A DNA stretch of 64,000 bases from Rheinheimera sp. (lineage in GTDB: Bacteria > Pseudomonadota > Gammaproteobacteria > Enterobacterales > Alteromonadaceae). Shown here one piece after another: positions 1-64,000 of this stretch (its first letter is position 1; each line of letters starts with the position of its first letter). The translations under genes and the position numbers were made by a program. The stretch spans positions 278,482 through 342,481 of the forward strand of contig NZ_JBBIQD010000003.1 of assembly GCF_037442525.1 (NCBI RefSeq), given 5' to 3'. The notes below the pieces were generated by a model. It searched no databases, was not told the DNA's origin, and worked only from the letters and a program-made list of their open reading frames with translations.

Positions 1-688
1 GCACCTCACTGCTGTCCTGAATAAACTCAAACACATCTTCAATGTCTTGCTTGCTGGCGGTTGACTGCAGTTGCATATCCAGCTGCAGATAGCAGTTTTC
101 CGGGTCAAAGTCGGCCGCGGGCGGAAACTGGGCCGATAACTGCACTGCGGACAACTGACCCAGCTTTTGCAGGTAGACCAGCTGAGACGAAGGATCCATG
201 CCGTCTTTAAATACATCCTGACCATAACGGATTTTCAGTTGCCACAGTCCGGGCAATGATTCTGTTCCCACCTCAGCCTGGGGTGGCGAGGGCTGGGTGG
301 CAGGCTGCAGAACAGCCAGCAGTTGCTGAAGTAACAAAGCACCGGTGTGTTTATCAACCTCGGCGCCGGGTTCCGCCACGGCCTCCACCAGATGGCCCAT
401 ATGGGACTGGCAATCCAGCATCAGTGACAATAACTGCGGGCTCAATTCAAGTTTCTGATCCCGCACTTTGTCCAGCACTGTCTCCACATTGTGGGTAAAA
501 GCCACTATGTCGTCGAAACCAAAAATACCAGCAGAGCCTTTAATGGTATGAGCGGCCCGGAATACCGCGTCTATATGCTCTCCAACGTCTGCTGCACCGG
601 ACTCCACATCCAGCAGGCACTGTTCCATCGATTCCAGCAATTCTCTGGCTTCATCAATAAACAGCTGCTTCGCCTGTTCCATATCCAT
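1..688 (-). CDS. cheA: Chemotaxis histidine kinase CheA, N-terminal part (runs off the window edge)
   Basis: Hand-translated open frame from ATG at 688: MDMEQAKQLFIDEARELLESMEQ...FRAAHTIKGSAGIFGF (Hpt/P1 His motif), then GMDPSSQLVYL...FDPENCYL...IEDVFEF, as in CheA of secondary che clusters. No stop before base 1; downstream of cheY and STAS. Confidence 0.93.
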   Translation of the reverse strand, partial: MDMEQAKQLFIDEARELLESMEQCLLDVESGAADVGEHIDAVFRAAHTIKGSAGIFGFDDIVAFTHNVETVLDKVRDQKLELSPQLLSLMLDCQSHMGHLVEAVAEPGAEVDKHTGALLLQQLLAVLQPATQPSPPQAEVGTESLPGLWQLKIRYGQDVFKDGMDPSSQLVYLQKLGQLSAVQLSAQFPPAADFDPENCYLQLDMQLQSTASKQDIEDVFEFIQDSSEV

Positions 689-699
689 AGCCCGGCCCC

Positions 700-1002
700 T
701 TATTCCAGATTGTCCGGAAACTCAAACTGATAGATATTCAGCAAGCGCTGCACCATGGTGTTTTCCGTGCCTGTGACCCTGACCAAAGACTGCAGTTGCA
801 ATTGGTGACTTAACCACCACACCAGTTGCAAGCCAGCGCTGTCGATGTCTTCAACTGCGGATAAATCCAGCAACACCTTGGCTCCGGCTTTCGCCAGACC
901 AGAGCGGCATGGCTCCATCAGCTCATGCACAGTAAAGATGGTCAGGTCCTGGTTAAAAGCCCAGATCTGAAAATCGGCGGATTGGGAAAAAGTCAGCGCC
1001 AT
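700..1002 (-). CDS. STAS domain protein (anti-sigma factor antagonist type) in che cluster
   Basis: LDLSAVEDIDSAGLQL motif with the phosphorylatable DSAG serine; between cheY and cheA. Confidence 0.88.
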   Translation of the reverse strand: MALTFSQSADFQIWAFNQDLTIFTVHELMEPCRSGLAKAGAKVLLDLSAVEDIDSAGLQLVWWLSHQLQLQSLVRVTGTENTMVQRLLNIYQFEFPDNLE

Positions 1003-1009
1003 AACAACC

Positions 1010-1378
1010 TCAGGGCAGGATCAGTTTATTGACCGCGTCCAACATCTGATCAGGTTTAAAGGGTTTCACCACCCAGGCTTTGGCTCCGGCCGCTTTGCCG
1101 GCGGCTTTTTTCTCTTCCGCCCCTTCAGTGGTCAGCATAATTACGGGGGTAAAGCGGTAGGCAGGCAGCTTTTTCAGCTCAGTCACAAAGGTAATGCCGT
1201 CCATGTTGGGCATATTGACATCTGAAATCACCAGATGAATTTTGTCGCCGGAGCATTTGCTTAATGCATCTTTGCCATCCACAGCTTCAAGCACCTGAAA
1301 ACCGGCATTGCGCAATGTCATGCCAACCACCTGACGAATACTGATCGAATCGTCCACGACGAGAATAGTTTTAGTCAT
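1010..1378 (-). CDS. cheY: Single-domain response regulator CheY
   Basis: ILVVDDS, VISDVNMP (Asp acceptor), MLTTE, VKPF; 122 aa receiver-only protein in a che cluster. Confidence 0.92.
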   Translation of the reverse strand: MTKTILVVDDSISIRQVVGMTLRNAGFQVLEAVDGKDALSKCSGDKIHLVISDVNMPNMDGITFVTELKKLPAYRFTPVIMLTTEGAEEKKAAGKAAGAKAWVVKPFKPDQMLDAVNKLILP

Positions 1379-1390
1379 ACCCTGAAATTC

Positions 1391-2590
1391 CTAAAAGAAA
1401 GTGATATCTGAGCTGGCGGCCGCTTTGGATGCAGACCGGCCCTGATGCACGGACACCTGCTCTAAAGTGGTGTAAGTCCGTTGTAGCTGTTCCAGCCAGT
1501 CCTGCACACGCACCAGCTCCAGAGGGCCCTGCTGCTGACTGTGTTGTCCCAGATACTGCTGCAGCTTTTCCATATCGGCCATGATATGGCCGAGGATCTG
1601 GCTGACTCTGTCCTGAAACTGCAATTCAACCACCACCTGCTGGATATGCTGCTGCACTTCACTGCTTTCGTGTTCGAGCTCCACCGCAGACTGCAACAGG
1701 TTTTGACTGACAGAACTGAAATCATGCAGCACTTTGGCAATGGCCTGACTGACCTGCTCCAGACGTTGTTCATCCTGCTCGGTAAAACGCTGGGTCGAAT
1801 TCAATGTGTTTTCCAGTGTACTGTTCACTTCTTCTATACGCTGGGTAATACGGCTGCCCGTGGCCCCGGAACGGGTCGATAAAGTACGGACTTCATCCGC
1901 CACCACGGCAAAACCGCGGCCATGTTCACCGGCCCTGGCCGCTTCAATGGCAGCATTCAGTGCCAATAAGTTGGTCTGTGACGCAATACCAGCCACTTCC
2001 GACCCCATGGCTTTGAGTTCATCGGTGATGGCTGCCAGCGATTTGATTTCAGCCAACAATTGATCCCGGCTGTGCATCGCCTGACGCAGCTGATCAACCA
2101 CCAGATTCAGCTCCTGGTCTGCCGTCGCCACCACCTGATCCAGCCCCTGGCCACCATGCATGGCGCCGGCGGTTTTCCGGGATGCTGCCACCGCATTACC
2201 CAGCTGCTCGCTGATCGCCATAAACTGTTGCACCAGTTGGGTGATGCCTGTTTCGGTCTGTTCCCTGACCAACCCCTGCTGATTCATCCAGAGTGGCAAT
2301 AAGGCTGTTAACAGCTGTTGATAGTGCTGTTGCACCTGCACAGACTGCTGCAGTGTTTCCTGCTGCTGTTTCTGCAGCTGTTGCCACTGCACCCTCTGCT
2401 GTTGGTGCTGCTGTTTTTGGCTCCAAAGCCCGGCCAGAATCAACGCCATGGTCAACAGGATCAGCAGTGCAGGTCCCCATGGACTGACACCTGCCCACAC
2501 CATACCCAGCGCCAGAACCGCACTGACCAGACTTGTCAGAAACCAGGGTTGAATGGAGTTTTTGGAAAGAAGATGAAATTGTGACGTCAT
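1391..2590 (-). CDS. Methyl-accepting chemotaxis protein with short N-terminal TM hairpin and no obvious periplasmic sensor
   Basis: MCP hairpin-tip signature [34 protein letters not shown]; two closely spaced hydrophobic segments at the N-terminus. Confidence 0.92.
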
Positions 2591-2760
2591 AATGTTTCAG
2601 CTAACCACTTCATGCTTAAGCATTTTATTTAAGGGCCAAACTAGCATAGCAGCGTGTCTTAAATTTGCCTGCGTAGTACTTTAGAAAAGTACCCACCCCA
2701 AAACCAGTAAGGTTACTAGCCACCTGGCGGCCGCTTTGACGGCTTTTTAACCAGCTGTTC

Positions 2761-3468
2761 CTAAAGTTGAATTAACTGATGACGCAAGGCAAAGCGGATC
2801 CAGTCACTGGGGCAACTTAGTCCCAGTTTTTTACTGATTGTCGATCGGTGAAACTCAACTGTTTTATTGCTGATATAAAGTCTGGCAGCGATTTCACGGG
2901 CAGTGTGACCTTCTGCTGTCAGCTGCAGTATTTGTTTTTGTTTCAGACTTAACGAAGACAGCCCTTGGTCGGCGCTCAGGTGCTCAGGCTGCACCAGCGC
3001 CTGCACCAATAAGGGTGAAAATTGTTCCGGCAGATAAAACTGCCCGGCCAGCACCTGACGCAGGCCGTGCAGGCTTTGCGCTGCAGATGCCATTTTGGAT
3101 AAAACGCCCTGTACACCCAGCCGCACCGCCTGCAGCACAGGTACAAAATCGGCCGGACTGGCAAGCAACAGAATCTTCAGGTGAGGAAATTGGTGCCGCA
3201 ACTGCTCTGTCACCAAAGTGGCGGTAATTTCAGGCAGGCGGGCAGAGAGCAGCAACGCATCAGGTTTATGCAGCCGGCACAGGCTCAGCACGTCAGGCCC
3301 ATTGTTTGCCGTGGCCAGCACCTCATACTGATGCTGCTTTAATAGCTCAACCAGGCAGTCGCGAAATAACAACTCTGCATCAGCCACAATCAGTTTTGGA
3401 TACACCACGTTTGAGCCCGGTTCACTTGTTCGGGCCGCAGTATAGGAAGATAGCCTGCCGCGCTCCAT
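2761..3468 (-). CDS. NarL/LuxR-family regulator with degenerate receiver domain
   Basis: C-terminal LuxR HTH (LSLKQKQILQLTAEGHTAREIAARLYISNKTVEFHRSTISKKLG) and a receiver-like N-terminus. The start could be the GTG at 3405. Confidence 0.85.
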   Translation of the reverse strand: MERGRLSSYTAARTSEPGSNVVYPKLIVADAELLFRDCLVELLKQHQYEVLATANNGPDVLSLCRLHKPDALLLSARLPEITATLVTEQLRHQFPHLKILLLASPADFVPVLQAVRLGVQGVLSKMASAAQSLHGLRQVLAGQFYLPEQFSPLLVQALVQPEHLSADQGLSSLSLKQKQILQLTAEGHTAREIAARLYISNKTVEFHRSTISKKLGLSCPSDWIRFALRHQLIQL

Positions 3469-3545
3469 AACGCAGAGGTCCTACCCGGCTAAGACTAAAG
3501 ACCTAGAACTCAGACCAGACTGGGCTCAGCCGGGCGGCTCCTGGT

Positions 3546-4784
3546 TTAACCGGACATCAGCCACCCGATAAACAGCAAGGCAAAACCAAAGAGATACAGC
3601 AGCCCCACCCAGGATAAACAGCGGATCCACAAGGCCATTTGGCCAGCGCTTTGCATCAGCCGGTAGTTCAGCCAGGCGAACACAGGCGTGGTGACAAAAG
3701 CCAGACTCATCGCAAAGGTCAGCATAGGACCCAGTGAAGATTTAAAGAATAAAATCACAGCCAGACCTGCCAGGGCCTGCAGCAGCAGCCAGACGGAATA
3801 ACTGCGGTGATTGTTGGTGTGTTGCCAGCCAAGCAGCTGAAAGGACTCGTTGATAGTGCGGGCGTAGCCATCCAATACCGTCAGGGTGGTGCCAAACATA
3901 CATAAAAAAGCGACAAAAGCGACCAGCAAGGTCGACCAGTCGCCCATGGTTTTGGCGTAGATGCCGACAAACTGCTGGATGTAGCTGCCACCGGCCAGCG
4001 CGACCTCTTGCGCTGAGCCAAACTGCACCAGGGCTCCCAGCGCCAGAAACACCAGCGCCAGCGCCGTGGTACTCCAGTACCCCAGATGGAAATCAAACAG
4101 GCCATTGGCCCGGCTGACCGGGTTCTGTTGTTGTTTGGCTTTCAGCCACAAGGAGTTAATGGCGGAAATTTCAATAGGAGCCGGCATCCAGCCCATTAAA
4201 GCCACCAGAAAGCCTAAGTAAGCCAGTTGCCAGGGCGAAGGCGCCACATAGTCTGGAGGGGCCTGCATACCTTTTTGCCAGGCCATCACAGCAGCCACCA
4301 GGGTAGTGAGGGTCAGCAGCACCATCACCCACTTGGACACTTTGTCCAGCACGCGGTATTGGCCTGCCAGCAACAGCAGCACGCAGACCAGCAGCAACAG
4401 GCAACACAGCAGGGTCAGGGAGACAGGCACCGGAATAAAATACTGCAACAGAGCCGCAGTTAAAATCAGCACCCCGGCCGTATTGACCACAGCCGCAATC
4501 AGGTTCAGCCAGACAAAACCCAATAAATAGCCACGGCTTTGCCGGCGGTAACCTTCCAGCAAGGTTTCTCCGCTTTGCAGGCTGTACTCCACACCAAAAC
4601 GGAAAAATGGGTATTTCAGTACATTCACCAGCACAATCAGCAGCGCCAGCTGCCAGCCAAATAAAGCACCGGCCTGAGTAGAAGCAACAATATGCGAGCC
4701 GCCAATGGCCGCTGTGGCCAATAAAATGCCCGGCCCCAACGCCTGCAGGCGACTGAGCCACTCTTGTTTTCCCTGTTGTGTCAT
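3546..4784 (-). CDS. NRAMP-like divalent cation/solute transporter
   Basis: LGPGILLATAAIGGSHIVASTQAGALFGWQL N-terminal motif of NRAMP-related transporters; about 11 hydrophobic segments. Confidence 0.75.
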   Translation of the reverse strand: MTQQGKQEWLSRLQALGPGILLATAAIGGSHIVASTQAGALFGWQLALLIVLVNVLKYPFFRFGVEYSLQSGETLLEGYRRQSRGYLLGFVWLNLIAAVVNTAGVLILTAALLQYFIPVPVSLTLLCCLLLLVCVLLLLAGQYRVLDKVSKWVMVLLTLTTLVAAVMAWQKGMQAPPDYVAPSPWQLAYLGFLVALMGWMPAPIEISAINSLWLKAKQQQNPVSRANGLFDFHLGYWSTTALALVFLALGALVQFGSAQEVALAGGSYIQQFVGIYAKTMGDWSTLLVAFVAFLCMFGTTLTVLDGYARTINESFQLLGWQHTNNHRSYSVWLLLQALAGLAVILFFKSSLGPMLTFAMSLAFVTTPVFAWLNYRLMQSAGQMALWIRCLSWVGLLYLFGFALLFIGWLMSG

Positions 4785-4941
4785 CTGGTTGTAGTTATGG
4801 CTGATGAAAAGTGACCCAGCTTAGCCAAAGCAAAACACGAACTCCATGCCCGGGCGGAAAAATAGCCATCGCAGCGCAACCAACTTGCCGCTCCGCCCTG
4901 GCTCTGGCATGCTGCGATTTTTCTGCCTGCCGGAGTACACA

Positions 4942-5217
4942 ATGGATCAGGAACAGCTTGATCAGAGCCTGTTATTTGAAGTGCTGGAAAACCAGCTGGC
5001 CGACAATCACCCGAAACAGGTGAAAGAAACCATGTTGCGGCTGCGTATGACAGGTCACAGCAATGAAGAAGCGCTTGAACTGATGGCCTGCGCCTTAGCA
5101 CCGGAAATGCAGGCCGTGATTGAACAAGGGCAAAGCTTTAACCTGGAACGGTATGTGCAACATCTGGCGCTGTTACCGGAAACGCCCTGGTTGAGTGATG
5201 CAGACCTGGCTGGCTGA
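4942..5217 (+). CDS. Small acidic hypothetical protein
   Basis: GGAG then ATG at 4942 (MDQEQLDQSLLFEVLENQLADNHP...); helical, typical coding composition; fills the intergenic gap. Confidence 0.7.
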   Translation: MDQEQLDQSLLFEVLENQLADNHPKQVKETMLRLRMTGHSNEEALELMACALAPEMQAVIEQGQSFNLERYVQHLALLPETPWLSDADLAG

Positions 5218-5225
5218 GCACCAGC

Positions 5226-5810
5226 TCAGTCCACCTTAAAAGGTTCACCAAACAGCAAAATCATCTCCGCCGCCTCACAGCGGCAATCAAAACCACAACG
5301 CACACATTCGTAGCCATTGTGGCTGTCAGCACGCCATTTATCCGGGTGAATTTTCACCAGTTGGCCCCCCTGTTTACTGAAATAACGCACCGCCGCGTTG
5401 CCTGGGCTTTGCCGCCATAAATGTGCCACCCCGGCCTTGGCGCCCTGTGCTTTTAATGCCTGGATCGAACGCTGCATCAGTTCGCCGCCAATGCCCCGCC
5501 CCTGCAACCTGGGGCTGATAGTGTTGCATTTAAAATAGGCCACCTGCGCAGCTGGCACAGGCCAAAGTTCCGGGCTGCACCAGGCATCAGGTTGCCAGTT
5601 ACCCGCCGCCCAGGCCAGGCGGAACCCCACCAGTTGGTCGTCCTGATAAGCCACAAAACTGGCATCCTGCCCTTGTTGAATGCCGAGCTGGTGGTAATAA
5701 GCCAGAGTCGGCTGGTCCAGATAACCGGCACCGTGCACAGTGTTCGCCAGCATCAGCAATGACTGATAATCCTGCAGCTGCAGCTGACGGTAATAAATGC
5801 GGTCTGACAT
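5226..5810 (-). CDS. GNAT-family N-acetyltransferase
   Basis: Acetyl-CoA motif A (ISPRLQGRGIGGELM) and NAAVRYFSKQG. Start reassigned to MSDRIYY at 5810 to avoid overlapping the divergent gene. Confidence 0.85.
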   Translation of the reverse strand: MSDRIYYRQLQLQDYQSLLMLANTVHGAGYLDQPTLAYYHQLGIQQGQDASFVAYQDDQLVGFRLAWAAGNWQPDAWCSPELWPVPAAQVAYFKCNTISPRLQGRGIGGELMQRSIQALKAQGAKAGVAHLWRQSPGNAAVRYFSKQGGQLVKIHPDKWRADSHNGYECVRCGFDCRCEAAEMILLFGEPFKVD

Positions 5811-5893
5811 GCTCACGGCAGGCCCTCTTGGTTTTTCCGGTGAATCTTGCCATGATGCGCGAAAAGTCCCGCCACTGACAAGAAGGACCCCGC

Positions 5894-7234
5894 ATGTACG
5901 ATCCCTTGCACGACCCGCATCCAGGCATTGGTTTGTCCTACCCGGACAGCTACTGGGCCAGCCACTCTGGGCAGGCGCCTGCCGATCAGGGCCCACTGAC
6001 ACAGGACACTGACACCGAAGTGGCGATTATCGGCGCCGGTTATACCGGCCTGTCCTGTGCTTACCACCTGGCGGCAGAGCATGGTATTCAGCCCCTGGTG
6101 CTGGAAGCCAACCGCACGGCCTGGGGCTGCAGTGGCCGCAACGCAGGTTTTGTGCTGAAGTCGTCCGGCCGCAAGCCTTATTCCGTGATGAAACAACAGT
6201 ATGGCCCCGATGTCATGCAGGCCATTTACCGCGAGTTTTGTGAAGGGCTGGACACAGTCAAAGGCTTGATCGGCAGCGGTATCGATTGCGATCAGCAGGA
6301 GATGGGTTACCTGCGCATGGCGCATAAACCAGCCATGATTAAAACCCTGCAGGCGCAGGCCGCGCTGATGCAGCGAGAGTTTAACTATCAGGTGGAATTC
6401 ATCGGACGGGACCAGCTGCATCAGCACTATGTGGCCGATCAGCAGGCTTACGCTGCCTTGCGCTTTTATGATGGTTTTGGCCTGAATCCACTCAAGCTGG
6501 CCTGGGGTTATCAGCGATTGGCCATGCAGTATGGCGCAACGATCCACAGCGCCAGCCCGGTGCTGGACTGGCGGACCGAACACGGCAAACAACTGCTGAT
6601 CACACCACAAGGCCGGGTCCGGGCGGACCGGGTGGTGATAGCCAGCAACGGCTACACACCCAAAGCCTTACACCCTGGTGTGCAGGCGCGGTCTTTACCT
6701 GTGTTGTCCCAAATTATTGTCACAGAACCTTTAACTCTGGAGCAGTTGGCCGCCTGTAACCTGCTGACCAGCCAGGTGGTCATGGACACCAGGGCACTGA
6801 AGTATTACTACCGCAAGCTGCCGGATAACCGCATTCTGTTTGGCGGTCGCGGCGCTATTACCGGCCAGGGCGCTGAAGACCCTTATTTTGCCAACCGTCT
6901 GCTCGCCGTGCTCAAGCAGAGTTTCCCGGCACTGCAGACGCTGCGTTATGATTACAGCTGGTCTGGCTGGATTTGTATGGCGCTGGATGATATTCCGCAT
7001 CTGGCCGCTGCCGATGACAGCGGTAAAGTCCTGTACAGCATGGGTTATTGTGGGGCTGGCCTGACCTTTTCTGCTCAGGCCGGCAAACGACTGGCCCAGC
7101 GTATTGCCGGAGTGCAGTTGCCTGCGATCCCGCTGTACCAGCACCCCTTACCCCGCTTCCCGCTGCCAGCCTTGCGTCGTCTGGGGCAATGGGGCTATTT
7201 TCAGTATGGCCGTATCAAGGATCAGTGGTTTTAA
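5894..7234 (+). CDS. FAD-dependent oxidoreductase, DAO/PuuB-OrdL-like
   Basis: VAIIGAGYTGLS Rossmann motif, GCSGRNAG, VVIASNGY, LFGGRG, MGYCGAG. Confidence 0.85.
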   Translation: MYDPLHDPHPGIGLSYPDSYWASHSGQAPADQGPLTQDTDTEVAIIGAGYTGLSCAYHLAAEHGIQPLVLEANRTAWGCSGRNAGFVLKSSGRKPYSVMKQQYGPDVMQAIYREFCEGLDTVKGLIGSGIDCDQQEMGYLRMAHKPAMIKTLQAQAALMQREFNYQVEFIGRDQLHQHYVADQQAYAALRFYDGFGLNPLKLAWGYQRLAMQYGATIHSASPVLDWRTEHGKQLLITPQGRVRADRVVIASNGYTPKALHPGVQARSLPVLSQIIVTEPLTLEQLAACNLLTSQVVMDTRALKYYYRKLPDNRILFGGRGAITGQGAEDPYFANRLLAVLKQSFPALQTLRYDYSWSGWICMALDDIPHLAAADDSGKVLYSMGYCGAGLTFSAQAGKRLAQRIAGVQLPAIPLYQHPLPRFPLPALRRLGQWGYFQYGRIKDQWF

Positions 7235-7295
7235 AGTTTGGGTAAACCAGCTAGACTGGCGCCCTTTTTTCACCGGGGCGTCCGGTCCGGAGGTT

Positions 7296-7463
7296 ATGAT
7301 GAGTTCGAGCAAAGCACTGAAAAAGAAAATCGCCAAACGGGCCAAACAGAAGAAAAACATTCAGGTGAAAAACTCCATCCGACTGAAACAAAAGGCTCAG
7401 TCTGAGCAGGACAGCAGCCCTCAGCCTGAGGTGGCTGACGCATCTTCCTCAGAAAACAGCTGA
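7296..7463 (+). CDS. 55-aa Lys/Arg-rich small protein
   Basis: GGAGG ribosome-binding site just upstream of ATGATG; MMSSSKALKKKIAKRAKQKKNIQVK... Confidence 0.6.
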   Translation: MMSSSKALKKKIAKRAKQKKNIQVKNSIRLKQKAQSEQDSSPQPEVADASSSENS

Positions 7464-8182
7464 TTCCGCTGGCCAAAATACTTCAGCTGTAAGTCTTGAT
7501 AGTCCGCAGATTTCACCACATCTGCCAAGGCCCTGTCGAACCTGGCGCGCAAGGCGTCATTGCGAAAGGCGGCATGGTACAAAGCGGGCGCAAACAGTCT
7601 GGCGAAGTCCAGTTCGTCCGGCGACCGGCCATGCAGTTTCAGGTAGTAGTTCAGAATATTGCTATCTGCAATCACCAGGTCACAGCGACTCATCAGTAAC
7701 ATCTGCACCTGTTGGCTCTGATTGGCCAGTTCCTGGTAACTTTCTACCGCATTGACGCTGGTTTCAAATTCTTTGCCCAATAAACGCCGTGCATTGTGAA
7801 AAGCCACCACAGCATAGGGCTGCATATCCATCATACGACGAATTTGAATGGAGCGGATCTTCAGGCTCGCCACCACATTCTGATACTGAATGTAAGGCGT
7901 GGAATAAAACAACGGCTGGCTGGGGTCGACTTTTTGCAAGGTGGCTATATCGGCTTTGCCTTCCAGCAGCAGGTCACGCAGCCTGGCATTGGGAACATGC
8001 AAAAATTGCGCTTCGCTTCCCATCTTTTTTAACACCAGCCGTATCAAATCCAGCTCAAATCCGGATTGATCCGACAGGTTAATGTATGGCGGTTTATCCA
8101 GCCCCACCAATACTGTCAGGCTGGTTTTCGCCAAAGCGGAACAGGACATCAGCAGGGTCAGAACGAACAGGAGCATTTTCAT
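7421..8182 (-). CDS. Periplasmic substrate-binding protein, family 3 (amino-acid type)
   Basis: Signal peptide MKMLLFVLTLLMSCSALA; DKPPY...GFELDL, RLRDLLLEGKAD, LMSRCDLVIAD, FRNDALRARFDRAL. Confidence 0.82.
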   Translation of the reverse strand: MKMLLFVLTLLMSCSALAKTSLTVLVGLDKPPYINLSDQSGFELDLIRLVLKKMGSEAQFLHVPNARLRDLLLEGKADIATLQKVDPSQPLFYSTPYIQYQNVVASLKIRSIQIRRMMDMQPYAVVAFHNARRLLGKEFETSVNAVESYQELANQSQQVQMLLMSRCDLVIADSNILNYYLKLHGRSPDELDFARLFAPALYHAAFRNDALRARFDRALADVVKSADYQDLQLKYFGQRNQLFSEEDASATSG

Positions 8183-8426
8183 GCGTGGTACTTCTCCTCT
8201 GGGCAGGGACAACGCCAGCACCTTTTGTTAAAAGATAGGCATGTTTTCGGTCATTCGCACGGAGTTTGTTATGCAACACAAGGTTATTCAGCAACAGCTG
8301 CTGCAGATCAAAGCTGATTGCTGGTACGTGCAAAAGTTTCTGAACTGATTCAGCGGGCATAAAGTTAAAGCCGGTTATCTTGATGATGTCAGCACAGGCT
8401 GAATTGAATCGGATACGAGGTGAATC

Positions 8427-8975
8427 ATGAACAAGTCTTTAATCGCAGGTGTCGTGGTAGGGGGTATTGCCGTCACAGCTCTGGGTTCTATCGCTGGCTA
8501 CAGCTATCTGGATAAAGAACCACAATTTGCCGAAGTGGTGGCCAGCAAAGCCCTGTATCAGTCCGTCTCTGTACCGGCCGAACAATGCACAGACCAGGTG
8601 GTGCAGCAACGCCGCCCGGTGCAGGATCAGAATCAGATTGCCGGTACTGTAATTGGTGCAGTGGTCGGCGGTGTACTGGGTAATCAGGTGGGTGGAGGCT
8701 CGGGTAAAAAAATTGCCACAGTGGCCGGAGCAGCCGCCGGTGGTTATGCCGGTAAGCAAGTACAAACCGACATGCAGAACAAGGATGTAGAAACCAGCAC
8801 CCGCCGTGTCTGCAAAACAGTGCAGAAAACTGAAAAACAGCTGATTGGCTACGATGTCACCTACATTATGGATGGCAAAGTCCACAAAACCCGGCTGGAT
8901 CAAGAGCCCGCTGAGCGGGTGCCCGTGGTTGACGGCAAGCCTGACTTTCACAGCAGCCTGAGCGCGAAAAGCTAA
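8427..8975 (+). CDS. Glycine-zipper 2TM protein (YcfJ-like)
   Basis: IAGTVIGAVVGGVLGNQVGGGSGKKIATVAGAAAGGYAG; C-terminal GYDVTY. Confidence 0.88.
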   Translation: MNKSLIAGVVVGGIAVTALGSIAGYSYLDKEPQFAEVVASKALYQSVSVPAEQCTDQVVQQRRPVQDQNQIAGTVIGAVVGGVLGNQVGGGSGKKIATVAGAAAGGYAGKQVQTDMQNKDVETSTRRVCKTVQKTEKQLIGYDVTYIMDGKVHKTRLDQEPAERVPVVDGKPDFHSSLSAKS

Positions 8976-9002
8976 CCCCAGGCAGTCAGTCCTCAAGCAC
9001 AA

Positions 9003-9034
9003 GCCTGTTGGGCGTCAGGAAAAGCCCAACAGGC
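9003..9034. terminator. 11-bp hairpin between convergent genes
   Basis: GCCTGTTGGGC-N10-GCCCAACAGGC; no clear U tract. Confidence 0.5.
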
Positions 9035-9079
9035 GTTGATAAGACCATCAGCACCAGGCCGGCAGCGATCCCCTGACCG

Positions 9080-9670
9080 TCATTCATCGCCTTCGAACCG
9101 CTGCCTCATCGCCGGCATGGGTTTCAGCCCTTGGGGTAACTCAAATAAAGCCGGGTCCTGAGCCCCCAGTTTCAGGTCTGTCAGTTTCATTCTGATTCTG
9201 GATTCATGGCTCCCTTCTTTGCTGACAAAGTGCATTTGCAACGGGATCTGTTCTGCAGTGAACCAGATAAAACCACCGACGGATTTGTCCTGCAACAGGA
9301 TACGGTATTTGATGGTATTGATCCCATCCAGGTATTCTGAGCCCATCAGCTCGATGCTGACATTCCCCGGCATTTCGCCTCGTATCTGGCTGGCCTGATG
9401 AGCGGCAATTTCTGAATAGCTTTCAAACACCGGCATCAAATGCCAGAACTTGCCGAGATCGGGCCGCACAATCATCACCCTCTGCATGCCTTCCACATTC
9501 ATTTCAATACGTTCTTTACCAAAGGAGTGATACAACTGCTGCTGCAAGACCCCACCTGAATATTCAATCTGACGCACGGCGCTGTATTCGGCCTGTGCCA
9601 CCGGCAGGCCATATGCCTCTGCAGCCTGGAGCAGCAGGCTTACAGCCATCACGAATAATTTCCACATCAT
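9080..9670 (-). CDS. Exported protein, DUF4412/LolA-like
   Basis: Signal peptide; KERIEM...MIVRPDLG...LMP; C-terminal GAQDPALFELPQG pattern. Confidence 0.6.
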   Translation of the reverse strand: MMWKLFVMAVSLLLQAAEAYGLPVAQAEYSAVRQIEYSGGVLQQQLYHSFGKERIEMNVEGMQRVMIVRPDLGKFWHLMPVFESYSEIAAHQASQIRGEMPGNVSIELMGSEYLDGINTIKYRILLQDKSVGGFIWFTAEQIPLQMHFVSKEGSHESRIRMKLTDLKLGAQDPALFELPQGLKPMPAMRQRFEGDE

Positions 9671-10003
9671 TTGTTCCTGTCGCTCGTCCGCAAGCCCAGC
9701 TGTACACCCTGGTCGCAGGCCTGCTGTTGATTTGGTTAAATTCCGCTCAAAAAGCAGAAAGCGGCACTGTACCGGGGAACATCAGCTGCAGTTGTGAAAG
9801 AATGTAGGCAGTAAAAGCAACAGCCATCCTAGGTGTATTCAGTTGAATTTCAGCTAAGATCCTTTAAGTTAGAATGAGTTAGCTTATTGATTCCCGCACT
9901 GAGGTGCAGTCTGCTGCCATCAGTTGGTCAGGCAGTACCACATCAGCTGCCGCACCTGAAATACTTTGTCACGGCCCAGGCCAACTTTTTACAAGGATCT
10001 CAG

Positions 10004-10381
10004 ATGACCCAATCTTCTGTTGCTGTTGGTTTGAAACTCAGTCTGCTGGTCTTTGGCCTGCTGACCCTGCTGCTGTTGTATCTGGACTGGCAGCTGATCA
10101 TTCCTGGCTGGCTCAAGTACCTGCTGCTGGGTCTGAACCTGGTCACTTTGTTGGCCTACTGGCGCGATAAAAAGGCGGCAGAGCAGCAAAGCTGGCGGAC
10201 TCAGGAAAGCAGCCTGTTGTTGCTCGGCTTGTTGGGGGGCTGGCCTGCCGCCTTAGTAGCACAGCACTGGTTGAGGCATAAAAACAAAAAACTGAGTTTC
10301 CAAATCCTTTTTTATCTGACCATCATGCTCAATGGCGGCCTGTTTTATGCGATTTGGCTGCACAGTCCCTTGCTGCCATAA
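10004..10381 (+). CDS. DUF1294-family membrane protein
   Basis: YWRDKKAA...WRTQESSLLLLGLLGGWPAALVAQHWLRHKNKK motif; start at MTQSS after AGGA. Confidence 0.85.
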   Translation: MTQSSVAVGLKLSLLVFGLLTLLLLYLDWQLIIPGWLKYLLLGLNLVTLLAYWRDKKAAEQQSWRTQESSLLLLGLLGGWPAALVAQHWLRHKNKKLSFQILFYLTIMLNGGLFYAIWLHSPLLP

Positions 10382-10472
10382 GCAGAAAAACTGCGGCAAC
10401 CTGGCTGGTCGCCCCGGGCAAAGCACGTTAAATTAGTCCCTTGGACTAGTTTAACGTGCTGTTGAGGAACTT

Positions 10473-11645
10473 ATGCGCTTGTCTGCTTTACCTTTTTCTT
10501 TGTTACTTACACTGATATCCGGCCAGAGTCTGGCCAGTGATCTGGCGACCAAAGCACAGCAACTGGCACAGCAGACACTGATTATCGATACCCACATTGA
10601 TGTGCCTTACCGTCTGCACGATGACTGGGAAGATGTGACCCAGGCCACGAAGCGCGGTGAATTTGACTACCCGCGCGCCAAAGCCGGTGGTCTGAACGCA
10701 CCTTTTATGTCCATATACATCCCTTCGTCTTATGAAAAAAGCGGCGGCGGTTACCAGTTTGCCAATCAGCTGATTGATGGCATGGAAGCCCTGGTGGCCC
10801 GGGCGCCGGATAAGTTTGCCATGGCCTACCACAGCAAAGACCTGGCTGAACAATTCCGCCAGGGCAAAATCTCCCTGGCTCTGGGCATGGAAAATGGCAC
10901 CCCAATCGACGGCAAGCTGGAGAACCTGCAGCATTTTTACAACAGAGGCATTCGCTATATCACGCTGACGCACTCCGAGAGTAACCATATTGCCGACTCC
11001 AGCTATGACCTGCGTCGCCAGTGGAAAGGTTTGAGCCCCTTTGGCAAAGAGCTGGTGGTGGCCATGAACAACACCGGCCTGATGATTGATATTTCCCATG
11101 TGTCGGATGCCGCGTTTTACCAGGTAGTGGAACTCAGCAAAGCCCCGGTGATTGCCTCGCATTCGTCACTGCGGGCCTTTGTGCCGGGTTTTGAGCGGAA
11201 TATGGATGACAAGATGATCAAAGCGCTGGCGAAAAACGGCGGTGTCATTCAAATCAACTTCGGCTCCGCTTTTATCGTGCAGGCGGCCAATCAATGGGGT
11301 TTACAGCGGGACGCCGCTTTTAAAGCCTCAGGCCAGACCGACAAAGATGCCTTTACCGCCGAGTACAAAAAACAACAGCCTTACCCTTTTGCCAGCCTGG
11401 AAAAGGTACTGGACCATATTGATTATGTCGTCAAGCTGGTTGGCATCGACTATGTGGGCATAGGCTCAGATTTTGATGGCGTCGGTGATTCATTACCGGA
11501 GCAACTGAAAGATGTGTCGATGTACCCCAACCTGATCAAAGGTTTGCTGGAGCGGGGCTATTCAGAGCAGGATATTGAAAAAGTGCTGTCTGGTAACCTG
11601 TTGCGGGTGTGGCGTGCTGTGGAAGACTACGCCGCCAAACATTAA
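10473..11645 (+). CDS. Exported membrane-dipeptidase family (M19) metallopeptidase
   Basis: IIDTHID, GMENG, YITLTH, IDISHVS, ASHSS, GIGSDFDG motifs; signal peptide. Confidence 0.92.
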   Translation: MRLSALPFSLLLTLISGQSLASDLATKAQQLAQQTLIIDTHIDVPYRLHDDWEDVTQATKRGEFDYPRAKAGGLNAPFMSIYIPSSYEKSGGGYQFANQLIDGMEALVARAPDKFAMAYHSKDLAEQFRQGKISLALGMENGTPIDGKLENLQHFYNRGIRYITLTHSESNHIADSSYDLRRQWKGLSPFGKELVVAMNNTGLMIDISHVSDAAFYQVVELSKAPVIASHSSLRAFVPGFERNMDDKMIKALAKNGGVIQINFGSAFIVQAANQWGLQRDAAFKASGQTDKDAFTAEYKKQQPYPFASLEKVLDHIDYVVKLVGIDYVGIGSDFDGVGDSLPEQLKDVSMYPNLIKGLLERGYSEQDIEKVLSGNLLRVWRAVEDYAAKH

Positions 11646-11669
11646 CCTCATCACAGTGGAGGCCTGAGT

Positions 11670-14600
11670 ATGTGGTCCTGGCTGAATCAACTTTTTACCC
11701 ATCCGGCCAATTCCGAACTGCTGCTTGGGTCTTACGATCCCTGGTTGGTGCTGTTGTCTGTAGCCATCGCCGTGTTTGCTTCTGCAATGGCGCTGCAGGT
11801 GACAGCCCAGGCCACTGAAGTGAAACGCAAAGGGCTGCGCCGCCTAATGCTGGCCAGTGGCAGCCTGAGTCTGGGGTGTGGCGTCTGGTCTATGCACTTT
11901 ATCGGTATGCTGGCCTTTGCCTTATGCACACCGGTCAGCTACACACCAGGCCTGACCGCACTGTCGATGTTGCCCAGTATTGCTGCATCCTGGGTGGCGC
12001 TGAATCTGATCAGTCAGAAAAAAATCAGCCTGCTGCAGCTGGCCACAGGCGGCCTCTTAGTGGGCGCCGGTATAGGCACCATGCATTACAGTGGTATGGC
12101 CGCGATGCAGCTCTCTGCCGCACTGCGTTATGATCTGTCAATCTTTGCTTTATCTATTCTGGTTGCAGTGGTACTGGCCATGCTGGCGTTGTGGATCCGC
12201 TTTGGACTGAAGCGGCTGAAACTGCAGCCAATCAGCCTGACGCTGCTGGCCGCCACAGTGATGGGCGCCGCTATTGCCGGTATGCACTATACCGGCATGG
12301 CCGCCGCACGTTTTGTGCCGCCACCGGGTTTTGTGCCACAAACCGAACGCGGTGAAACCCCGCTGGTGCTGGCGGCGGGCATTACTGTGCTGACGCTGGT
12401 GATCACTATGCTGGTCGTGATTGTGACCATGTTATTGCGTTATCGCGAAGCCAGCGCACAGGCCAAAGCCAGCGAAAGCCGGCTCCGCTCCATGATGGAA
12501 ACTGCGGTGGATGGTATTGTCACCATCGACAGCAACGGCATCATTCAGAGTGTCAACAAAGCAGCAGAACGTATTTTCGGCTGGAGCTCGGCAGAAATGC
12601 TGGGACGCAATGTCACCATGCTGACTCCGGACCCGATTAAAGCCGAACATGACAGTTACCTGCAAAACTACCTGCACACCGGCAAAGCCAGCATTATTGG
12701 CCAGGGCCGGGATGTGATGGCCTGCCACAAAGATGGCCGGTCACTGCCTGTGCGTCTGGCTATAGGCCACGCCAGGCTGCCAGAACAGGACTTGTTTGTC
12801 GCTTTTATTACCGACATCAGCTCCCGCCTGCAAATGGAGCAGGCACTGAAAGAAAACGAAGAAAAATTCCGTTCGTTGATCAGCAATATCCCCGGCGCCG
12901 CTTACCGTTGCCTGTGCAACGAGCAGTGGGACATGTTGTTTATCAGTGACGCCATTGAAGGCATTTGCGGTTACCCGGCCTCTGATTTTATGTTGCCCCA
13001 TCAGGTCCGGCGCTGGACCTCCCTGATCCATCCGGATGATTTAGCCGTAGTGCAACAGATGGAGATGTATCAAAACAGTTTTCAGCTGGAATACCGTATT
13101 CTGCATCGGGATGGCTCGGTGCACTGGCTGTTGGAACAAGGCCAGGCGATTCGGGACCCGGATGGCAACATTCTCTGGCTGGACGGCTTTTTGATGGATA
13201 TCACTCAGCGTAAGCAGATGGAAGTTGAACTGCTGAAGGCGAAAAACCAGGCCGAAGACGCAGCCGCGGCCCGCGCTTCTTTTCTCGCCAATATGAGCCA
13301 CGAAATCCGCACCCCAATGAATGCCATTATTGGTTTCAGTGACCTGTTGCTGAGTTCCCAGTTGCAGCCCGAGCAGCGCAAGCATCTGTCGACTATTCAT
13401 GGCTCAGCCCATTCACTGTTGCATCTGCTCAATGACGTACTGGACAGTGCCAAGCTGGAAAAAGGCAAGCTGGAGCTGGAAATCGACAATTTCTCCTTAC
13501 CTGCCTTGCTCGACTCCGTGGTGTCTACCTTATGGCTGCAGGCCCGGAAAAAACAGCTGGCGCTGGAGCTGAAGCTGGCCCCTGAATTGGGGGAGTTTTA
13601 CCTGGGAGCGCCCGATCGGCTGCGGCAAATACTGACCAACCTGATTGGCAATGCCATTAAATTTACCGAAAAAGGGCAGGTAACAGTGCTGGCAGGTCTG
13701 ACGGCCGATCAGCAGGTGCAATTCCGCATTACGGATACCGGCATTGGCATCGCCGCCCACAGGTTGCCTTTTATTTTCGATGCCTTTACCCAGGCCGACG
13801 CGTCGATGAGCCGGCGTTTTGGCGGTACCGGCCTTGGCACCACCATCAGCAAGCAACTGGTGGAGCTGATGGGTGGGCAAATTCGGGTGGAAAGTACCGA
13901 AGGGGTCGGCAGTTGCTTTGAATTTACACTGCCGCTGCAACCGGGCCAGTATCAGCCGCAACCTGTACAGGGCCAGGCCATAAAATTACCTGCGCTGAAG
14001 GTGCTGATTGCCGACGATATTCCGCAGAATCTGGAACTGTTGCAGCTGTTACTGCAACGCGCCGGTCATGCCGTGATCTGTGCCCGCGATGGTCTGGAAG
14101 CCGTCACGCTGTATCAGCAACAGCAGCCTCAGCTGGTTCTGATGGATATTCAGATGCCCCATCTGGACGGTTTGGGAGCCTGCCGGCAGATCCGTCAGCT
14201 GGAAGCGCAACTGGGGCTCAACACAGTCCCTGTCATTGCGCTGACCGCCAGTGTGCTGGATGAGGATAAACAAGCCGCCCGTGAAGCCGGTATGCAGGGC
14301 TTTGCCACCAAACCTGTGGATTTTGTCGCCCTGAGCCGGGAAATAGCCGCAGTGCTTGGCATCGACCTGCCGGAACCGGCCGACGCACCTGAAGATGTGC
14401 AACCAGAGCAATTGATCAATCTGAACAAAGCGCTGCAGCTGTGGGGGCACCAGGACAGCTACCTGTTTAACCTGCGCCAGTTTCTGCAGCAAGTGCCAGA
14501 CCAGCTGGAACTGATGCTCAGTGCTTATCAGCAAAACAACCTGACCGAAGTACAACACAAAGCCCATGCGCTCAAAGGAGTCAGTGGCAATCTGGCGCTG

Positions 14601-14984
14601 GAAGCCTTCAGCCGGATTGGCGCCGAACTGGAGCAGGCGGCCCGGCAGCTGCAACCTGAACGTTGTTTGCAGCTGATCAGCAGACTGCAAAGTGGCTGGC
14701 CCCGCCTGGAGAAAGCAGCCGCAGCGCTGCAGGTACAACAACATCAGCAGACCGCCGCCGAACCCGTTGCTCTGGCGCAGTTAGAGCAGTTATTGCAGCA
14801 ATTGGCGACTGGACTGGCCAAACACCAGCTCGACAGCCAGTTGGTGCAGCAATTAAGCCAGGTGCAATGCCCCTGGCAGCAGGAAATCCGCCACATTCTG
14901 GAGCTGGCAGATGATTTTGAATTTCAGGCCGCTTTAGCACAACTGGACCAGCTAAAGCCGCAGCTTAATCAGGAAAATCACTGA
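11670..14984 (+). CDS. Hybrid sensor kinase MHYT-PAS-PAS-HisKA-HATPase-REC-Hpt
   Basis: MHFIGM/MHYSGM/MHYTGM repeats; two PAS/PAC; FLANMSHEIRTPMN; N/G boxes; LMDIQMP receiver; AHALKGVSGNL Hpt. Confidence 0.93.
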   Translation: MWSWLNQLFTHPANSELLLGSYDPWLVLLSVAIAVFASAMALQVTAQATEVKRKGLRRLMLASGSLSLGCGVWSMHFIGMLAFALCTPVSYTPGLTALSMLPSIAASWVALNLISQKKISLLQLATGGLLVGAGIGTMHYSGMAAMQLSAALRYDLSIFALSILVAVVLAMLALWIRFGLKRLKLQPISLTLLAATVMGAAIAGMHYTGMAAARFVPPPGFVPQTERGETPLVLAAGITVLTLVITMLVVIVTMLLRYREASAQAKASESRLRSMMETAVDGIVTIDSNGIIQSVNKAAERIFGWSSAEMLGRNVTMLTPDPIKAEHDSYLQNYLHTGKASIIGQGRDVMACHKDGRSLPVRLAIGHARLPEQDLFVAFITDISSRLQMEQALKENEEKFRSLISNIPGAAYRCLCNEQWDMLFISDAIEGICGYPASDFMLPHQVRRWTSLIHPDDLAVVQQMEMYQNSFQLEYRILHRDGSVHWLLEQGQAIRDPDGNILWLDGFLMDITQRKQMEVELLKAKNQAEDAAAARASFLANMSHEIRTPMNAIIGFSDLLLSSQLQPEQRKHLSTIHGSAHSLLHLLNDVLDSAKLEKGKLELEIDNFSLPALLDSVVSTLWLQARKKQLALELKLAPELGEFYLGAPDRLRQILTNLIGNAIKFTEKGQVTVLAGLTADQQVQFRITDTGIGIAAHRLPFIFDAFTQADASMSRRFGGTGLGTTISKQLVELMGGQIRVESTEGVGSCFEFTLPLQPGQYQPQPVQGQAIKLPALKVLIADDIPQNLELLQLLLQRAGHAVICARDGLEAVTLYQQQQPQLVLMDIQMPHLDGLGACRQIRQLEAQLGLNTVPVIALTASVLDEDKQAAREAGMQGFATKPVDFVALSREIAAVLGIDLPEPADAPEDVQPEQLINLNKALQLWGHQDSYLFNLRQFLQQVPDQLELMLSAYQQNNLTEVQHKAHALKGVSGNLALEAFSRIGAELEQAARQLQPERCLQLISRLQSGWPRLEKAAAALQVQQHQQTAAEPVALAQLEQLLQQLATGLAKHQLDSQLVQQLSQVQCPWQQEIRHILELADDFEFQAALAQLDQLKPQLNQENH

Positions 14985-15979
14985 TGAACCAGGCCAAAAT
15001 TTTGCTGGTCGACGACGAAGCCACCAACCTCAAAGTGCTGCGTAATGTGCTGCAGGATCAGTACCAGCTGATGTTCGCCAAACAGGGGGATGAAGCGCTG
15101 CAGCTGGCGGCTGAACACAAACCGGATTTAATACTGCTGGATGTGATGATGCCGGGCAAAACCGGCTTTGAGGTGTGTGCACAGCTGAAACAAAACCCCG
15201 AGCTCTGTGCTATTCCAGTCATTTTTGTCACAGCGCTGAAAGAAGAGCTGGACGAAACTAAAGGCTTTGAATTGGGTGCCGTGGATTACATCACCAAACC
15301 CATCAGTCCGGCCGTGGTGCGGGCCAGAGTAAAAACCCATTTGTCGCTGGTACAGGCTGAAGAGCTGAAACAAACCCGCCTGCAGGTGATTCAACGACTG
15401 GGCCGCGCCGCTGAATACAAAGATAATGAAACCGGCTTGCATGTACTTCGTATGAGCCATTATGCCCATGTGCTGGCTTTGGCTTATGGCCTGGACACCC
15501 AGCAGGCGGAAAACTTACTGCATGCCGCCCCTATGCACGACATAGGCAAAATAGGCATTCCGGATCATATTCTGCTGAAGCCCGGCAAGCTGACCACAGA
15601 AGAATTTGCCGAAATGAAGCGGCATCCGCTGATCGGGGCTGAAATTATCGGCCATTGTGACTCGGCCCTGCTGCAAGTGGCCAAGCAGGTCGCCTTATAC
15701 CACCATGAAAAGTGGGATGGCACCGGCTACCCATACGGACTGAAAGCAGAGCAAATACCGCTGGAAGCCCGTATTGTGGCCGTGGCGGATGTGTTTGACG
15801 CCCTGACCAGCCCCAGGCCCTATAAACCGGCCTGGTCTTTGGAGCAGACCATGGACTATATGCAGCAACAAAAGGGACTGCATTTTGAACCTGTGTTGAT
15901 CGAGCTGCTGGAACAAAAACTGCCGGACATTCTCGCTATTCAGCAGAAATGGGCGGAAAAAGAAGTCTCACCACAGTAA
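14984..15979 (+). CDS. REC-HD-GYP response regulator (RpfG-like c-di-GMP phosphodiesterase)
   Basis: LLDVMMP receiver; MHDIGKIG; HHEKWDGTGYP; VADVFDAL. Start overlaps the kinase stop. Confidence 0.92.
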   Translation: MNQAKILLVDDEATNLKVLRNVLQDQYQLMFAKQGDEALQLAAEHKPDLILLDVMMPGKTGFEVCAQLKQNPELCAIPVIFVTALKEELDETKGFELGAVDYITKPISPAVVRARVKTHLSLVQAEELKQTRLQVIQRLGRAAEYKDNETGLHVLRMSHYAHVLALAYGLDTQQAENLLHAAPMHDIGKIGIPDHILLKPGKLTTEEFAEMKRHPLIGAEIIGHCDSALLQVAKQVALYHHEKWDGTGYPYGLKAEQIPLEARIVAVADVFDALTSPRPYKPAWSLEQTMDYMQQQKGLHFEPVLIELLEQKLPDILAIQQKWAEKEVSPQ

Positions 15980-16053
15980 AGATATTGCGAATTCAGCCGT
16001 GGCTTAGCAAGATGAACTAAACACGGCCCACACCTGAGAAACGGACTGAACTG

Positions 16054-16584
16054 ATGAAGCCTTTTTACCTCTGCTTTTTCCTGCTGCTGTTATCCGGCTG
16101 CAGCACCACCTATTACCAGGAGCGTCTGCAGCAGCCGATGCCACTGCCGGAGGGTGAATGGACCATGACCCGGCTGCATCCCAATGATCTGGACCTGGTC
16201 ACCGAAATGCGCTGGCAGGATAAAAACAGTCAGGACCTGGTGCAAAGCTTCGTATTTGAGCAACAACCCAATGTAAATTTGCAGGACACCAAACGTATTG
16301 ATGACGAGCAGGGCCAGCTGAACTGCGATTTATTGTTCGACAGCCAGATCCTGAGCCAGACCCAACAGCAGGGTTACCCGCAGCTGACCTGGGTATCGGA
16401 GTGCAAAAGTAAAACCGGTCAATACTCCAAGGTGTTACACAAAGCCATCGCAGGTAAAGAGTCGCTGTATGTGTTTAACCGTATCTGGCGCACCCAGCCA
16501 TTACAAACCGAATGGGATCTCTGGCTGGCGTACAGCAACCGCATTTATGTCTGCGACCAGCGCGCGGCAGCTGGCTGTCAGTGA
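16054..16584 (+). CDS. Hypothetical lipoprotein
   Basis: Lipobox LLSGC after a hydrophobic leader. Confidence 0.7.
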   Translation: MKPFYLCFFLLLLSGCSTTYYQERLQQPMPLPEGEWTMTRLHPNDLDLVTEMRWQDKNSQDLVQSFVFEQQPNVNLQDTKRIDDEQGQLNCDLLFDSQILSQTQQQGYPQLTWVSECKSKTGQYSKVLHKAIAGKESLYVFNRIWRTQPLQTEWDLWLAYSNRIYVCDQRAAAGCQ

Positions 16585-16587
16585 GCC

Positions 16588-16612
16588 AAAAAAGAGGCAG
16601 CCAGGCTGCCTG
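16588..16612 (-). terminator. Intrinsic terminator after the zapA-like gene
   Basis: Minus strand AGGCAGC-CTG-GCTGCCT followed by CTTTTTT. Confidence 0.65.
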
Positions 16613-16628
16613 AAAGGAGAGGCCTGGG

Positions 16629-16907
16629 CTAACGTTGCTCAAGCAAAAGGATCAGGTTATCCAGCTGCTGCTGGCAGTTCTGTAACTGAGGTTGTTGTTG
16701 CTGCATCAGCATCTGGGCAATTTGCAGCGACGCCAGCACTATGCTTTGTTCCTGCGATAAATGCCCGTTGCCTTTACGCACAGTGCCGACCTGCTCATTC
16801 AGCAGACGGGCGGCTTCCTGCAAATAGGATTGCTCATGCACCCGGCAACGCAGACGGTACTCACGGCCACAGATCAGCAGCTTTTGTTCGATAAGCGCAG
16901 CAGACAT
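16629..16907 (-). CDS. ZapA-family protein
   Basis: ICGREYRLRC...LQEAARLLNEQV...VLASLQIA pattern plus C-terminal coiled coil. Confidence 0.78.
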   Translation of the reverse strand: MSAALIEQKLLICGREYRLRCRVHEQSYLQEAARLLNEQVGTVRKGNGHLSQEQSIVLASLQIAQMLMQQQQPQLQNCQQQLDNLILLLEQR

Positions 16908-16910
16908 AAG

Positions 16911-17114
16911 TTACCTGGCAGAGTGGCCAAACAGCTGCAGTAATTGCTGTAAGTGCGCCTGCACCTGCTGCTGTTGCTCTTCGTTCTCCAAGGTTTTCAG
17001 CTCCAGCGTTTCCAGCTGAGCCCTGGTGTCATCCACCTGCTGTTTCAATTGCTGGTTTTCGTTGATTAACCCCTGAATAAGCTGATGCAGATGCTGAAAC
17101 TGTGAATCGAACAT
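16911..17114 (-). CDS. Short coiled-coil protein, ZapB-like
   Basis: 67-aa heptad-rich protein (LHQLIQGLINENQQLKQQV...) 3 bp upstream of the ZapA-like gene. Confidence 0.6.
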   Translation of the reverse strand: MFDSQFQHLHQLIQGLINENQQLKQQVDDTRAQLETLELKTLENEEQQQQVQAHLQQLLQLFGHSAR

Positions 17115-17226
17115 AGGATTTCCTCTGAACACGACGAAGTGGATGGTCAGAAACTGACGGCTGAATGCCTGCCGACTTTAGCGGCTGCAATTGAACTCAG
17201 GCTGAACAACGGCGGATCCCGCCACT

Positions 17227-17252
17227 AAAAAAGCCCGCCAGGGCTGGCGGGC
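17227..17252 (-). terminator. Intrinsic terminator after the YggN-like gene
   Basis: GCCCGCCA/TGGCGGGC stem with a U6 tract on the minus strand. Confidence 0.7.
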
Positions 17253-17276
17253 AACAGAGTAGTTCTACTCCAGGGT

Positions 17277-18080
17277 TCAGAAACTCACCAGCGCGGCATC
17301 CTCCCCGTTCTGCTCTGTACTCAGCAAATCATAAGCGGCGAAGGCCGATAATTGCTGTTGCAGACGGGTTTCCACCTGGTTCAGCGCCTGCAGGTTCTGG
17401 CATAAGGCGTCGCCTTGTTGTTCCAGTGCAGAGGCTTTTAATTCAACGCTTTGTTCAATCTGTTCGCCAACTAATTCCATCCGTTCACCAAAGGAATTCA
17501 TTCGCTGCTCGAAGTCACCGTCACCGGACATCATCGCCAGCCCCATTTGCCACAGCACTGAGCCCATAGACTGCTGCACCGCATCTTCGATGGCCTGTTC
17601 AAACTCCGGACCAAAGGCTTCATCCAGCTGTTGCATCTGGCTGCCGCGGATCTCAATGCTCTGGCCGTCCCGCACAATCAGCTCGTCCGTGGTCAGCTCG
17701 ACCTTCTGCAGCGCGCTTTGCAAGCCGTCGAACTCCGCCAGGTCTTTGCCGGTCAGCTCCGTCATCGCCTGGCCCACAGCGCTCACCGCCAGTTTCATCG
17801 CGTCGCCAACCAGTACCACTGTTTTTTCCGTCTGGTCGCGCAAACCGGCCTGGTACTGCAGCAGCAATGCACGTTGCTCAGCATTAACCTGCTGAGTTTT
17901 GCCATTCAGCCACAGGTTGCCCTGTGCGTCGATTTGCCATAAGGATTGACCCTGCTCAGACAACTCCACCAGAGCTGGCGTGATGCGCAAATCCTGCTTC
18001 AGTTGCAGGTTGCACTGTGAAGATTCAGCCGCCACTGTGGCGCTTAACAACAAGATGGAACTGGCAATCAGGGTTTTCAT
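17277..18080 (-). CDS. YggN/DUF2884-family exported protein
   Basis: Signal peptide; CNLQLKQDLRITP...GNLWLNG...QRALLLQYQAGLR; C-terminal LCQNLQALNQVETRLQQQL. Confidence 0.75.
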   Translation of the reverse strand: MKTLIASSILLLSATVAAESSQCNLQLKQDLRITPALVELSEQGQSLWQIDAQGNLWLNGKTQQVNAEQRALLLQYQAGLRDQTEKTVVLVGDAMKLAVSAVGQAMTELTGKDLAEFDGLQSALQKVELTTDELIVRDGQSIEIRGSQMQQLDEAFGPEFEQAIEDAVQQSMGSVLWQMGLAMMSGDGDFEQRMNSFGERMELVGEQIEQSVELKASALEQQGDALCQNLQALNQVETRLQQQLSAFAAYDLLSTEQNGEDAALVSF

Positions 18081-18316
18081 CAGAGTTCGTCCTTTCAGGG
18101 GTGATGCCAAAGAATCTGCAAAGCCAATGCCAATACGTAACTATCTGTTTTAAATCAATTTAAATAAAAACCCATCGCAAAACCCTGTTTTGCTGTTAGC
18201 CAAATTGACTAAAAAATAGTGGTAATTTGTCTGGCTGCGGTACTACTGAACTTCCGGCACCGCCGGGGCGGTGCTATAGTGCGCGCACCAGTGCAGAACC
18301 AGAGCGAAACCGCCGC

Positions 18317-19252
18317 ATGAAAGCAGTGACACCATTTATTTACCCTATAGGCACAGTAGGCCAGCCGTGGGGCGACGCCGAAAAATCCCTTTGGCTCAAC
18401 CAGCAAAAACAGACCAAACGCAGCTACCAGCAGGATGTCGTCAGTGCATTGCAGTCTTTACCGGACGAAGCTGAGTTGCTGCAGTACGGCCATATCGACT
18501 ACAGCCGCCATCAGTTGCCTGACTATGCCCTTTATGCCGTGCGCAGCAAAAACTGGCAGCCAGAGTTACCGGTTTTATTGGTGACGGGGGGTGTCCATGG
18601 CTATGAAACCAGCGGGGTGCATGGGGCGCTGGCGTTTATTCAGCAGCATTTTACTGAGTTCAGTGCCAAGGCAAACCTGTTAATCCTGCCCTGCATCAGC
18701 CCCTGGGGCTATGAAACCATTAACCGGTGGAACCCGGATGCAGTTGACCCGAACCGTTCATTCAGCCCCACAGGGGAAGCGGCGGAAGCCCAGCTGGCGA
18801 TGGCCTGCATTCAAAGCCACAGCGGAACAGTGCTGATGCATATTGATTTGCATGAAACCACCGACTCTGACAACAGCGAGTTTCGCCCGGCCAAAGCCGC
18901 CCGTGACGGCAGCGTCAATACCAACTGGAATATCCCCGATGGGTTTTATCTGGTCGGTGACACAGAGCGGCCTGAAGCCGGCTTTCAGAAAGCAGTGATC
19001 GATGCGGTCGCGAAAGTCACACATATTGCACCGGCCGATGAACATGGCTGCCTGATTGGCGAAAAACTGCAGCAGTTTGGAGTGGTGAATTACCCGAAAC
19101 GCAGCCTGGGATTATGCGGCGGTTTTACCGACGCCCCTTTTGTCACCACCACCGAAGTGTACCCGGACAGCCCCAACACCAACCCGGCAGAATGCAATCA
19201 GGCCCAGGTGGCCGCTGTGGTGGCGGCAATGCAATTTGCTTTGGCTAACTGA
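18317..19252 (+). CDS. M14-family zinc carboxypeptidase/desuccinylase-like hydrolase
   Basis: GGVHGYETSG (HxxE), NRWN...DPNRSF, IDLHET, TTEVYPD. Confidence 0.88.
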   Translation: MKAVTPFIYPIGTVGQPWGDAEKSLWLNQQKQTKRSYQQDVVSALQSLPDEAELLQYGHIDYSRHQLPDYALYAVRSKNWQPELPVLLVTGGVHGYETSGVHGALAFIQQHFTEFSAKANLLILPCISPWGYETINRWNPDAVDPNRSFSPTGEAAEAQLAMACIQSHSGTVLMHIDLHETTDSDNSEFRPAKAARDGSVNTNWNIPDGFYLVGDTERPEAGFQKAVIDAVAKVTHIAPADEHGCLIGEKLQQFGVVNYPKRSLGLCGGFTDAPFVTTTEVYPDSPNTNPAECNQAQVAAVVAAMQFALAN

Positions 19253-19265
19253 CAGCCTGAAACAC

Positions 19266-19290
19266 AAAAGCCGGCACAGCCGGCTTTTTT
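19266..19290. terminator. Bidirectional intrinsic terminator
   Basis: AAAAGCCGGC-ACA-GCCGGCTTTTTT between convergent genes. Confidence 0.8.
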
Positions 19291-19305
19291 ATGCGGGGTA
19301 GCTGC

Positions 19306-21441
19306 TTAGAATGCGTAGGTCACACCCAGGCTGGCATTGCGTGGTGAACCATAACCATACTGTTCAAAGAAGCCAATCTGGCTGTAGTACTTCTCATCAA
19401 ACAGGTTGTCGATGTTCAGCTGCACAGACAGCTGCTCCGACAGGGCATAACGCGCCATCAGGCTGACCAGGCTGTAAGAGTCCTGTACCAGCTGGAATGC
19501 CCCAGTGCCGTTGTACTGTTTGTCTTCCCAGTTGACACCGCCCCCCACAACCAGGCCCTCGACCAGACCGGCAAAGTTATAGGTTGTAAAGACGTTCAGC
19601 TTTTTGCGCGGATGGTCGGTGTTTACCTCGGTGCCAGCCGCATCTTTGGCTTCGTATTGCGAATAACCAGCCGAAATATTCCATTGAGCTGTCAGGTTAC
19701 CAATCACTTCCAGCTCAAAGCCTTCGCTTTCCACGCCCTTAGCAGCCACATAAATCATTTCCAGCGGGTTATCCGGGAAAGGCACACCTGTGCTTTGTGC
19801 CAGATTGTCCTGTTCAATTTTAAAAATGGCGACTGAGGTTTGCAGTGCGCCGTCCATAAAGGAGCTCTTCAGGCCCAGCTCTGCGTTGGTACCTTCCACC
19901 GGGTCCAGCGTGTTTTTGTTCACGTCACGCGCCTGCTGCGGCTTGAAAATCTCGGTCTGGCTGACATAGAGGTTGTGCTCTGGTGTCAGCTGATACATCA
20001 GGCCGACATAAGGCACAAAAACACCACTGTCGCCGTAGTTTTCCGCTGTTGGGTTCCAGTTAAAACCCACCCGCTCCCATTTGGACACCCGGGCACCGGC
20101 AATCAGTTTTAAGTCGTCAGTGATCAGGAAGCGGGTAGCCGCATAATAACCATCCTGCTGGGTTTCCAGATCCACCTGAGCGGCACCTGTGGCAGAAAAC
20201 TCTGGCTGTGGGTAGGTGGCGCCTGTCCAGTCAAAGAAATTGCCCACCGGAATAAAAGCCGAGGTTTGAGCGAAAGTTTCAGTGTACGCATCCTGCTCGC
20301 TGGTCAACGCACCCACCACAAATTCGTGAGTGCGGCCAAACAATGAATAATCGCCTTTTAACTGAATATCCCAGCTGCTTTGTTTGCTGTACCCCGAGCT
20401 TTTGTACGGCCATGGGCTTAAACCCAGACCCGTGGTTTTATCCAGCGTGCCGTATACATAAAGCAATTGAGTGTCGGCGGTATTTTTCAGGTGGTTGTAA
20501 CTGATTTTGCCTTGCCAGCCATTGCTGAAGTTATGCACCAGGTTGGCGAAGGTATTGGTGTTGCTCGACTGCCAGTAGGTCCAGTCGGCCGATGTGGTGA
20601 CTGAGGTATCCCAGTCTGTTGGCGTGCCGTCACTGAACCAGGCTGGCAAACCGCCCCAGGTAGAGCCTGCAGGGTCATTGTCCTGGTAGCTGGTACCAAA
20701 ACTCAGCGAGGTCTGATCGGTCAGATCCGCGTCGACAATGCCATACAGCACTGTTTTGTCGTCTTCGACTATCTCCATAAAGGTATCGCCGACTTCTTTT
20801 TTCGCGACAAAGCGGAAACGCAAGTCACCATTGCTGTCCATGGCATTGGCCACATCAGCAGTCACATAACGCTGGTTCCAGCTGCCGATGCCTGCATTGA
20901 CATACCCCTGCAGCTCGGTGGCGTTGGCATGTTTACGCACCAGGTTAATGGACGCGGATGGGTCACCTGCACCAGTTAACAGGCCCGTAGCGCCACGCAC
21001 TACCTCTATCCGTTCATAAATGGACACGTCAGCCACAGTTTCGCCGGAATCGCCCGCCAGTGACCAGGCCAAAGGCACACCGTCAATCTGGTATTTGTCG
21101 ATATCAAAACCGCGTGCGCTGAACACATTACGGGTGGTATCCAGCTGCTTGGCAGACACACCCACTGTTTGGGCAACCACTTCATTAATGCCGCTAAAGC
21201 CCTGATCCATAATACGTTCTGCCGTGATCACAGTGACAGACTGAGGGGTTTCCAGCAGGCTCAGGCCTAAACCTGTTGCCGTATCAATGGTCTCATTGAT
21301 GGTGTATTTGCCCACCACCTCAATGCGTTCAACATCCTTTTCAACATCAGCGTCCTCTGCGGCCACAGTCGCCAGGCTGAACAGTGCCATTTGGGTGGCA
21401 ACAACTAAAGGTAACTTACGGAATTTTACGGTGTTTGACAT
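19306..21441 (-). CDS. TonB-dependent siderophore receptor (FhuE/FpvA-like, no signalling domain)
   Basis: TonB box ERIEVVG; ETPQSVTVIT; YERIEVVRGATGLLTGAGDPSASINLVRK; C-terminal LGVTYAF. Confidence 0.92.
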   Translation of the reverse strand: MSNTVKFRKLPLVVATQMALFSLATVAAEDADVEKDVERIEVVGKYTINETIDTATGLGLSLLETPQSVTVITAERIMDQGFSGINEVVAQTVGVSAKQLDTTRNVFSARGFDIDKYQIDGVPLAWSLAGDSGETVADVSIYERIEVVRGATGLLTGAGDPSASINLVRKHANATELQGYVNAGIGSWNQRYVTADVANAMDSNGDLRFRFVAKKEVGDTFMEIVEDDKTVLYGIVDADLTDQTSLSFGTSYQDNDPAGSTWGGLPAWFSDGTPTDWDTSVTTSADWTYWQSSNTNTFANLVHNFSNGWQGKISYNHLKNTADTQLLYVYGTLDKTTGLGLSPWPYKSSGYSKQSSWDIQLKGDYSLFGRTHEFVVGALTSEQDAYTETFAQTSAFIPVGNFFDWTGATYPQPEFSATGAAQVDLETQQDGYYAATRFLITDDLKLIAGARVSKWERVGFNWNPTAENYGDSGVFVPYVGLMYQLTPEHNLYVSQTEIFKPQQARDVNKNTLDPVEGTNAELGLKSSFMDGALQTSVAIFKIEQDNLAQSTGVPFPDNPLEMIYVAAKGVESEGFELEVIGNLTAQWNISAGYSQYEAKDAAGTEVNTDHPRKKLNVFTTYNFAGLVEGLVVGGGVNWEDKQYNGTGAFQLVQDSYSLVSLMARYALSEQLSVQLNIDNLFDEKYYSQIGFFEQYGYGSPRNASLGVTYAF

Positions 21442-21471
21442 ACAAGATCCTCCAATTGCGGCGGATCATAC

Positions 21472-21490
21472 ACAAATGCAAACCATTATC
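21472..21490. promoter_or_regulatory. Fur box upstream of the siderophore receptor
   Basis: ACAAATGCAAACCATTATC matches 13/19 of GATAATGATAATCATTATC; a second weaker site follows at about 21498-21516. Confidence 0.7.
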
Positions 21491-21603
21491 AAATGCAGAT
21501 GAGATAAATTGTTATTTCTTTACTGCGCATTTTGCCAGGTTAACTTGTATTTAACCAATCCGCCCCCATCACTGTACAACTAGCCTGCCTGAAGGAGAGC
21601 CTG

Positions 21604-22257
21604 ATGCGTCAGCTCCATATTGATTTAGTCTCGGATATCGCCTGTCCCTGGTGTGCCATTGGGTATGCGCGTCTGCTGGAAGCACTGCAGCAACTGCAAG
21701 GAAAAGTGCAGGTGACACTGACCTGGCGCGCCTTTGAACTCAACCCGGACCCGGCGCTGCAACCTGAACCTATTTTGCCGGCCCTGGCCCGCAAATATGG
21801 CCGCAGTGAAGCCGAAATGGAACAATCCCAGCTGCAGCTGATGGACATCGCCAAAGGCCTGGGGCTGAATTTCTCCGGCATGCAGCGGCGTTACACCACC
21901 AACACCTTTAACGCCCACCGTCTGGTGAAATGGGCCGCCGCCTTTGATAAGCAGAGTGCACTGAAACTGGCGTTATTCGACGCCTATTTTGGTCAGGCCG
22001 AAGACGTCAACAACCCGGCTGTGTTGCTGAATGCAGTGCAGGTGGCAGGCCTGAACCCGGCCCAGGCCCAGCAAGTGCTGGACAGTGATGCCTATGCCGA
22101 TGACGTGCGTGCTGAAGAGGCTAAGTATCAAGAGGCCGGAATTCAGTCGGTGCCGGCTTTTATTATTAACCAGCAGTACCTGATCTCCGGCGCCCGTGAA
22201 CCCGAAGTGCTGGCACAGGCGCTGGAACAGATTGCGGCACAGATCACCGAGTCGTGA
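21604..22257 (+). CDS. DsbA-family (FrnE-like) oxidoreductase
   Basis: SDIACPWCAIG CxxC; AFELNP; NTFNAHRL; GIQSVPAFII. Confidence 0.9.
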   Translation: MRQLHIDLVSDIACPWCAIGYARLLEALQQLQGKVQVTLTWRAFELNPDPALQPEPILPALARKYGRSEAEMEQSQLQLMDIAKGLGLNFSGMQRRYTTNTFNAHRLVKWAAAFDKQSALKLALFDAYFGQAEDVNNPAVLLNAVQVAGLNPAQAQQVLDSDAYADDVRAEEAKYQEAGIQSVPAFIINQQYLISGAREPEVLAQALEQIAAQITES

Positions 22258-22264
22258 CACCAGC

Positions 22265-22603
22265 CTAATCGTCGCGGTTTTTCACATCCAAAAGTTCGAT
22301 CTCAAACCTCAGGTTGGCATGCGGCGGGATGCTGCCCACCTGACGTTCGCCATAGGCCAAAGCCGCCGGTACCCAAAGCCGGCGTTTGCCACCTACTTTC
22401 ATGCCCTGCAAGCCCAGCACCCAGCCCTGAATCACCCTGTTGTTGCTCAATACCACTTCAAAAGCTTCACCATGCTGCCAGGACGAATCAAATTCAGTAC
22501 CGTCTTCCAGCCAACCGCGGTAATGGGCGGTGATCAGCGAGCCTCGTTTGGCGGCTTTGCCCTCCCCCAGCTGCAGATCTTCAATTTTAAGTTCAGTTGT
22601 CAT
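22265..22603 (-). CDS. FKBP-type peptidyl-prolyl isomerase
   Basis: HYRGWLEDGTEFDSS, VIQGW, GMKVGGKRRL, LAYG, IPPHANLRFEIEL. Confidence 0.95.
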   Translation of the reverse strand: MTTELKIEDLQLGEGKAAKRGSLITAHYRGWLEDGTEFDSSWQHGEAFEVVLSNNRVIQGWVLGLQGMKVGGKRRLWVPAALAYGERQVGSIPPHANLRFEIELLDVKNRDD

Positions 22604-22608
22604 CAGGC

Positions 22609-23079
22609 TTAACCGGCGTTCAGACTGGTGGCAATACGGTCGCGCAATTGCTGCAGTTCAGTGCGTAGCCGCACCAGTTCATCCAGCCCCATACCGCAGG
22701 CTGAACCAATTTGCTGCAGTACAACAAAGGCCTGTTGCTGCATGGCTTTGCCTGCTTTGGTCAGCTTAATTTCCAGAGCACGCTCGTTATCCGGAATACG
22801 CTGGCGGGTTAACAGGCCCTGCTGCTCCAGCCGTTTTAACACCGGGGTTAAAGCGCCCGACTCCGTGATCAGCCGTTCTGCAATGTCTTTTAAGCCAATA
22901 CCGTCTTTTTCCCACAGGATCAGCATCACCAGGTATTGCGGATAGGTCAGCCCCAGTTTTTCCAATAGAGGCTTGTAGGCTTTGGTCATCATCAGCGACG
23001 CCGAATACAAGGCAAAACACAACTGATTGTCCAGGTGCAGCGCGGCAGGCTGCTCCAGAGGTAAACACTGATCTGACAT
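22609..23079 (-). CDS. MarR-family regulator, OhrR-like
   Basis: LDNQLCFALYSAS with the OhrR reactive Cys; LTYPQYLVMLILWE; second Cys near the C-terminus (SACG). Confidence 0.85.
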   Translation of the reverse strand: MSDQCLPLEQPAALHLDNQLCFALYSASLMMTKAYKPLLEKLGLTYPQYLVMLILWEKDGIGLKDIAERLITESGALTPVLKRLEQQGLLTRQRIPDNERALEIKLTKAGKAMQQQAFVVLQQIGSACGMGLDELVRLRTELQQLRDRIATSLNAG

Positions 23080-23238
23080 GGTCAAAATCCGCTGAATTCA
23101 GGTCTGGCAAGGGTAAAAGATGCCACTGGGGCATGGCAAGTTAAAAAACTGTCTGACCTGCCCGTTACAGAAAAAAGTCAGTTTAGTCGCTTGGGGCATG
23201 TATAGTAGCAACTCCTGCACCACAGCAAGGACAGATGG

Positions 23239-24027
23239 ATGAGAAGGCTCCTGTTTGTGTTCAGCTTTTTTTGTTTCAGCGCAGCCCTGCAGGCTGGAGA
23301 AGCCATTCGGCTGCGTTGGTGCCTGGACCATTTCCCGAATTTTCATGAATTTACGACATCAGGCAGCAAAGCCACTGGCCCTGGTGTCGACTTTATGCAG
23401 GAGCTGGCACGCCGGGCAGGCGTTGACCTGGAAATGAGCACCAAAACACCCAGCAAGCGTTGCCTTAAATTGATGGAAAGTGGCGAAGCCGATCTGATGA
23501 TGAACCTGGTGTTGTCGCCAGCCGGACAAAATTATATGTGGATGTACAGCTATGCCGGACGCTTCCCGGACGCCGCCTGGCAACGTTACAACGACCAACG
23601 CCCAATTCCGTTGTTGGCATCTCTTGCTAACTTCACCCTGGTGACAGTGCGGGGCTATGGCCTGCACCCCAAAGTACGGGCCGTGGTTGATGCCATGCCA
23701 GAGCGGCAAAAAGTGCTGGCCCCTTCAGCTGAACTCGCGCTGCGCATGGTGGAAAAAGGCCGGGTGGACCTCGCGCTGTTGCCCAGTGAGCTGGCCAGGG
23801 CCGCTATCCAGAAACAACCTGAGCTGCACAACCTGCTCAGAAAAAAGCAGCTGCCTGTGGCAGCAGATGACACCCAGACGGTGTATCTGGGGTTTGCGAA
23901 ACACAGCCCACATCCGCAATTACGCGAGCGTATACAAGAAAGCCTGGACAGTCTGTTGCAGGACGGTTCTATGGAGCACTGGTTTGGTGACATGATGGTG
24001 ATCCGCCCCCAATCTGTTGAATACTGA
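23239..24027 (+). CDS. Periplasmic substrate-binding protein, family 3-like
   Basis: Signal peptide; KRCLKLMESGEADL; MVEKGRVDL; YLGFAKHS. Confidence 0.75.
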   Translation: MRRLLFVFSFFCFSAALQAGEAIRLRWCLDHFPNFHEFTTSGSKATGPGVDFMQELARRAGVDLEMSTKTPSKRCLKLMESGEADLMMNLVLSPAGQNYMWMYSYAGRFPDAAWQRYNDQRPIPLLASLANFTLVTVRGYGLHPKVRAVVDAMPERQKVLAPSAELALRMVEKGRVDLALLPSELARAAIQKQPELHNLLRKKQLPVAADDTQTVYLGFAKHSPHPQLRERIQESLDSLLQDGSMEHWFGDMMVIRPQSVEY

Positions 24028-24102
24028 GAAATAATGGCTTGATACCAAAGTCAGGCCTTAGTAAGGTTACATTTTTTCAACATAACGCAGGGAGCGCACA
24101 GC

Positions 24103-24591
24103 ATGAAAATGCTATCGCAGCGGGAGATCCGCTGGCCTTATCAGACGATGACATTCACCAGCATCAAACAGGGATGGCGGGTGCTGAGTGGCACAGGACG
24201 ACTTGTGCTTTGCAGTCTGTCGCTCGTTTATCTGGCGTTTATTATTGGCAGCAGTACCAAGCTGCAAAGTTTATTGATTGCCCTCTGCAACATTCCAGTC
24301 TGTGTTCTCTTTGCACTGCAATACCTGCATAGCCGTGGTCATCCACGCTTAGAAACAACCAGCCTGACTGAAGAACTCCGGCTGGACAACGGACAGATCT
24401 GCATTGGTCAGTTTGTGTTTCCGGCTACAGTGCGCAAACTGGTGATAGGACGACAGGACATCAACGGGCCTGGCTTTTTGCAGCTGGCCTGGAATGGCGG
24501 TGAGCAGTGGTTATTTCCGCTGGAAGAAATCCCGACAGTGCGGCATTTTTTCCGCCAGCATGCTCCGCAGATTGAACTGATTCACGAATAA
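24103..24591 (+). CDS. Hypothetical membrane protein
   Basis: GGGAG RBS; two hydrophobic segments, then a small beta-rich domain. Confidence 0.6.
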   Translation: MKMLSQREIRWPYQTMTFTSIKQGWRVLSGTGRLVLCSLSLVYLAFIIGSSTKLQSLLIALCNIPVCVLFALQYLHSRGHPRLETTSLTEELRLDNGQICIGQFVFPATVRKLVIGRQDINGPGFLQLAWNGGEQWLFPLEEIPTVRHFFRQHAPQIELIHE

Positions 24592-24594
24592 AAC

Positions 24595-24619
24595 GGGTGG
24601 CTGGTGCCACCCATTTTTT
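24595..24619 (+). terminator. Intrinsic terminator
   Basis: GGGTGGC-TGGT-GCCACCC-ATTTTTT. Confidence 0.75.
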
Positions 24620-24636
24620 GTCAGAACTGCAACCGC

Positions 24637-26751
24637 TTAACCTAACCAGCGGCTGAATAATCCGGCCTGCCAGGCCCAACCCGCAAAACAGGCCAGCACC
24701 AGCAAACTCAGGTAGAGACCTGCCTTGCTTTTTTGCTCGTAAGGGTCAGTCAGGGTGCGGCTGGAACCTGCAGGCAACAGCGCCAGCGCCGTCAGTTTAG
24801 TGCCAAAAGGAATACTCAGTTTGGCATTGGTATTCAGTGCCCAGCCATTGGCGTCCAGTAATGGTGCCAGGTTGCGCTCCCGCAGTTTAAACCAGGCCAG
24901 CAGCATGGCCGGGCCAGAAATCACCAGTGCTATGCCCACCAGTGCCAGCGGCATTTGCCACCAGCTCAGACCGAGGAAACTGCTGAACACTGTGGCCAGC
25001 GCTGTGCCCAGGGCGCCCAGGGCCAGACCAATAGCGGCAAAAATACCGGCAAATTTAGCCACATCAAAGGGTGCTGCCGGTTTGGCCGCAGTTTCGGCCA
25101 CCTTGGCAGCGTCGCCGACGCCCGCCGCACTTTTCGTCTCAATTTCTTTGTCTTTGCTGGCAGCGAACTTCTGGATTTGGTCAGAAATCATCCGGCCAAT
25201 CCGACGGTAAGGCGTAAAAAAGGCTTCGCGGATACTGATAGGGTTTTCGACAATACGGCTGACAGTGGCGTCCCAGTCCTGACCTTTGGCGTCGTAATAG
25301 ACCCCGTTGCGCCCGACCATCAGATTACCGGCATCCCCAGCCGTCATCGCCGCTACCATGGATTTTTTCTCAGTGCTGCCCTGGCGGCTGCAGTCCATAT
25401 ACAAAAGGTAAGCACCGGACAAACCGGCCACTTTGGCGTGTTTGGCCGCATCATGCACTTCAATACATAAATCACAGCTGCGACCATCAATATAAAGCCG
25501 GCCATTCTGGAATATGGCAGGCTGTTTTAAGCTGTAGAAATTCTGCAGGTTAACAAAGTTATGCAACAAATCCCGCAGGTAACGCTGGTAGCGGATCAGT
25601 TTATCCACCTCCAGCACCGCCTCCGCTTCTGCCTGACGGGCTAAATCCTGCGCTATTAATGCCGTAGCATCGGCCAGCACGCTGTCATCCAGACAGGCCC
25701 GTAACACCGACATGTCCAGCGCCGCGACCGGGCTTTGCGGCTCAGCCGCTTTCCAGTCCGCATAAGGTTGCAGCCTGTCTTTCAACTGCTGCCATTTGGC
25801 GGCATTTATTTCTTTGGCTGTTTTCCACACCGGCTTGGCCAGCAGAGCCAGACGATCCAGTTTATCTGCCCAATAGGGGTGAATACCGGCCGTTAATGGC
25901 AATACCGCCTCGGCGCTGATACGCGCCAGAGGCAAATGGCTGGCGTCAGCGCTGTCAGCACTTAATAACTGGCGGGATAAGGCCGCGTAATCCGCCAGGG
26001 CCGCATTCAGCGGTTCAGTGGCATTGGCGTCATAAGCGGCCAGCTGACAACGGGTAAAGAAGTCAGCCACTTTGGCATCCAGCGCCTGCACCAGCTGATA
26101 CAACTCGGCAGTGTGTTCTCCTGCCACTGCAGCGACAGTGTCCGCTGCATCCAGCCAGCCGGTATAAGCCCGGCCAGCTTCAACAAACTGCTCAAGCGAG
26201 GCCTGATCCATACCGGCCACACCACTGCGGTCCTGCACTGTCCAGCCACAGCTTTGCACGGCGCCAATCAGCTGGCGCAGGCTGTCTGTGGTTGCCAGTT
26301 CAGCCGTGATGACACCATCGCCGTTGAGCTGATCGGGTGGAAATACGGTCGCCATATCCGCAGTATCCGCCACCGTCAGTGCCGACGCCGCAGTTTTGCC
26401 AAGATTAGTCAGCATACGCTGGGCTGAGGCCAATAATTTCCGCCCTTGCTCCGTGCTGTCGTCAATAGCGCTGAGTGGCAATTCGTCGCCGGACAGTAAT
26501 ACAGCCGGATGCTTTAATACAGACAAAGCCCAACGGACTGCCCCCCGCACTTCATCAATACGCACTTTGCCATCATGGTCGCTGTCCAGATAACTCAGGG
26601 TGCGTTCGTCAAACTCCAGCCCTTTAACCGGGCAGCTCAGCGCCGCCCATAATTTGGGGTCCAGTTCGTGCAAATGCTGCCAGTCTTCAATTTTATCCAG
26701 CCGAACCTGATCAAAACCGCCTGAACGGAAAAAACGCCACTGATGTGCCAT
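24637..26751 (-). CDS. 704-aa uncharacterised protein with an EF-hand loop and C-terminal TM helices
   Basis: Long ORF with GGAG RBS; DSDHDGKVRIDE EF-hand loop; hydrophobic C-terminal segments. Confidence 0.85.
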   Translation of the reverse strand: MAHQWRFFRSGGFDQVRLDKIEDWQHLHELDPKLWAALSCPVKGLEFDERTLSYLDSDHDGKVRIDEVRGAVRWALSVLKHPAVLLSGDELPLSAIDDSTEQGRKLLASAQRMLTNLGKTAASALTVADTADMATVFPPDQLNGDGVITAELATTDSLRQLIGAVQSCGWTVQDRSGVAGMDQASLEQFVEAGRAYTGWLDAADTVAAVAGEHTAELYQLVQALDAKVADFFTRCQLAAYDANATEPLNAALADYAALSRQLLSADSADASHLPLARISAEAVLPLTAGIHPYWADKLDRLALLAKPVWKTAKEINAAKWQQLKDRLQPYADWKAAEPQSPVAALDMSVLRACLDDSVLADATALIAQDLARQAEAEAVLEVDKLIRYQRYLRDLLHNFVNLQNFYSLKQPAIFQNGRLYIDGRSCDLCIEVHDAAKHAKVAGLSGAYLLYMDCSRQGSTEKKSMVAAMTAGDAGNLMVGRNGVYYDAKGQDWDATVSRIVENPISIREAFFTPYRRIGRMISDQIQKFAASKDKEIETKSAAGVGDAAKVAETAAKPAAPFDVAKFAGIFAAIGLALGALGTALATVFSSFLGLSWWQMPLALVGIALVISGPAMLLAWFKLRERNLAPLLDANGWALNTNAKLSIPFGTKLTALALLPAGSSRTLTDPYEQKSKAGLYLSLLVLACFAGWAWQAGLFSRWLG

Positions 26752-26938
26752 ACCCGCATCTCCTTGTCATCAAAACCAGGCCTGAAATGCAGGCTCCGGA
26801 GGGTTTCGCTAAATATTTCATGCTTTTGCAGAGCCAGCAAGCTGAAATCCGGCCAAAGCAACAAGCCGCTGTGCGCCGCACTTGCAGCCAAAGCAATTGC
26901 GCGGCAGACTGAAAGCAACCATTCTGCGGGGAACTCCA

Positions 26939-27556
26939 ATGACAATAACAATCCCGTTTTGCTACAGCCTGCTCGCCTTTGCTTATATCTGGTTATCCCG
27001 CTCCGGAGAGTTCCCGCTCAGCTTTCTGCTGAAAATACTTCCGCTTTTACTGCTCTGCGGCTGGCTGATTAAAAGCCGTGTGACACAACCCTGGCTGTTG
27101 GCTGCTTTAGGTTTTTCCATGCTGGGAGATGTAGTGCTGGCCTGGGACGGCGAGCGTCTTTTTGTCGTGGGCCTGGCGGCCTTTTTACTGGGCCATCTGA
27201 GTTACCTGATGAACCTGCGACCCTTTAGCCGGTTTTACCCGCTGCTGTTGCTGCCCTATGCAGGTTTTGCCGCACTGGTCGTAAGCCTGATGTGGCCACA
27301 ACTTGGCGCTATGGCGGTGCCGGTCTGCATTTATATGGTGGTGATCCTTTGCATGTCGTTCGGCACCTGGTGTTCAGGCCGCGCCACCCCCTGGCTGATT
27401 GCAGGTGGCCTGCTGTTTATTATCTCCGACAGCCTGATTGGTCTGAACAAGTTTTATCAGCCCATTCCTTACGCGGGCAGCTGGATTATGCTCACCTACT
27501 ACGCAGCTCAGTTTGCCCTGGTGAAAGGCTTTTTAAGCAGCCCCACACGACCCTAA
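26939..27556 (+). CDS. YhhN/TMEM86-family lysoplasmalogenase-like membrane protein
   Basis: LKILP, ALGFSMLGDVVL, AFLLGHLSY, LLFIISDSLIG, IMLTYYAAQF. Confidence 0.9.
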   Translation: MTITIPFCYSLLAFAYIWLSRSGEFPLSFLLKILPLLLLCGWLIKSRVTQPWLLAALGFSMLGDVVLAWDGERLFVVGLAAFLLGHLSYLMNLRPFSRFYPLLLLPYAGFAALVVSLMWPQLGAMAVPVCIYMVVILCMSFGTWCSGRATPWLIAGGLLFIISDSLIGLNKFYQPIPYAGSWIMLTYYAAQFALVKGFLSSPTRP

Positions 27557-27777
27557 GCTGTACAGCCATCCCCTCCAGCACGGTGGCGCGACGCCGGCCT
27601 GGACAGCGATACCCCAACAGAGGCAACGAACAGCAACAGCGCCCCCTTCAGGGGCCCTGTGCCGAATACCTGTCCACTCTTTCACCTCAGGATCCGCACT
27701 GAAGTTTGCTCTGGATCAGCATTTGTCATCGGCGACAGGCGCACAATGCCACCAGTTTGAGAAATCAGGAGAACCGC

Positions 27778-28836
27778 ATGCACAAGGTTTATTTGCCGCA
27801 AAACGCCCGTTCCAGCCAATACCTGCTGGCCGAACTGCCACTGTGCAACGAACTGCTCAGTCATTACCCCGACCTGATCAGCTGCTACCAGGCGCTGAGC
27901 CAGAGTTTCTTTCAGCACTGCCAGCAGCAAGGCCTGCACCACTGCTACTTTATCGCCAATGACAAAGTGCCGGTGGTGCGTTACCTGCCTGAAGCACTGA
28001 CAGTGCAGACCCAGGACCAGATGCTGTTTTTCTACAACCCGGCCTATCATGAAGGCCAACAAGCCTACTTTGACAGCCAGTACAGAGCGCGGAAAATCAG
28101 CTTGTTGTTGCTCAGTGCGGGTGACGAAATCCGCACCCATGCCGCCACTTTTCACAGTGCAGTGCGTCAGGCGTTGCTCGGCTTCCGGGAAAGCCTGCCC
28201 AGCCTGAATGTCGGCCTGAAACTGCGGGATCACCAGCATATAGGCTACGACCTGTTTGCCCGGCAAAAAGGCCAAGACCAAAGCTACGGTTACAAAATGC
28301 GCGCCGTACCCAAACGATATGAAAGCCGCAACTGCCTGCTGCCGGCACAGTATCACCAAATGAACTACGCCGTGATCAGCCTGCCCTTTAACCGGCAACT
28401 GCGCCAGGCACTGACCCTGGAACATGACACACTGGCCAGCAGCAGTGTGCTGGTACCTGCGCTGGAACAGCTGTTTTTTCAGCAGGTCACAGCCCAACAT
28501 CTGAAGCTGGCCGCCCTGGTGGCCGACGGCCGTACCCCATTGGTGCGCAACTTTCAGTCCGACAAAGAACACGTCAGCAAAGAACTGCGGCTGCTTAGCT
28601 TTGACACCAGCAACACAGACACCATGCTGCAGTGCTACTGGCAACCCGAACTCTGCCCGGACACAGTGCATTTATTGCTGGTGGCCGATGACAGCCAGCT
28701 CACGGAAGGAGGTTATGCCCGTTTTCTGCAGCGGGTTGAGGAATGCATGAAACAGCTGACACGCAAGCTGATGCTGAATACTGAAAAGCAGGATGTGCAC
28801 ATCCGCTTCCATCAGCATATCAGTTACTGGCTGTAG
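27778..28836 (+). CDS. DUF3083-like protein
   Basis: HKVYLPQNARSSQYLLAE and the repeated KLRDHQH / IRFHQH pattern that I associate with DUF3083; AGGAG RBS. Confidence 0.65.
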   Translation: MHKVYLPQNARSSQYLLAELPLCNELLSHYPDLISCYQALSQSFFQHCQQQGLHHCYFIANDKVPVVRYLPEALTVQTQDQMLFFYNPAYHEGQQAYFDSQYRARKISLLLLSAGDEIRTHAATFHSAVRQALLGFRESLPSLNVGLKLRDHQHIGYDLFARQKGQDQSYGYKMRAVPKRYESRNCLLPAQYHQMNYAVISLPFNRQLRQALTLEHDTLASSSVLVPALEQLFFQQVTAQHLKLAALVADGRTPLVRNFQSDKEHVSKELRLLSFDTSNTDTMLQCYWQPELCPDTVHLLLVADDSQLTEGGYARFLQRVEECMKQLTRKLMLNTEKQDVHIRFHQHISYWL

Positions 28837-28845
28837 TTGACGAAA

Positions 28846-28867
28846 GGGCCAGCGCTAACGCTGGCCC
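28846..28867. terminator. GC-rich hairpin between convergent genes
   Basis: GGGCCAGCG-CTAA-CGCTGGCCC. Confidence 0.55.
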
Positions 28868-28876
28868 GGTGCGGTG

Positions 28877-30049
28877 TCAGGAGTTTTCTGCCTGCGCAGG
28901 TTCAACCTGGTACAGCGTAAAGCCATGACGGCCGCTGCGTTTCACTCTGTACATGGCGGCATCGGCTTTTTCAATCAGCTCGGCAATCTGGCTGCCATGT
29001 TGTGGGTAAATGCTGATACCTATACTGGCCCCCAGGTTGTAACTCTGACCGTCCAGCTCCACAGGTAACTCCAGTTGCTCTGACAGCTTCTCAGCCACCA
29101 TTTGAACTCCGGCCTGGTGCTCCAGCTGAGTCGCAATCACCAGAAATTCATCACCACCGACCCGGGCACAAACGTCTGTACTGCGCATACTGTGCCGCAA
29201 GCGCCGGGCGACTTCGCGCAGCACAGCGTCGCCGGCTTTATGGCCAGCCTGATCATTAATGGGTTTAAAATTATCCAGGTCAATGTATATGACCGCCAGT
29301 AACTGATGCGGCCTGTTGGCCAGCAGCAGCACCTGTTCAAACAAGGCATCAACATAACGTTTGTTGTTCAGGCCAGTCAGTGGGTCTTTGTAAGCCAGTT
29401 CCAGCGCTTTGGATTCCGACTCGATCAGCCGCTTCTGAAACATCGCAAACACAGCACTGATGAAGCTCAGGTACATGCCTGCCACCAGCACTGTACCCAA
29501 CCAGAACGCCTGAGTACGCCAGTCGCTGTATAGCACCAGCGAGACAGGCTCAAACAGAAACCAGTGCACAGCCCGCAATACAGCAAACAACGCGATAAGA
29601 CGCCGGATGATCAGGGGGACAGTCAGCTCGCCTTTGAGTACAACAAAAGCCAGCATCAACAAGGTGACACTGTTGATCAGGCCAAGCACCAGACCCGACA
29701 CCCAGGGCGACCACTGCAGCAGGTAAGCCACCAGTAAAAAGACCAGGCCGGCCAGCACCAATCCGCTGTATAACCAGGGCTTGAACAGGGATCCAAAAAA
29801 AGCACTGGCCCCCAATAACAAGAATAATTTCTCGCTGAGCGACAACAAACTGTACGCCAGTTTGGCGCCTTCAGAATCAAACTGGTAAACCCAGACATAG
29901 ACCAGACGGGAACAAAAGGCTGCCAGTATAGCCAGCGCCCACCAGCCACACCCCGGGTTAGTACGCGGAACCTGACGGGCCACTAACATCAATACGAAAA
30001 ACAGCAGGTAAAGCGCACAGCCTACCGCGTGAACTATTTCGAATGCCAT
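28877..30049 (-). CDS. Multi-TM diguanylate cyclase (GGDEF)
   Basis: About 7 TM segments; YKDPLTGLNNK; YIDLDNFKPIND; intact GGDEF preceded by an RxxD I-site (RSTD). Confidence 0.9.
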   Translation of the reverse strand: MAFEIVHAVGCALYLLFFVLMLVARQVPRTNPGCGWWALAILAAFCSRLVYVWVYQFDSEGAKLAYSLLSLSEKLFLLLGASAFFGSLFKPWLYSGLVLAGLVFLLVAYLLQWSPWVSGLVLGLINSVTLLMLAFVVLKGELTVPLIIRRLIALFAVLRAVHWFLFEPVSLVLYSDWRTQAFWLGTVLVAGMYLSFISAVFAMFQKRLIESESKALELAYKDPLTGLNNKRYVDALFEQVLLLANRPHQLLAVIYIDLDNFKPINDQAGHKAGDAVLREVARRLRHSMRSTDVCARVGGDEFLVIATQLEHQAGVQMVAEKLSEQLELPVELDGQSYNLGASIGISIYPQHGSQIAELIEKADAAMYRVKRSGRHGFTLYQVEPAQAENS

Positions 30050-30179
30050 ATCAAACCTGAACTCGCTGCAGACCTGCACCTTTTTCGGAACTGTTGGAAC
30101 CCTTAAAAACAAGGCTCAGGCTTGAGTGTAGTTCAGGCTTTGCGGTTCGCTGGCTGTTTTTCTCTGGGCTTGTGCAGCG

Positions 30180-30770
30180 TCAAAAGACGGACTGTTGCCA
30201 ATTGCCTTGCTTGTCGCGCTGCAGTATCACAGCAACAGGTCTGGAAGGGCAGCATCGGGCGTCGTCCGGGCCATAGTCCATGCCGAAAATTTTTATCTGG
30301 TCATCTGAAATTTTTTCAATACCACTGACCGGGGCTTTGGCACTGGGCATGCCTTTGATCCGAATCACGGGTGAAGATCCTTTGGCGTTCACAAACAAGC
30401 CACCGACATTTTTTTCCACCAGCGTCAGGTGATAAGCATAAGAACCGCTGCCGCCGTAACAGCCCAGATCGGCCGCCCATAACACCAGCCAGGACAACAT
30501 CGCCCCTTCGCCTTCGGTGCTGGTAGTCCATGGTAAAGTGCCGATGATTTCGTGCTCGCCGCAACTCAGCGCGTCGGCATATTTATCAGCCACTTGCCTG
30601 ACCTGTTGCTCCAGTGTCAGCATCAGTTCTGTCGTGGCCTGATCTGCTGGAGTTTCAGCAAGCACTGCAACTGCGGGGGAAGGAATAGTGGGTTCTGGAA
30701 TCACTAACTCTTGCTGCGCCTCCAGCGCAAAACACCAACCCAAACAACTCAGACTAAAAACTTTGTTCAT
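30180..30770 (-). CDS. Hypothetical exported Cys-containing protein
   Basis: LGCYGGSGS and GPDDARCCPS motifs; probable start MNKVF at 30770. Confidence 0.6.
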   Translation of the reverse strand: MNKVFSLSCLGWCFALEAQQELVIPEPTIPSPAVAVLAETPADQATTELMLTLEQQVRQVADKYADALSCGEHEIIGTLPWTTSTEGEGAMLSWLVLWAADLGCYGGSGSYAYHLTLVEKNVGGLFVNAKGSSPVIRIKGMPSAKAPVSGIEKISDDQIKIFGMDYGPDDARCCPSRPVAVILQRDKQGNWQQSVF

Positions 30771-30886
30771 CCTGAACCTCTGTACAAACCATGCTAGAAG
30801 TTGAGAATCATTCTCAACTTGGCCGACATTATTGCAGAAGCCGGATGAACTGCAAGATGCTGACAAAAATTTAGTGTTTTACATTA

Positions 30887-31102
30887 TCAATCCGCCTGCC
30901 GCCACTGAAATACCTCCTCCAGCGGCACCCCAAAGACCCGCGCAATTTTAAAAGCCGCCTCCAGGCTGGGGGAATATTTGCCCGCTTCGATGGCGGCAAT
31001 GGTCTGGCGGGTGACGCCAATTTTTTCGCCCAGTTCAGCCTGCGTCATTTCGCCCTGCATAAAACGCAGCAACCGGATCCTGTTGGTCAGCTGTTCAGTC
31101 AT
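30887..31102 (-). CDS. XRE-family HTH regulator
   Basis: NRIRLLR...MTQAELGEKIGVTRQTIAAIEAGKYSPSLEAAFKIARVF; ATGA overlap with the upstream gene. Confidence 0.9.
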   Translation of the reverse strand: MTEQLTNRIRLLRFMQGEMTQAELGEKIGVTRQTIAAIEAGKYSPSLEAAFKIARVFGVPLEEVFQWRQAD

Positions 31103-31545
31103 AGGGCCTGCCTGCGGTAACTCAGTACCATCTGGCTGTAATGCCACAACTCACTCAGCACAATAAAAAACACCGCCGCCTGAAACTGTGGCCAGCCACT
31201 TTGCGAAAACGGCATCAGGCAGCCCACCAAAATCATGCCGGTCATCAGCAGGTAATAAGCGCCTTTCAGTGCATTCGCTTCAATGGCTTTATCACGTTCG
31301 TCTTTGGCTGCTTTGGCATCCAGCGGCATCTGCCAGCGCAACCACAGATAACCGCCGCCCAGCAATGCCAGCTGCACAGCCACTGTCAGACCATAAGCCT
31401 GCAGTTGCTGCCACAAACTGAGCTCCTGAGCGGCATTGAGCGATACCCAGACAAAATAAGGCCCAAAGGCCAGCAGTCGGGCCAGAATGGCCAGCCAGGC
31501 CGTTTTCTCGCGGTAGCTGACTTGTGAGTCTTCTGCGTGTTCCAT
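31099..31545 (-). CDS. Membrane protein (DUF2178-like) coupled to the XRE regulator
   Basis: Four hydrophobic segments with the KDERDKAIE motif. Confidence 0.7.
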   Translation of the reverse strand: MEHAEDSQVSYREKTAWLAILARLLAFGPYFVWVSLNAAQELSLWQQLQAYGLTVAVQLALLGGGYLWLRWQMPLDAKAAKDERDKAIEANALKGAYYLLMTGMILVGCLMPFSQSGWPQFQAAVFFIVLSELWHYSQMVLSYRRQAL

Positions 31546-31978
31546 AGCAGTCTCCAGTGCAATAACCAGCAATTAATGGATACTAAACCTGACCCAATGT
31601 TAGCATTGTTTAACATGAGGTCAAATTTATTATTCAGAAAATTCTGAGGCTACTGCAGGTTCTGAACCTCCATAAGGTCCAGTTGCAGCAGCTGTACCGG
31701 CCAAATTCATCAGCGGAATTCACAAGAATTTGATTGATTAAACACAGCATTTAACTAATGCCATCTGTGTTTAAGCGCTGTACAATGACCCGGCGCCTTG
31801 TGGCAGTGGTGGACGAGAGTTCGGGTGCGCAGCAGATGAAGTCCCACAAGGTGTTGATGGCCCAGCGCCAGTTCCCCCCATCCGCTTTTTTTGCCCCGAA
31901 ACCGACAAGACAAGTCAGAATTTGCAGTAACAATAATGAACGGCTTTTTCAGGCCGGTAAGCAACAGGAATAAAGAAG

Positions 31979-32971
31979 ATGGCAGCATTTGGTAGCGTAT
32001 TTATGCCAGAAATGGCACTGGCCCGTTTTGATGGCAGCAGCTGGAGCAAAGGCGCTCTGGTGAGCGCCGACAGCATTTCACTGCACCCGGGCGCGCATGT
32101 GCTGCACTACGCCAGTACCTGTTTTGAAGGCTTAAAAGCCTTTCGCCACGAAGACGGCAGCATCGCTATTTTCCGTATGGATAAAAACATTGCCCGTATG
32201 CAGCAAAGCTCAAAACTGCTGTCGCTGCCGGAGTTTGACGCCGACCTGCTGAAGCAGATGATTATCGACGTGGTGAAACACCATGCCGCCGACGTACCAA
32301 CGCCACCGGGTTCAATGTATATCCGCCCAACCCATATCGGCACTGAACCTGCCATTGGTAAAGCGGCCAACCCAACCACCACCTCTATGCTGTATGTGCT
32401 GTTGTCGCCTGTGGGCGATTACTTCGCCGGTGGCAGCCGTGGCCTGCGCTTGCTGATGGAAGACAATGCCCGCTGTGCACCGCATATGGGCATGATCAAA
32501 AGTGGTGGTAACTACGCCAGCGCGTTGCACCCGACGCTGCAGGCCCGTGCTCAGTACCAGGCCGATCAGGTGTTGTTCTGCCCGAACGGCGATGTCCAGG
32601 AAACCGGCGCGGCCAACTTCCTGTTGATTGACGGCAACGAAATTATCACCAAAGCGCTGGACGCTTCGTTCCTGCACGGCGTGACCCGCGAGAGCATTCT
32701 GACGCTGGCGCGTGATTTGGGCATGACGGTGTCTGAGCGCGAACTGACTGTCGCCGAGTTGCTGGAACGTGCCGCTAAACCAGGCACTGAAGCGGCACTG
32801 TCTGGTACTGCAGCAGTACTGGCGCCAGTCGGCACCCTGATCCATCAGGGCAAAGAATACAAAGTAGGTTCAGGTGAGCCAGGCGCCACCACCGCCAAAC
32901 TGCGTCAGGCACTGAATGATATTCAGTGGGGCAAAGCGGCCGACACGCACGGCTGGCTGACCCATATCTAA
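31979..32971 (+). CDS. ilvE: Branched-chain amino acid aminotransferase
   Basis: LHYASTCFEGLKAFR, YIRP, KSGGNYA (PLP Lys), ETGAANF, LHGVTRES, GTAAVLAPV. Confidence 0.92.
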   Translation: MAAFGSVFMPEMALARFDGSSWSKGALVSADSISLHPGAHVLHYASTCFEGLKAFRHEDGSIAIFRMDKNIARMQQSSKLLSLPEFDADLLKQMIIDVVKHHAADVPTPPGSMYIRPTHIGTEPAIGKAANPTTTSMLYVLLSPVGDYFAGGSRGLRLLMEDNARCAPHMGMIKSGGNYASALHPTLQARAQYQADQVLFCPNGDVQETGAANFLLIDGNEIITKALDASFLHGVTRESILTLARDLGMTVSERELTVAELLERAAKPGTEAALSGTAAVLAPVGTLIHQGKEYKVGSGEPGATTAKLRQALNDIQWGKAADTHGWLTHI

Positions 32972-32978
32972 TGCCCAC

Positions 32979-33042
32979 GGGCGCAGCAAGCTGCGCCCCT
33001 ACCGATCTTTAAACCTGATTAGGGGTGGGTCTTGACCCATCC
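32979..33042. repeat. Inverted REP doublet A (GTAG family)
   Basis: 32979-33002 reverse complement GTAG-GGGCGCAGC-TT-GCTGCGCCC; 33019-33042 TTAG-GGGTGGGTC-TT-GACCCATCC. Confidence 0.8.
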
Positions 33043-33050
33043 TCAGCTTA

Positions 33051-34313
33051 TTAATGACAACAACTTGGGCCTTGGTCGGCCATTTCGCGGCGGTAGCGTT
33101 TCGCCAGTGTTTTCAGCCGTAGTTGATCTGCCAGCAGCATCCACAGAGGCCAGCGCAGCGGTGACCAGAATGGTAAAGGCTTGCCTAAACGACGCAGCAT
33201 CAGCCGGGTATAGGCCATAGCCGCCAAAGCTTTTAACGGCTTTTGTTTAAATTCCAGCGGCGGCAATTCCGGCGCCAGTTGCTCCCCAGCCTGCCAGCGT
33301 TTCGGCAAATCTGTACTTAGCGCCAGTGCAGTCGCAATGCCCACCAAGGCCACACCAGAGCGCAACACCTGCTCGGCCACTTCGCGACGGCGAATGCCAC
33401 CTGTCACCATCAACGGCATTTGTGCGGCCTGTTGCAGCTCTTTCGCAAACTCCAGGAAATAAGCTTCGCGCGCCAGCGTACGGCCATCGCGACTGTCGCC
33501 TTGCATGGCCGGCGCTTCATAACTGCCGCCCGACAGCTCAACAAAATCCAGCCCCAGCGGGTTCAGCCATTGCAGCACTTGTTTGGCGTCTTCTGCCGAA
33601 AACCCACCACGCTGAAAATCCGCCGAGTTCAGCTTCACACTGACAATAAAGCCCTGAGGTAATTCGCTGCGCAGCCTGGCGGCTATTTCCAGCAACAGCC
33701 GGGCGCGGTTTTCCAGGCTGCCGCCGTAAGCGTCAGTGCGCTGGTTCACCAAAGGCGATAAAAACTGGCTGAGCAAATAACCGTGCGCCGCATGAATTTG
33801 CACCCCGCTAAAACCCGCTTGTTGTGCCAGCCGGGCCGAGGTTAAAAACTGGGTTTTGACTTGCTCAATATCATCCAGCGTCATGGCACGCGGCTTCACA
33901 AACATGTTGGAGAACTTGCCTAAATCCAGCGCCACAGCGGAGGGCGCCAGCGCAGGCTGGCCCAGATTGGTGGGTAGCTGTCGGCCTGGGTGGTTGAGCT
34001 GCAAAATCAATTTGCTGCCCTGCTGCTGACCGGTGCCAGTCTGCACGGACTGAGCCCAGCGTTTAAACAGCTCCAGGTTGGAATACACATCCAGCACTAC
34101 GCCGCCCGGGCCGGTCAGTGCAGTACGGCTGACCATCACATTGCCGGAAATCAGCAAGCCAGTGCCGCCTTGCGCCCAACGCTGATACAGCTGAATCAGG
34201 CCGTCCGACGGGTTCTGCCCGCTGGCCGCCATATTCTCTTCCATCGCCGCCTTCACCAGTCGGTTTTGCAACTGCACACCACTTGGCAGCATCAAACTTT
34301 CAAATAACATCAC
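33051..34313 (-). CDS. NADH:flavin oxidoreductase (old yellow enzyme family)
   Basis: NRLVKAAMEE, QLNHPGRQ, GVQIHAAHGYLLSQFLSP, YGGSLENRAR, KLNSADF. Confidence 0.92.
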   Translation of the reverse strand: MMLFESLMLPSGVQLQNRLVKAAMEENMAASGQNPSDGLIQLYQRWAQGGTGLLISGNVMVSRTALTGPGGVVLDVYSNLELFKRWAQSVQTGTGQQQGSKLILQLNHPGRQLPTNLGQPALAPSAVALDLGKFSNMFVKPRAMTLDDIEQVKTQFLTSARLAQQAGFSGVQIHAAHGYLLSQFLSPLVNQRTDAYGGSLENRARLLLEIAARLRSELPQGFIVSVKLNSADFQRGGFSAEDAKQVLQWLNPLGLDFVELSGGSYEAPAMQGDSRDGRTLAREAYFLEFAKELQQAAQMPLMVTGGIRRREVAEQVLRSGVALVGIATALALSTDLPKRWQAGEQLAPELPPLEFKQKPLKALAAMAYTRLMLRRLGKPLPFWSPLRWPLWMLLADQLRLKTLAKRYRREMADQGPSCCH

Positions 34314-34349
34314 ACCACCTCTTTAATTGGGGTCAGGTCCTGTGCCCAC

Positions 34350-34466
34350 GGGCGCAGCAAGCTACGCCCCTACAGCTATTTAAACTCGCTCATCTGCCCA
34401 ATCACCGCCCATTAAAGGTGTTGCAACAGGTTTACCATCCTCGTAGGGGCGGGTCTTGACCCGCCC
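34350..34466. repeat. Inverted REP doublet B (GTAG family)
   Basis: 34350-34373 is a near-identical copy of the first REP of doublet A; 34443-34466 GTAG-GGGCGGGTC-TT-GACCCGCCC. Confidence 0.82.
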
Positions 34467-34497
34467 GCCGCCGCAGTGTCAACGAATACCGAGCTTG

Positions 34498-34630
34498 CTC
34501 CTAAATCATTGGCGTTGCAGCAAGGCGACAAGACCGAGAGACCCCAGGAGCATAGAAACCTATGTGACTGGGGCCATTGCCTTTAACGAAAGCGCCGCAG
34601 TCAACGCCGCTATAACACGAATGACGACGC
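34498..34630. mobile_element. ERIC-like miniature inverted-repeat element
   Basis: GTTGCAGCAAGGCGACAAG...CCCCAGGAGCATAGAAACCTATGTGACTGGGG...CGCAGTCAACGC...ATGACG follows the ERIC consensus, including the central CCCCAGGAGC/GTGACTGGGG palindrome. Confidence 0.75.
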
Positions 34631-34634
34631 AGAT

Positions 34635-34666
34635 AGTGTAAAGCTTCAACCCAGGTTGAGAGTCAA
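34635..34666 (-). promoter_or_regulatory. MerR-type long-spacer promoter with operator, facing the flavin oxidoreductase
   Basis: Minus strand TTGACT-20 bp-TACACT, with the dyad TCAACC-TG-GGTTGA inside the spacer; divergent merR-family gene. Confidence 0.75.
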
Positions 34667-34720
34667 GCCCTTCTGTGCCAGTATCCGGCAAAATAACTCA
34701 TTGCTGTCGGAACCTTTGTT

Positions 34721-35080
34721 ATGTACCGGATTGGTCAGCTCGCCAAATTGCTGAATGTGTCGGAATCCAAACTGCGCTTTTTGGAAGAGCAAGGCGTGAT
34801 CCACTCGGTGCGGCAGGCCAATGGTTACAGGTATTACAACGACGACAACAAAGAACGGCTGGAGATTATCTTAAAAGCCCAGCAAATGGGCTTTAGTCTG
34901 GCGGAAATTCGTGCCGTGCAACGCCAGCACGGCAGCAAAGAACACCCGGTGGATTGCCAGTTGTTACTGCCGATGCTGCAAAAAAAACTGCAGGAGCTGG
35001 ACCAGCAGATGCAACAACTGCAGCAGCAGCGCCGCGATATGGAGCAGCTGGTTCAGCAACTCACCCCTGTAGATCCTTAA
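34721..35080 (+). CDS. MerR-family transcriptional regulator
   Basis: YRIGQLAKLLNVSESKLRFLEEQGVI...RQANGYRYY...AQQMGFSLAEIR; only one Cys, so not a metal-sensing type. Confidence 0.92.
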   Translation: MYRIGQLAKLLNVSESKLRFLEEQGVIHSVRQANGYRYYNDDNKERLEIILKAQQMGFSLAEIRAVQRQHGSKEHPVDCQLLLPMLQKKLQELDQQMQQLQQQRRDMEQLVQQLTPVDP

Positions 35081-35230
35081 CGCCCAGCCATCCCTCCCTG
35101 CAATCCATTTACAAAAGTTTCGCTAAATGAAACAAAGTTGACTAGGGTTAGAAGCTGCACCACAGGCCACATCAGAATAAAACCGGCCCGGCGGTGCAGG
35201 TTTTTACCTACCAACACCAGGGAGAACATA

Positions 35231-35986
35231 ATGAAAACATCGGTACTTACCAGCCTTTTGCTCGTCAGCCTGCTCAGCGCCTGCTCCACCATGCGCCAAT
35301 ACACTATGCCGGAAGAAGCCAATTTACTCAGCGGTTCTGGCTCTTTACTGGTTTCCGAAGACAAAGCCGAAGCCTATGAAACCATAGATATCAGTACGTT
35401 GCTCAGCGATTACGGCTTTTCGGATATCCCTCAGCTGGCCAACACGGACCTTGGCAGCGACAAACTCAAATACCAGCGCAACGAGCTGCAAGACAGAGTG
35501 ATAGCGGCGTCCAACCAGAAATGCGGTATGTACCTGCGGGTGCTGACCTCATCCAAAGCGCAAACTCAGTTGGGGTGGGGTGGATTAGCCACGCTGTTAA
35601 GCGGTGCAGCAGCCGTGGTAACACCCGCCACTACAGCCAAAGCCCTGGCGGCGGGCAGCACTGTGTCCAATGGTATTTTGTCGCAATACAACGAGGCCTA
35701 TTTTAATAACCTGGCCATTAATGTGATTTCGTCAGGCATTACCTCACAACGTGAAGGCATTTTGCAGCAAATTAATAGCAAAAGGCAGCAAAGCCTGGTG
35801 GAGTACCCGGTGAACCGGGCCATTGCCGACGCCGTGCAGTACCATGCGGTGTGCAATATTATCAGCGGCCTGGAAACGGCGGCTGTGGCCACCCGCAATA
35901 TGAACAGCCAACCCCCGGCCCAGGGCGACGATGAAAATGGTCAGACTCAGCCAACCACCTCACCGGCGGTGATAAAAATTAACTAG
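35231..35986 (+). CDS. Hypothetical lipoprotein
   Basis: GGAG RBS; MKTSVLTSLLLVSLLSAC lipobox; Gly/Ala-rich helical hairpin. Confidence 0.8.
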   Translation: MKTSVLTSLLLVSLLSACSTMRQYTMPEEANLLSGSGSLLVSEDKAEAYETIDISTLLSDYGFSDIPQLANTDLGSDKLKYQRNELQDRVIAASNQKCGMYLRVLTSSKAQTQLGWGGLATLLSGAAAVVTPATTAKALAAGSTVSNGILSQYNEAYFNNLAINVISSGITSQREGILQQINSKRQQSLVEYPVNRAIADAVQYHAVCNIISGLETAAVATRNMNSQPPAQGDDENGQTQPTTSPAVIKIN

Positions 35987-35992
35987 CTGCAA

Positions 35993-36043
35993 GCTTAACC
36001 TTGAGACTTGTGTTGAGCTGCAAGTCTCAAGGTTAAGCCCTAC
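35993..36043. repeat. Perfect 18-bp inverted repeat with a GTAG-type foot
   Basis: GCTTAACCTTGAGACTTG-N10-CAAGTCTCAAGGTTAAGC followed by CCTAC. Confidence 0.75.
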
Positions 36044-36106
36044 TCTGGTTGTCTGCCAAAGCTCGTCTGGCATAGAATCACCCTATCAGGGCAGGAGCAA
36101 CTCACA

Positions 36107-36274
36107 ATGACGACCGATATTCGCTGGCACCAACGCCTGGCTAACTTTGATAAAGCGCTGGCTGAATTGACTGAGGCTTTGGCACTGGCCATTCAGAGCC
36201 AGTTTTACCCGGCTTTTGTCGCCTTGCAACTCAGCTTATCCACCTATAAGCAACAGACAAATTCCGGCCAATGA
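36107..36274 (+). pseudogene. HEPN (HI0074-like) toxin gene with an in-frame internal deletion
   Basis: 55-aa ORF below the ORF-track cutoff. N-terminus MTTDIRWHQRLANFDKALAELTEAL is joined to the C-terminal helix IQSQFYPAFVAL; no RX4H; AGGAG RBS; ATGA overlap with the MNT gene. Confidence 0.75.
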
Positions 36275-36609
36275 CAGTGTCAGCGCACTTTGGTTTAACC
36301 AGTTCACAATTTCAGGCCATTCAGCAGGTGTTGGCGAATACCCTCAACCTCGAACAAGCCATCATTTATGGCTCCCGGGCTTTGGGGCGGGAAAAGCCTG
36401 GGTCCGATATTGACCTGATGTTAGTGGGCGAACACTTCAGCCATACCGACCTACTGCACCTGATGAACGAGCTGGACGACCTGCTGACGCCCTATAGCTT
36501 CGACCTGTGCCGCCAGCAGGACATCAGCCACCCCGACTTGCTGGAGCATATAGCCCGAGTCGGCCAGCTGTTTTATCAACGCGGCTTAGCTTGCCATAGC
36601 AAGAATTGA
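36271..36609 (+). CDS. Minimal nucleotidyltransferase (MNT) antitoxin, module 1
   Basis: GS-X10-DXD (GSRALGREKPGSDID); PYSFDL. Confidence 0.9.
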   Translation: MTVSAHFGLTSSQFQAIQQVLANTLNLEQAIIYGSRALGREKPGSDIDLMLVGEHFSHTDLLHLMNELDDLLTPYSFDLCRQQDISHPDLLEHIARVGQLFYQRGLACHSKN

Positions 36610-36646
36610 AGCCAATTTAGCGACGGTTGTAGCTTTGTTGGCTACG

Positions 36647-36973
36647 TTAGTTGTGCGAGCCAGCCTTTTGCAGCACCAGCTTTCGGCCCTGAATAATGGT
36701 GCGAAAAGACTCTGCGGTGGTGGCCCAATCGACCAGATCCACCTTCCAGGGTAAGTTTGATTCAGAAAACGCTTCCGACAGCTCAGCCATAGCCGCCAGA
36801 GGCATAGGCTGTTCAGTCAGAATCACCAAGTCCAAGTCAGAAAAGGTTTTACAGGGCCCATCCACCCGCGAACCGAAGGCCCACACTTCATGCAGGGGCA
36901 AATACTGCTGCAAAATGCGCTGCAATTCCTGCCATTCTGACATGGAAACCAGCAGTCGATCGGGTTTATGCAT
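36647..36973 (-). CDS. MNT antitoxin, module 2
   Basis: GSRVDGPCKTFSDLD; LPWKVDLVD. Confidence 0.9.
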   Translation of the reverse strand: MHKPDRLLVSMSEWQELQRILQQYLPLHEVWAFGSRVDGPCKTFSDLDLVILTEQPMPLAAMAELSEAFSESNLPWKVDLVDWATTAESFRTIIQGRKLVLQKAGSHN

Positions 36974-37376
36974 GGCTTAACCGCTGTGTTAACTGGGCCG
37001 CCAGAAACTGCGCTTCACGCAAAAAGGCTGGAATACCCGCCACCACCTGCAGGGCAATATCTTCATCGTAGGTATGGCTGGTTTTACTGCGCATATCACG
37101 GTAACTGCGCCAAACCGGCCAATCGCCCAATAACAAGCCTTGTTCGTTGGCCGAACGAATTAAATCAGCAAAAGGCATAGTGTCAAATTGCTCGGGGCTG
37201 GCTGAACTCTGCTCGAGGTAGCGTTTGAGCATTTTGTGGCTGATTTCGTAGGTAAATTCAAAACGCTGCACCAAACCATCACGAATTTGCGTGTCGGTAA
37301 TGTCTTGCTGATAGCGCGCCCAGCCTTCATCCAACCGCAAAATGGCGTTTTCTAACGAAGTGATATCCAGTGCCAT
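36966..37376 (-). CDS. HEPN toxin (HI0074-like nucleotidyltransferase substrate-binding family), module 2
   Basis: RDGLVQRFEFTYE; RSKTSHTY (RX4HXY). Confidence 0.9.
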   Translation of the reverse strand: MALDITSLENAILRLDEGWARYQQDITDTQIRDGLVQRFEFTYEISHKMLKRYLEQSSASPEQFDTMPFADLIRSANEQGLLLGDWPVWRSYRDMRSKTSHTYDEDIALQVVAGIPAFLREAQFLAAQLTQRLSHA

Positions 37377-37563
37377 GGCTTTGCTCTGCCTTTAAATCAA
37401 TTGTTTATAAGCATACCGCAGCAGCAGCCTGCTGCCAAAAGCATCTTGCAACACAAACGAGCAGCTGGGGTTAATTCCAGCCGTAGTGCTCACTCAACCA
37501 TGCTTGTGGTTGCAAGCGCCCAGGCAGAGGGCTAAAATCTGAACAGAATCAATGGAGATCCTA

Positions 37564-37854
37564 ATGAAACCTTCTGTGGCCTTAGCCAAACACCGTGAAC
37601 AAGTCCGCCAGGTTGTGGCTGCGCACCGCGCCAGCAACGTGCGAGTGTTTGGTTCCGTGCTGCAGGGCACCGACACAGAACAAAGCGATCTCGACTTATT
37701 GGTTGACCCAAGCCCACAAATGACGATGTTCGATATAGGTGCTATACGCCACCAACTGCTGCAGTTGCTGCAGGTAAAGGTGGATGTTCTAACGCCAAAT
37801 GCCCTGCCGGAAAAATTCCGCAGCGCAGTGCTCGCCGAGGCCAGGCCGGTATGA
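37564..37854 (+). CDS. MNT antitoxin, module 3
   Basis: GSVLQGTDTEQSDLD; KVDVLT. Confidence 0.9.
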   Translation: MKPSVALAKHREQVRQVVAAHRASNVRVFGSVLQGTDTEQSDLDLLVDPSPQMTMFDIGAIRHQLLQLLQVKVDVLTPNALPEKFRSAVLAEARPV

Positions 37855-38207
37855 GCCGGGACCAGCAGCGTCTGGCCGATTACCTCGCCCACATTCGGCA
37901 AGCTATAGAGCGTATCAGCCGCTACTGCGATGATTTATCTGAACTCGATTTCCTGCAAAACGAATTGGTACAAGACGCCGTGGTACGTAACTTTGAAGTG
38001 ATTGGTGAAGCCAGTAACAACATAGAAAAACACTACCCGGAATTTGCCAAAGCGCACCCAGAGCTGCCACTTTCCAGCGCCTACCAAATGCGTAACGCCG
38101 TCGCTCATGGTTACTTTAAAGTGGATTATGAGCTGGTGTGGAAAACCATTGAAGCGGATCTTCCTGTGTTGTTTGAACTGGTGGTAGCTGCCGAAGCCAG
38201 CTTGTAG
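37851..38207 (+). CDS. DUF86/HepT-like HEPN toxin, module 3
   Basis: DAVVRNFEVIGEA; RNAVAHGY (RX4HXY); ATGA overlap. Confidence 0.92.
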   Translation: MSRDQQRLADYLAHIRQAIERISRYCDDLSELDFLQNELVQDAVVRNFEVIGEASNNIEKHYPEFAKAHPELPLSSAYQMRNAVAHGYFKVDYELVWKTIEADLPVLFELVVAAEASL

Positions 38208-38484
38208 CAAACAAAACCCGCCAACTAAAGCATATCAGCCAGGCGTACCGAAAAACTGCTTGCCGTTTGTTTCGGGCTGCTTTAACTTGGTTCTATCTAA
38301 GTAACAACAACATGTTGCAGGTTGCCGGAAAAGGATGTTTGGGCAGTTTGGTTTTCAGGCGTTTTCCGCTTTTAACTCTTCCGCTTTAATTATCCAATTT
38401 CTGCTTTATTAACGATTCAACCTTTGGGGCACGGGGCAAGACCTGACCACGTTGGTTCGTGGTTCGCAGTTGGAGCAAAAAACG

Positions 38485-39213
38485 GTGGAAAGTCAGAAGA
38501 AACAAAACGGTGCTGCTGAAAAATTTGGTGTCTTTATAGCACTTGTAATAATGACAGGTATTATTATAGGGTTAGTTCGAGGAGGATACTGGCTATTTGA
38601 AATTATCTCACCATTTGAAGGCTACTCAAATAAAGAAGAAATTTCGACTGTCATCACAAAAGCAATATCAAATGGGGCAGATCTAGAATCAATTCAGATT
38701 TTATTTGAAAACAGAGAAGTATCAGACTCATTTATTACTAGAATTTATCTGAAGCCTGACAATGTCTATGAAGAACCAATAAAACTAGAAGATGTTTTAG
38801 GTGATATAAAGTCTCAACTATTTATGAATAAACCTGATGACTCTACCCTGCAAAAAATCAACTTAATAATAGAAGAACATCGAAAATCAGATCCATTCGC
38901 AATTCTACAAGATTTACAGAGAGAACGATTCAACAATGTGCGTACGAAGCTTGGCGAACAATATCCCTTGGTAGAAGCTGATGTAGTCAAAATCTCGGAA
39001 GAGCTAGCGAAACAGAATACATTGGTAAAAGAATATTTAGCAACTTCAACTGCAAGTTTTTGGATATCAATTTTTGGCCTATTTTTCTCAATATCTATCT
39101 CTGCCTATCAATTATACAAATCAAACAAACAAGTTGTAAGCAATGGAGGACTAATGATTCATTTATTTGATAAGCTAGAAAATAACATTTCAAAAATGCT
39201 TGGAAAAATATAA
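38485..39213 (+). CDS. AT-rich hypothetical protein with two TM segments
   Basis: GGAG then GTG start; TM segments near both termini; ATA/TTA/AGA-rich codons unlike the neighbours. Confidence 0.75.
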   Translation: MESQKKQNGAAEKFGVFIALVIMTGIIIGLVRGGYWLFEIISPFEGYSNKEEISTVITKAISNGADLESIQILFENREVSDSFITRIYLKPDNVYEEPIKLEDVLGDIKSQLFMNKPDDSTLQKINLIIEEHRKSDPFAILQDLQRERFNNVRTKLGEQYPLVEADVVKISEELAKQNTLVKEYLATSTASFWISIFGLFFSISISAYQLYKSNKQVVSNGGLMIHLFDKLENNISKMLGKI

Positions 39214-39456
39214 TTCACATTCACCATCGAAAGGGAAGACACCAAAAATCTAATGAAGAATTAACAGAATGAAATATAGACAAATCCAAAATTGACATAA
39301 ATAAATAGAGAGATAAAGAGAATTGAGTTTCCATTCTAGATATTATCAATGTATTAACTGTTCACACAGGCCAGATCAGACAAAATGATTCAATGGAGTA
39401 TGTTCCATACTCAGGATTAAGTCAGTCCTTCACCAGAGGCTCGGGCGTTCGCCCGG

Positions 39457-39482
39457 CAAAGCGCAAAACTTTTTGCGCTTTG
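39457..39482. terminator. 12-bp perfect hairpin downstream of ilvA
   Basis: CAAAGCGCAAAA-CT-TTTTGCGCTTTG. Confidence 0.55.
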
Positions 39483-39493
39483 AGATCCCGGAC

Positions 39494-41134
39494 TCACCCC
39501 CCTGTCAAAAACGCCCTATAAGCCCCATTACTTGTGACCAGCCGGTATTCGTAACCCAGCTGGTCCAAGTGCTCGGCAATTTCACTGTGATCAGCTATTT
39601 CAAAACCCGCCAATACGTCGCCGGTGGCGGCGCCGTGGTTGCGGTAATGAAATAAAGTGATATTGCATTCGTCGCCCAGGGTGGTGAGGAAGTTCATTAA
39701 CGCACCGGGGTATTCCGGGAAGTTAAACTGGTACAGCTGCTCTTGCACTAAACGTGGTGGCATGCCGCCGACCATATAGCGCACGTGTAGTTTAGCCAGC
39801 TCGTCGTCAGATAAGTCCTGAAATTCGTAACCGGCGTTGGATAAGGCCTGTGTCACCTGAGCCAGTTCGTCGGCGCCGTGGCGCAGCTTAATGCCAACAA
39901 AAATATGCGCTTTGTTGTCGCTGGCGTAACGGTAGTTAAATTCGGTGATGGCGCGCCCGCCAATGGTTTGGCAAAAACGGCGGAAACTGCCTTTTTGCTC
40001 TGGAATAGTCACGGCAAACACCGCTTCTTTTTTCTCGCCGAGCTCACAGCGTTCCGACACATAACGCAGGGTGTCGAAGTTTAAGTTGGCACCGCTTAGC
40101 ACTGCACTTAATTGCTGGCTGTGGTCACTCGACGCGGCGTATTTTTTCAGGCCCGCCAAACTCAGCGCACCTGCAGGTTCGGCCACAGCGCGTAAGTCGT
40201 CGAAAATGTCTTTGATGGCGGCGCAAATTTCGTCGCTGGACACCGTAATCACGTCATCACAATACTGCTGCGCCAGTTTAAAGGTCTCGGAGCCGATGCG
40301 TTTTACCGCCACGCCGTCGGCGAACAGCCCTACTCTGTCTAACGTCACTGGTTCACCGGCTTCGAGCGCAGCTTTTAAGCAGGCGGCGTCGTCGGGTTCT
40401 ACCCCTATTACTTTGACGCCCGGCATCACAGCTTTGATATAAAGCGCCATACCAGCCAGCAAACCACCGCCACCGACGGGCACAAACACCACGTCCAGCT
40501 TGTTGTGTTGGCTGAGCAGCTCTTTCGCCACTGTGCCCTGGCCGGCAATTACGTCCGGGTCGTCAAAAGGCGGAATATAAATAGCGCCCTGCTGTTTAGA
40601 AAGCGCAATGGCATGGCGGTTGGCTTCATCAAAGGCGGTGCCGTGCAGCAGCACCTGGCCGCCTAAGGCTTTGACTGCATTTACTTTAATTTCTGGCGTG
40701 GTGATTGGCATTACAATGGTGGCTTTCAGGCCCAGTTTGCGCGCCGACATGGCCACGCCCTGAGCGTGGTTGCCTGCCGAAGCGCAAATGACAGCACTAC
40801 CGGGTTGCTGCTCTTTCACTTTCATCAGTTTATGAAAGGCGCCACGCAGCTTAAAGGAGTACACCGGCTGCATGTCTTCGCGTTTTAAAAACACCTGATG
40901 GCCTAAGCGCTGGCCTAATTTCGGCATGGCCTGCAGCGGGGTTTCTACCGCCAGCTGGTAGACAGGCGACAGCAAAATGTCGCGCAAATAGGCTTGCTGC
41001 GAGGCGGCGTCTGGCTCTGGCTTTTGCCAGAGCGTATGGTTGCTTTGCGGCGCGGCATTTTTTACCGCTACTTCTGCCACAGGAGCAGATGCTTCTGCCT
41101 GCTGCTTTTTCAGCGCACTCGCCTCTGCCATCAC
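39494..41134 (-). CDS. ilvA: Biosynthetic threonine dehydratase
   Basis: KREDMQPVYSFKLRGA, SAGNHAQGV, PVGGGGL, two C-terminal ACT-like regulatory repeats. Confidence 0.97.
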   Translation of the reverse strand: MMAEASALKKQQAEASAPVAEVAVKNAAPQSNHTLWQKPEPDAASQQAYLRDILLSPVYQLAVETPLQAMPKLGQRLGHQVFLKREDMQPVYSFKLRGAFHKLMKVKEQQPGSAVICASAGNHAQGVAMSARKLGLKATIVMPITTPEIKVNAVKALGGQVLLHGTAFDEANRHAIALSKQQGAIYIPPFDDPDVIAGQGTVAKELLSQHNKLDVVFVPVGGGGLLAGMALYIKAVMPGVKVIGVEPDDAACLKAALEAGEPVTLDRVGLFADGVAVKRIGSETFKLAQQYCDDVITVSSDEICAAIKDIFDDLRAVAEPAGALSLAGLKKYAASSDHSQQLSAVLSGANLNFDTLRYVSERCELGEKKEAVFAVTIPEQKGSFRRFCQTIGGRAITEFNYRYASDNKAHIFVGIKLRHGADELAQVTQALSNAGYEFQDLSDDELAKLHVRYMVGGMPPRLVQEQLYQFNFPEYPGALMNFLTTLGDECNITLFHYRNHGAATGDVLAGFEIADHSEIAEHLDQLGYEYRLVTSNGAYRAFLTGG

Positions 41135-42987
41135 TATTCTTGCTCCAGTTTGGATAAATCACGCACTGCACCTTTGTCGGCGCTGCTTGCCAGCATGGCG
41201 TAGGCTTTTAACGCCGGGCTGACCACACGTTCGCGGTTGGCCGGTTTCCAGCCCAGTTTGCCTTTGGCGTCCATCGCGGCGCGGCGGGCATTTAGCTCGG
41301 CGTCGCTGATTTCAATGGCAATGCGGCGGTTTGGAATATCAATGGCAATGCCGTCGCCCTCTTCTACCAGCGCAATGGCACCGCCGCTGGCGGCTTCTGG
41401 TGACACGTGGCCAATCGACAAACCCGAAGTACCGCCCGAGAAACGGCCGTCGGTGATCAGCGCACAGGCTTTACCCAAGCCCATGGATTTTAAGTAGCTG
41501 GTGGGGTACAGCATTTCTTGCATACCCGGGCCGCCTTTTGGCCCTTCGTAGCGAATGACCACCACGTCGCCAGCCACCACGCGGCCAGCCAGAATGGCGT
41601 CTACCGCGCTGTCCTGGCTTTCGAAAATACGGGCGCGGCCATTAAACACCAGGTTTTCTTTTTCAACACCTGCCGTTTTTACAATACAGCCATTCGGCGC
41701 CAGATTGCCGAACAACACGGCCAGGCCGCCGTCTTGCGAATAAGCACCTTCTTTGCTTCGGATACAGCCGTCAAAGCGGTCGTCGTCCAGTGTTGGGTAG
41801 CGGCAGTCCTGCGAAAAGGCCTGGGTGGTACGAATACCGGCCGGGCCTGCGCGGTAAAAGTCGTGTACCGCCTGGTCTTTGGTTAGGGTAATGTCGTAAC
41901 GGCTGATTACATCGCCCAACGAGCTGCCCGACACATGCGGGGTGTCCGGGTTCAGCAGGCCAGCGCGTAATAACTCGCCCAGAATGGCGATGACGCCACC
42001 GGCACGGTGCACGTCTTCCATATGGTATTTCTGGGTAGAAGGCGCCACTTTGGATAAGTGCGGCACAATACGCGATAAGCGGTCGATGTCGGCCATGCCG
42101 AAATCCACTTCGGCTTCCTGCGCCGCGGCCAATAAGTGCAGCACTGTGTTGGTGGAACCGCCCATGGCAATGTCCAGCATCATGGCGTTTTCAAAAGCGG
42201 TTTTATTGGCAATATTACGCGGCAGCGCACTGGCGTCGTCTTGCTGATACCAGCGGTTGGTCAGCTGCATAATGCGTTTACCGGCATTGATAAACAGCTG
42301 CTTACGGTCGGCGTGGGTGGCCAGCAAACTGCCATTGCCCGGCTGAGCCAAACCTAAAGCTTCGACCAGACAGTTCATGGAGTTGGCGGTAAACATGCCA
42401 GAGCAAGACCCACAAGTAGGGCAGGCGCTGCGCTCAATTTTTTCGCTGTCGGCGTCGCTGACATTCGGGTTAGCCGCCGACACCATGGCGTCCACTAAAT
42501 CCAGCTTGATAATTTGATCCGACAGCTTGGTTTTACCAGCTTCCATTGGGCCACCGGACACGAAAATCACCGGAATATTCAGCCGTAACGAGGCCATTAA
42601 CATGCCCGGCGTGATTTTGTCGCAGTTGGAAATACAGACCATAGCGTCAGCGCAGTGGCCGTTCACCATATACTCCACCGAGTCGGCAATAATTTCGCGC
42701 GACGGCAGGCTGTACAACATACCGCCGTGGCCCATGGCAATACCGTCATCGATGGCGATGGTATTGAATTCTTTGGCAATACCACCCGCTTCTTCAATGG
42801 CCTCGGCCACCAGTTTGCCTAAGTCGCGTAAATGCACATGGCCCGGCACAAACTGAGTAAAAGAGTTCACCACCGCAATAATAGGCTTACCAAAGTCGGT
42901 ATCTTTAACACCAGTAGCACGCCACAAGGCGCGGGCTCCGGCCATGTTGCGGCCTTCGGTGGTAGTGGCTGATCGTAACTTCGGCAT
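41134..42987 (-). CDS. ilvD: Dihydroxy-acid dehydratase
   Basis: [61 protein letters not shown]. Confidence 0.98.
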
Positions 42988-43177
42988 TGCTTATGTTCTC
43001 CGATTCTGTTTCGTTCCCCTGCTGCCTTGCCGCCGTAGCTTTGTTGCCTGCGCTCTTCGCTACTACGCCAATGCATTTGGGCTGTATTTAGTTTGTTTAC
43101 CCAACACAAGTCTGGGTTTTATCAATTTATTTAATGGCTTGCGTCTTTTTGTCTACGGCAAAGAACGAACTTACCGA

Positions 43178-43286
43178 AAGGGTTGCTGTGTTCCATAAAG
43201 CGACCGTTGAGCGCCAGGGACGGCGCGAAACGAGCCCCCCAGGGATGGGTTCACGGGCGTGTCGCTGTTGGAATGCAACAACCCTT
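43178..43286. repeat. About 109-bp nested palindromic (MITE-like) element
   Basis: AAGGGTTG...CAACCCTT ends, inner AGCGAC/GTCGCT and TTCCA/TGGAA arms, two CCAGGGA(C/T)GG internal hairpins. Confidence 0.6.
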
Positions 43287-43338
43287 TGCAGCCGCTCCAT
43301 CTACTCCGTGCCACCAAACCATCAACAACCCCAGCCCA

Positions 43339-43596
43339 TCAAGCCCGCATCGAACCCGCAGCGCCTGCCGCCTTGCATTCCAAATGCTGCACGTCATACA
43401 GCTTAGCCAACTGGTTGGTCAGCAAACTGATGGGCTTGTCAGTGGTCACAGACAAGGTCAACAGCAAACCGCTGAAATCCGCCATGGGCTTCATCTCAAA
43501 AGACGCCAGCTCAAAACCCCGGTAGCGCGTTACCTGCAACACACGCTCCAACGCCACTTGCTCATTTTTGGTCTGTATCGTTAAAACATGGTTCAT
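43339..43596 (-). CDS. ilvM: Acetolactate synthase II small subunit
   Basis: [13 protein letters not shown]...[12 protein letters not shown]; ATGA overlap with ilvG. Confidence 0.93.
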
Positions 43597-45254
43597 TTGT
43601 TCGCTCCCGTTAACATATCCTGATTCGCGGCGCCCGGCGGTACCAGAGGCCAGACATTGTCTTTTTCGTCAATTCGTACATGCAGTAAATAAGGCCCAGG
43701 CCAGGTAAACATCGCCTCCAGCGCCGGTAACACCTCGTCCTTGCGGCTGATGCTGTGGCCAGGAATGGCAAATGCAGCGGCTAACGAGACAAAATCCGGA
43801 TTGTCCGACAAATCGGTTTCGCTGTAGCGCTCGTCAAAAAACAGCTCCTGCCACTGTTTCACCATGCCCAGCTTCTGGTTATCGACAATGACAATTTTCA
43901 CCGGCAGCCGGAAGCGCTTGATGGTGCCCAGCTCCTGCACATTCATCATAAAGGAGCCATCACCGCTCACGGCTATGACAGTGTCTTTTGGCCGCGCCAG
44001 CTGAGCACCAATGGCGGCCGGTAAACCAAAACCCATAGTGCCCAGGCCACCGCTGCTTAAATGGTTGCGCGGGCTGGAAAAGCTCATATGCTGCGCCACC
44101 CACATCTGGTGCTGACCCACGTCGCAGCACACCACGGCGTTGTCGGGCGCGCGGTCGCTCAGTTGCTTCAGCATTAAAGGCGCAAAAATCTGCTCGCCCG
44201 GGTGGTCGTAACGCCAGCCGTGCTGCTGCTTCAACTGCTGACAATGTGCCAGCCAGTCGGCGCAGTAAGTGGGGACTGACATGGCTGGCAGCAGCTCACG
44301 TAAATCGCCCAGCATGGCGCAGTCGGCGCGGCGCAGCTTGTGCAGTTCGGCCGGGTCTATGTCGATATGGATCACTTTGGCGTCCGGTGCAAAAGCCGCC
44401 AGTTTGCCAGTGACGCGGTCGTCAAAACGCGCGCCTAAACAAATCAGTAAGTCGCACTGCTGCACTGCAAAGTTAGCGGCCTGAGTACCGTGCATACCCA
44501 ACATGCCGAGGTAATAGGGGTTGTTCGCCGCCACTGTGCCCATGCCTTTTAAGGTGGTCACAGACGGCATAGGGCTTTGGCTTAAAAAGGCATTTAGTTG
44601 TGCTTCGGCGCCCGCCATATGCACGCCGCCGCCAATGTAGGCCACTGGTTTTTTCGCGCCCTGGATCAGCAAACGGGCCTGGTCCAAGGCGGCAACCGGT
44701 AAATGGGTAACGGCTGGCTCGGCTACATTGTCGGCCACTAAACGGGGTTTGAGCTGCACTTCGGCCAGTTGAATGTCTTTTGGAATATCCACCAGCACAG
44801 GGCCGGGGCGGCCAGAGACGGCCAGTTCAAAAGCCTGGTTTAAGGTGGCTTCCAGCTCTGCCACGTCGCGCACCATAAAGCTGTGTTTGGTCACGCTCAG
44901 GCTTAAACCCAATACGTCCACTTCCTGAAAAGCGTCGGTGCCCATCACGGCTTGCGACACCTGGCCAGTGATGGCTACTACGGGCACTGAGTCCAATAAA
45001 GCGTCGGCCAACGAGGTGATTAAGTTAGTCGCGCCCGGGCCTGAGGTGGCCATGCAGACGCCAATTTTGCCGGAGCTGCGGGCATAACCAATGGCTGAAA
45101 ACGCGCCGCCTTGTTCATGGCGACACAGGTAGTGTTTGACCTTGCTGCCGTACAGCGCGTCGTAAATAGGCATAATGGCACCGCCGGGGTAGCCGAACAC
45201 ATGTTCAACTCCTTGTTGTTCCAGCAGGTTTATCACCAGTTCTGCGCCTTTCAT
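43593..45254 (-). CDS. ilvG: Acetolactate synthase II large subunit
   Basis: [49 protein letters not shown]. Confidence 0.96.
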
Positions 45255-45333
45255 ACCCTATCCCCTATTTGGCCTCGTACTTGAGGCTGCCGCGTTGTTG
45301 ACTACTCACCCGGCACCGCTTTGGACGCTGGAC

Positions 45334-45358
45334 GGGCGGGGCTAAACCCCGCCCCTAC
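45334..45358 (-). repeat. GTAG-family REP
   Basis: GTAG-GGGCGGGG-TTTAG-CCCCGCCC. Confidence 0.75.
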
Positions 45359-45475
45359 GTATTCATCTGGCTTGCAACGCCAATTACTTTGGCCAACTTA
45401 GTCAGTTTGTGTTCTATCGTTGATACAAGTAACCAACAAAACCTGTTTCGAAACTTTTCGGGGACCTTAAAACAC

Positions 45476-45507
45476 AAAACCCCCGAACCTTTCGGTGCGG
45501 GGGTTTT
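45476..45507 (-). terminator. ilv operon attenuator terminator
   Basis: AAAACCCCCGCACCGAAAGGTTCGGGGGTTTT, nearly identical to the enterobacterial ilvGMEDA attenuator. Confidence 0.92.
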
Positions 45508-45526
45508 GTTGAGAATTTTTTGCTGC

Positions 45527-45613
45527 TTAAAATTCCAAACGCGATCCCCCGCAGTGACTAATCACCACGAGCACGAGGACCACAATAATGTTCAGAATTG
45601 AAGCTAAACGCAT
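45527..45613 (-). CDS. ilvL: ilv operon leader peptide (28 aa)
   Basis: MRLASILNIIVVLVLVVISHCGGSRLEF; Ile/Val/Leu run directly before the attenuator. Confidence 0.9.
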   Translation of the reverse strand: MRLASILNIIVVLVLVVISHCGGSRLEF

Positions 45614-45894
45614 TTTTGTATTTTAACTCTTAGGTTAATTTTGTTTATTTAGTGTTCCGGCGCTGTTTTTACGTTGGATGCCGGAAAATTGCGCTACTAG
45701 AAATAGCCGTCTAAACATCTTTAGTCAACAACTATTTTTGCTTTTTGCCGCGTTTTGTAAAAAAATTACAAGCCGCACAGGCAGTTATCCGGACTGTGCT
45801 GTGGTCAAACAAATCAGTAACGCTATCTCCAAGCCGCTTATTGCTGCAGTCCACACAGCTGCAGCTGCAAGGGCGACGGGGATAAAGAGCAGGT

Positions 45895-46155
45895 ATGGAT
45901 CAGTTAGAACTATTCGACTTACCCAACCCCTGTATTGGGGTCTGCACAAGCAATAACCGCGGTTATTGTGTTGGCTGCCTGCGCTCACGCGATGAACGTT
46001 TTGACTGGCATAACAAGCCGGTGACCGAACGTGCCCGTATTCTGAAACTGCTGGAGCAACGCCGCGCCCGCCGTGATGCCGCCCGGCTGGCTGGTAAACC
46101 AGACAGCAGCCTGGAAGCAGATGCGGATCCAACGCCAGACCTGTTTGGTTTCTGA
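45895..46155 (+). CDS. DUF1289-family Cys-rich small protein
   Basis: PNPCIGVC...GYCVGCLRSRDERFDW. Confidence 0.88.
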   Translation: MDQLELFDLPNPCIGVCTSNNRGYCVGCLRSRDERFDWHNKPVTERARILKLLEQRRARRDAARLAGKPDSSLEADADPTPDLFGF

Positions 46156-46236
46156 GACCGCCGCAATAGCTAGATGGATTGCGCATTCTGAGCGCAATGG
46201 CTACAGTGGATTCAGAACATTTCCTGGAAATCAGCA

Positions 46237-47859
46237 GTGTCCGCCATTTTATCCCAGTCATCCGAAATCCTTCAAAAGCAACTTCAGCATATACGGGGCG
46301 AATTTGCTGACGCCTTGTGGCGTAACTTTGCACTGATTTCGCTGTTTGGCGTGCCTTTGTCTTGTTTGCGGGCGTTCAATACCGGCTGGTTGCCGCTGTA
46401 CAGCCTGCATATTGCCGTAGGTACGGTGTTTATTGCGGGGCTCTGGCTGCTGCCGAAGCTGACGACGGCACTCAAAGGGGGTTTGCTGATCCTGCTGTTC
46501 TGGCTGATTGGTCTGCCGGGTGCCATGCACTTTGGTTTTGCTTCTCCCGGCATCTGGTGGCTGGTGTTAAGTTGTGTGGTATCGCATCTGTTATTCCGGC
46601 CCCTGGTCACAGTGCTGCTGGCCGTGGCGGCCTCACTGAGCCTGCTCAGCCTGGCGCTGGGCTTTATTTACGGTTATCTGAGCATTCCCTTTAATGTGCG
46701 CTCTTATATGACAGACCCCACCGCCTGGGCCACTTACCTGACGGTGAACTTTATTGCTTTTGTGGTGGTGTTCCGCACCGTGGTCAGCCACAGTGCGGCG
46801 CTGCAGGCCTATGCCCAGCATCAGTTCCGCCAATGGGTGGAAGATTTACCTCTGGGCATAGTGGTACTGAATAAACTGGGCCAGCCTTTTTACCGCAATA
46901 AAACGGCCCAGCAGTGGTTTGACGCTGATCAGACTCAGCTGAACCTGCTGCTGGGCCAACAGGCCTGCCCGCTGGACGACAGCCAGTTGCCGGAGCAACG
47001 CGCTTTATTGGGTGAACGGGTGCAAATGGATAACCTGCAGCTGCAGCAACACAATGACGCCCGTTTACTGCAGGCATGGGGTCGGCCTGGGTATGACCCC
47101 GATGGCACACTGAGCTTTGGTATTGCGGTGTACGAAGACATTACAGCCCGAAAAAAACTGGAGCAGGTGAAGGACCAGTTTGTCTCCACCGTCAGCCACG
47201 AACTGCGCACGCCACTGACCTCCATCCACGGGGCACTGAAGCTGGTACTGGGCAATGCATTGGGCGAGCCACCGGAAAAAATTCGCGCCATGCTGGAAAT
47301 TGCCGGACTGAACAGCCAGCATTTAATTCGCTTAATCAATGACTTATTGGATATTCAAAAAATTGAAGCGGGCGAGCTGGCCTTTGACCTCAGCTGCTTT
47401 CAGCTGGGGCCCTGGTTACGCACCGCTGTGCAGCAACTGTCAGGTTATGCCATCAGTCATCAGGTCAGCTTTGAGCTGGCAGAGCCCGGCTGCCCTTGTT
47501 GGGTGAATGCAGACAGCAACCGACTGATGCAGGTGATGGGCAATCTGCTGTCCAACGCCGCCAAATTCTCTCCGGCCGGGGCTGTGGTGCAGATCCGGCT
47601 GGAGTGTCTGGGCACTGGCTGCCGTATCGCCATTGCCGACCAGGGCCCCGGCATTGCTGATAACTTTAAAGAGCGCATCTTTCAGCCATTCAGCCAGTCC
47701 GATACCTCAGACCGGCGCCAGTTTGGCGGCACAGGTTTGGGCCTGAGTATCAGCAAAGCGCTGGTGGAAAAACATGGCGGCCGGTTGTGGTTTGAAAGCG
47801 CACCGGATCAGGGCAGTACCTTTTACGTCGATTTGCCTGCCGCCGCAGCACCTGGCTGA
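46237..47859 (+). CDS. Orphan multi-TM PAS sensor histidine kinase
   Basis: About 6 TM segments, PAS-like domain, FVSTVSHELRTPLTSI, NLLSNAAKFS, DQGPGI, GTGLGLSI; no adjacent response regulator. Confidence 0.9.
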   Translation: MSAILSQSSEILQKQLQHIRGEFADALWRNFALISLFGVPLSCLRAFNTGWLPLYSLHIAVGTVFIAGLWLLPKLTTALKGGLLILLFWLIGLPGAMHFGFASPGIWWLVLSCVVSHLLFRPLVTVLLAVAASLSLLSLALGFIYGYLSIPFNVRSYMTDPTAWATYLTVNFIAFVVVFRTVVSHSAALQAYAQHQFRQWVEDLPLGIVVLNKLGQPFYRNKTAQQWFDADQTQLNLLLGQQACPLDDSQLPEQRALLGERVQMDNLQLQQHNDARLLQAWGRPGYDPDGTLSFGIAVYEDITARKKLEQVKDQFVSTVSHELRTPLTSIHGALKLVLGNALGEPPEKIRAMLEIAGLNSQHLIRLINDLLDIQKIEAGELAFDLSCFQLGPWLRTAVQQLSGYAISHQVSFELAEPGCPCWVNADSNRLMQVMGNLLSNAAKFSPAGAVVQIRLECLGTGCRIAIADQGPGIADNFKERIFQPFSQSDTSDRRQFGGTGLGLSISKALVEKHGGRLWFESAPDQGSTFYVDLPAAAAPG

Positions 47860-48740
47860 AACAGCTGACTCAGCCAGTCACTGAATACCCTTAAGTTCCG
47901 GCTCATCAGCTTACGGTGCGCATACAGCAAATTCACCGGCATGGCTGGCGCATTAAAATCAGCCAGCACCTGAATCATCTGACCGCTTTGCAGGTAAGGC
48001 CGGGCACCACTTTCCGGCAGCTGGATCAGGCCCAGCCCGGCCAGGCAGGCGGCGCTGTAAGCTTCAGTGTTATTGACGGTGATTTGACTGTGCATGCGGA
48101 TACGCTTCACTTCAGTCCCCTGCTGGTATTCAAATTCGGCTTTTTGCCCACTGAGTTGCTGGCTGTAATTGACCAGCTGATGCCTGCCTAAATCGTCCAG
48201 CCGCGTGGGGGTACCAAAGCGCTGGATATAAGCCGGACTGACGCAGTTAATCTGGTTCATCTGCCCAAGCGGCCGGGCGATCAGGCTGCTGTCTTTCAGC
48301 GCCCCCACCCGGACTATGGCGTCAAAACCTTCGGCTATTAAATCAACCCGCCGGTCTGTGCTGGACAGCTGCAACTGCAAATCCGGGTGCTGCTGCAAAA
48401 AGGCAGGCAGCTTGGGCAACACCAGATTTTTCGCCAAGCCTGTGGGCATATCAATCCGCAGCACGCCGTTAAGTTGCTGATCGCCGGGTTTGAACAGCTG
48501 CTGCAACTCCTCCAACTCATGCAATAACTCGCTGCAGCGGCGCAGGAATTGCTGGCCGTCACTGCTCAGTTCCACCCGTCTGGTGGTGCGGTGCAACAAG
48601 CGGCTGCCGAGACTGTGCTCCAGTTGCTGCACGGCTTCCGACACTGAAGTTTTTGGCAGCCCGAGTTGCTCAGCAGCCCGGCTGAAGCTGCCCAGTTCCG
48701 CCACCCGCACAAAGATCTGCATCTGCAAAATTCTGTCCAT
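47823..48740 (-). CDS. LysR-family regulator
   Basis: FVRVAELGSFSRAAEQL...LLHRTTRRV; DLIAEGFD. Confidence 0.95.
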   Translation of the reverse strand: MDRILQMQIFVRVAELGSFSRAAEQLGLPKTSVSEAVQQLEHSLGSRLLHRTTRRVELSSDGQQFLRRCSELLHELEELQQLFKPGDQQLNGVLRIDMPTGLAKNLVLPKLPAFLQQHPDLQLQLSSTDRRVDLIAEGFDAIVRVGALKDSSLIARPLGQMNQINCVSPAYIQRFGTPTRLDDLGRHQLVNYSQQLSGQKAEFEYQQGTEVKRIRMHSQITVNNTEAYSAACLAGLGLIQLPESGARPYLQSGQMIQVLADFNAPAMPVNLLYAHRKLMSRNLRVFSDWLSQLFQPGAAAAGKST

Positions 48741-48849
48741 TGTTTGGCCTGTTTATCCGGATACTACGAATAGTGATTTCGAAATTAGCGCGTTTATCCA
48801 GATATTTCCATGCAATAAGCTAGGCATCATCCAGACAGAGGAGCACAGC

Positions 48850-49608
48850 ATGAACACAAAAATTGCATTAATTACCGGCGCCAGCCGCGGTTTGGGCAAA
48901 AACGCTGCCTTGGCCTTAGCCAGAGCAGGCCACGACCTGGTGATCACCTACCATAGCCAGGCCGAGGCGGCGGCAGAGGTCGTACGCGCCATTGAAGCCC
49001 TTGGCCGCAAGGCGGTTGCGCTTCAGTTGGATACCAGCAACATTGCTGGATTTACCGACTTTTCCAAGCAGTTAGCCACAGCCTTACAGCAACATTGGCA
49101 ACGTGACCGCTTGGATTATCTGGTCAATAATGCCGGGACTGGGGTACATAGCCCGATCAGCGAAACCACGGCAGCGCAGTTTGACACCATGGTCAATGTG
49201 CATTTAAAAGGCGTCTTCTTCCTGACACAAACCTTATTGCCACAACTGAAAGACGGCGGCGCGGTGCTGAACCTGTCCAGTGGTCTGGCGCGTTTTTCGC
49301 TGCCTGGCTACGCCGCTTACGCCATGATGAAAGGGGGTATTGAAGTCTTCAGCCGTTATCTGGCACTGGAACTTGGGCCACGCCGCATCCGGGTCAACAC
49401 GCTGGCACCGGGCGCCATTGAAACTGATTTTGGCGGTGGTGTGGTGCGCGACAACGCCGGTTTAAACCAGCTGATTGCGTCGCAAACGGCTTTGGGCCGG
49501 GTGGGACTGCCGGATGATATTGGCGGGGCTGTGGTGGCTTTGTTATCGGATCACAGCGGCTGGATTAACGGCCAGCGTATTGAAGCCTCTGGCGGTATTC
49601 ATTTGTGA
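48850..49608 (+). CDS. Short-chain dehydrogenase/reductase
   Basis: TGASRGLG, NNAG, YAMMK (YxxxK), VNTLAPG; divergent from the LysR gene. Confidence 0.93.
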   Translation: MNTKIALITGASRGLGKNAALALARAGHDLVITYHSQAEAAAEVVRAIEALGRKAVALQLDTSNIAGFTDFSKQLATALQQHWQRDRLDYLVNNAGTGVHSPISETTAAQFDTMVNVHLKGVFFLTQTLLPQLKDGGAVLNLSSGLARFSLPGYAAYAMMKGGIEVFSRYLALELGPRRIRVNTLAPGAIETDFGGGVVRDNAGLNQLIASQTALGRVGLPDDIGGAVVALLSDHSGWINGQRIEASGGIHL

Positions 49609-49624
49609 GCCTGATACGGGGCTC

Positions 49625-49648
49625 GGGAGGGTCAAGACCCTCCCCTAC
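49625..49648 (-). repeat. GTAG-family REP
   Basis: GTAG-GGGAGGGTC-TT-GACCCTCCC. Confidence 0.8.
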
Positions 49649-49740
49649 AGCAAACATGGGTAAACAATGAAGCGGGGTGGGCCTAAATCGAGAAAATCTA
49701 ACGCCGAATGCGGCCATTCTGATTTCGCCCTTACGGGAGC

Positions 49741-49829
49741 GCCTGAAAAACCCTCACTCCGCGTTGTAACAGCTCGAAAGAGCCCCACTATTCCTTCGCT
49801 GTTACGCCTTGATTGAGCCTTTTTCAGGC
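49741..49829. repeat. About 90-bp palindromic intergenic element
   Basis: GCCTGAAAAA...CTCA...GTAACAGC...GCTGTTAC...TGAG...TTTTTCAGGC nested arms. Confidence 0.6.
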
Positions 49830-49864
49830 TGCTCTGCTGCTCACTTCTTAAACTAATCGGTGCT

Positions 49865-51547
49865 CTAGCTTTGCCAGATTTGCAGCTGGTAAGCACCCAA
49901 TTCAGGCGTTTCATCTTCCTGCCAGCTGATGTGTAAGCCCTGTGGCACCAGTTCTGCCGGAATGGCCTGCGTTTCTGCTGACAGGTTCAGCAAGATCACG
50001 GACTGCTGCGGCCCCAAAGTACGGCTCAGTTTCAGCAGCTTGCCGTCGGCCAACAGTTCGGCCCTGTACTCACCTGCAATGCCAAACTCCGGCCGTTTTT
50101 TCTGTGCGATCAGGAATTTATACAAAGACCAGACCGATTTCGGGTCTTGCTGCTGCGCCGCTACCGTAGTGGCGCCTTTTAGCTGCTCAGCTAAAAAAGG
50201 AGCCCACCAGCTGGTGTCGCCCTGAGGCGGGAACAGCTGGTCCGATTGCACCCAGACTTTATCCGCTGTAGTAAAACCCGCCTGATTGGAGCCATCCCAG
50301 AACATAGGCGAGCGGCGGTGCATATGCTCTTTGTCCGACGCTTGGGTCAGCGCAATTTCTTCGCCGTAATAGATGTAAGTGGTGCCTGGGGATGCGAATA
50401 ACATGGCGGCCGCCAGCTTGGCTTTGTTGAAATCACGGCCCAACTGCCAGGCCAGCCGGGGCTGGTCGTGATTGGTCAGGAAGGGGCTGAAAAACTCAAA
50501 AGGCGCCCCAGAGGCTTTGCGGTCCTCAAAGTTGTTTTGCAGGCTGTTGCCGGCTCTTTTGTGCTGCGCCATGGTGCCAAACTCGGCGTTTTGTGCCCCG
50601 GCGTTCAAAAGCTCCAACACTTTGTAGCCAAAGTCAAAATCAAAACCTGCGTCCAGACCTTTGCCTTCGCCCCAATAACGGGCCGCCACCGGAATATCCA
50701 CCCAGGCCTCAGCGACCAGATAAGCTTCAGGGTTTACACTTTTGACGTACTGAGTAAAGTCCACCCAATAATCAATAGTTTGTTGTGTATCTGCCTGCTG
50801 ACCCGGGCCGTTTTCAATGGCATAACGCACCGCGTCCAGCCGGAAACCCGCCACCCCTTTATCCAGCCAGAATTTGGCGGCTTTTTTCATTTCGGCCACC
50901 ACATCCGGATGCGTCAGGTTCAGGTCGGGCTGTGACGCGCCAAAAGCAGCGTAATAGTAGGCCTTGCGCTGCTCGTTCCAATGCCAGACCGCTTCAGGTT
51001 TCACCTCTTTGTTCCAGGCCGGGCCCCAGCCGTCCTGTGGCAGTTCGTCACGCCAGATAAAATAATCTTTGTAGGGGGTTTCACCGGCAGCAGAACGTTT
51101 AAACCAGTCGTGTTCGCTGGAGATATGGTTAATCACCAAATCCAGAATCACTTTGATATTTTTGCTGTTGGCGTCCTGCACCAGGGCTTCAAAATCGGCC
51201 ATGCTGCCATAGTCCTGCTCCACCTCATAGAATTCAGTGAAGTCGTAGCCATGGTAAGACGGCGCTTCAAACATAGGGGTCAGCCAGATGGCGTTAATGC
51301 CTAAATCCTGCAGGTATGGCAGTTTGGCCTGAATACCCTTGAAATCGCCAATGCCGTCGGCATTGGTGTCGTAAAAACTACGGGGCCAGATTTGATAGAC
51401 CACAGCGTCCTGCCACCAGGGCGCTTGCGCCTGAGCTGTGGCAGCAGGTGCGGCGGCCACCGCGTTGCTTGTGTTGTTGTCCGGGGCTTTGGTGCAGGCG
51501 TTTAACGCCAGCGCCAGTGAAAGCGCTATAACTGTTGATTTAAACAT
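49865..51547 (-). CDS. GH13 alpha-amylase/alpha-glucosidase-family lipoprotein
   Basis: Lipobox LNAC; YQIWPRSFYD; YHGYD; DLVINH; catalytic GFRLDAV, VAEAW, LTNHD. Confidence 0.92.
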   Translation of the reverse strand: MFKSTVIALSLALALNACTKAPDNNTSNAVAAAPAATAQAQAPWWQDAVVYQIWPRSFYDTNADGIGDFKGIQAKLPYLQDLGINAIWLTPMFEAPSYHGYDFTEFYEVEQDYGSMADFEALVQDANSKNIKVILDLVINHISSEHDWFKRSAAGETPYKDYFIWRDELPQDGWGPAWNKEVKPEAVWHWNEQRKAYYYAAFGASQPDLNLTHPDVVAEMKKAAKFWLDKGVAGFRLDAVRYAIENGPGQQADTQQTIDYWVDFTQYVKSVNPEAYLVAEAWVDIPVAARYWGEGKGLDAGFDFDFGYKVLELLNAGAQNAEFGTMAQHKRAGNSLQNNFEDRKASGAPFEFFSPFLTNHDQPRLAWQLGRDFNKAKLAAAMLFASPGTTYIYYGEEIALTQASDKEHMHRRSPMFWDGSNQAGFTTADKVWVQSDQLFPPQGDTSWWAPFLAEQLKGATTVAAQQQDPKSVWSLYKFLIAQKKRPEFGIAGEYRAELLADGKLLKLSRTLGPQQSVILLNLSAETQAIPAELVPQGLHISWQEDETPELGAYQLQIWQS

Positions 51548-51640
51548 CGTCTGATCCCTGTTGTTTTCTTGTTGGCCCCAGCTTAGTCAAAAAGCCGGGA
51601 CCGGGCCAGACTGCATACGAATGCGAAACGACTGACGCTG

Positions 51641-52609
51641 TTATTGGCCGGTCAGGCGCTTGCCAAAGGAGATGGCATAAGCGGGGGAACGCATTTGCAA
51701 CACAGGGTCACTGCTGGCCCTGACGCCTGTGCTCAGCACATTGGGGTCAAAATTAATGCCGGTGCAGGCGTCGTCACCCTGACGCTGAATACTCAACCGG
51801 CCAATATCCAGGGTTGTGCGGCTTGCAGGCCAGCTTTGCGACGGGTCAGTCTCGGTATCAGCAGCCTCGCCCAGCACCAGCTGCATAGTCCAGTGCACCG
51901 GGCCTTGCTGCAACCGGGTGGCCAGCCGCTGCTGCAGAAAATCGGTTGGTGGCGCTTTGATTTCTGCATCAGTCAGCCCCTTCACACCATCAACAGGCAC
52001 AAAATGCCAACGCACTTTGTGTTCTTTGCCACTGCTGTCGGTCAGGAAAAAGGTGTGAATACCAAAATAAGAACTGGTGGCGTAACTCCAGGGAGGTGAG
52101 TTTTTTTGCAGGTACTCCGCTTGCGGCAAGGTGGACGGATTGGCCTGACGAAAGGCCTGAACTTTGGCCAAATCGGGCTTGCCGGTAACTGAGTCTGGCA
52201 AGGAACTTTGTAATAAACCTAAAAATACGTCCGGATCTTTGGCGCCAAAGATGGGGGTGTTCAGCATGGCAAAGTGCTGCAGCTCGCCATTGGGGCTTTT
52301 CAGTTGCAACGCCATCCCCCTGGGGCTGCGGCTGTTTTCCGGCGCTTTCGGGTTACCTCCAGCCATGGAAAAACGTGCCGTGACCGGCACAGTCGCGCCA
52401 CTGAGCCAGCTGATTTGGCTGAATGGCTTTGCGGCAGGCAAGGCCGTGAACTCACCGGCAGCACAAAAGCCTTTGGCGTGACCTTTCCGTTGCCCTTTAT
52501 GTTCACCAAACAGCTTGGCAAAGGTATCGATCAGGGCTGTTGGTGTGGCAGTTTCGGCGTTCAGGGCAGGGCTTAACACCAGCAGTATGGCAAGGGTGAG
52601 TGGCTTCAT
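51641..52609 (-). CDS. Exported catalase-related peroxidase (SrpA-like)
   Basis: RKGHAKG distal His; ARFS; RGMAL; FDP; RSPAY proximal Tyr; signal peptide. Confidence 0.88.
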   Translation of the reverse strand: MKPLTLAILLVLSPALNAETATPTALIDTFAKLFGEHKGQRKGHAKGFCAAGEFTALPAAKPFSQISWLSGATVPVTARFSMAGGNPKAPENSRSPRGMALQLKSPNGELQHFAMLNTPIFGAKDPDVFLGLLQSSLPDSVTGKPDLAKVQAFRQANPSTLPQAEYLQKNSPPWSYATSSYFGIHTFFLTDSSGKEHKVRWHFVPVDGVKGLTDAEIKAPPTDFLQQRLATRLQQGPVHWTMQLVLGEAADTETDPSQSWPASRTTLDIGRLSIQRQGDDACTGINFDPNVLSTGVRASSDPVLQMRSPAYAISFGKRLTGQ

Positions 52610-52680
52610 CGTGAGTTTCCTGTAAGGTTCGCAAGTGACCAGAAAAGACCTCTGAGTCCAGCACTAACTTTCGTCCCACG

Positions 52681-52713
52681 AAAAAAAACCAGCTTTGCTT
52701 GGGACAAAGCCGG
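52681..52713 (-). terminator. Intrinsic terminator of traT
   Basis: CCGGCTTTG/CAAAGCTGG stem followed by U8 on the minus strand. Confidence 0.8.
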
Positions 52714-52741
52714 CCTAAGGGAACATCAACAGGTAGAAAAC

Positions 52742-53470
52742 TTACATGATGCCGGAGATAGAGCGGACCAGGCCCTGGATCAGCGCAGGCTCAGCTTCAA
52801 CATACTCCATATTGACCTGATTGGCGGTCGACATAATGCGGGTCTGGTAACGTTTCCACTCGGTTTCTTCGGTGGAGCTGACGTTTTTATAACCGCTGTT
52901 GCCCTGCTTCAATGCGGCCTTGTTTTCTTCCACTACAACCACACCTTTTTTCGCCCGCTCAGAGATCTGCAGGTCGGTGATAATGCTGTAATGCACATCT
53001 TTGACTAAAGCGTCAGCCGCCAGACCAATCAAGGCGCCACCTACTGTGGCTGCAGCGCGGCCGCTGCCACTGCCAAACTGGTTACCAATAGCACCACCGA
53101 CTAAAGCACCGCCAAAACCGCCACCAAAGGCTTCATTCTGGGCGCGCAGGTCGGTCTGACCAGCTTGTAACACATTAGCCTGCAACAGGAAGTTGGCTTG
53201 TTCCGGGTCACGCACTACGCGATAACCTTTAGACTGTACCGCTTCAATAATGGCAGGTTCCAGGCTCAACCCCTGTTTGTCTGAGGTGTTACGCACCTGC
53301 ACAAACACTGTGCGTTTGTCATCAGCAACAGGATCTAAAAAGATGGTGTCAGACATTTTGGTCTGCACATCCAGATTCCGTTTGCTGATAGCAGTATGAG
53401 TGGCAGAACAACCAGATAAAGCTAGTGCACCAACCACCAGGGCCGCTGCAGCGAATTTCAATTTTGACAT
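52742..53470 (-). CDS. traT: TraT-family outer-membrane lipoprotein (surface exclusion/complement resistance family)
   Basis: LALSGCSATHTAISKRNLDVQTKMSDTIFLDP, RTVFVQVRNTSDK, LQANVL, ITDLQISER, YQTRIMSTANQVN, collinear with F-type TraT. Confidence 0.9.
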   Translation of the reverse strand: MSKLKFAAAALVVGALALSGCSATHTAISKRNLDVQTKMSDTIFLDPVADDKRTVFVQVRNTSDKQGLSLEPAIIEAVQSKGYRVVRDPEQANFLLQANVLQAGQTDLRAQNEAFGGGFGGALVGGAIGNQFGSGSGRAAATVGGALIGLAADALVKDVHYSIITDLQISERAKKGVVVVEENKAALKQGNSGYKNVSSTEETEWKRYQTRIMSTANQVNMEYVEAEPALIQGLVRSISGIM

Positions 53471-53657
53471 ACATAACTCCATATTGACTGTCATAAAGAC
53501 GGGCCTAGTTTATACGGACAGCCCTTGGCTGAGCTTGTACATCGCTAAAAATATTTGTAACAGCCTGTGCTGTTGCTGCCGTTTCAAGCCAATAGTAGCG
53601 CTAACTGCCTGAACCTATTCTGAATAATTGCTTAGGGCAATTTATCGCCAACACCCA

Positions 53658-53691
53658 ATGTCACCTGATTGTCATACAAAATCTTTAAAGT
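53658..53691 (+). promoter_or_regulatory. Pho-box promoter
   Basis: ATGTCAC-CTGA-TTGTCAT (11-bp period), then exactly 10 bp to the -10 element TAAAGT. Confidence 0.65.
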
Positions 53692-53718
53692 GATGCGCTG
53701 GAATTTGGAGCGCTGACA

Positions 53719-54588
53719 TTGACCAGGTATCTGACACCACTGCAGTTCCGTTGGGCTATGACCGGCCTGACCGCTGCCCTGCTGCTTCTGGCGCTGGGCT
53801 GGACTCTGGCGTCTGCGCCCATAGCCTTTGATATTCAGCCCTACAGTTCAGAACGTTGTGCGATTAACAATGGCAATCAGCCACAGAGCCTGACCGTGCT
53901 GGCATCTCCCATAGTAGCCAAGGCATTGTTACCCCTGTTGTGCAGGAGTCCGTTGCTGGCCGCGCATTACCAGCAGGTTGAGCTGCATTGGCCTGCCCTC
54001 AGTGAATTACAGGCCGATGACCTGATCCTGGGCAAATACGCTCTGGTCTGGGCCAGACCTGAAACCCTGAAAGCTGTGTTGCATAACTTTGAGGCCTACT
54101 ACACCGAACTCTGGGCCAACCCGAATTACCGCGTATTCTGGATCAGTCAGTCGGCTATTCCCCGTTGGAATGCCACTTTTGTCCGGCAACAACAGATAGG
54201 CTTGTTGGCGGATCGCAACAGTTACAGCGGTTATCAGTTGCCACTGGCATCGTTGCAGCTGCCGGATCTGAGTTTGTCTGAACTGACTCTCCGTTTTTAT
54301 GCCGACCGACAGGCCTTAACAGATGCCTTTGCTCGGGGTGAAATCAGCCTTTACCCTGCTGTATTACTCAACAAACAAGGGGTGGCCCTGTCAGACACAG
54401 ACCCCCCACCTTATTACGATGTCAGCGGGCAGCCGCTGCCAATGGCCCATCTGCATCCAATGTCCGGCACCAGCAATGGTGGCAGCTTTTACCTGCATAA
54501 CAGCCTGGCTCCACTGAATTGCGAGCTGGCCGGGCTGTTGAAAGAATCCAGGCTCTGGCATGGTGTGATCAAGGTGCCATGCCCATGA
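53719..54588 (+). CDS. PhnD/SsuA-like periplasmic binding-fold protein with N-terminal anchor
   Basis: IGLLADRNSYSGYQLP resembles the PhnD phosphonate/phosphate-binding motif D-x-x-S-x-S-G-Y; GGAG then TTG start. Confidence 0.65.
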   Translation: MTRYLTPLQFRWAMTGLTAALLLLALGWTLASAPIAFDIQPYSSERCAINNGNQPQSLTVLASPIVAKALLPLLCRSPLLAAHYQQVELHWPALSELQADDLILGKYALVWARPETLKAVLHNFEAYYTELWANPNYRVFWISQSAIPRWNATFVRQQQIGLLADRNSYSGYQLPLASLQLPDLSLSELTLRFYADRQALTDAFARGEISLYPAVLLNKQGVALSDTDPPPYYDVSGQPLPMAHLHPMSGTSNGGSFYLHNSLAPLNCELAGLLKESRLWHGVIKVPCP

Positions 54589-55721
54589 GTCTGAGCCGGA
54601 ACAAACACCTGCTGTGGCCCCTGGTTTGGCTGCTGTTGCTTGGACTGATGTTGCTGGGCACCAGCCTGTACAAATCCCGCCAGTTATCCGGGCAGATATC
54701 CAGCCAGTTGCCGGCCGTGGTCGAAGCCACACTGCAAAACAACCATGGCTACATTCGTCAGCTGCTTCCTGCGTTGCTGGCGCAACTGAATCAACAAAGC
54801 ACCAGCCTGGCCTCTGACGAACTGCTGGTGTGTGAGGCGAGTTTTGAAGCCATAGGCGAAGGCCAGCCTGTGGATGCGTCGCTGGTGTGGCAATCCGGTC
54901 TGGTGACTTTTTACGCCCGCTATCAGTCGGTGTGCACCCCGTCGGCCCTCAGCTGGTCTGCCTGTCTGGCGCTGATGCTAACCCTGATTTGGCTTAGCAC
55001 TCAATTGAGCCAGACGGTCCTCAGCCCCAGAGAGCAGCAACTGACTCACAGCCTGCTGCAGAATGCTGTACCTGGCAGCGACACCCAGCAGAAACTGGTG
55101 TTGCAGGACTGTCGTCAGCACTGGCAGGAGCCTCACTGGCAACTCTTTGCGCAGATCAGCCCCCTGCTGCCGAGCCAGCTCTGTCTGGATTTAATCAACC
55201 ATGGCATCCGGCATCAGTTGCACTGCAATGAACCGGACTGGCTGGTGCTGGCCGCCCGGCAACGACCGGATGACCCGGCGGCCATTTGGGCTGTCGCCAC
55301 GGCGGAGCCCCAACTGAAATTCCAGCTGGAGACAGGCCAGCTTTGGGTGCATGGCCTGGAATTGAAACTGAGCCGTACGCCTTTTCTGTATTACTACTGG
55401 TATGCCAGCCGGCGTAAATCTGCGCTGCAGGATGGCTGGGTACTGAACCCCGCCAGTAACAGACCCAGCACCGACTATGCCACCGAATTAACCGCTTTGA
55501 TGCTGCAGGGGCATGGCCATAAAAAAGCACTGCAGGATATTGAAGCCGGAGTCAAAGCCAAAACCCTGGACCAGAACCGCAGCAAATTGCGGGATGAACT
55601 GGAACAACAGCTGGGGCCGGCGCTGGCGCAGCAGTTCCTGTTCGACTGTCATAAAGATGTCAAATCCAGCCGTTCTCATTACAGAATGATGACAACCCCA
55701 GAGCAGATAGAACTCATCTGA
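54585..55721 (+). CDS. Two-TM membrane protein with a C-terminal OmpR/PhoB-like winged-helix domain (putative transmembrane regulator)
   Basis: TM-periplasmic-TM, then LKFQLETGQLWVHGLELKLSRTPFLYYYW and KTLDQNRSKLRDELE (compare RTVDVHIxRLRxKL); ATGA overlap with the upstream gene. Confidence 0.65.
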   Translation: MSLSRNKHLLWPLVWLLLLGLMLLGTSLYKSRQLSGQISSQLPAVVEATLQNNHGYIRQLLPALLAQLNQQSTSLASDELLVCEASFEAIGEGQPVDASLVWQSGLVTFYARYQSVCTPSALSWSACLALMLTLIWLSTQLSQTVLSPREQQLTHSLLQNAVPGSDTQQKLVLQDCRQHWQEPHWQLFAQISPLLPSQLCLDLINHGIRHQLHCNEPDWLVLAARQRPDDPAAIWAVATAEPQLKFQLETGQLWVHGLELKLSRTPFLYYYWYASRRKSALQDGWVLNPASNRPSTDYATELTALMLQGHGHKKALQDIEAGVKAKTLDQNRSKLRDELEQQLGPALAQQFLFDCHKDVKSSRSHYRMMTTPEQIELI

Positions 55722-55736
55722 GCCTGCCTCTTTATA

Positions 55737-55763
55737 GATGTCTCTAAACGCCGCAGAGACATC
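55737..55763. promoter_or_regulatory. Candidate operator (9-bp inverted repeat)
   Basis: GATGTCTCT-N9-AGAGACATC with no U tract. Confidence 0.45.
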
Positions 55764-55764
55764 C

Positions 55765-55798
55765 AATACACAAATCTTTCATCTTCAGTTTTTACCTT
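55765..55798 (+). promoter_or_regulatory. Degenerate Pho-box-like promoter for the TonB-dependent receptor
   Basis: AATACAC-AAAT-CTTTCAT, then 10 bp to TACCTT. Confidence 0.35.
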
Positions 55799-55868
55799 GG
55801 AGCGAGCAAAAACGCAGCCGCCAGACAGGCACTGCACTGTATTCACGCACTATCAGGAAGGTAAATTT

Positions 55869-58553
55869 ATGTCTGCTTTAACGCGACTGCCCCGTACGGG
55901 TCCGGCTCCGTTTCGTCTGAACCGCATTACTTTGGGTTGCCTGTTATTGGCTGCAACCTGTGCAACACCAGTGCTGGCAGATGTCGCCGCTGAAGCTGTT
56001 GAGGCCGCCGTCGCTGAGGCGGGTGGTGAAGCCACCCGGCCAAACGCCAGGGCAAAAGAAAAAGCCGTGGAACGCATCTCTGTGGTCGCAAGCCCCATCC
56101 GCAACAGTCAGGAACAATCCATTGCGCTTCAACGGGAAGCCACTAACGTGGTCAACGTCATTGCTTCAGACGATATTGGCCGCTTTCCGGACCAAACCGC
56201 TGCCGCTGCGTTAGCCCGTTTACCTGCAGTGGCGGTGCAACGCGACCAGGGCCAGGAACGTTATATTCAGATGCGTGGTGCACCTGCGCGCTGGACAGTG
56301 GTGGCCTTTGACGGCGTGAACGTCTTAGGTGCGGAAGAGCGGGTGTTCCGCTTTGACTCCGTACCAGCCAACCTGATGAGTGAAGTGGTGGTGGCCAAAA
56401 CCCTGACCCCACAAATGCCGTCGGAAGCTGTGGCTGGCCGGGTGGATATTAAAACCTTCAGCCCTCTGACCCAACCAGGCTTTGCTGCCGATCTGGATTT
56501 AGGTTTAGGTAAAAACCAGTTGGGGGATGGTGATCAGGAACGTTATGCCGGTCGCCTGTCCTGGTCCGACGGCACTTATGGTGTGATGGTGGCAGGTTCC
56601 ACCTACAGCAATGAACAAACCACGGACAACAACGAAACCAGCTGGGATGCCAATGGCGCCCCCACCGGCTTTGACGTTCGCAGTTACAAAATTACCCGCG
56701 AAACCAACTCTGGCGCCGTGAAGTTTGAGTTTGCCCCCACGGACAACGACTATCTGTCACTGTCCAGCCTCTATACCGAATTTCTCGACCACGAACTGCG
56801 TAACCAGTTTACCTTTGACCTGGATGCGGCTTCCGTGTCCGGCAGCCGTGGCGTCAGCTCAGGTGACCTGGTGGCGGTGCCCGTCACCGCTATGTATCAG
56901 GACGGTGACTACGCCAACTCCACCTGGGTGAACACCCTGGCCGGTGAACATGAACGTGGTGACTGGCTGTGGAACTGGTCGGTCAATTACACCGAAACCG
57001 AAAGCACGGTGAATTTACCTATTATCCGTCGGATGCAAACCAACCCGTCGCAGTTCGCCTCCATGCATTACGACATAAGCAATCCGGCCCTGCCACAAAT
57101 GCAGCTGTACAACACTGTGGTGAATGCGGACCGCAGCATGAGCCGTGGCAGCGCTGTGTCTGCGCTGAACCAAAGCGCTTTTGGCTTTGACGGCGTGATT
57201 ATCTATGACATGGAAAACACCACGGACGCGCTGGGCCTGAAGCTCGACGGTGCCTACAGCTTTAAACATGCCGATGCCGACGCCAGGCTGGAATTTGGTG
57301 TGCAGCTGGATCAACGGGAAGCTCAGTCACCAGGTTCGGCCCAACCTTTTATTTATGTCGGCCCACTGGCGCAAGCGGCAGGTCTTGATTTTGACCTGAA
57401 CCAGTTTAATACCAGCACACCCTGGGACACAGATATGGGCCATGGCTTCAGCGTAAATTACTTTGACAATGCCGGTGCCCGCCAGCTGTTAGACCAGACG
57501 CTGGCCAGCCTGACCGACATGGGCCTGGTAAACCCCGATACCTTCCGTTCTGCCGACAGTGCCTATGAAGTGCAGGAAGATATTCAAAGCGCTTATGCGA
57601 TGAATACCTGGACTTGGGACCAACACCAGGTACTGATGGGTGTACGCGCTGAGCGGGTCAGCCTGGACAGTGCAGGTTTTGTCAAAACAGCCACAACCAC
57701 CGAAGCGCTGCACATGTCACGGGATGACACCAGGCTGTTCCCCAGTATTCACTGGAATATGGATATCACTGAGGATCTGAAATTCCGTTTAGCCGGGGTG
57801 ACAGGGTCCAGCCGCGCCAGCTTCAGTCAGGTGCGCGCTGGCGCTTCTGTCAGCGATACCGAAGAAAGCATCAGTGGCGGTAACCCTTACCTGAAAGATG
57901 AAGAAGCCGTAGGTGTGGATTCGTCGCTGGAATGGTATTTCGCCGACGCCTCTTTGGCTTCAGTCAACCTGTTCCACCGTGAACTGGACCATGTGCTGTT
58001 CAGCTCAGTGACCACTGTTGGCGACAGCCGTTTTGATACCGACGGCATCGACCGCTCAGGGTATGACTACAGCACCACATTAAACGGTGGCAGTGGCCAC
58101 TTAACCGGCCTGGAGCTGACCTACATTCAGCCCTGGGATTTCCTGCCAGAAAGCCTGCAGGGTTTTGGTATGCAGTTTAACTATGCCTTGCTGGACAGCG
58201 AATTCGCCACACCAGAGGGGCGCAAAGTGGCCTTACCCGGCACCTCAGACCGCGTGATAAACAGCACCTTTTTCTATGAAAACTATGGCTGGTCGGTACG
58301 GGTGAATTACCAATGGCGCGACCAGTGGCTGGACGATATCTCCTATGAGGCCACAGGCGACATTTACTGGCAGGACAGCAAAAGAGTGGATTTGTCAGTG
58401 CGTTACCAGCTGACCGACCAGGTTTCCGTGTATGCCGACCTGAACAACATCACCGATGAAGGTGGCGAACGGTTCGAAGGCGATGCCAGCCGCCCTATTG
58501 AAGTGGAAGGTTTTGGCCGTCGTTATATGGCCGGCGTCAAAGTCAGTTTTTAA
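55869..58553 (+). CDS. TonB-dependent receptor (non-siderophore type)
   Basis: TonB box ERISVVA; plug NVIASDDIGRFPDQTAAAALARLP...RDQGQERY; GGNPYL; C-terminal GVKVSF. Confidence 0.93.
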   Translation: MSALTRLPRTGPAPFRLNRITLGCLLLAATCATPVLADVAAEAVEAAVAEAGGEATRPNARAKEKAVERISVVASPIRNSQEQSIALQREATNVVNVIASDDIGRFPDQTAAAALARLPAVAVQRDQGQERYIQMRGAPARWTVVAFDGVNVLGAEERVFRFDSVPANLMSEVVVAKTLTPQMPSEAVAGRVDIKTFSPLTQPGFAADLDLGLGKNQLGDGDQERYAGRLSWSDGTYGVMVAGSTYSNEQTTDNNETSWDANGAPTGFDVRSYKITRETNSGAVKFEFAPTDNDYLSLSSLYTEFLDHELRNQFTFDLDAASVSGSRGVSSGDLVAVPVTAMYQDGDYANSTWVNTLAGEHERGDWLWNWSVNYTETESTVNLPIIRRMQTNPSQFASMHYDISNPALPQMQLYNTVVNADRSMSRGSAVSALNQSAFGFDGVIIYDMENTTDALGLKLDGAYSFKHADADARLEFGVQLDQREAQSPGSAQPFIYVGPLAQAAGLDFDLNQFNTSTPWDTDMGHGFSVNYFDNAGARQLLDQTLASLTDMGLVNPDTFRSADSAYEVQEDIQSAYAMNTWTWDQHQVLMGVRAERVSLDSAGFVKTATTTEALHMSRDDTRLFPSIHWNMDITEDLKFRLAGVTGSSRASFSQVRAGASVSDTEESISGGNPYLKDEEAVGVDSSLEWYFADASLASVNLFHRELDHVLFSSVTTVGDSRFDTDGIDRSGYDYSTTLNGGSGHLTGLELTYIQPWDFLPESLQGFGMQFNYALLDSEFATPEGRKVALPGTSDRVINSTFFYENYGWSVRVNYQWRDQWLDDISYEATGDIYWQDSKRVDLSVRYQLTDQVSVYADLNNITDEGGERFEGDASRPIEVEGFGRRYMAGVKVSF

Positions 58554-58574
58554 GGTCTTATTGAAGGAATAGGT

Positions 58575-59723
58575 ATGAACATCAATACAATCACTCAAAC
58601 TCTGCTGCTCGCAGTTTCGGGTTTCAGCTTCAGCCTGCTGGCGGCCAGCAGCGATTTCCAGACCGGTAATGAGCGCATCCTGCAATCCGCAGGGGCGGTC
58701 ATGGTGAAACAGGATAAAGCCCTGTTACCGCAAACTGTGCTGGTCAGTTGGTCTGCCAGCCTGGGCCCTGTCACTTTGTACCGTGCCAGCAGCCCGGATC
58801 AGTCCAGGATGGAACTGGTTGCAGAGAAGCTGAATGGCAACAGTTACCTGTTGCCTGCAAAAGATGCGCAGCGCCAGTATGTGTTTATTAAACCGCAGCA
58901 GCAGGAGGGCTATTGGGTGGCTGAACGTGTATTACCATTACAGGGCGGTGTGAACTTCCGCGATTTGGGTGGTTATAAAGGCGCCGATGGCCGGGCTGTG
59001 GTCTGGGGCAAGCTGTTCCGCTCCGGCAGCATGAGCGACCTGACCGGCGCGGATTACCAGTACCTGAGTGCGCTCGGTATTCGCACCTTCTGTGACTTCC
59101 GCTCCAACGAAGAGCGCGCCGACGAGCCTACCCTGTACAAAGAGTTTGCCCCAGAAGCGCAAATGCTGGTGAAAGACTACTCGATGGCGCAAATGATGAA
59201 CGCCGAGTTTGGCAAAGCCCTGGCCCAGGTGCAGAACCGGGAGCAGGCACTGCAGATGTTCAGTGGTTTTTACCGCAAAGGTGCCACCAGCTATGCCGGT
59301 CAGTTTAAACAGATGTTTGCCCAGCTGCTGGCAGGCAAAGCGCCGCTGGCGGTGAACTGCTCAGCAGGCAAAGACCGCACCGGCATGGCGTCAGCGCTGA
59401 TTCTCACCGCTTTGGGGGTGCCCCGTGATGTGGTGGTCGCCGACTATGCGCTGTCGGAACAAACCTATGACTTTGGCATGCAGGCGCTGAAAAAAATGGC
59501 CAGTGGCGGTGCTAAAGAGCAGTCGCCTCATACCCAAATGTTCCGCCAGTTAAAACCTGAAGTGATTCAGGTGATGATGGGCACAGATCCGGCGTTAATC
59601 ACGGCGTTTTTCCAGCAAATTGACCAGGACTATGGTTCAGTCGAGCACTACCTGCAAAAAGAGCTGGGGCTGACCCCAGCCTCACTGGAAACCCTGCGCT
59701 CGCTCTATCTGACCAAGGTGTAA
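58575..59723 (+). CDS. Exported protein-tyrosine-phosphatase-fold phosphatase (Y_phosphatase3/MptpB-like) with an extra N-terminal domain
   Basis: Signal peptide; GGVNFRDLGGY; LFRSG; DFRSNEE; P-loop NCSAGKDRTG (CX5R); ADYALS. Confidence 0.9.
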   Translation: MNINTITQTLLLAVSGFSFSLLAASSDFQTGNERILQSAGAVMVKQDKALLPQTVLVSWSASLGPVTLYRASSPDQSRMELVAEKLNGNSYLLPAKDAQRQYVFIKPQQQEGYWVAERVLPLQGGVNFRDLGGYKGADGRAVVWGKLFRSGSMSDLTGADYQYLSALGIRTFCDFRSNEERADEPTLYKEFAPEAQMLVKDYSMAQMMNAEFGKALAQVQNREQALQMFSGFYRKGATSYAGQFKQMFAQLLAGKAPLAVNCSAGKDRTGMASALILTALGVPRDVVVADYALSEQTYDFGMQALKKMASGGAKEQSPHTQMFRQLKPEVIQVMMGTDPALITAFFQQIDQDYGSVEHYLQKELGLTPASLETLRSLYLTKV

Positions 59724-59754
59724 ATTCAGCACGGGACCACGGCGTTCAGATGAG

Positions 59755-59778
59755 GGGCGGGTCAAGACCCGCCCCTAC
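59755..59778 (-). repeat. GTAG-family REP
   Basis: GTAGGGGCGGGTCTTGACCCGCCC, identical to 34443-34466. Confidence 0.85.
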
Positions 59779-59804
59779 CTAACACGACAGCCCCGCAACC
59801 CGAT

Positions 59805-60500
59805 TCAACGAAACGAGGCCACCTCTTCTGGGGTCAGAAAACGGTATTCGCCTTCAGCCAGGCTGTCCTCCAGCACCAAAGCGCCAATTTGTTCGCGGTG
59901 CAGCTGCTCCACCTTGTTGCCGATAGCGGCAAACATGCGTTTCACCTGATGGTAACGGCCTTCATGAATGGTCAGCAGCACCTGCTGAGGTTCAATAATT
60001 TGCAGCTGTGCTGGTTTGGTCAGCGTTTTTTCGCCGCGCAGCATCACACCTTCAGCAAAAAGCGCAATGGCCGAGTCCGGCACCGGATCGGCCAGCCAGA
60101 CCCGGTAAGTTTTGGCACAGTGGTGTTTGGGTGAACTGATTTTATGCGACCACTGGCCATCGTCCGTGATCAGCACCAGACCCGTGGTGTCCAAATCCAG
60201 CCGGCCTACTGTGTGCAAACGTTCAGTCAGCGGCTCGTCGAGCAGAGTAAAGACGGTGTTGTGGTCCGGGTCGTCGGTGGAGCAGACATAACCTGCTGGT
60301 TTATGCAGCATAATGTAGCGCGGCCCCATCAGCTGCAGCTCTTCGTCATCCAGACAGACTTTATCCTCAGGTTTCAGCTGCAGTGCAGGTTGTTTGACCG
60401 TCACACCATTCACTGTGACCAGGCTTTGCCGGATCAGTTTGCCAGCCTGACTGCGGGTCAGGCCGGTGCAGTCACAAATAAACTTATCTAATCGCATCAT
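59805..60500 (-). CDS. rsuA: 16S rRNA pseudouridine(516) synthase
   Basis: MRLDKFI S4 domain; HKPAGYVCS; [10 protein letters not shown]; [11 protein letters not shown]. Confidence 0.95.
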
Positions 60501-60557
60501 GGGCTTCCTGTTTCTGCGTTCCAGTCTAACCAGAAGCGAAACACAACTCCAGCCTTG

Positions 60558-62045
60558 TCATGGCACTGCAATGCTCAGCACCTTCTGCTCCCCCGTCTGT
60601 GGCTGGTAACTCAGCACCCTGTGGTTATTGGTGTCGGCTATATAAATAACCCCTTGCCAGACCGCGACTGAACCGGGTTCATTCAGCGGCGGATTCAGAC
60701 TGATGCTGCTGACCTGCTTTTTGTCCAGATGCAGCAGGCGTAACCTGTGGTTGTAAGTGTCGGCCACCACCAGGGTGTTGCTGTCCAGCACCGCCACGTC
60801 TTTGTTGTGTTGCAGTAAGGCGCGGCGGAATGCTCCATCTTTCAGGCCAAATTCAAACAGGCCCTGCCCGACCAAAGTGCTGACTTTGCTGGACTTCAGA
60901 TCAATCTGCCGCACCGCGCTGGCTTCGGCGTCGGCCACCCACAATTTGCCAGCGGCCAGCGCCAGGCCACTCGGCTGATTAAAAGCCGCGTCATCACGAC
61001 GGCCGTCCAGCAAAGCTTCCTGCCCGGTACCTGCATAGGCTTCCAGTTGGTTACGCACTAAATCCAAAGTCCAGATTTGATGGCTGCCTGCCATCGCTAT
61101 ATACAGGGTGCGGCCATCCAGCGCTAAATCCCAGGGGGAACGCAGCGCCATGCTGCGGGGGTCTTCACTGCCGGCTGAACGGCCTCCCAGTTCGCCGGTG
61201 CCTGCCAGTGTACTGACGTCAAAAGTTTTTAAGTCAATTTTACGGATGGCATGGTTGCCGGTATCCGCCAGATAAAGTGCATCTTCAGTCAGCACCATAC
61301 CTTGCGGTGAATGAAAGGCAGCACTGCTGGCATGGCCATCTTTGAGTTCAGCAATGCCGCTGCCGATACGCTTGACCAGCTTGCCCTGATGGTCCAGCAG
61401 CACCAGTTGATGGTGCAGGGTGTCGCTGATGGCGATGTAACGCGCATCAACCGCCACAGCCCCTGGGGCGGCCAATGGGGTGCTCAGCGGGTCCAGCGGT
61501 TTAAGTGGCAATGGTTCTGTATTCAGCTCGCCTTTGTACTCCGCCAGCAGTTGCGCCACCGCCTCATCCAGCAGCTGGTAGCGGCCTTCGCCTGAGGTCT
61601 GCCCCACATATTTGCCATCCGGTGCAATCAACACAAAGGTTGGCCAGGCCCGCACGGCATAATGACGCCACAACACAAAATCCACGTCATTCACCACCGG
61701 GTGCTGAATACCATAACGACGCACAATGGAGCTTAAGGTGCTGAGCTGCTTTTCATTGTCAAACTTGGGCGAATGCACAGAAATCACCGCCAGCTTGTCG
61801 CCGTACTTCTGTTCGAGTTTATGCAGGTCCGGGATCACGTGAATGCAGTTCACACAGCCATAGGTCCAGAAATCCAGCAGTACCACTTTGCCACGCAGCT
61901 GCTGCATGGTCAGTGGCTGGCTGACATTGAGCCAGGGTAAGGACGGCGGGAAATCGACGCTGTTGGTGCGTGCTGCCACTTTTTGCAGACCCAAAGTTAA
62001 ACTGCCGATCATGACTATTACCCAAACCATTAGTTTTAAACGCAT
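60558..62045 (-). CDS. Exported thioredoxin-like plus NHL-repeat protein
   Basis: DFWTYGCVNCIH, VHSPKF, then repeated ADT-x-NH NHL blades. Confidence 0.9.
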   Translation of the reverse strand: MRLKLMVWVIVMIGSLTLGLQKVAARTNSVDFPPSLPWLNVSQPLTMQQLRGKVVLLDFWTYGCVNCIHVIPDLHKLEQKYGDKLAVISVHSPKFDNEKQLSTLSSIVRRYGIQHPVVNDVDFVLWRHYAVRAWPTFVLIAPDGKYVGQTSGEGRYQLLDEAVAQLLAEYKGELNTEPLPLKPLDPLSTPLAAPGAVAVDARYIAISDTLHHQLVLLDHQGKLVKRIGSGIAELKDGHASSAAFHSPQGMVLTEDALYLADTGNHAIRKIDLKTFDVSTLAGTGELGGRSAGSEDPRSMALRSPWDLALDGRTLYIAMAGSHQIWTLDLVRNQLEAYAGTGQEALLDGRRDDAAFNQPSGLALAAGKLWVADAEASAVRQIDLKSSKVSTLVGQGLFEFGLKDGAFRRALLQHNKDVAVLDSNTLVVADTYNHRLRLLHLDKKQVSSISLNPPLNEPGSVAVWQGVIYIADTNNHRVLSYQPQTGEQKVLSIAVP

Positions 62046-62300
62046 TTGACACTCCTGCCTCAGTCCGGCTTCTTTACTATAGACAGCGAAGATGAAAAAT
62101 TTCTTTCGGTGTTTGGACAGGATGTGCCAAGCCAGATAGCGGATTTAACCAGATAATCCGGCCTGACCACGGATTTTTGGTTGCATTTGGTTGCATTATT
62201 ACTCTATCTTGCTGCTGCACCACGTACTTAACCCACTGCTGAACCATGCGCATCAGCAGCTGAGTACTGACACAAATAAAATTAAAACAATGAGATCAGC

Positions 62301-63647
62301 ATGACTAACTCTGTATCACGCGGCAGCTGGGGTTCGCGTATAGGTTTTATTCTGGCCGCAGCCGGCTCCGCCGTCGGCTTAGGCGCCATCTGGAAATTCC
62401 CTTACATTGCAGGCGCCAACGGCGGTGGTGTCTTCCTGCTGGTGTATCTGGCCTGTGTATTTTCTGTCGGTGTGGTGATGTTGCTGGCCGAAATGATGAT
62501 TGGCCGCAGCGCGAAAAAATCGGCCACCTCCGCATACCGTGCCTTGGGGAAAGGGTATTGGCATGTGGCTGGCTGGCTGTCGGTACTTGGGGTGTTCTTA
62601 TTACTCGGCTTCTACTGTGTGGTGGGTGGCTGGACCATTGCTTACATAGTGCAGGCGGTACAGGGCAATATTCTGACCACAGATGCCACAGAGCTGAATA
62701 ATATTTTTACCGGCTTTATTGCTGACCCTGGCTCCTCGCTGATTTTTACCGCGATGTTCCTCGGCATTACAGCGCTGGTGGTGATCGCCGGTGTGCAGTC
62801 TGGGATTGAACGGATTTGTAAAATTCTGATGCCCGCCCTTTTTGTGCTGATGCTGGTGATGGTGGTACGCAGTCTGACCTTGCCCGGCGCGCTGGAAGGC
62901 GTGATGTATTTTATTACGCCGGACTGGAGCAAACTGAGCATCAAGATGGTGCTGGACGCCTTAGGCCTGGCGGTCTTCAGTCTGTCGGTCGGTGCCGGTT
63001 TAATGGTGGCTTATGGTTCGTACCTGAGCCCGGAAACCAAAGTGGTCAGTGCCGGTTTATGGATTGCCGGCTTAGCGACCCTGGCCTCTGTTTTGGCTGG
63101 CCTGATGATTCTGCCTGCAGTCTTTGCCTTTGACGTAGACCCGGGTGCTGGCCCTGGCCTGACCTTTATTACCATGCCTGCCCTCTTTGCCCAAATGGCC
63201 GGTGGTCAGGTGCTGGCGCTGGTGTTTTTCTGCCTGTTGCTGTTTGCCGCTGTCACCTCCTCCATTTCCATTCTGGAACCTGTGGTGGCCTTCCTGATTG
63301 ACGAATATGGCATGGACCGTAAAGTGGCCACTGTGAGCGTGGCCCTGGTGAACTACCTGTTGTTAGGCATTCCGGCGGCCCTGTCTTTTGGTGGGGGTAT
63401 GGAAAGCTACACCATATTTGGCAAAACCCCTTTTGACGTGATGGATTTTATGGCGTCCAACGTGCTGATGCCGCTGGGCGGGATGTTTGCCGCTCTCTTT
63501 GTTGGCTGGCGTATCTGGCCACAGATTAAAACCATTCTGGCCGGTGAAGTTCCGGCGCTGATACAGAAGATCTATTGGCTGGTGGCCGCTGTGGTGTCTC
63601 CGGTGCTGATTGCGATAGTCGCCATTATGATGATTCGGGCCAGCTAA
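62301..63647 (+). CDS. Sodium-dependent transporter, NSS/SNF family
   Basis: RGSWGSRIGFILAAAGSAVGLGAIWKFPYIAGANGGGVF; GPGLTFITMP. Confidence 0.93.
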   Translation: MTNSVSRGSWGSRIGFILAAAGSAVGLGAIWKFPYIAGANGGGVFLLVYLACVFSVGVVMLLAEMMIGRSAKKSATSAYRALGKGYWHVAGWLSVLGVFLLLGFYCVVGGWTIAYIVQAVQGNILTTDATELNNIFTGFIADPGSSLIFTAMFLGITALVVIAGVQSGIERICKILMPALFVLMLVMVVRSLTLPGALEGVMYFITPDWSKLSIKMVLDALGLAVFSLSVGAGLMVAYGSYLSPETKVVSAGLWIAGLATLASVLAGLMILPAVFAFDVDPGAGPGLTFITMPALFAQMAGGQVLALVFFCLLLFAAVTSSISILEPVVAFLIDEYGMDRKVATVSVALVNYLLLGIPAALSFGGGMESYTIFGKTPFDVMDFMASNVLMPLGGMFAALFVGWRIWPQIKTILAGEVPALIQKIYWLVAAVVSPVLIAIVAIMMIRAS

Positions 63648-63897
63648 GCGGGTTGGCCCCACAAATAGCGTAGGAATTGAGCAGCCAGAGTCCGCTCCGG
63701 CTGTTTTACTTGCCAAAAGACAGCCACAATGCTGATATAACGGCAAATTGCTCGATACGAGACCAGCACATCGCTGGATAAACACAGCAAAGCGGCCGCT
63801 GCGGCGGAACCACTTTGGCAAGGGATAGACAATGACGAAAAAAGACTACTTCTGGCCAGTCATAGGTCTGGTCGCGGTAGCATTCTCTGTTCATTTA

Positions 63898-64000
63898 TTA
63901 ATAGACCAGCTCCGGGACATCTCCTATGAAGATGTGCTCGACAGTCTGAACGCCATCAGCCTGCATGGCTGGCTGATGTCTGCACTGGCCACAGTCGCCG
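63898..64000 (-). CDS. 3' end of an unidentified CDS entering from the right edge
   Basis: Open frame GDCGQCRHQPAMQADGVQTVEHIFIGDVPELVY-stop; product not recognised. Confidence 0.35.
   Translation of the reverse strand, partial: GDCGQCRHQPAMQADGVQTVEHIFIGDVPELVY

Follow-up and report, generated by a model that had tools for sequence, protein, structure and literature searches.

A candidate membrane-bound one-component regulator with a predicted C-terminal OmpR/PhoB-type winged helix and a PhnD-like partner in Rheinheimera sp.

To our knowledge, transmembrane transcriptional regulators are few, and those that have been studied come mostly from pathogens (ToxR, TcpP, CadC, TfoS and ChiS). In ToxR/ToxS, TcpP/TcpH, CadC (with LysP) and VtrA/VtrC, an OmpR/PhoB-type winged helix lacking a receiver acts from the membrane; the winged helix is N-terminal, and one transmembrane (TM) segment leads to a C-terminal periplasmic sensor. 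OmpR/PhoB domains classically bind direct repeats spaced by 11 bp, not palindromes, and PhoB and OmpR contact RNA polymerase at the helix 2-helix 3 region. The DNA-binding domains of TfoS, ChiS and the two-TM regulators of Saccharophagus are of the AraC type or of a cryptic, ChiS-specific type rather than the OmpR type, their signals are carbohydrates rather than phosphorus compounds, and ChiS retains kinase and receiver modules. AioX is a PhnD-type binding protein; in AioX-AioS, as in TorT-TorS and LuxP-LuxQ, a periplasmic binding protein serves as co-sensor for a two-TM signalling protein, which is a histidine kinase with a separate response regulator. CadC recognises a quasi-palindromic site (PMC5430869). 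In TfoS and ChiS of Vibrio cholerae, which act from the membrane, the DNA-binding domain is C-terminal (PMC11856585, PMC3903286), and the AraC-type regulators of Saccharophagus degradans are built in the order TM, periplasmic sensor, TM and C-terminal DNA-binding domain (PMC2386152). A preprint describes a further control of ChiS by a solute-binding protein of the periplasm, CBP (bioRxiv 10.1101/2020.01.10.902320).

A gene in a 64,000-nucleotide stretch of Rheinheimera sp. DNA (the window) was compared with these systems; its architecture, fold, predicted topology, synteny and conserved DNA motifs were established computationally. Its product, P0001, resembles the ToxR-like systems in its membrane-anchored winged helix without a receiver, in the cysteine pair of its periplasmic module, in its co-transcribed partner and, as we propose, in recognising a palindromic site as CadC does. 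It differs from them in that its winged helix lies at the C-terminus (aa 241-378), the sensor lies in the loop between two TM segments, the partner is PhnD-like, and the domain is PF00486-negative with two insertions flanking helix 2. P0001 is thus not a member of the ToxR/CadC/TcpP group, having a C-terminal winged helix, two TM segments and a loop sensor. Its predicted order of TM, periplasmic sensor, TM and cytoplasmic DNA-binding domain is that of TfoS, ChiS-CBP and the Saccharophagus regulators, and it shares binding-protein co-sensing with the AioX-AioS type of system, except that P0001 appears to carry the output itself. A sequence-only reading of this DNA had called the protein the inverse of ToxR and a distinct regulator class. 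The first description is apt for the OmpR-type domain, but C-terminal DNA-binding domains were already known in TfoS, ChiS and the two-TM AraC regulators; the second stands as a variant with an OmpR-type domain and not as a new category, since TfoS and ChiS already have the C-terminal arrangement. The best explanation overall, and one we consider fairly probable, is that P0001 belongs to a family without earlier annotation and is a transmembrane transcriptional regulator, in other words a one-component system in the membrane.

Gene, family and predicted membrane topology

The open reading frame picked out from the letters is real and encodes a protein of 378 aa (Table 1). Its ATG overlaps the stop codon of the upstream reading frame as ATGA. 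No Pfam or NCBIfam domain of any kind, receiver included, was matched by P0001, and a phmmer search against the PDB gave no match. Two NCBI/UniRef records label the protein hypothetical, and so are all three family members with a source name. At E ≤ 1e-3 the family numbered 197 representative clusters. Almost all are 350-420 aa long, their hosts are aquatic Gammaproteobacteria, Pseudoalteromonas, Microbulbifer and Zhongshania among them, and the conserved part is aa ~215-378.

Table 1. Features of the regulator locus. Positions are those of the window.
Feature	Position	Strand	Basis or description
Pho-box-like direct repeat	53658..53675	+	11/14 to CTGTCAT-N4-CTGTCAT; precedes the PBP-like/regulator operon
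Candidate -10, TAAAGT	53686-53691	+	10 bp after the Pho-box-like repeat
Partner gene, PhnD-like (type-2 periplasmic binding protein-like, PBP-like), 289 aa	53719..54588	+	N-terminal signal peptide or anchor, conserved Cys, S-x-SGY(Q/L)LP motif
Regulator gene, P0001	54585..55721	+	378 aa, stop codon included
TM1 (aa 9-28)	54609..54668	+	Hydropathy; AlphaFold2 (AF2) helix covers 7-51
Predicted periplasmic loop domain (aa 29-120)	54669..54944	+	Small alpha/beta unit, acidic, conserved pair C83/C117
TM2 (aa 121-142)	54945..55010	+	Hydropathy (about 120-142), AF2
Cytoplasmic linker (aa 143-240), six short helices, about three 33-aa helical-hairpin repeats	55011..55304	+	AF2 helices, internal repeat
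Divergent OmpR/PhoB-type winged-helix domain (aa 241-378), predicted	55305..55718	+	AF2, Foldseek, permissive hhalign, conservation
Recognition helix (aa 325-343), motif TLDQNRSK	55557..55613	+	Within the winged-helix domain
O1, palindromic candidate operator, one mismatch to TAGAGAYRTCTCTA	55733..55746	.	Gibbs sampling
O2, weaker second copy of the operator core (AGAGACATCC)	55755..55764	.	Anchored alignment, sequence reading
Cargo promoter: Pho-box-like direct repeat 55765-55782, 10-bp spacer, candidate -10 TACCTT 55793-55798	55765..55798	+	Anchored alignment
Cargo 1, TonB-dependent receptor (TIGR01782, Xanth-Caul subfamily)	55869..58553	+	Profile match
Cargo 2, exported Y_phosphatase3-family phosphatase	58575..59723	+	E 4.6e-67

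The order of a TM segment, a segment of ~90 aa with two cysteines, a second TM segment and a linker, noted from the letters, was recovered, and by hydropathy the two-TM layout recurs throughout the family. Position 83 was Cys in 101 of 133 aligned sequences and position 117 in 94 of 133; among 114 homologues, the loop held exactly two cysteines in 88 and none in 22. Lysine and arginine counts in the homologues were 5.7 on the proposed inside versus 2.5 on the loop flanks, and the positive-inside rule preferred the N-in/C-in orientation in 105 of the 114; in the window's own P0001 the counts around TM1 are balanced (2 vs 2). Both termini are therefore predicted to be cytoplasmic and the loop periplasmic, and the C-terminal domain is placed by these counts in the cytoplasm and not in the periplasm, with the acidic loop and its co-occurring cysteine pair on the other side. 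The loop is most likely a disulfide-bearing sensor, as predicted. P0001 is accordingly predicted to be an integral membrane protein with a cytoplasmic DNA-binding domain, by its two TM segments, the orientation preferred in 105/114 and the winged-helix fold.

Response_reg, the receiver of two-component response regulators, was not matched, and aa 143-240 form helical-hairpin repeats. The absence of a receiver that had been read from the letters was borne out in Pfam and NCBIfam (P0001, with nine homologues also searched in Pfam). The first and last units of the repeat aligned with an hhalign probability of 71% (E 3.6e-5). The ~33-aa repeat came to light through a match of the family profile to TAL effectors (E 1e-7), which lies on the linker. 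Homology of the linker to TAL effectors was rejected: the score adds up matches of 2-7 bits across at least 17 repeats, each with an E-value of 31 or higher, and no TAL effector was among the Foldseek matches.

The C-terminal domain

AlphaFold2 modelled the full-length protein with a pLDDT of 91.9 and a pTM of 0.74, and the C-terminal domain with 93.4 and 0.88. The domain model has strands in 244-260, helices at 264-279, 296-308, 313-319 and 325-343 (the KTLDQNRSKLRDELE helix) and a beta-hairpin at 353-368. The antiparallel sheet at the N-terminus, the three-helix bundle and the C-terminal wing of the OmpR/PhoB fold are all present in the model, in that order. In sequence terms the domain runs from the beta-sheet through helix 1 (TPxxYYxWYA), an insertion (GWxxNPxxNRPD), helix 2, an extra helix (GHxKAIxDL) and the recognition helix to the wing hairpin (R..YR). 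With OmpR/PhoB effector domains (Trans_reg_C, PF00486) it thus has in common, as predicted, a beta-sheet at the N-terminus, a core of three helices and a hairpin wing at the C-terminus, and also two motifs, (K/R)T(L/V)D capping the recognition helix and R..Y(R) in the wing. The domain differs from OmpR/PhoB response regulators in having no receiver and no phosphorylation, in falling below PF00486 detection, in its insertions of ~14 and ~11 aa, and in its probable site, a palindrome instead of a direct repeat.

In Foldseek searches of the PDB, the first 21 matches of the full-length query and the first 31 of the domain query were all OmpR/PhoB-family DNA-binding domains, including SaeR, AdeR, BaeR, ArlR, OmpR, PhoB, YycF/VicR, GlnR, PhoP and KdpE; for the domain query CadC followed at rank 37. 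These matches reached a probability of up to 0.97 and target-normalised TM-scores of 0.5-0.6, yet the E-values were weak (0.03-1) and the RMSD was 5-7 A, because of the two insertions in the domain. PF00486 was not matched at E ≤ 10 by P0001 or by nine homologues, and a genome scan (E ≤ 1e-5) detected it in 19 other genes and not in P0001. Aligned by hhalign to 19 genuine OmpR-type domains, the domain profile gave a probability of 18.5% (E 0.0013); only at a permissive threshold were all secondary-structure elements in register, KTLDQNRSKIK pairing with dRTVDVHIRRLRK and R..YRL with RGsGYRF. A PDB profile search returned ArlR at E about 0.7. None of the sequence-based methods (PF00486, hhalign, PDB profile search) was significant for a winged helix.

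Supported by the fold prediction and by the in-register permissive alignment, the resemblance to OmpR/PhoB effector domains suggested by the sequence-only reading holds, and the Foldseek matches argue against a domain structurally unrelated to winged helices. As modelled, the C-terminal ~140 aa most likely fold as a winged helix of divergent OmpR/PhoB type, with no receiver attached. The same reading's comparison with NE0113-type CARF proteins was rejected: PF09623 was absent at E ≤ 10 in all 10 members examined, no CARF protein was among the top 50 Foldseek matches of the domain, and the ESM Atlas gave PF09623 only at rank 44 with a score of 0.80, a range that shuffled sequences also reach.

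The domain has a median pI of 8.8 and a net charge of +2.3, like the genuine OmpR-type domains of the same genome. Q330, N331 and R332 are invariant, K334, R363 and Y366 occur in at least 90% of sequences, and the near-invariant motif LDQNR[SN]K of the recognition helix was read in 78 of 81 loci. These residues, together with the co-occurring palindrome described below, suggest sequence-specific DNA binding.

Synteny and conserved DNA motifs

A PhnD-like gene lay directly upstream of the regulator gene, in the same orientation, in 77 of the 77 loci that had upstream DNA. Partner orthologues were taken from syntenic loci, a homologue search having given only a near-identical copy. PF12974 was matched by six of 10 orthologues (best E 2.5e-6; the one score given, 20.1 bits, is below the 27-bit cut-off), and the window's own partner protein had no match in Pfam, PF12974 included. 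In the conserved S-x-SGY(Q/L)LP motif, which was compared with the S-T/x-S-G anion-binding loop of PhnD-like proteins, S168 is invariant in the 10 sequences, and the SGY that follows varies. The best PDB match of the partner profile was the phosphate-binding protein 5ub3 (E 0.015), by way of the SGY motif. The invariant synteny and the weak PF12974 matches support the upstream PhnD-like protein as the co-component that had been suggested for the regulator, with which it would be in contact.

In about 60 of the 81 loci, the gene 3' of the regulator codes for a TonB-dependent receptor, and in most loci the phosphatase comes after it. The cargo was of three types, namely a TonB-dependent receptor with Y_phosphatase3, a SurE-like phosphatase, and a receptor with PI-PLC. 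No second conserved regulator gene was found in the module among the loci compared, and a literature search returned no described Pho module of a TonB receptor and a phosphatase.

The palindrome TAGAGAYRTCTCTA was present 3' of the regulator gene, with at most two mismatches, in 63 of 81 loci versus 0 of 405 shuffles, whatever the cargo. Its best-conserved part is the core AGAYRTCT. O1 is the best match in the 4.0-Mb genome and the only site there and in the window with at most one mismatch; three sites with two mismatches lie elsewhere in the genome, and the palindrome was absent upstream of the PBP gene. O1 falls within 55730-55800, the stretch that had been proposed for EMSA, just upstream of the Pho-like box of the cargo promoter, and O2 is separated from the centre of O1 by about 21 bp, or two turns of the helix. 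Because the palindrome tracks the regulator and has no second genome match at one mismatch or fewer, and because the module holds no other conserved regulator gene, a locus-specific binder is suggested, and O1 is likely to be its operator.

O2 and the right half of O1 make up a 9-bp inverted repeat that had been noticed in the letters. A terminator hairpin was rejected as its explanation, as the conserved unit is a palindrome without a loop and the terminator scan was negative there.

Of 76 loci, 33 had a Pho box of at least 11/14 ahead of the PBP-like gene, versus 3 of 380 shuffles, and the best plus-strand boxes lay 62-65 bp before the start of the reading frame in the window and in four of the six other loci shown (L035, L036, L073 and L077). 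Downstream of the regulator gene, an unanchored scan found boxes of at least 11/14 in 10 of 81 loci; in an anchored alignment read by eye, many loci had TT(C/A)AC-N6-TGTCA(T/C) at a constant spacing after O1/O2. The promoter scan gave no canonical -35/-10 at the cargo promoter, whose direct repeats are Pho-like; which protein binds which motif could therefore be the other way round.

Alternative explanations and proposed mechanism

Such a reversal would make the regulator PhoB-like, its OmpR-type domain binding the Pho-like direct repeats at both promoters as a head-to-tail dimer and the palindrome serving a different, unlinked factor. Repeats with 11-bp spacing are the classic target of these domains and are conserved at both promoters; however, they fit the canonical PhoB consensus, as do the canonical Pho boxes upstream of phoB and ppk-like genes of the genome, in which PhoB is present. 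The recognition helix of the regulator (TLDQNRSK) is also unlike that of PhoB (RTVDVHIRR), and the palindrome follows the regulator gene irrespective of cargo, with no further genome match at one mismatch or fewer. We regard this assignment as unlikely. We think it quite improbable that the winged-helix-like domain makes protein contacts instead of binding DNA, for instance tethering PhoB or RNA polymerase to the membrane or modulating either of them there, or signalling to a different effector. That idea draws on the enlarged and highly conserved helix 2-helix 3 insertion (GHxKAIxDL), placed where PhoB and OmpR contact RNA polymerase, and on the marginal sequence similarity to DNA-binding relatives; against it stand the invariant or near-invariant polar and basic residues of the recognition helix (Q330, N331, R332) and of helix and wing (K334, R363, Y366), the basic character of the domain overall, and a co-occurring palindrome that has no other candidate binder. 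The adjacency to TonB-dependent receptors could also mean that P0001 is no regulator but an accessory of uptake in the inner membrane, which might serve the receptor as chaperone, energiser or anti-sigma-like factor. The regulator/PBP pair, however, also occurs with SurE-like cargo where there is no receptor, Pfam and NCBIfam showed no similarity to the TonB, ExbD or FecR families, and all structure matches were DNA-binding domains, which leaves such a role highly improbable.

On the preferred reading of P0001 as a membrane-bound one-component regulator, it and its PhnD-like neighbour probably respond to phosphorus scarcity by turning on a phosphatase and an importer in the outer membrane. Under phosphate limitation, PhoB would turn on the two-gene operon through the upstream Pho box. 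The co-transcribed PhnD-like protein, exported to or membrane-anchored in the periplasm, would bind a phosphoryl- or phosphonyl-type ligand and contact the periplasmic loop of the regulator, from which the signal would travel through TM2 and the helical-repeat linker. A symmetric winged-helix dimer, or two dimers, would then bind O1/O2 (55733-55764), directly upstream of the second Pho-like box. There we infer activation rather than repression: regulator and PhoB would together activate the TonB receptor-phosphatase operon, with its promoter acting as an AND gate.

More specifically, we hold it an even call that P0001 is the founding member of an undescribed transmembrane one-component family in which an OmpR/PhoB winged helix lies C-terminal to a two-TM loop sensor, with an obligatory PhnD-like co-sensor, a membrane-tethered symmetric dimer on a palindrome and a promoter composite with PhoB; importer and secreted phosphoesterases would then be produced solely under low phosphate in the presence of a particular organophosphorus substrate. 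The OmpR-type domain would here seem to have adapted to bind a palindrome and to transmit its signal independently of phosphorylation. The compact module of four genes (sensor protein, membrane regulator, importer and phosphatase) is easily testable, and with its predicted operator and predicted co-activator PhoB would allow promoter finding and activation by a membrane-tethered protein to be studied in a local regulon with a single site. It also offers a lead on which dissolved organic phosphorus compounds are sensed by marine bacteria and taken up by way of their TonB receptors. The regulator module is widespread among marine polymer-degrading Gammaproteobacteria, and the ~200 protein clusters are a candidate new Pfam/NCBIfam family.

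Gene order and predicted fold of P0001

The four genes of the region are all co-oriented (see table), and the start ATG of P0001, the 378-aa putative regulator, overlaps the stop codon of the PBP-like upstream ORF in an ATGA. On the opposite strand, the direct upstream neighbours are a short protein related to catalase and a chromosomal, stand-alone homologue of TraT. All features that the sequence-only reading had listed for P0001 were found in their places, and hydropathy analysis confirmed both hydrophobic stretches, at aa 9-28 and about 120-142. No Pfam or NCBIfam model matched P0001 or the upstream protein, and PDB sequences gave no match.

Features of the region (window positions, nt) and AlphaFold2-predicted elements of P0001 (aa)
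Feature	Position	Strand	Remarks
Catalase-related protein	51641-52609	-	322 aa
TraT homologue	52742-53494	-	PF05818, E 1.5e-74
Pho-box-like element	53658-53675		upstream of PBP-like gene; then 10 bp, then TAAAGT
PBP-like ORF	53719-54588	+	289 aa
P0001 ORF	54585-55721	+	378 aa
Cytoplasmic linker of P0001	55011-55304	+	aa 143-240
Pho-box match in P0001 ORF	55646-55663		12/14; 70 bp upstream of O1
O1, candidate palindromic operator	55733-55746		12 bp past regulator stop
O2, weaker second copy	55755-55764		about 20-21 bp downstream of first
Pho-box-like direct repeat	55765-55782		cargo promoter
-10-like hexamer	55793-55798		10 bp after Pho-box-like repeat
TonB-dependent receptor	55869-58553	+	TIGR01782
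Y_phosphatase3-family phosphatase	58575-59723	+	
Long helix	aa 7-51		TM1 plus extension
Small alpha/beta unit	aa 57-119		helix 57-72; strands 81-92, 100-104, 107-119
TM2 helix	aa 121-142		
Six short helices	aa 148-238		
Three-stranded sheet	aa 244-260		
Helices	aa 264-279, 296-308, 313-319, 325-343		
Hairpin	aa 353-368		

With a 133-sequence alignment as input, AlphaFold2 modelled full-length P0001 at pLDDT 91.9 and pTM 0.74; the isolated C-terminal domain gave 93.4 and 0.88. When Foldseek was run against the PDB, OmpR/PhoB-family DNA-binding domains were the first 21 matches for the full-length query and the first 31 for the domain query, including SaeR, AdeR, BaeR, ArlR, OmpR, PhoB, YycF/VicR, GlnR, PhoP, PrrA, KdpE and CosR; CadC stood at ranks 14 and 37, respectively. 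Probabilities reached 0.97 and target-normalised TM-scores were 0.5-0.6, with E-values (0.03-1) that are not significant by themselves and RMSDs of 5-7 A, the latter attributed to two insertions in the domain. It is the uniformity of the match list that argues for the predicted fold.

The PF00486 HMM did not detect the P0001 domain, so that membership fails by HMM and holds by fold, in the predicted structure. Profile-profile comparison with 19 genuine OmpR-type domains of the same genome was weak (18.5% probability). At a permissive threshold the sheet and helices 1 and 2 came into register, as did the recognition helix (KTLDQNRSKIK aligned to dRTVDVHIRRLRK) and the wing (R..YRL to RGsGYRF); insertions of ~14 aa (GWxxNPxxNRPD) and ~11 aa (GHxKAIxDL) were left over. 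The domain is basic, as genuine OmpR-type domains are (median pI 8.8 vs 8.3), and P0001 has no receiver domain. Because of the Foldseek list, the in-register alignment, the basic character and the missing receiver domain, we treat the C-terminal domain as a divergent OmpR/PhoB-type winged helix. The linker consists of ~33-aa helical-hairpin repeats (hhalign of the first against the last unit: 71% probability, E 3.6e-5), which may only relay the signal, dimerise or contact DNA. Against TAL-effector repeats, the family profile reached a repeat-summed E of 1e-7, every single match being insignificant.

Six long proteins of the host genome (L021, L023, L024, L025, L028 and L029; open frames of 539-1093 aa) have a PF00486 winged helix. 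The domain of L023 plainly begins at the first residues, which points to regulators of the CadC/ToxR kind or other large one-component ones. The host is rich in OmpR-type factors that are not response regulators.

Topology, precedents and distribution of the family

Topology was assessed in the 114 homologues whose two TM segments were clear. Mean K/R was 5.7 on the N-terminus (amino terminus counted) together with the 15 residues that follow TM2 and 2.5 on the two loop flanks, and charge balance favoured N-in/C-in in 105 of the 114. The C-terminal domain is thus predicted to be cytoplasmic rather than periplasmic, as the sequence-only reading needed. The charges around TM1 of P0001 itself are balanced, and the topology argument is therefore carried by the family. 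The loop is net acidic and has exactly two Cys in 88 homologues and none in 22; gain or loss therefore affects both at once, as expected of a periplasmic disulfide.

The proposed inversion of the ToxR, CadC and TcpP domain order was borne out, the winged helix of P0001 being C-terminal in the predicted fold. A C-terminal DNA-binding domain behind a TM-sensor-TM unit has precedents in TfoS and ChiS (PMC11856585, PMC3903286), in the ChiS DNA-binding paper (bioRxiv 10.1101/2020.01.10.902320) and in 2-TM regulators of the AraC type from Saccharophagus degradans (PMC2386152). In a non-exhaustive literature search, no account turned up of the P0001 family, of its candidate operator or of an OmpR-type domain placed in this way. 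Given these precedents, P0001 is placed within a known architecture, as an apparently novel version.

A word-indexed search turned up 9 relatives; the two NCBI/UniRef records among them, both from Rheinheimera, are named hypothetical. HMMER, run exhaustively against 1.84 billion representatives, gave 197 clusters at E<=1e-3, nearly all of them 350-420 aa long and with the conserved block at aa ~215-378. The layout of two TM helices, TM1 near residue 10-30 and TM2 near 130-155, runs through the whole family. All invariant positions of the 133-sequence alignment (T265, Y269, Y273, N288, G311, G322, Q330, N331, R332, L352 and F353) fall within the C-terminal domain. The family is rare (4/401 sampled Pseudomonadota genomes). 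The 132 loci in 185,579 species genomes are nearly all from aquatic Gammaproteobacteria, including Rheinheimera, Zhongshania, Microbulbifer, Cellvibrionaceae, Haliea, Pseudohongiella, Catenovulum, Pseudoalteromonas and Thalassotalea; 80 were kept, among them a short contig from one MAG that bears the label Bacteroidia.

ORFs were called in the 80 loci and searched with purpose-built profiles. The PBP-like gene lay directly upstream on the same strand in 77/77 loci having upstream DNA. Its product family has two invariant Cys, a hydrophobic segment at the N-terminus and the motif S-x-SGY(Q/L)LP, through which the profile found a phosphate-binding protein as best PDB match; 6 of 10 members matched PF12974 weakly. 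These matches make the PhnD-like identity proposed earlier plausible, though short of established, for the window's copy.

Downstream of the regulator, most loci carry a TonB-dependent receptor and then Y_phosphatase3. A SurE-like phosphatase is the cargo in about 16 loci, often with a conserved ~219-aa protein 3' of it that has no Pfam match (L030:10704-11363; homologues in 8 loci). Two Pseudoalteromonas loci combine a receptor with two PI-PLC-like genes and a metagenome locus combines it with one, and the few other cargo types include an M28 peptidase. What the cargo has in common is phosphoester hydrolysis and uptake.

Candidate operator, Pho boxes and proposed mechanism

Gibbs sampling of the DNA that follows the regulator gene yielded a palindrome, TAGAGAYRTCTCTA, with T/A-rich flanks. 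Between -90 and +300 of the regulator stop codon, it occurred at <=2 mismatches in 63/81 loci (<=3 in 74/81) and in 0/405 shuffled controls; it is common to receptor, SurE and PI-PLC cargo loci and absent upstream of the PBP-like gene. O1 is the sole site with <=1 mismatch in the 4.0-Mb host genome, where about two would be expected anywhere by chance, so its location is informative and its count is not. Variants alter both half-sites symmetrically (e.g. TATAGATATCTATA), as expected if a dimer binds. The best-conserved part is the core AGAYRTCT, matched on the protein side by the near-invariant LDQNR[SN]K of the predicted recognition helix.

Anchoring all loci on the palindrome revealed three further elements at fixed spacing: O2, the Pho-box-like repeat and the -10-like hexamer. 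The 9-bp inverted repeat reported earlier is present, and arises where the O1 right half pairs with the O2 left half. No sigma-70 promoter of canonical form was found at the cargo promoter, which fits activator-dependent promoters. Boxes scoring at least 11/14 lie upstream of the PBP-like gene in 33/76 loci (3/380 shuffles), and the host genome encodes a PhoB-like regulator.

The best reading is that P0001 is a membrane-tethered, phosphorylation-independent regulator: the partner protein would sense a phosphorus compound in the periplasm, and the winged helix would bind O1/O2 beside PhoB at the cargo promoter. The motif assignments might instead be swapped, with the regulator on the direct repeats. 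We rate this main rival lower because the repeats fit the PhoB consensus, yet the recognition helix of P0001 is unlike that of PhoB, and a locus-specific palindrome calls for a locus-specific binder. Less likely still than this exchange are a P0001 domain that does not bind DNA and a P0001 that is not regulatory at all.

In three Rheinheimera relatives (L037, L040 and L041) the palindrome lies inside a regulator ORF extended by about 20 codons, about 33 bp before its stop, and codes for D-R-D-I-S; one stretch of DNA is there both candidate operator and C-terminal tail. Pseudoalteromonas shioyasakiensis (L073 and L106) and P. haloplanktis (L077 and L113) each carry two module copies that differ in cargo, one of the SurE type and one of the receptor + PI-PLC type. 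The operators of paired modules differ slightly and symmetrically (TAAAGAYATCTCTA vs TATAGATATCTATA) and the recognition helices a little (KTLDQNRNKIK vs KKLDQNRNRIK), which may insulate the paralogues.

The Pho-box match within the regulator ORF, at its 3' end, encodes D-C-H-K-D-V; because the family does not conserve this peptide, the match is probably an accident of coding. Canonical Pho boxes precede phoB and ppk-like genes of the host. Its strong boxes (C6:63996, C6:73011, C6:73210, C6:80813 and C1:798981) stand before ppk-like, phoB, a divergent 891-aa lipoprotein and exported proteins of 311 aa and 300 aa, a ready-made Pho regulon list for this genome.
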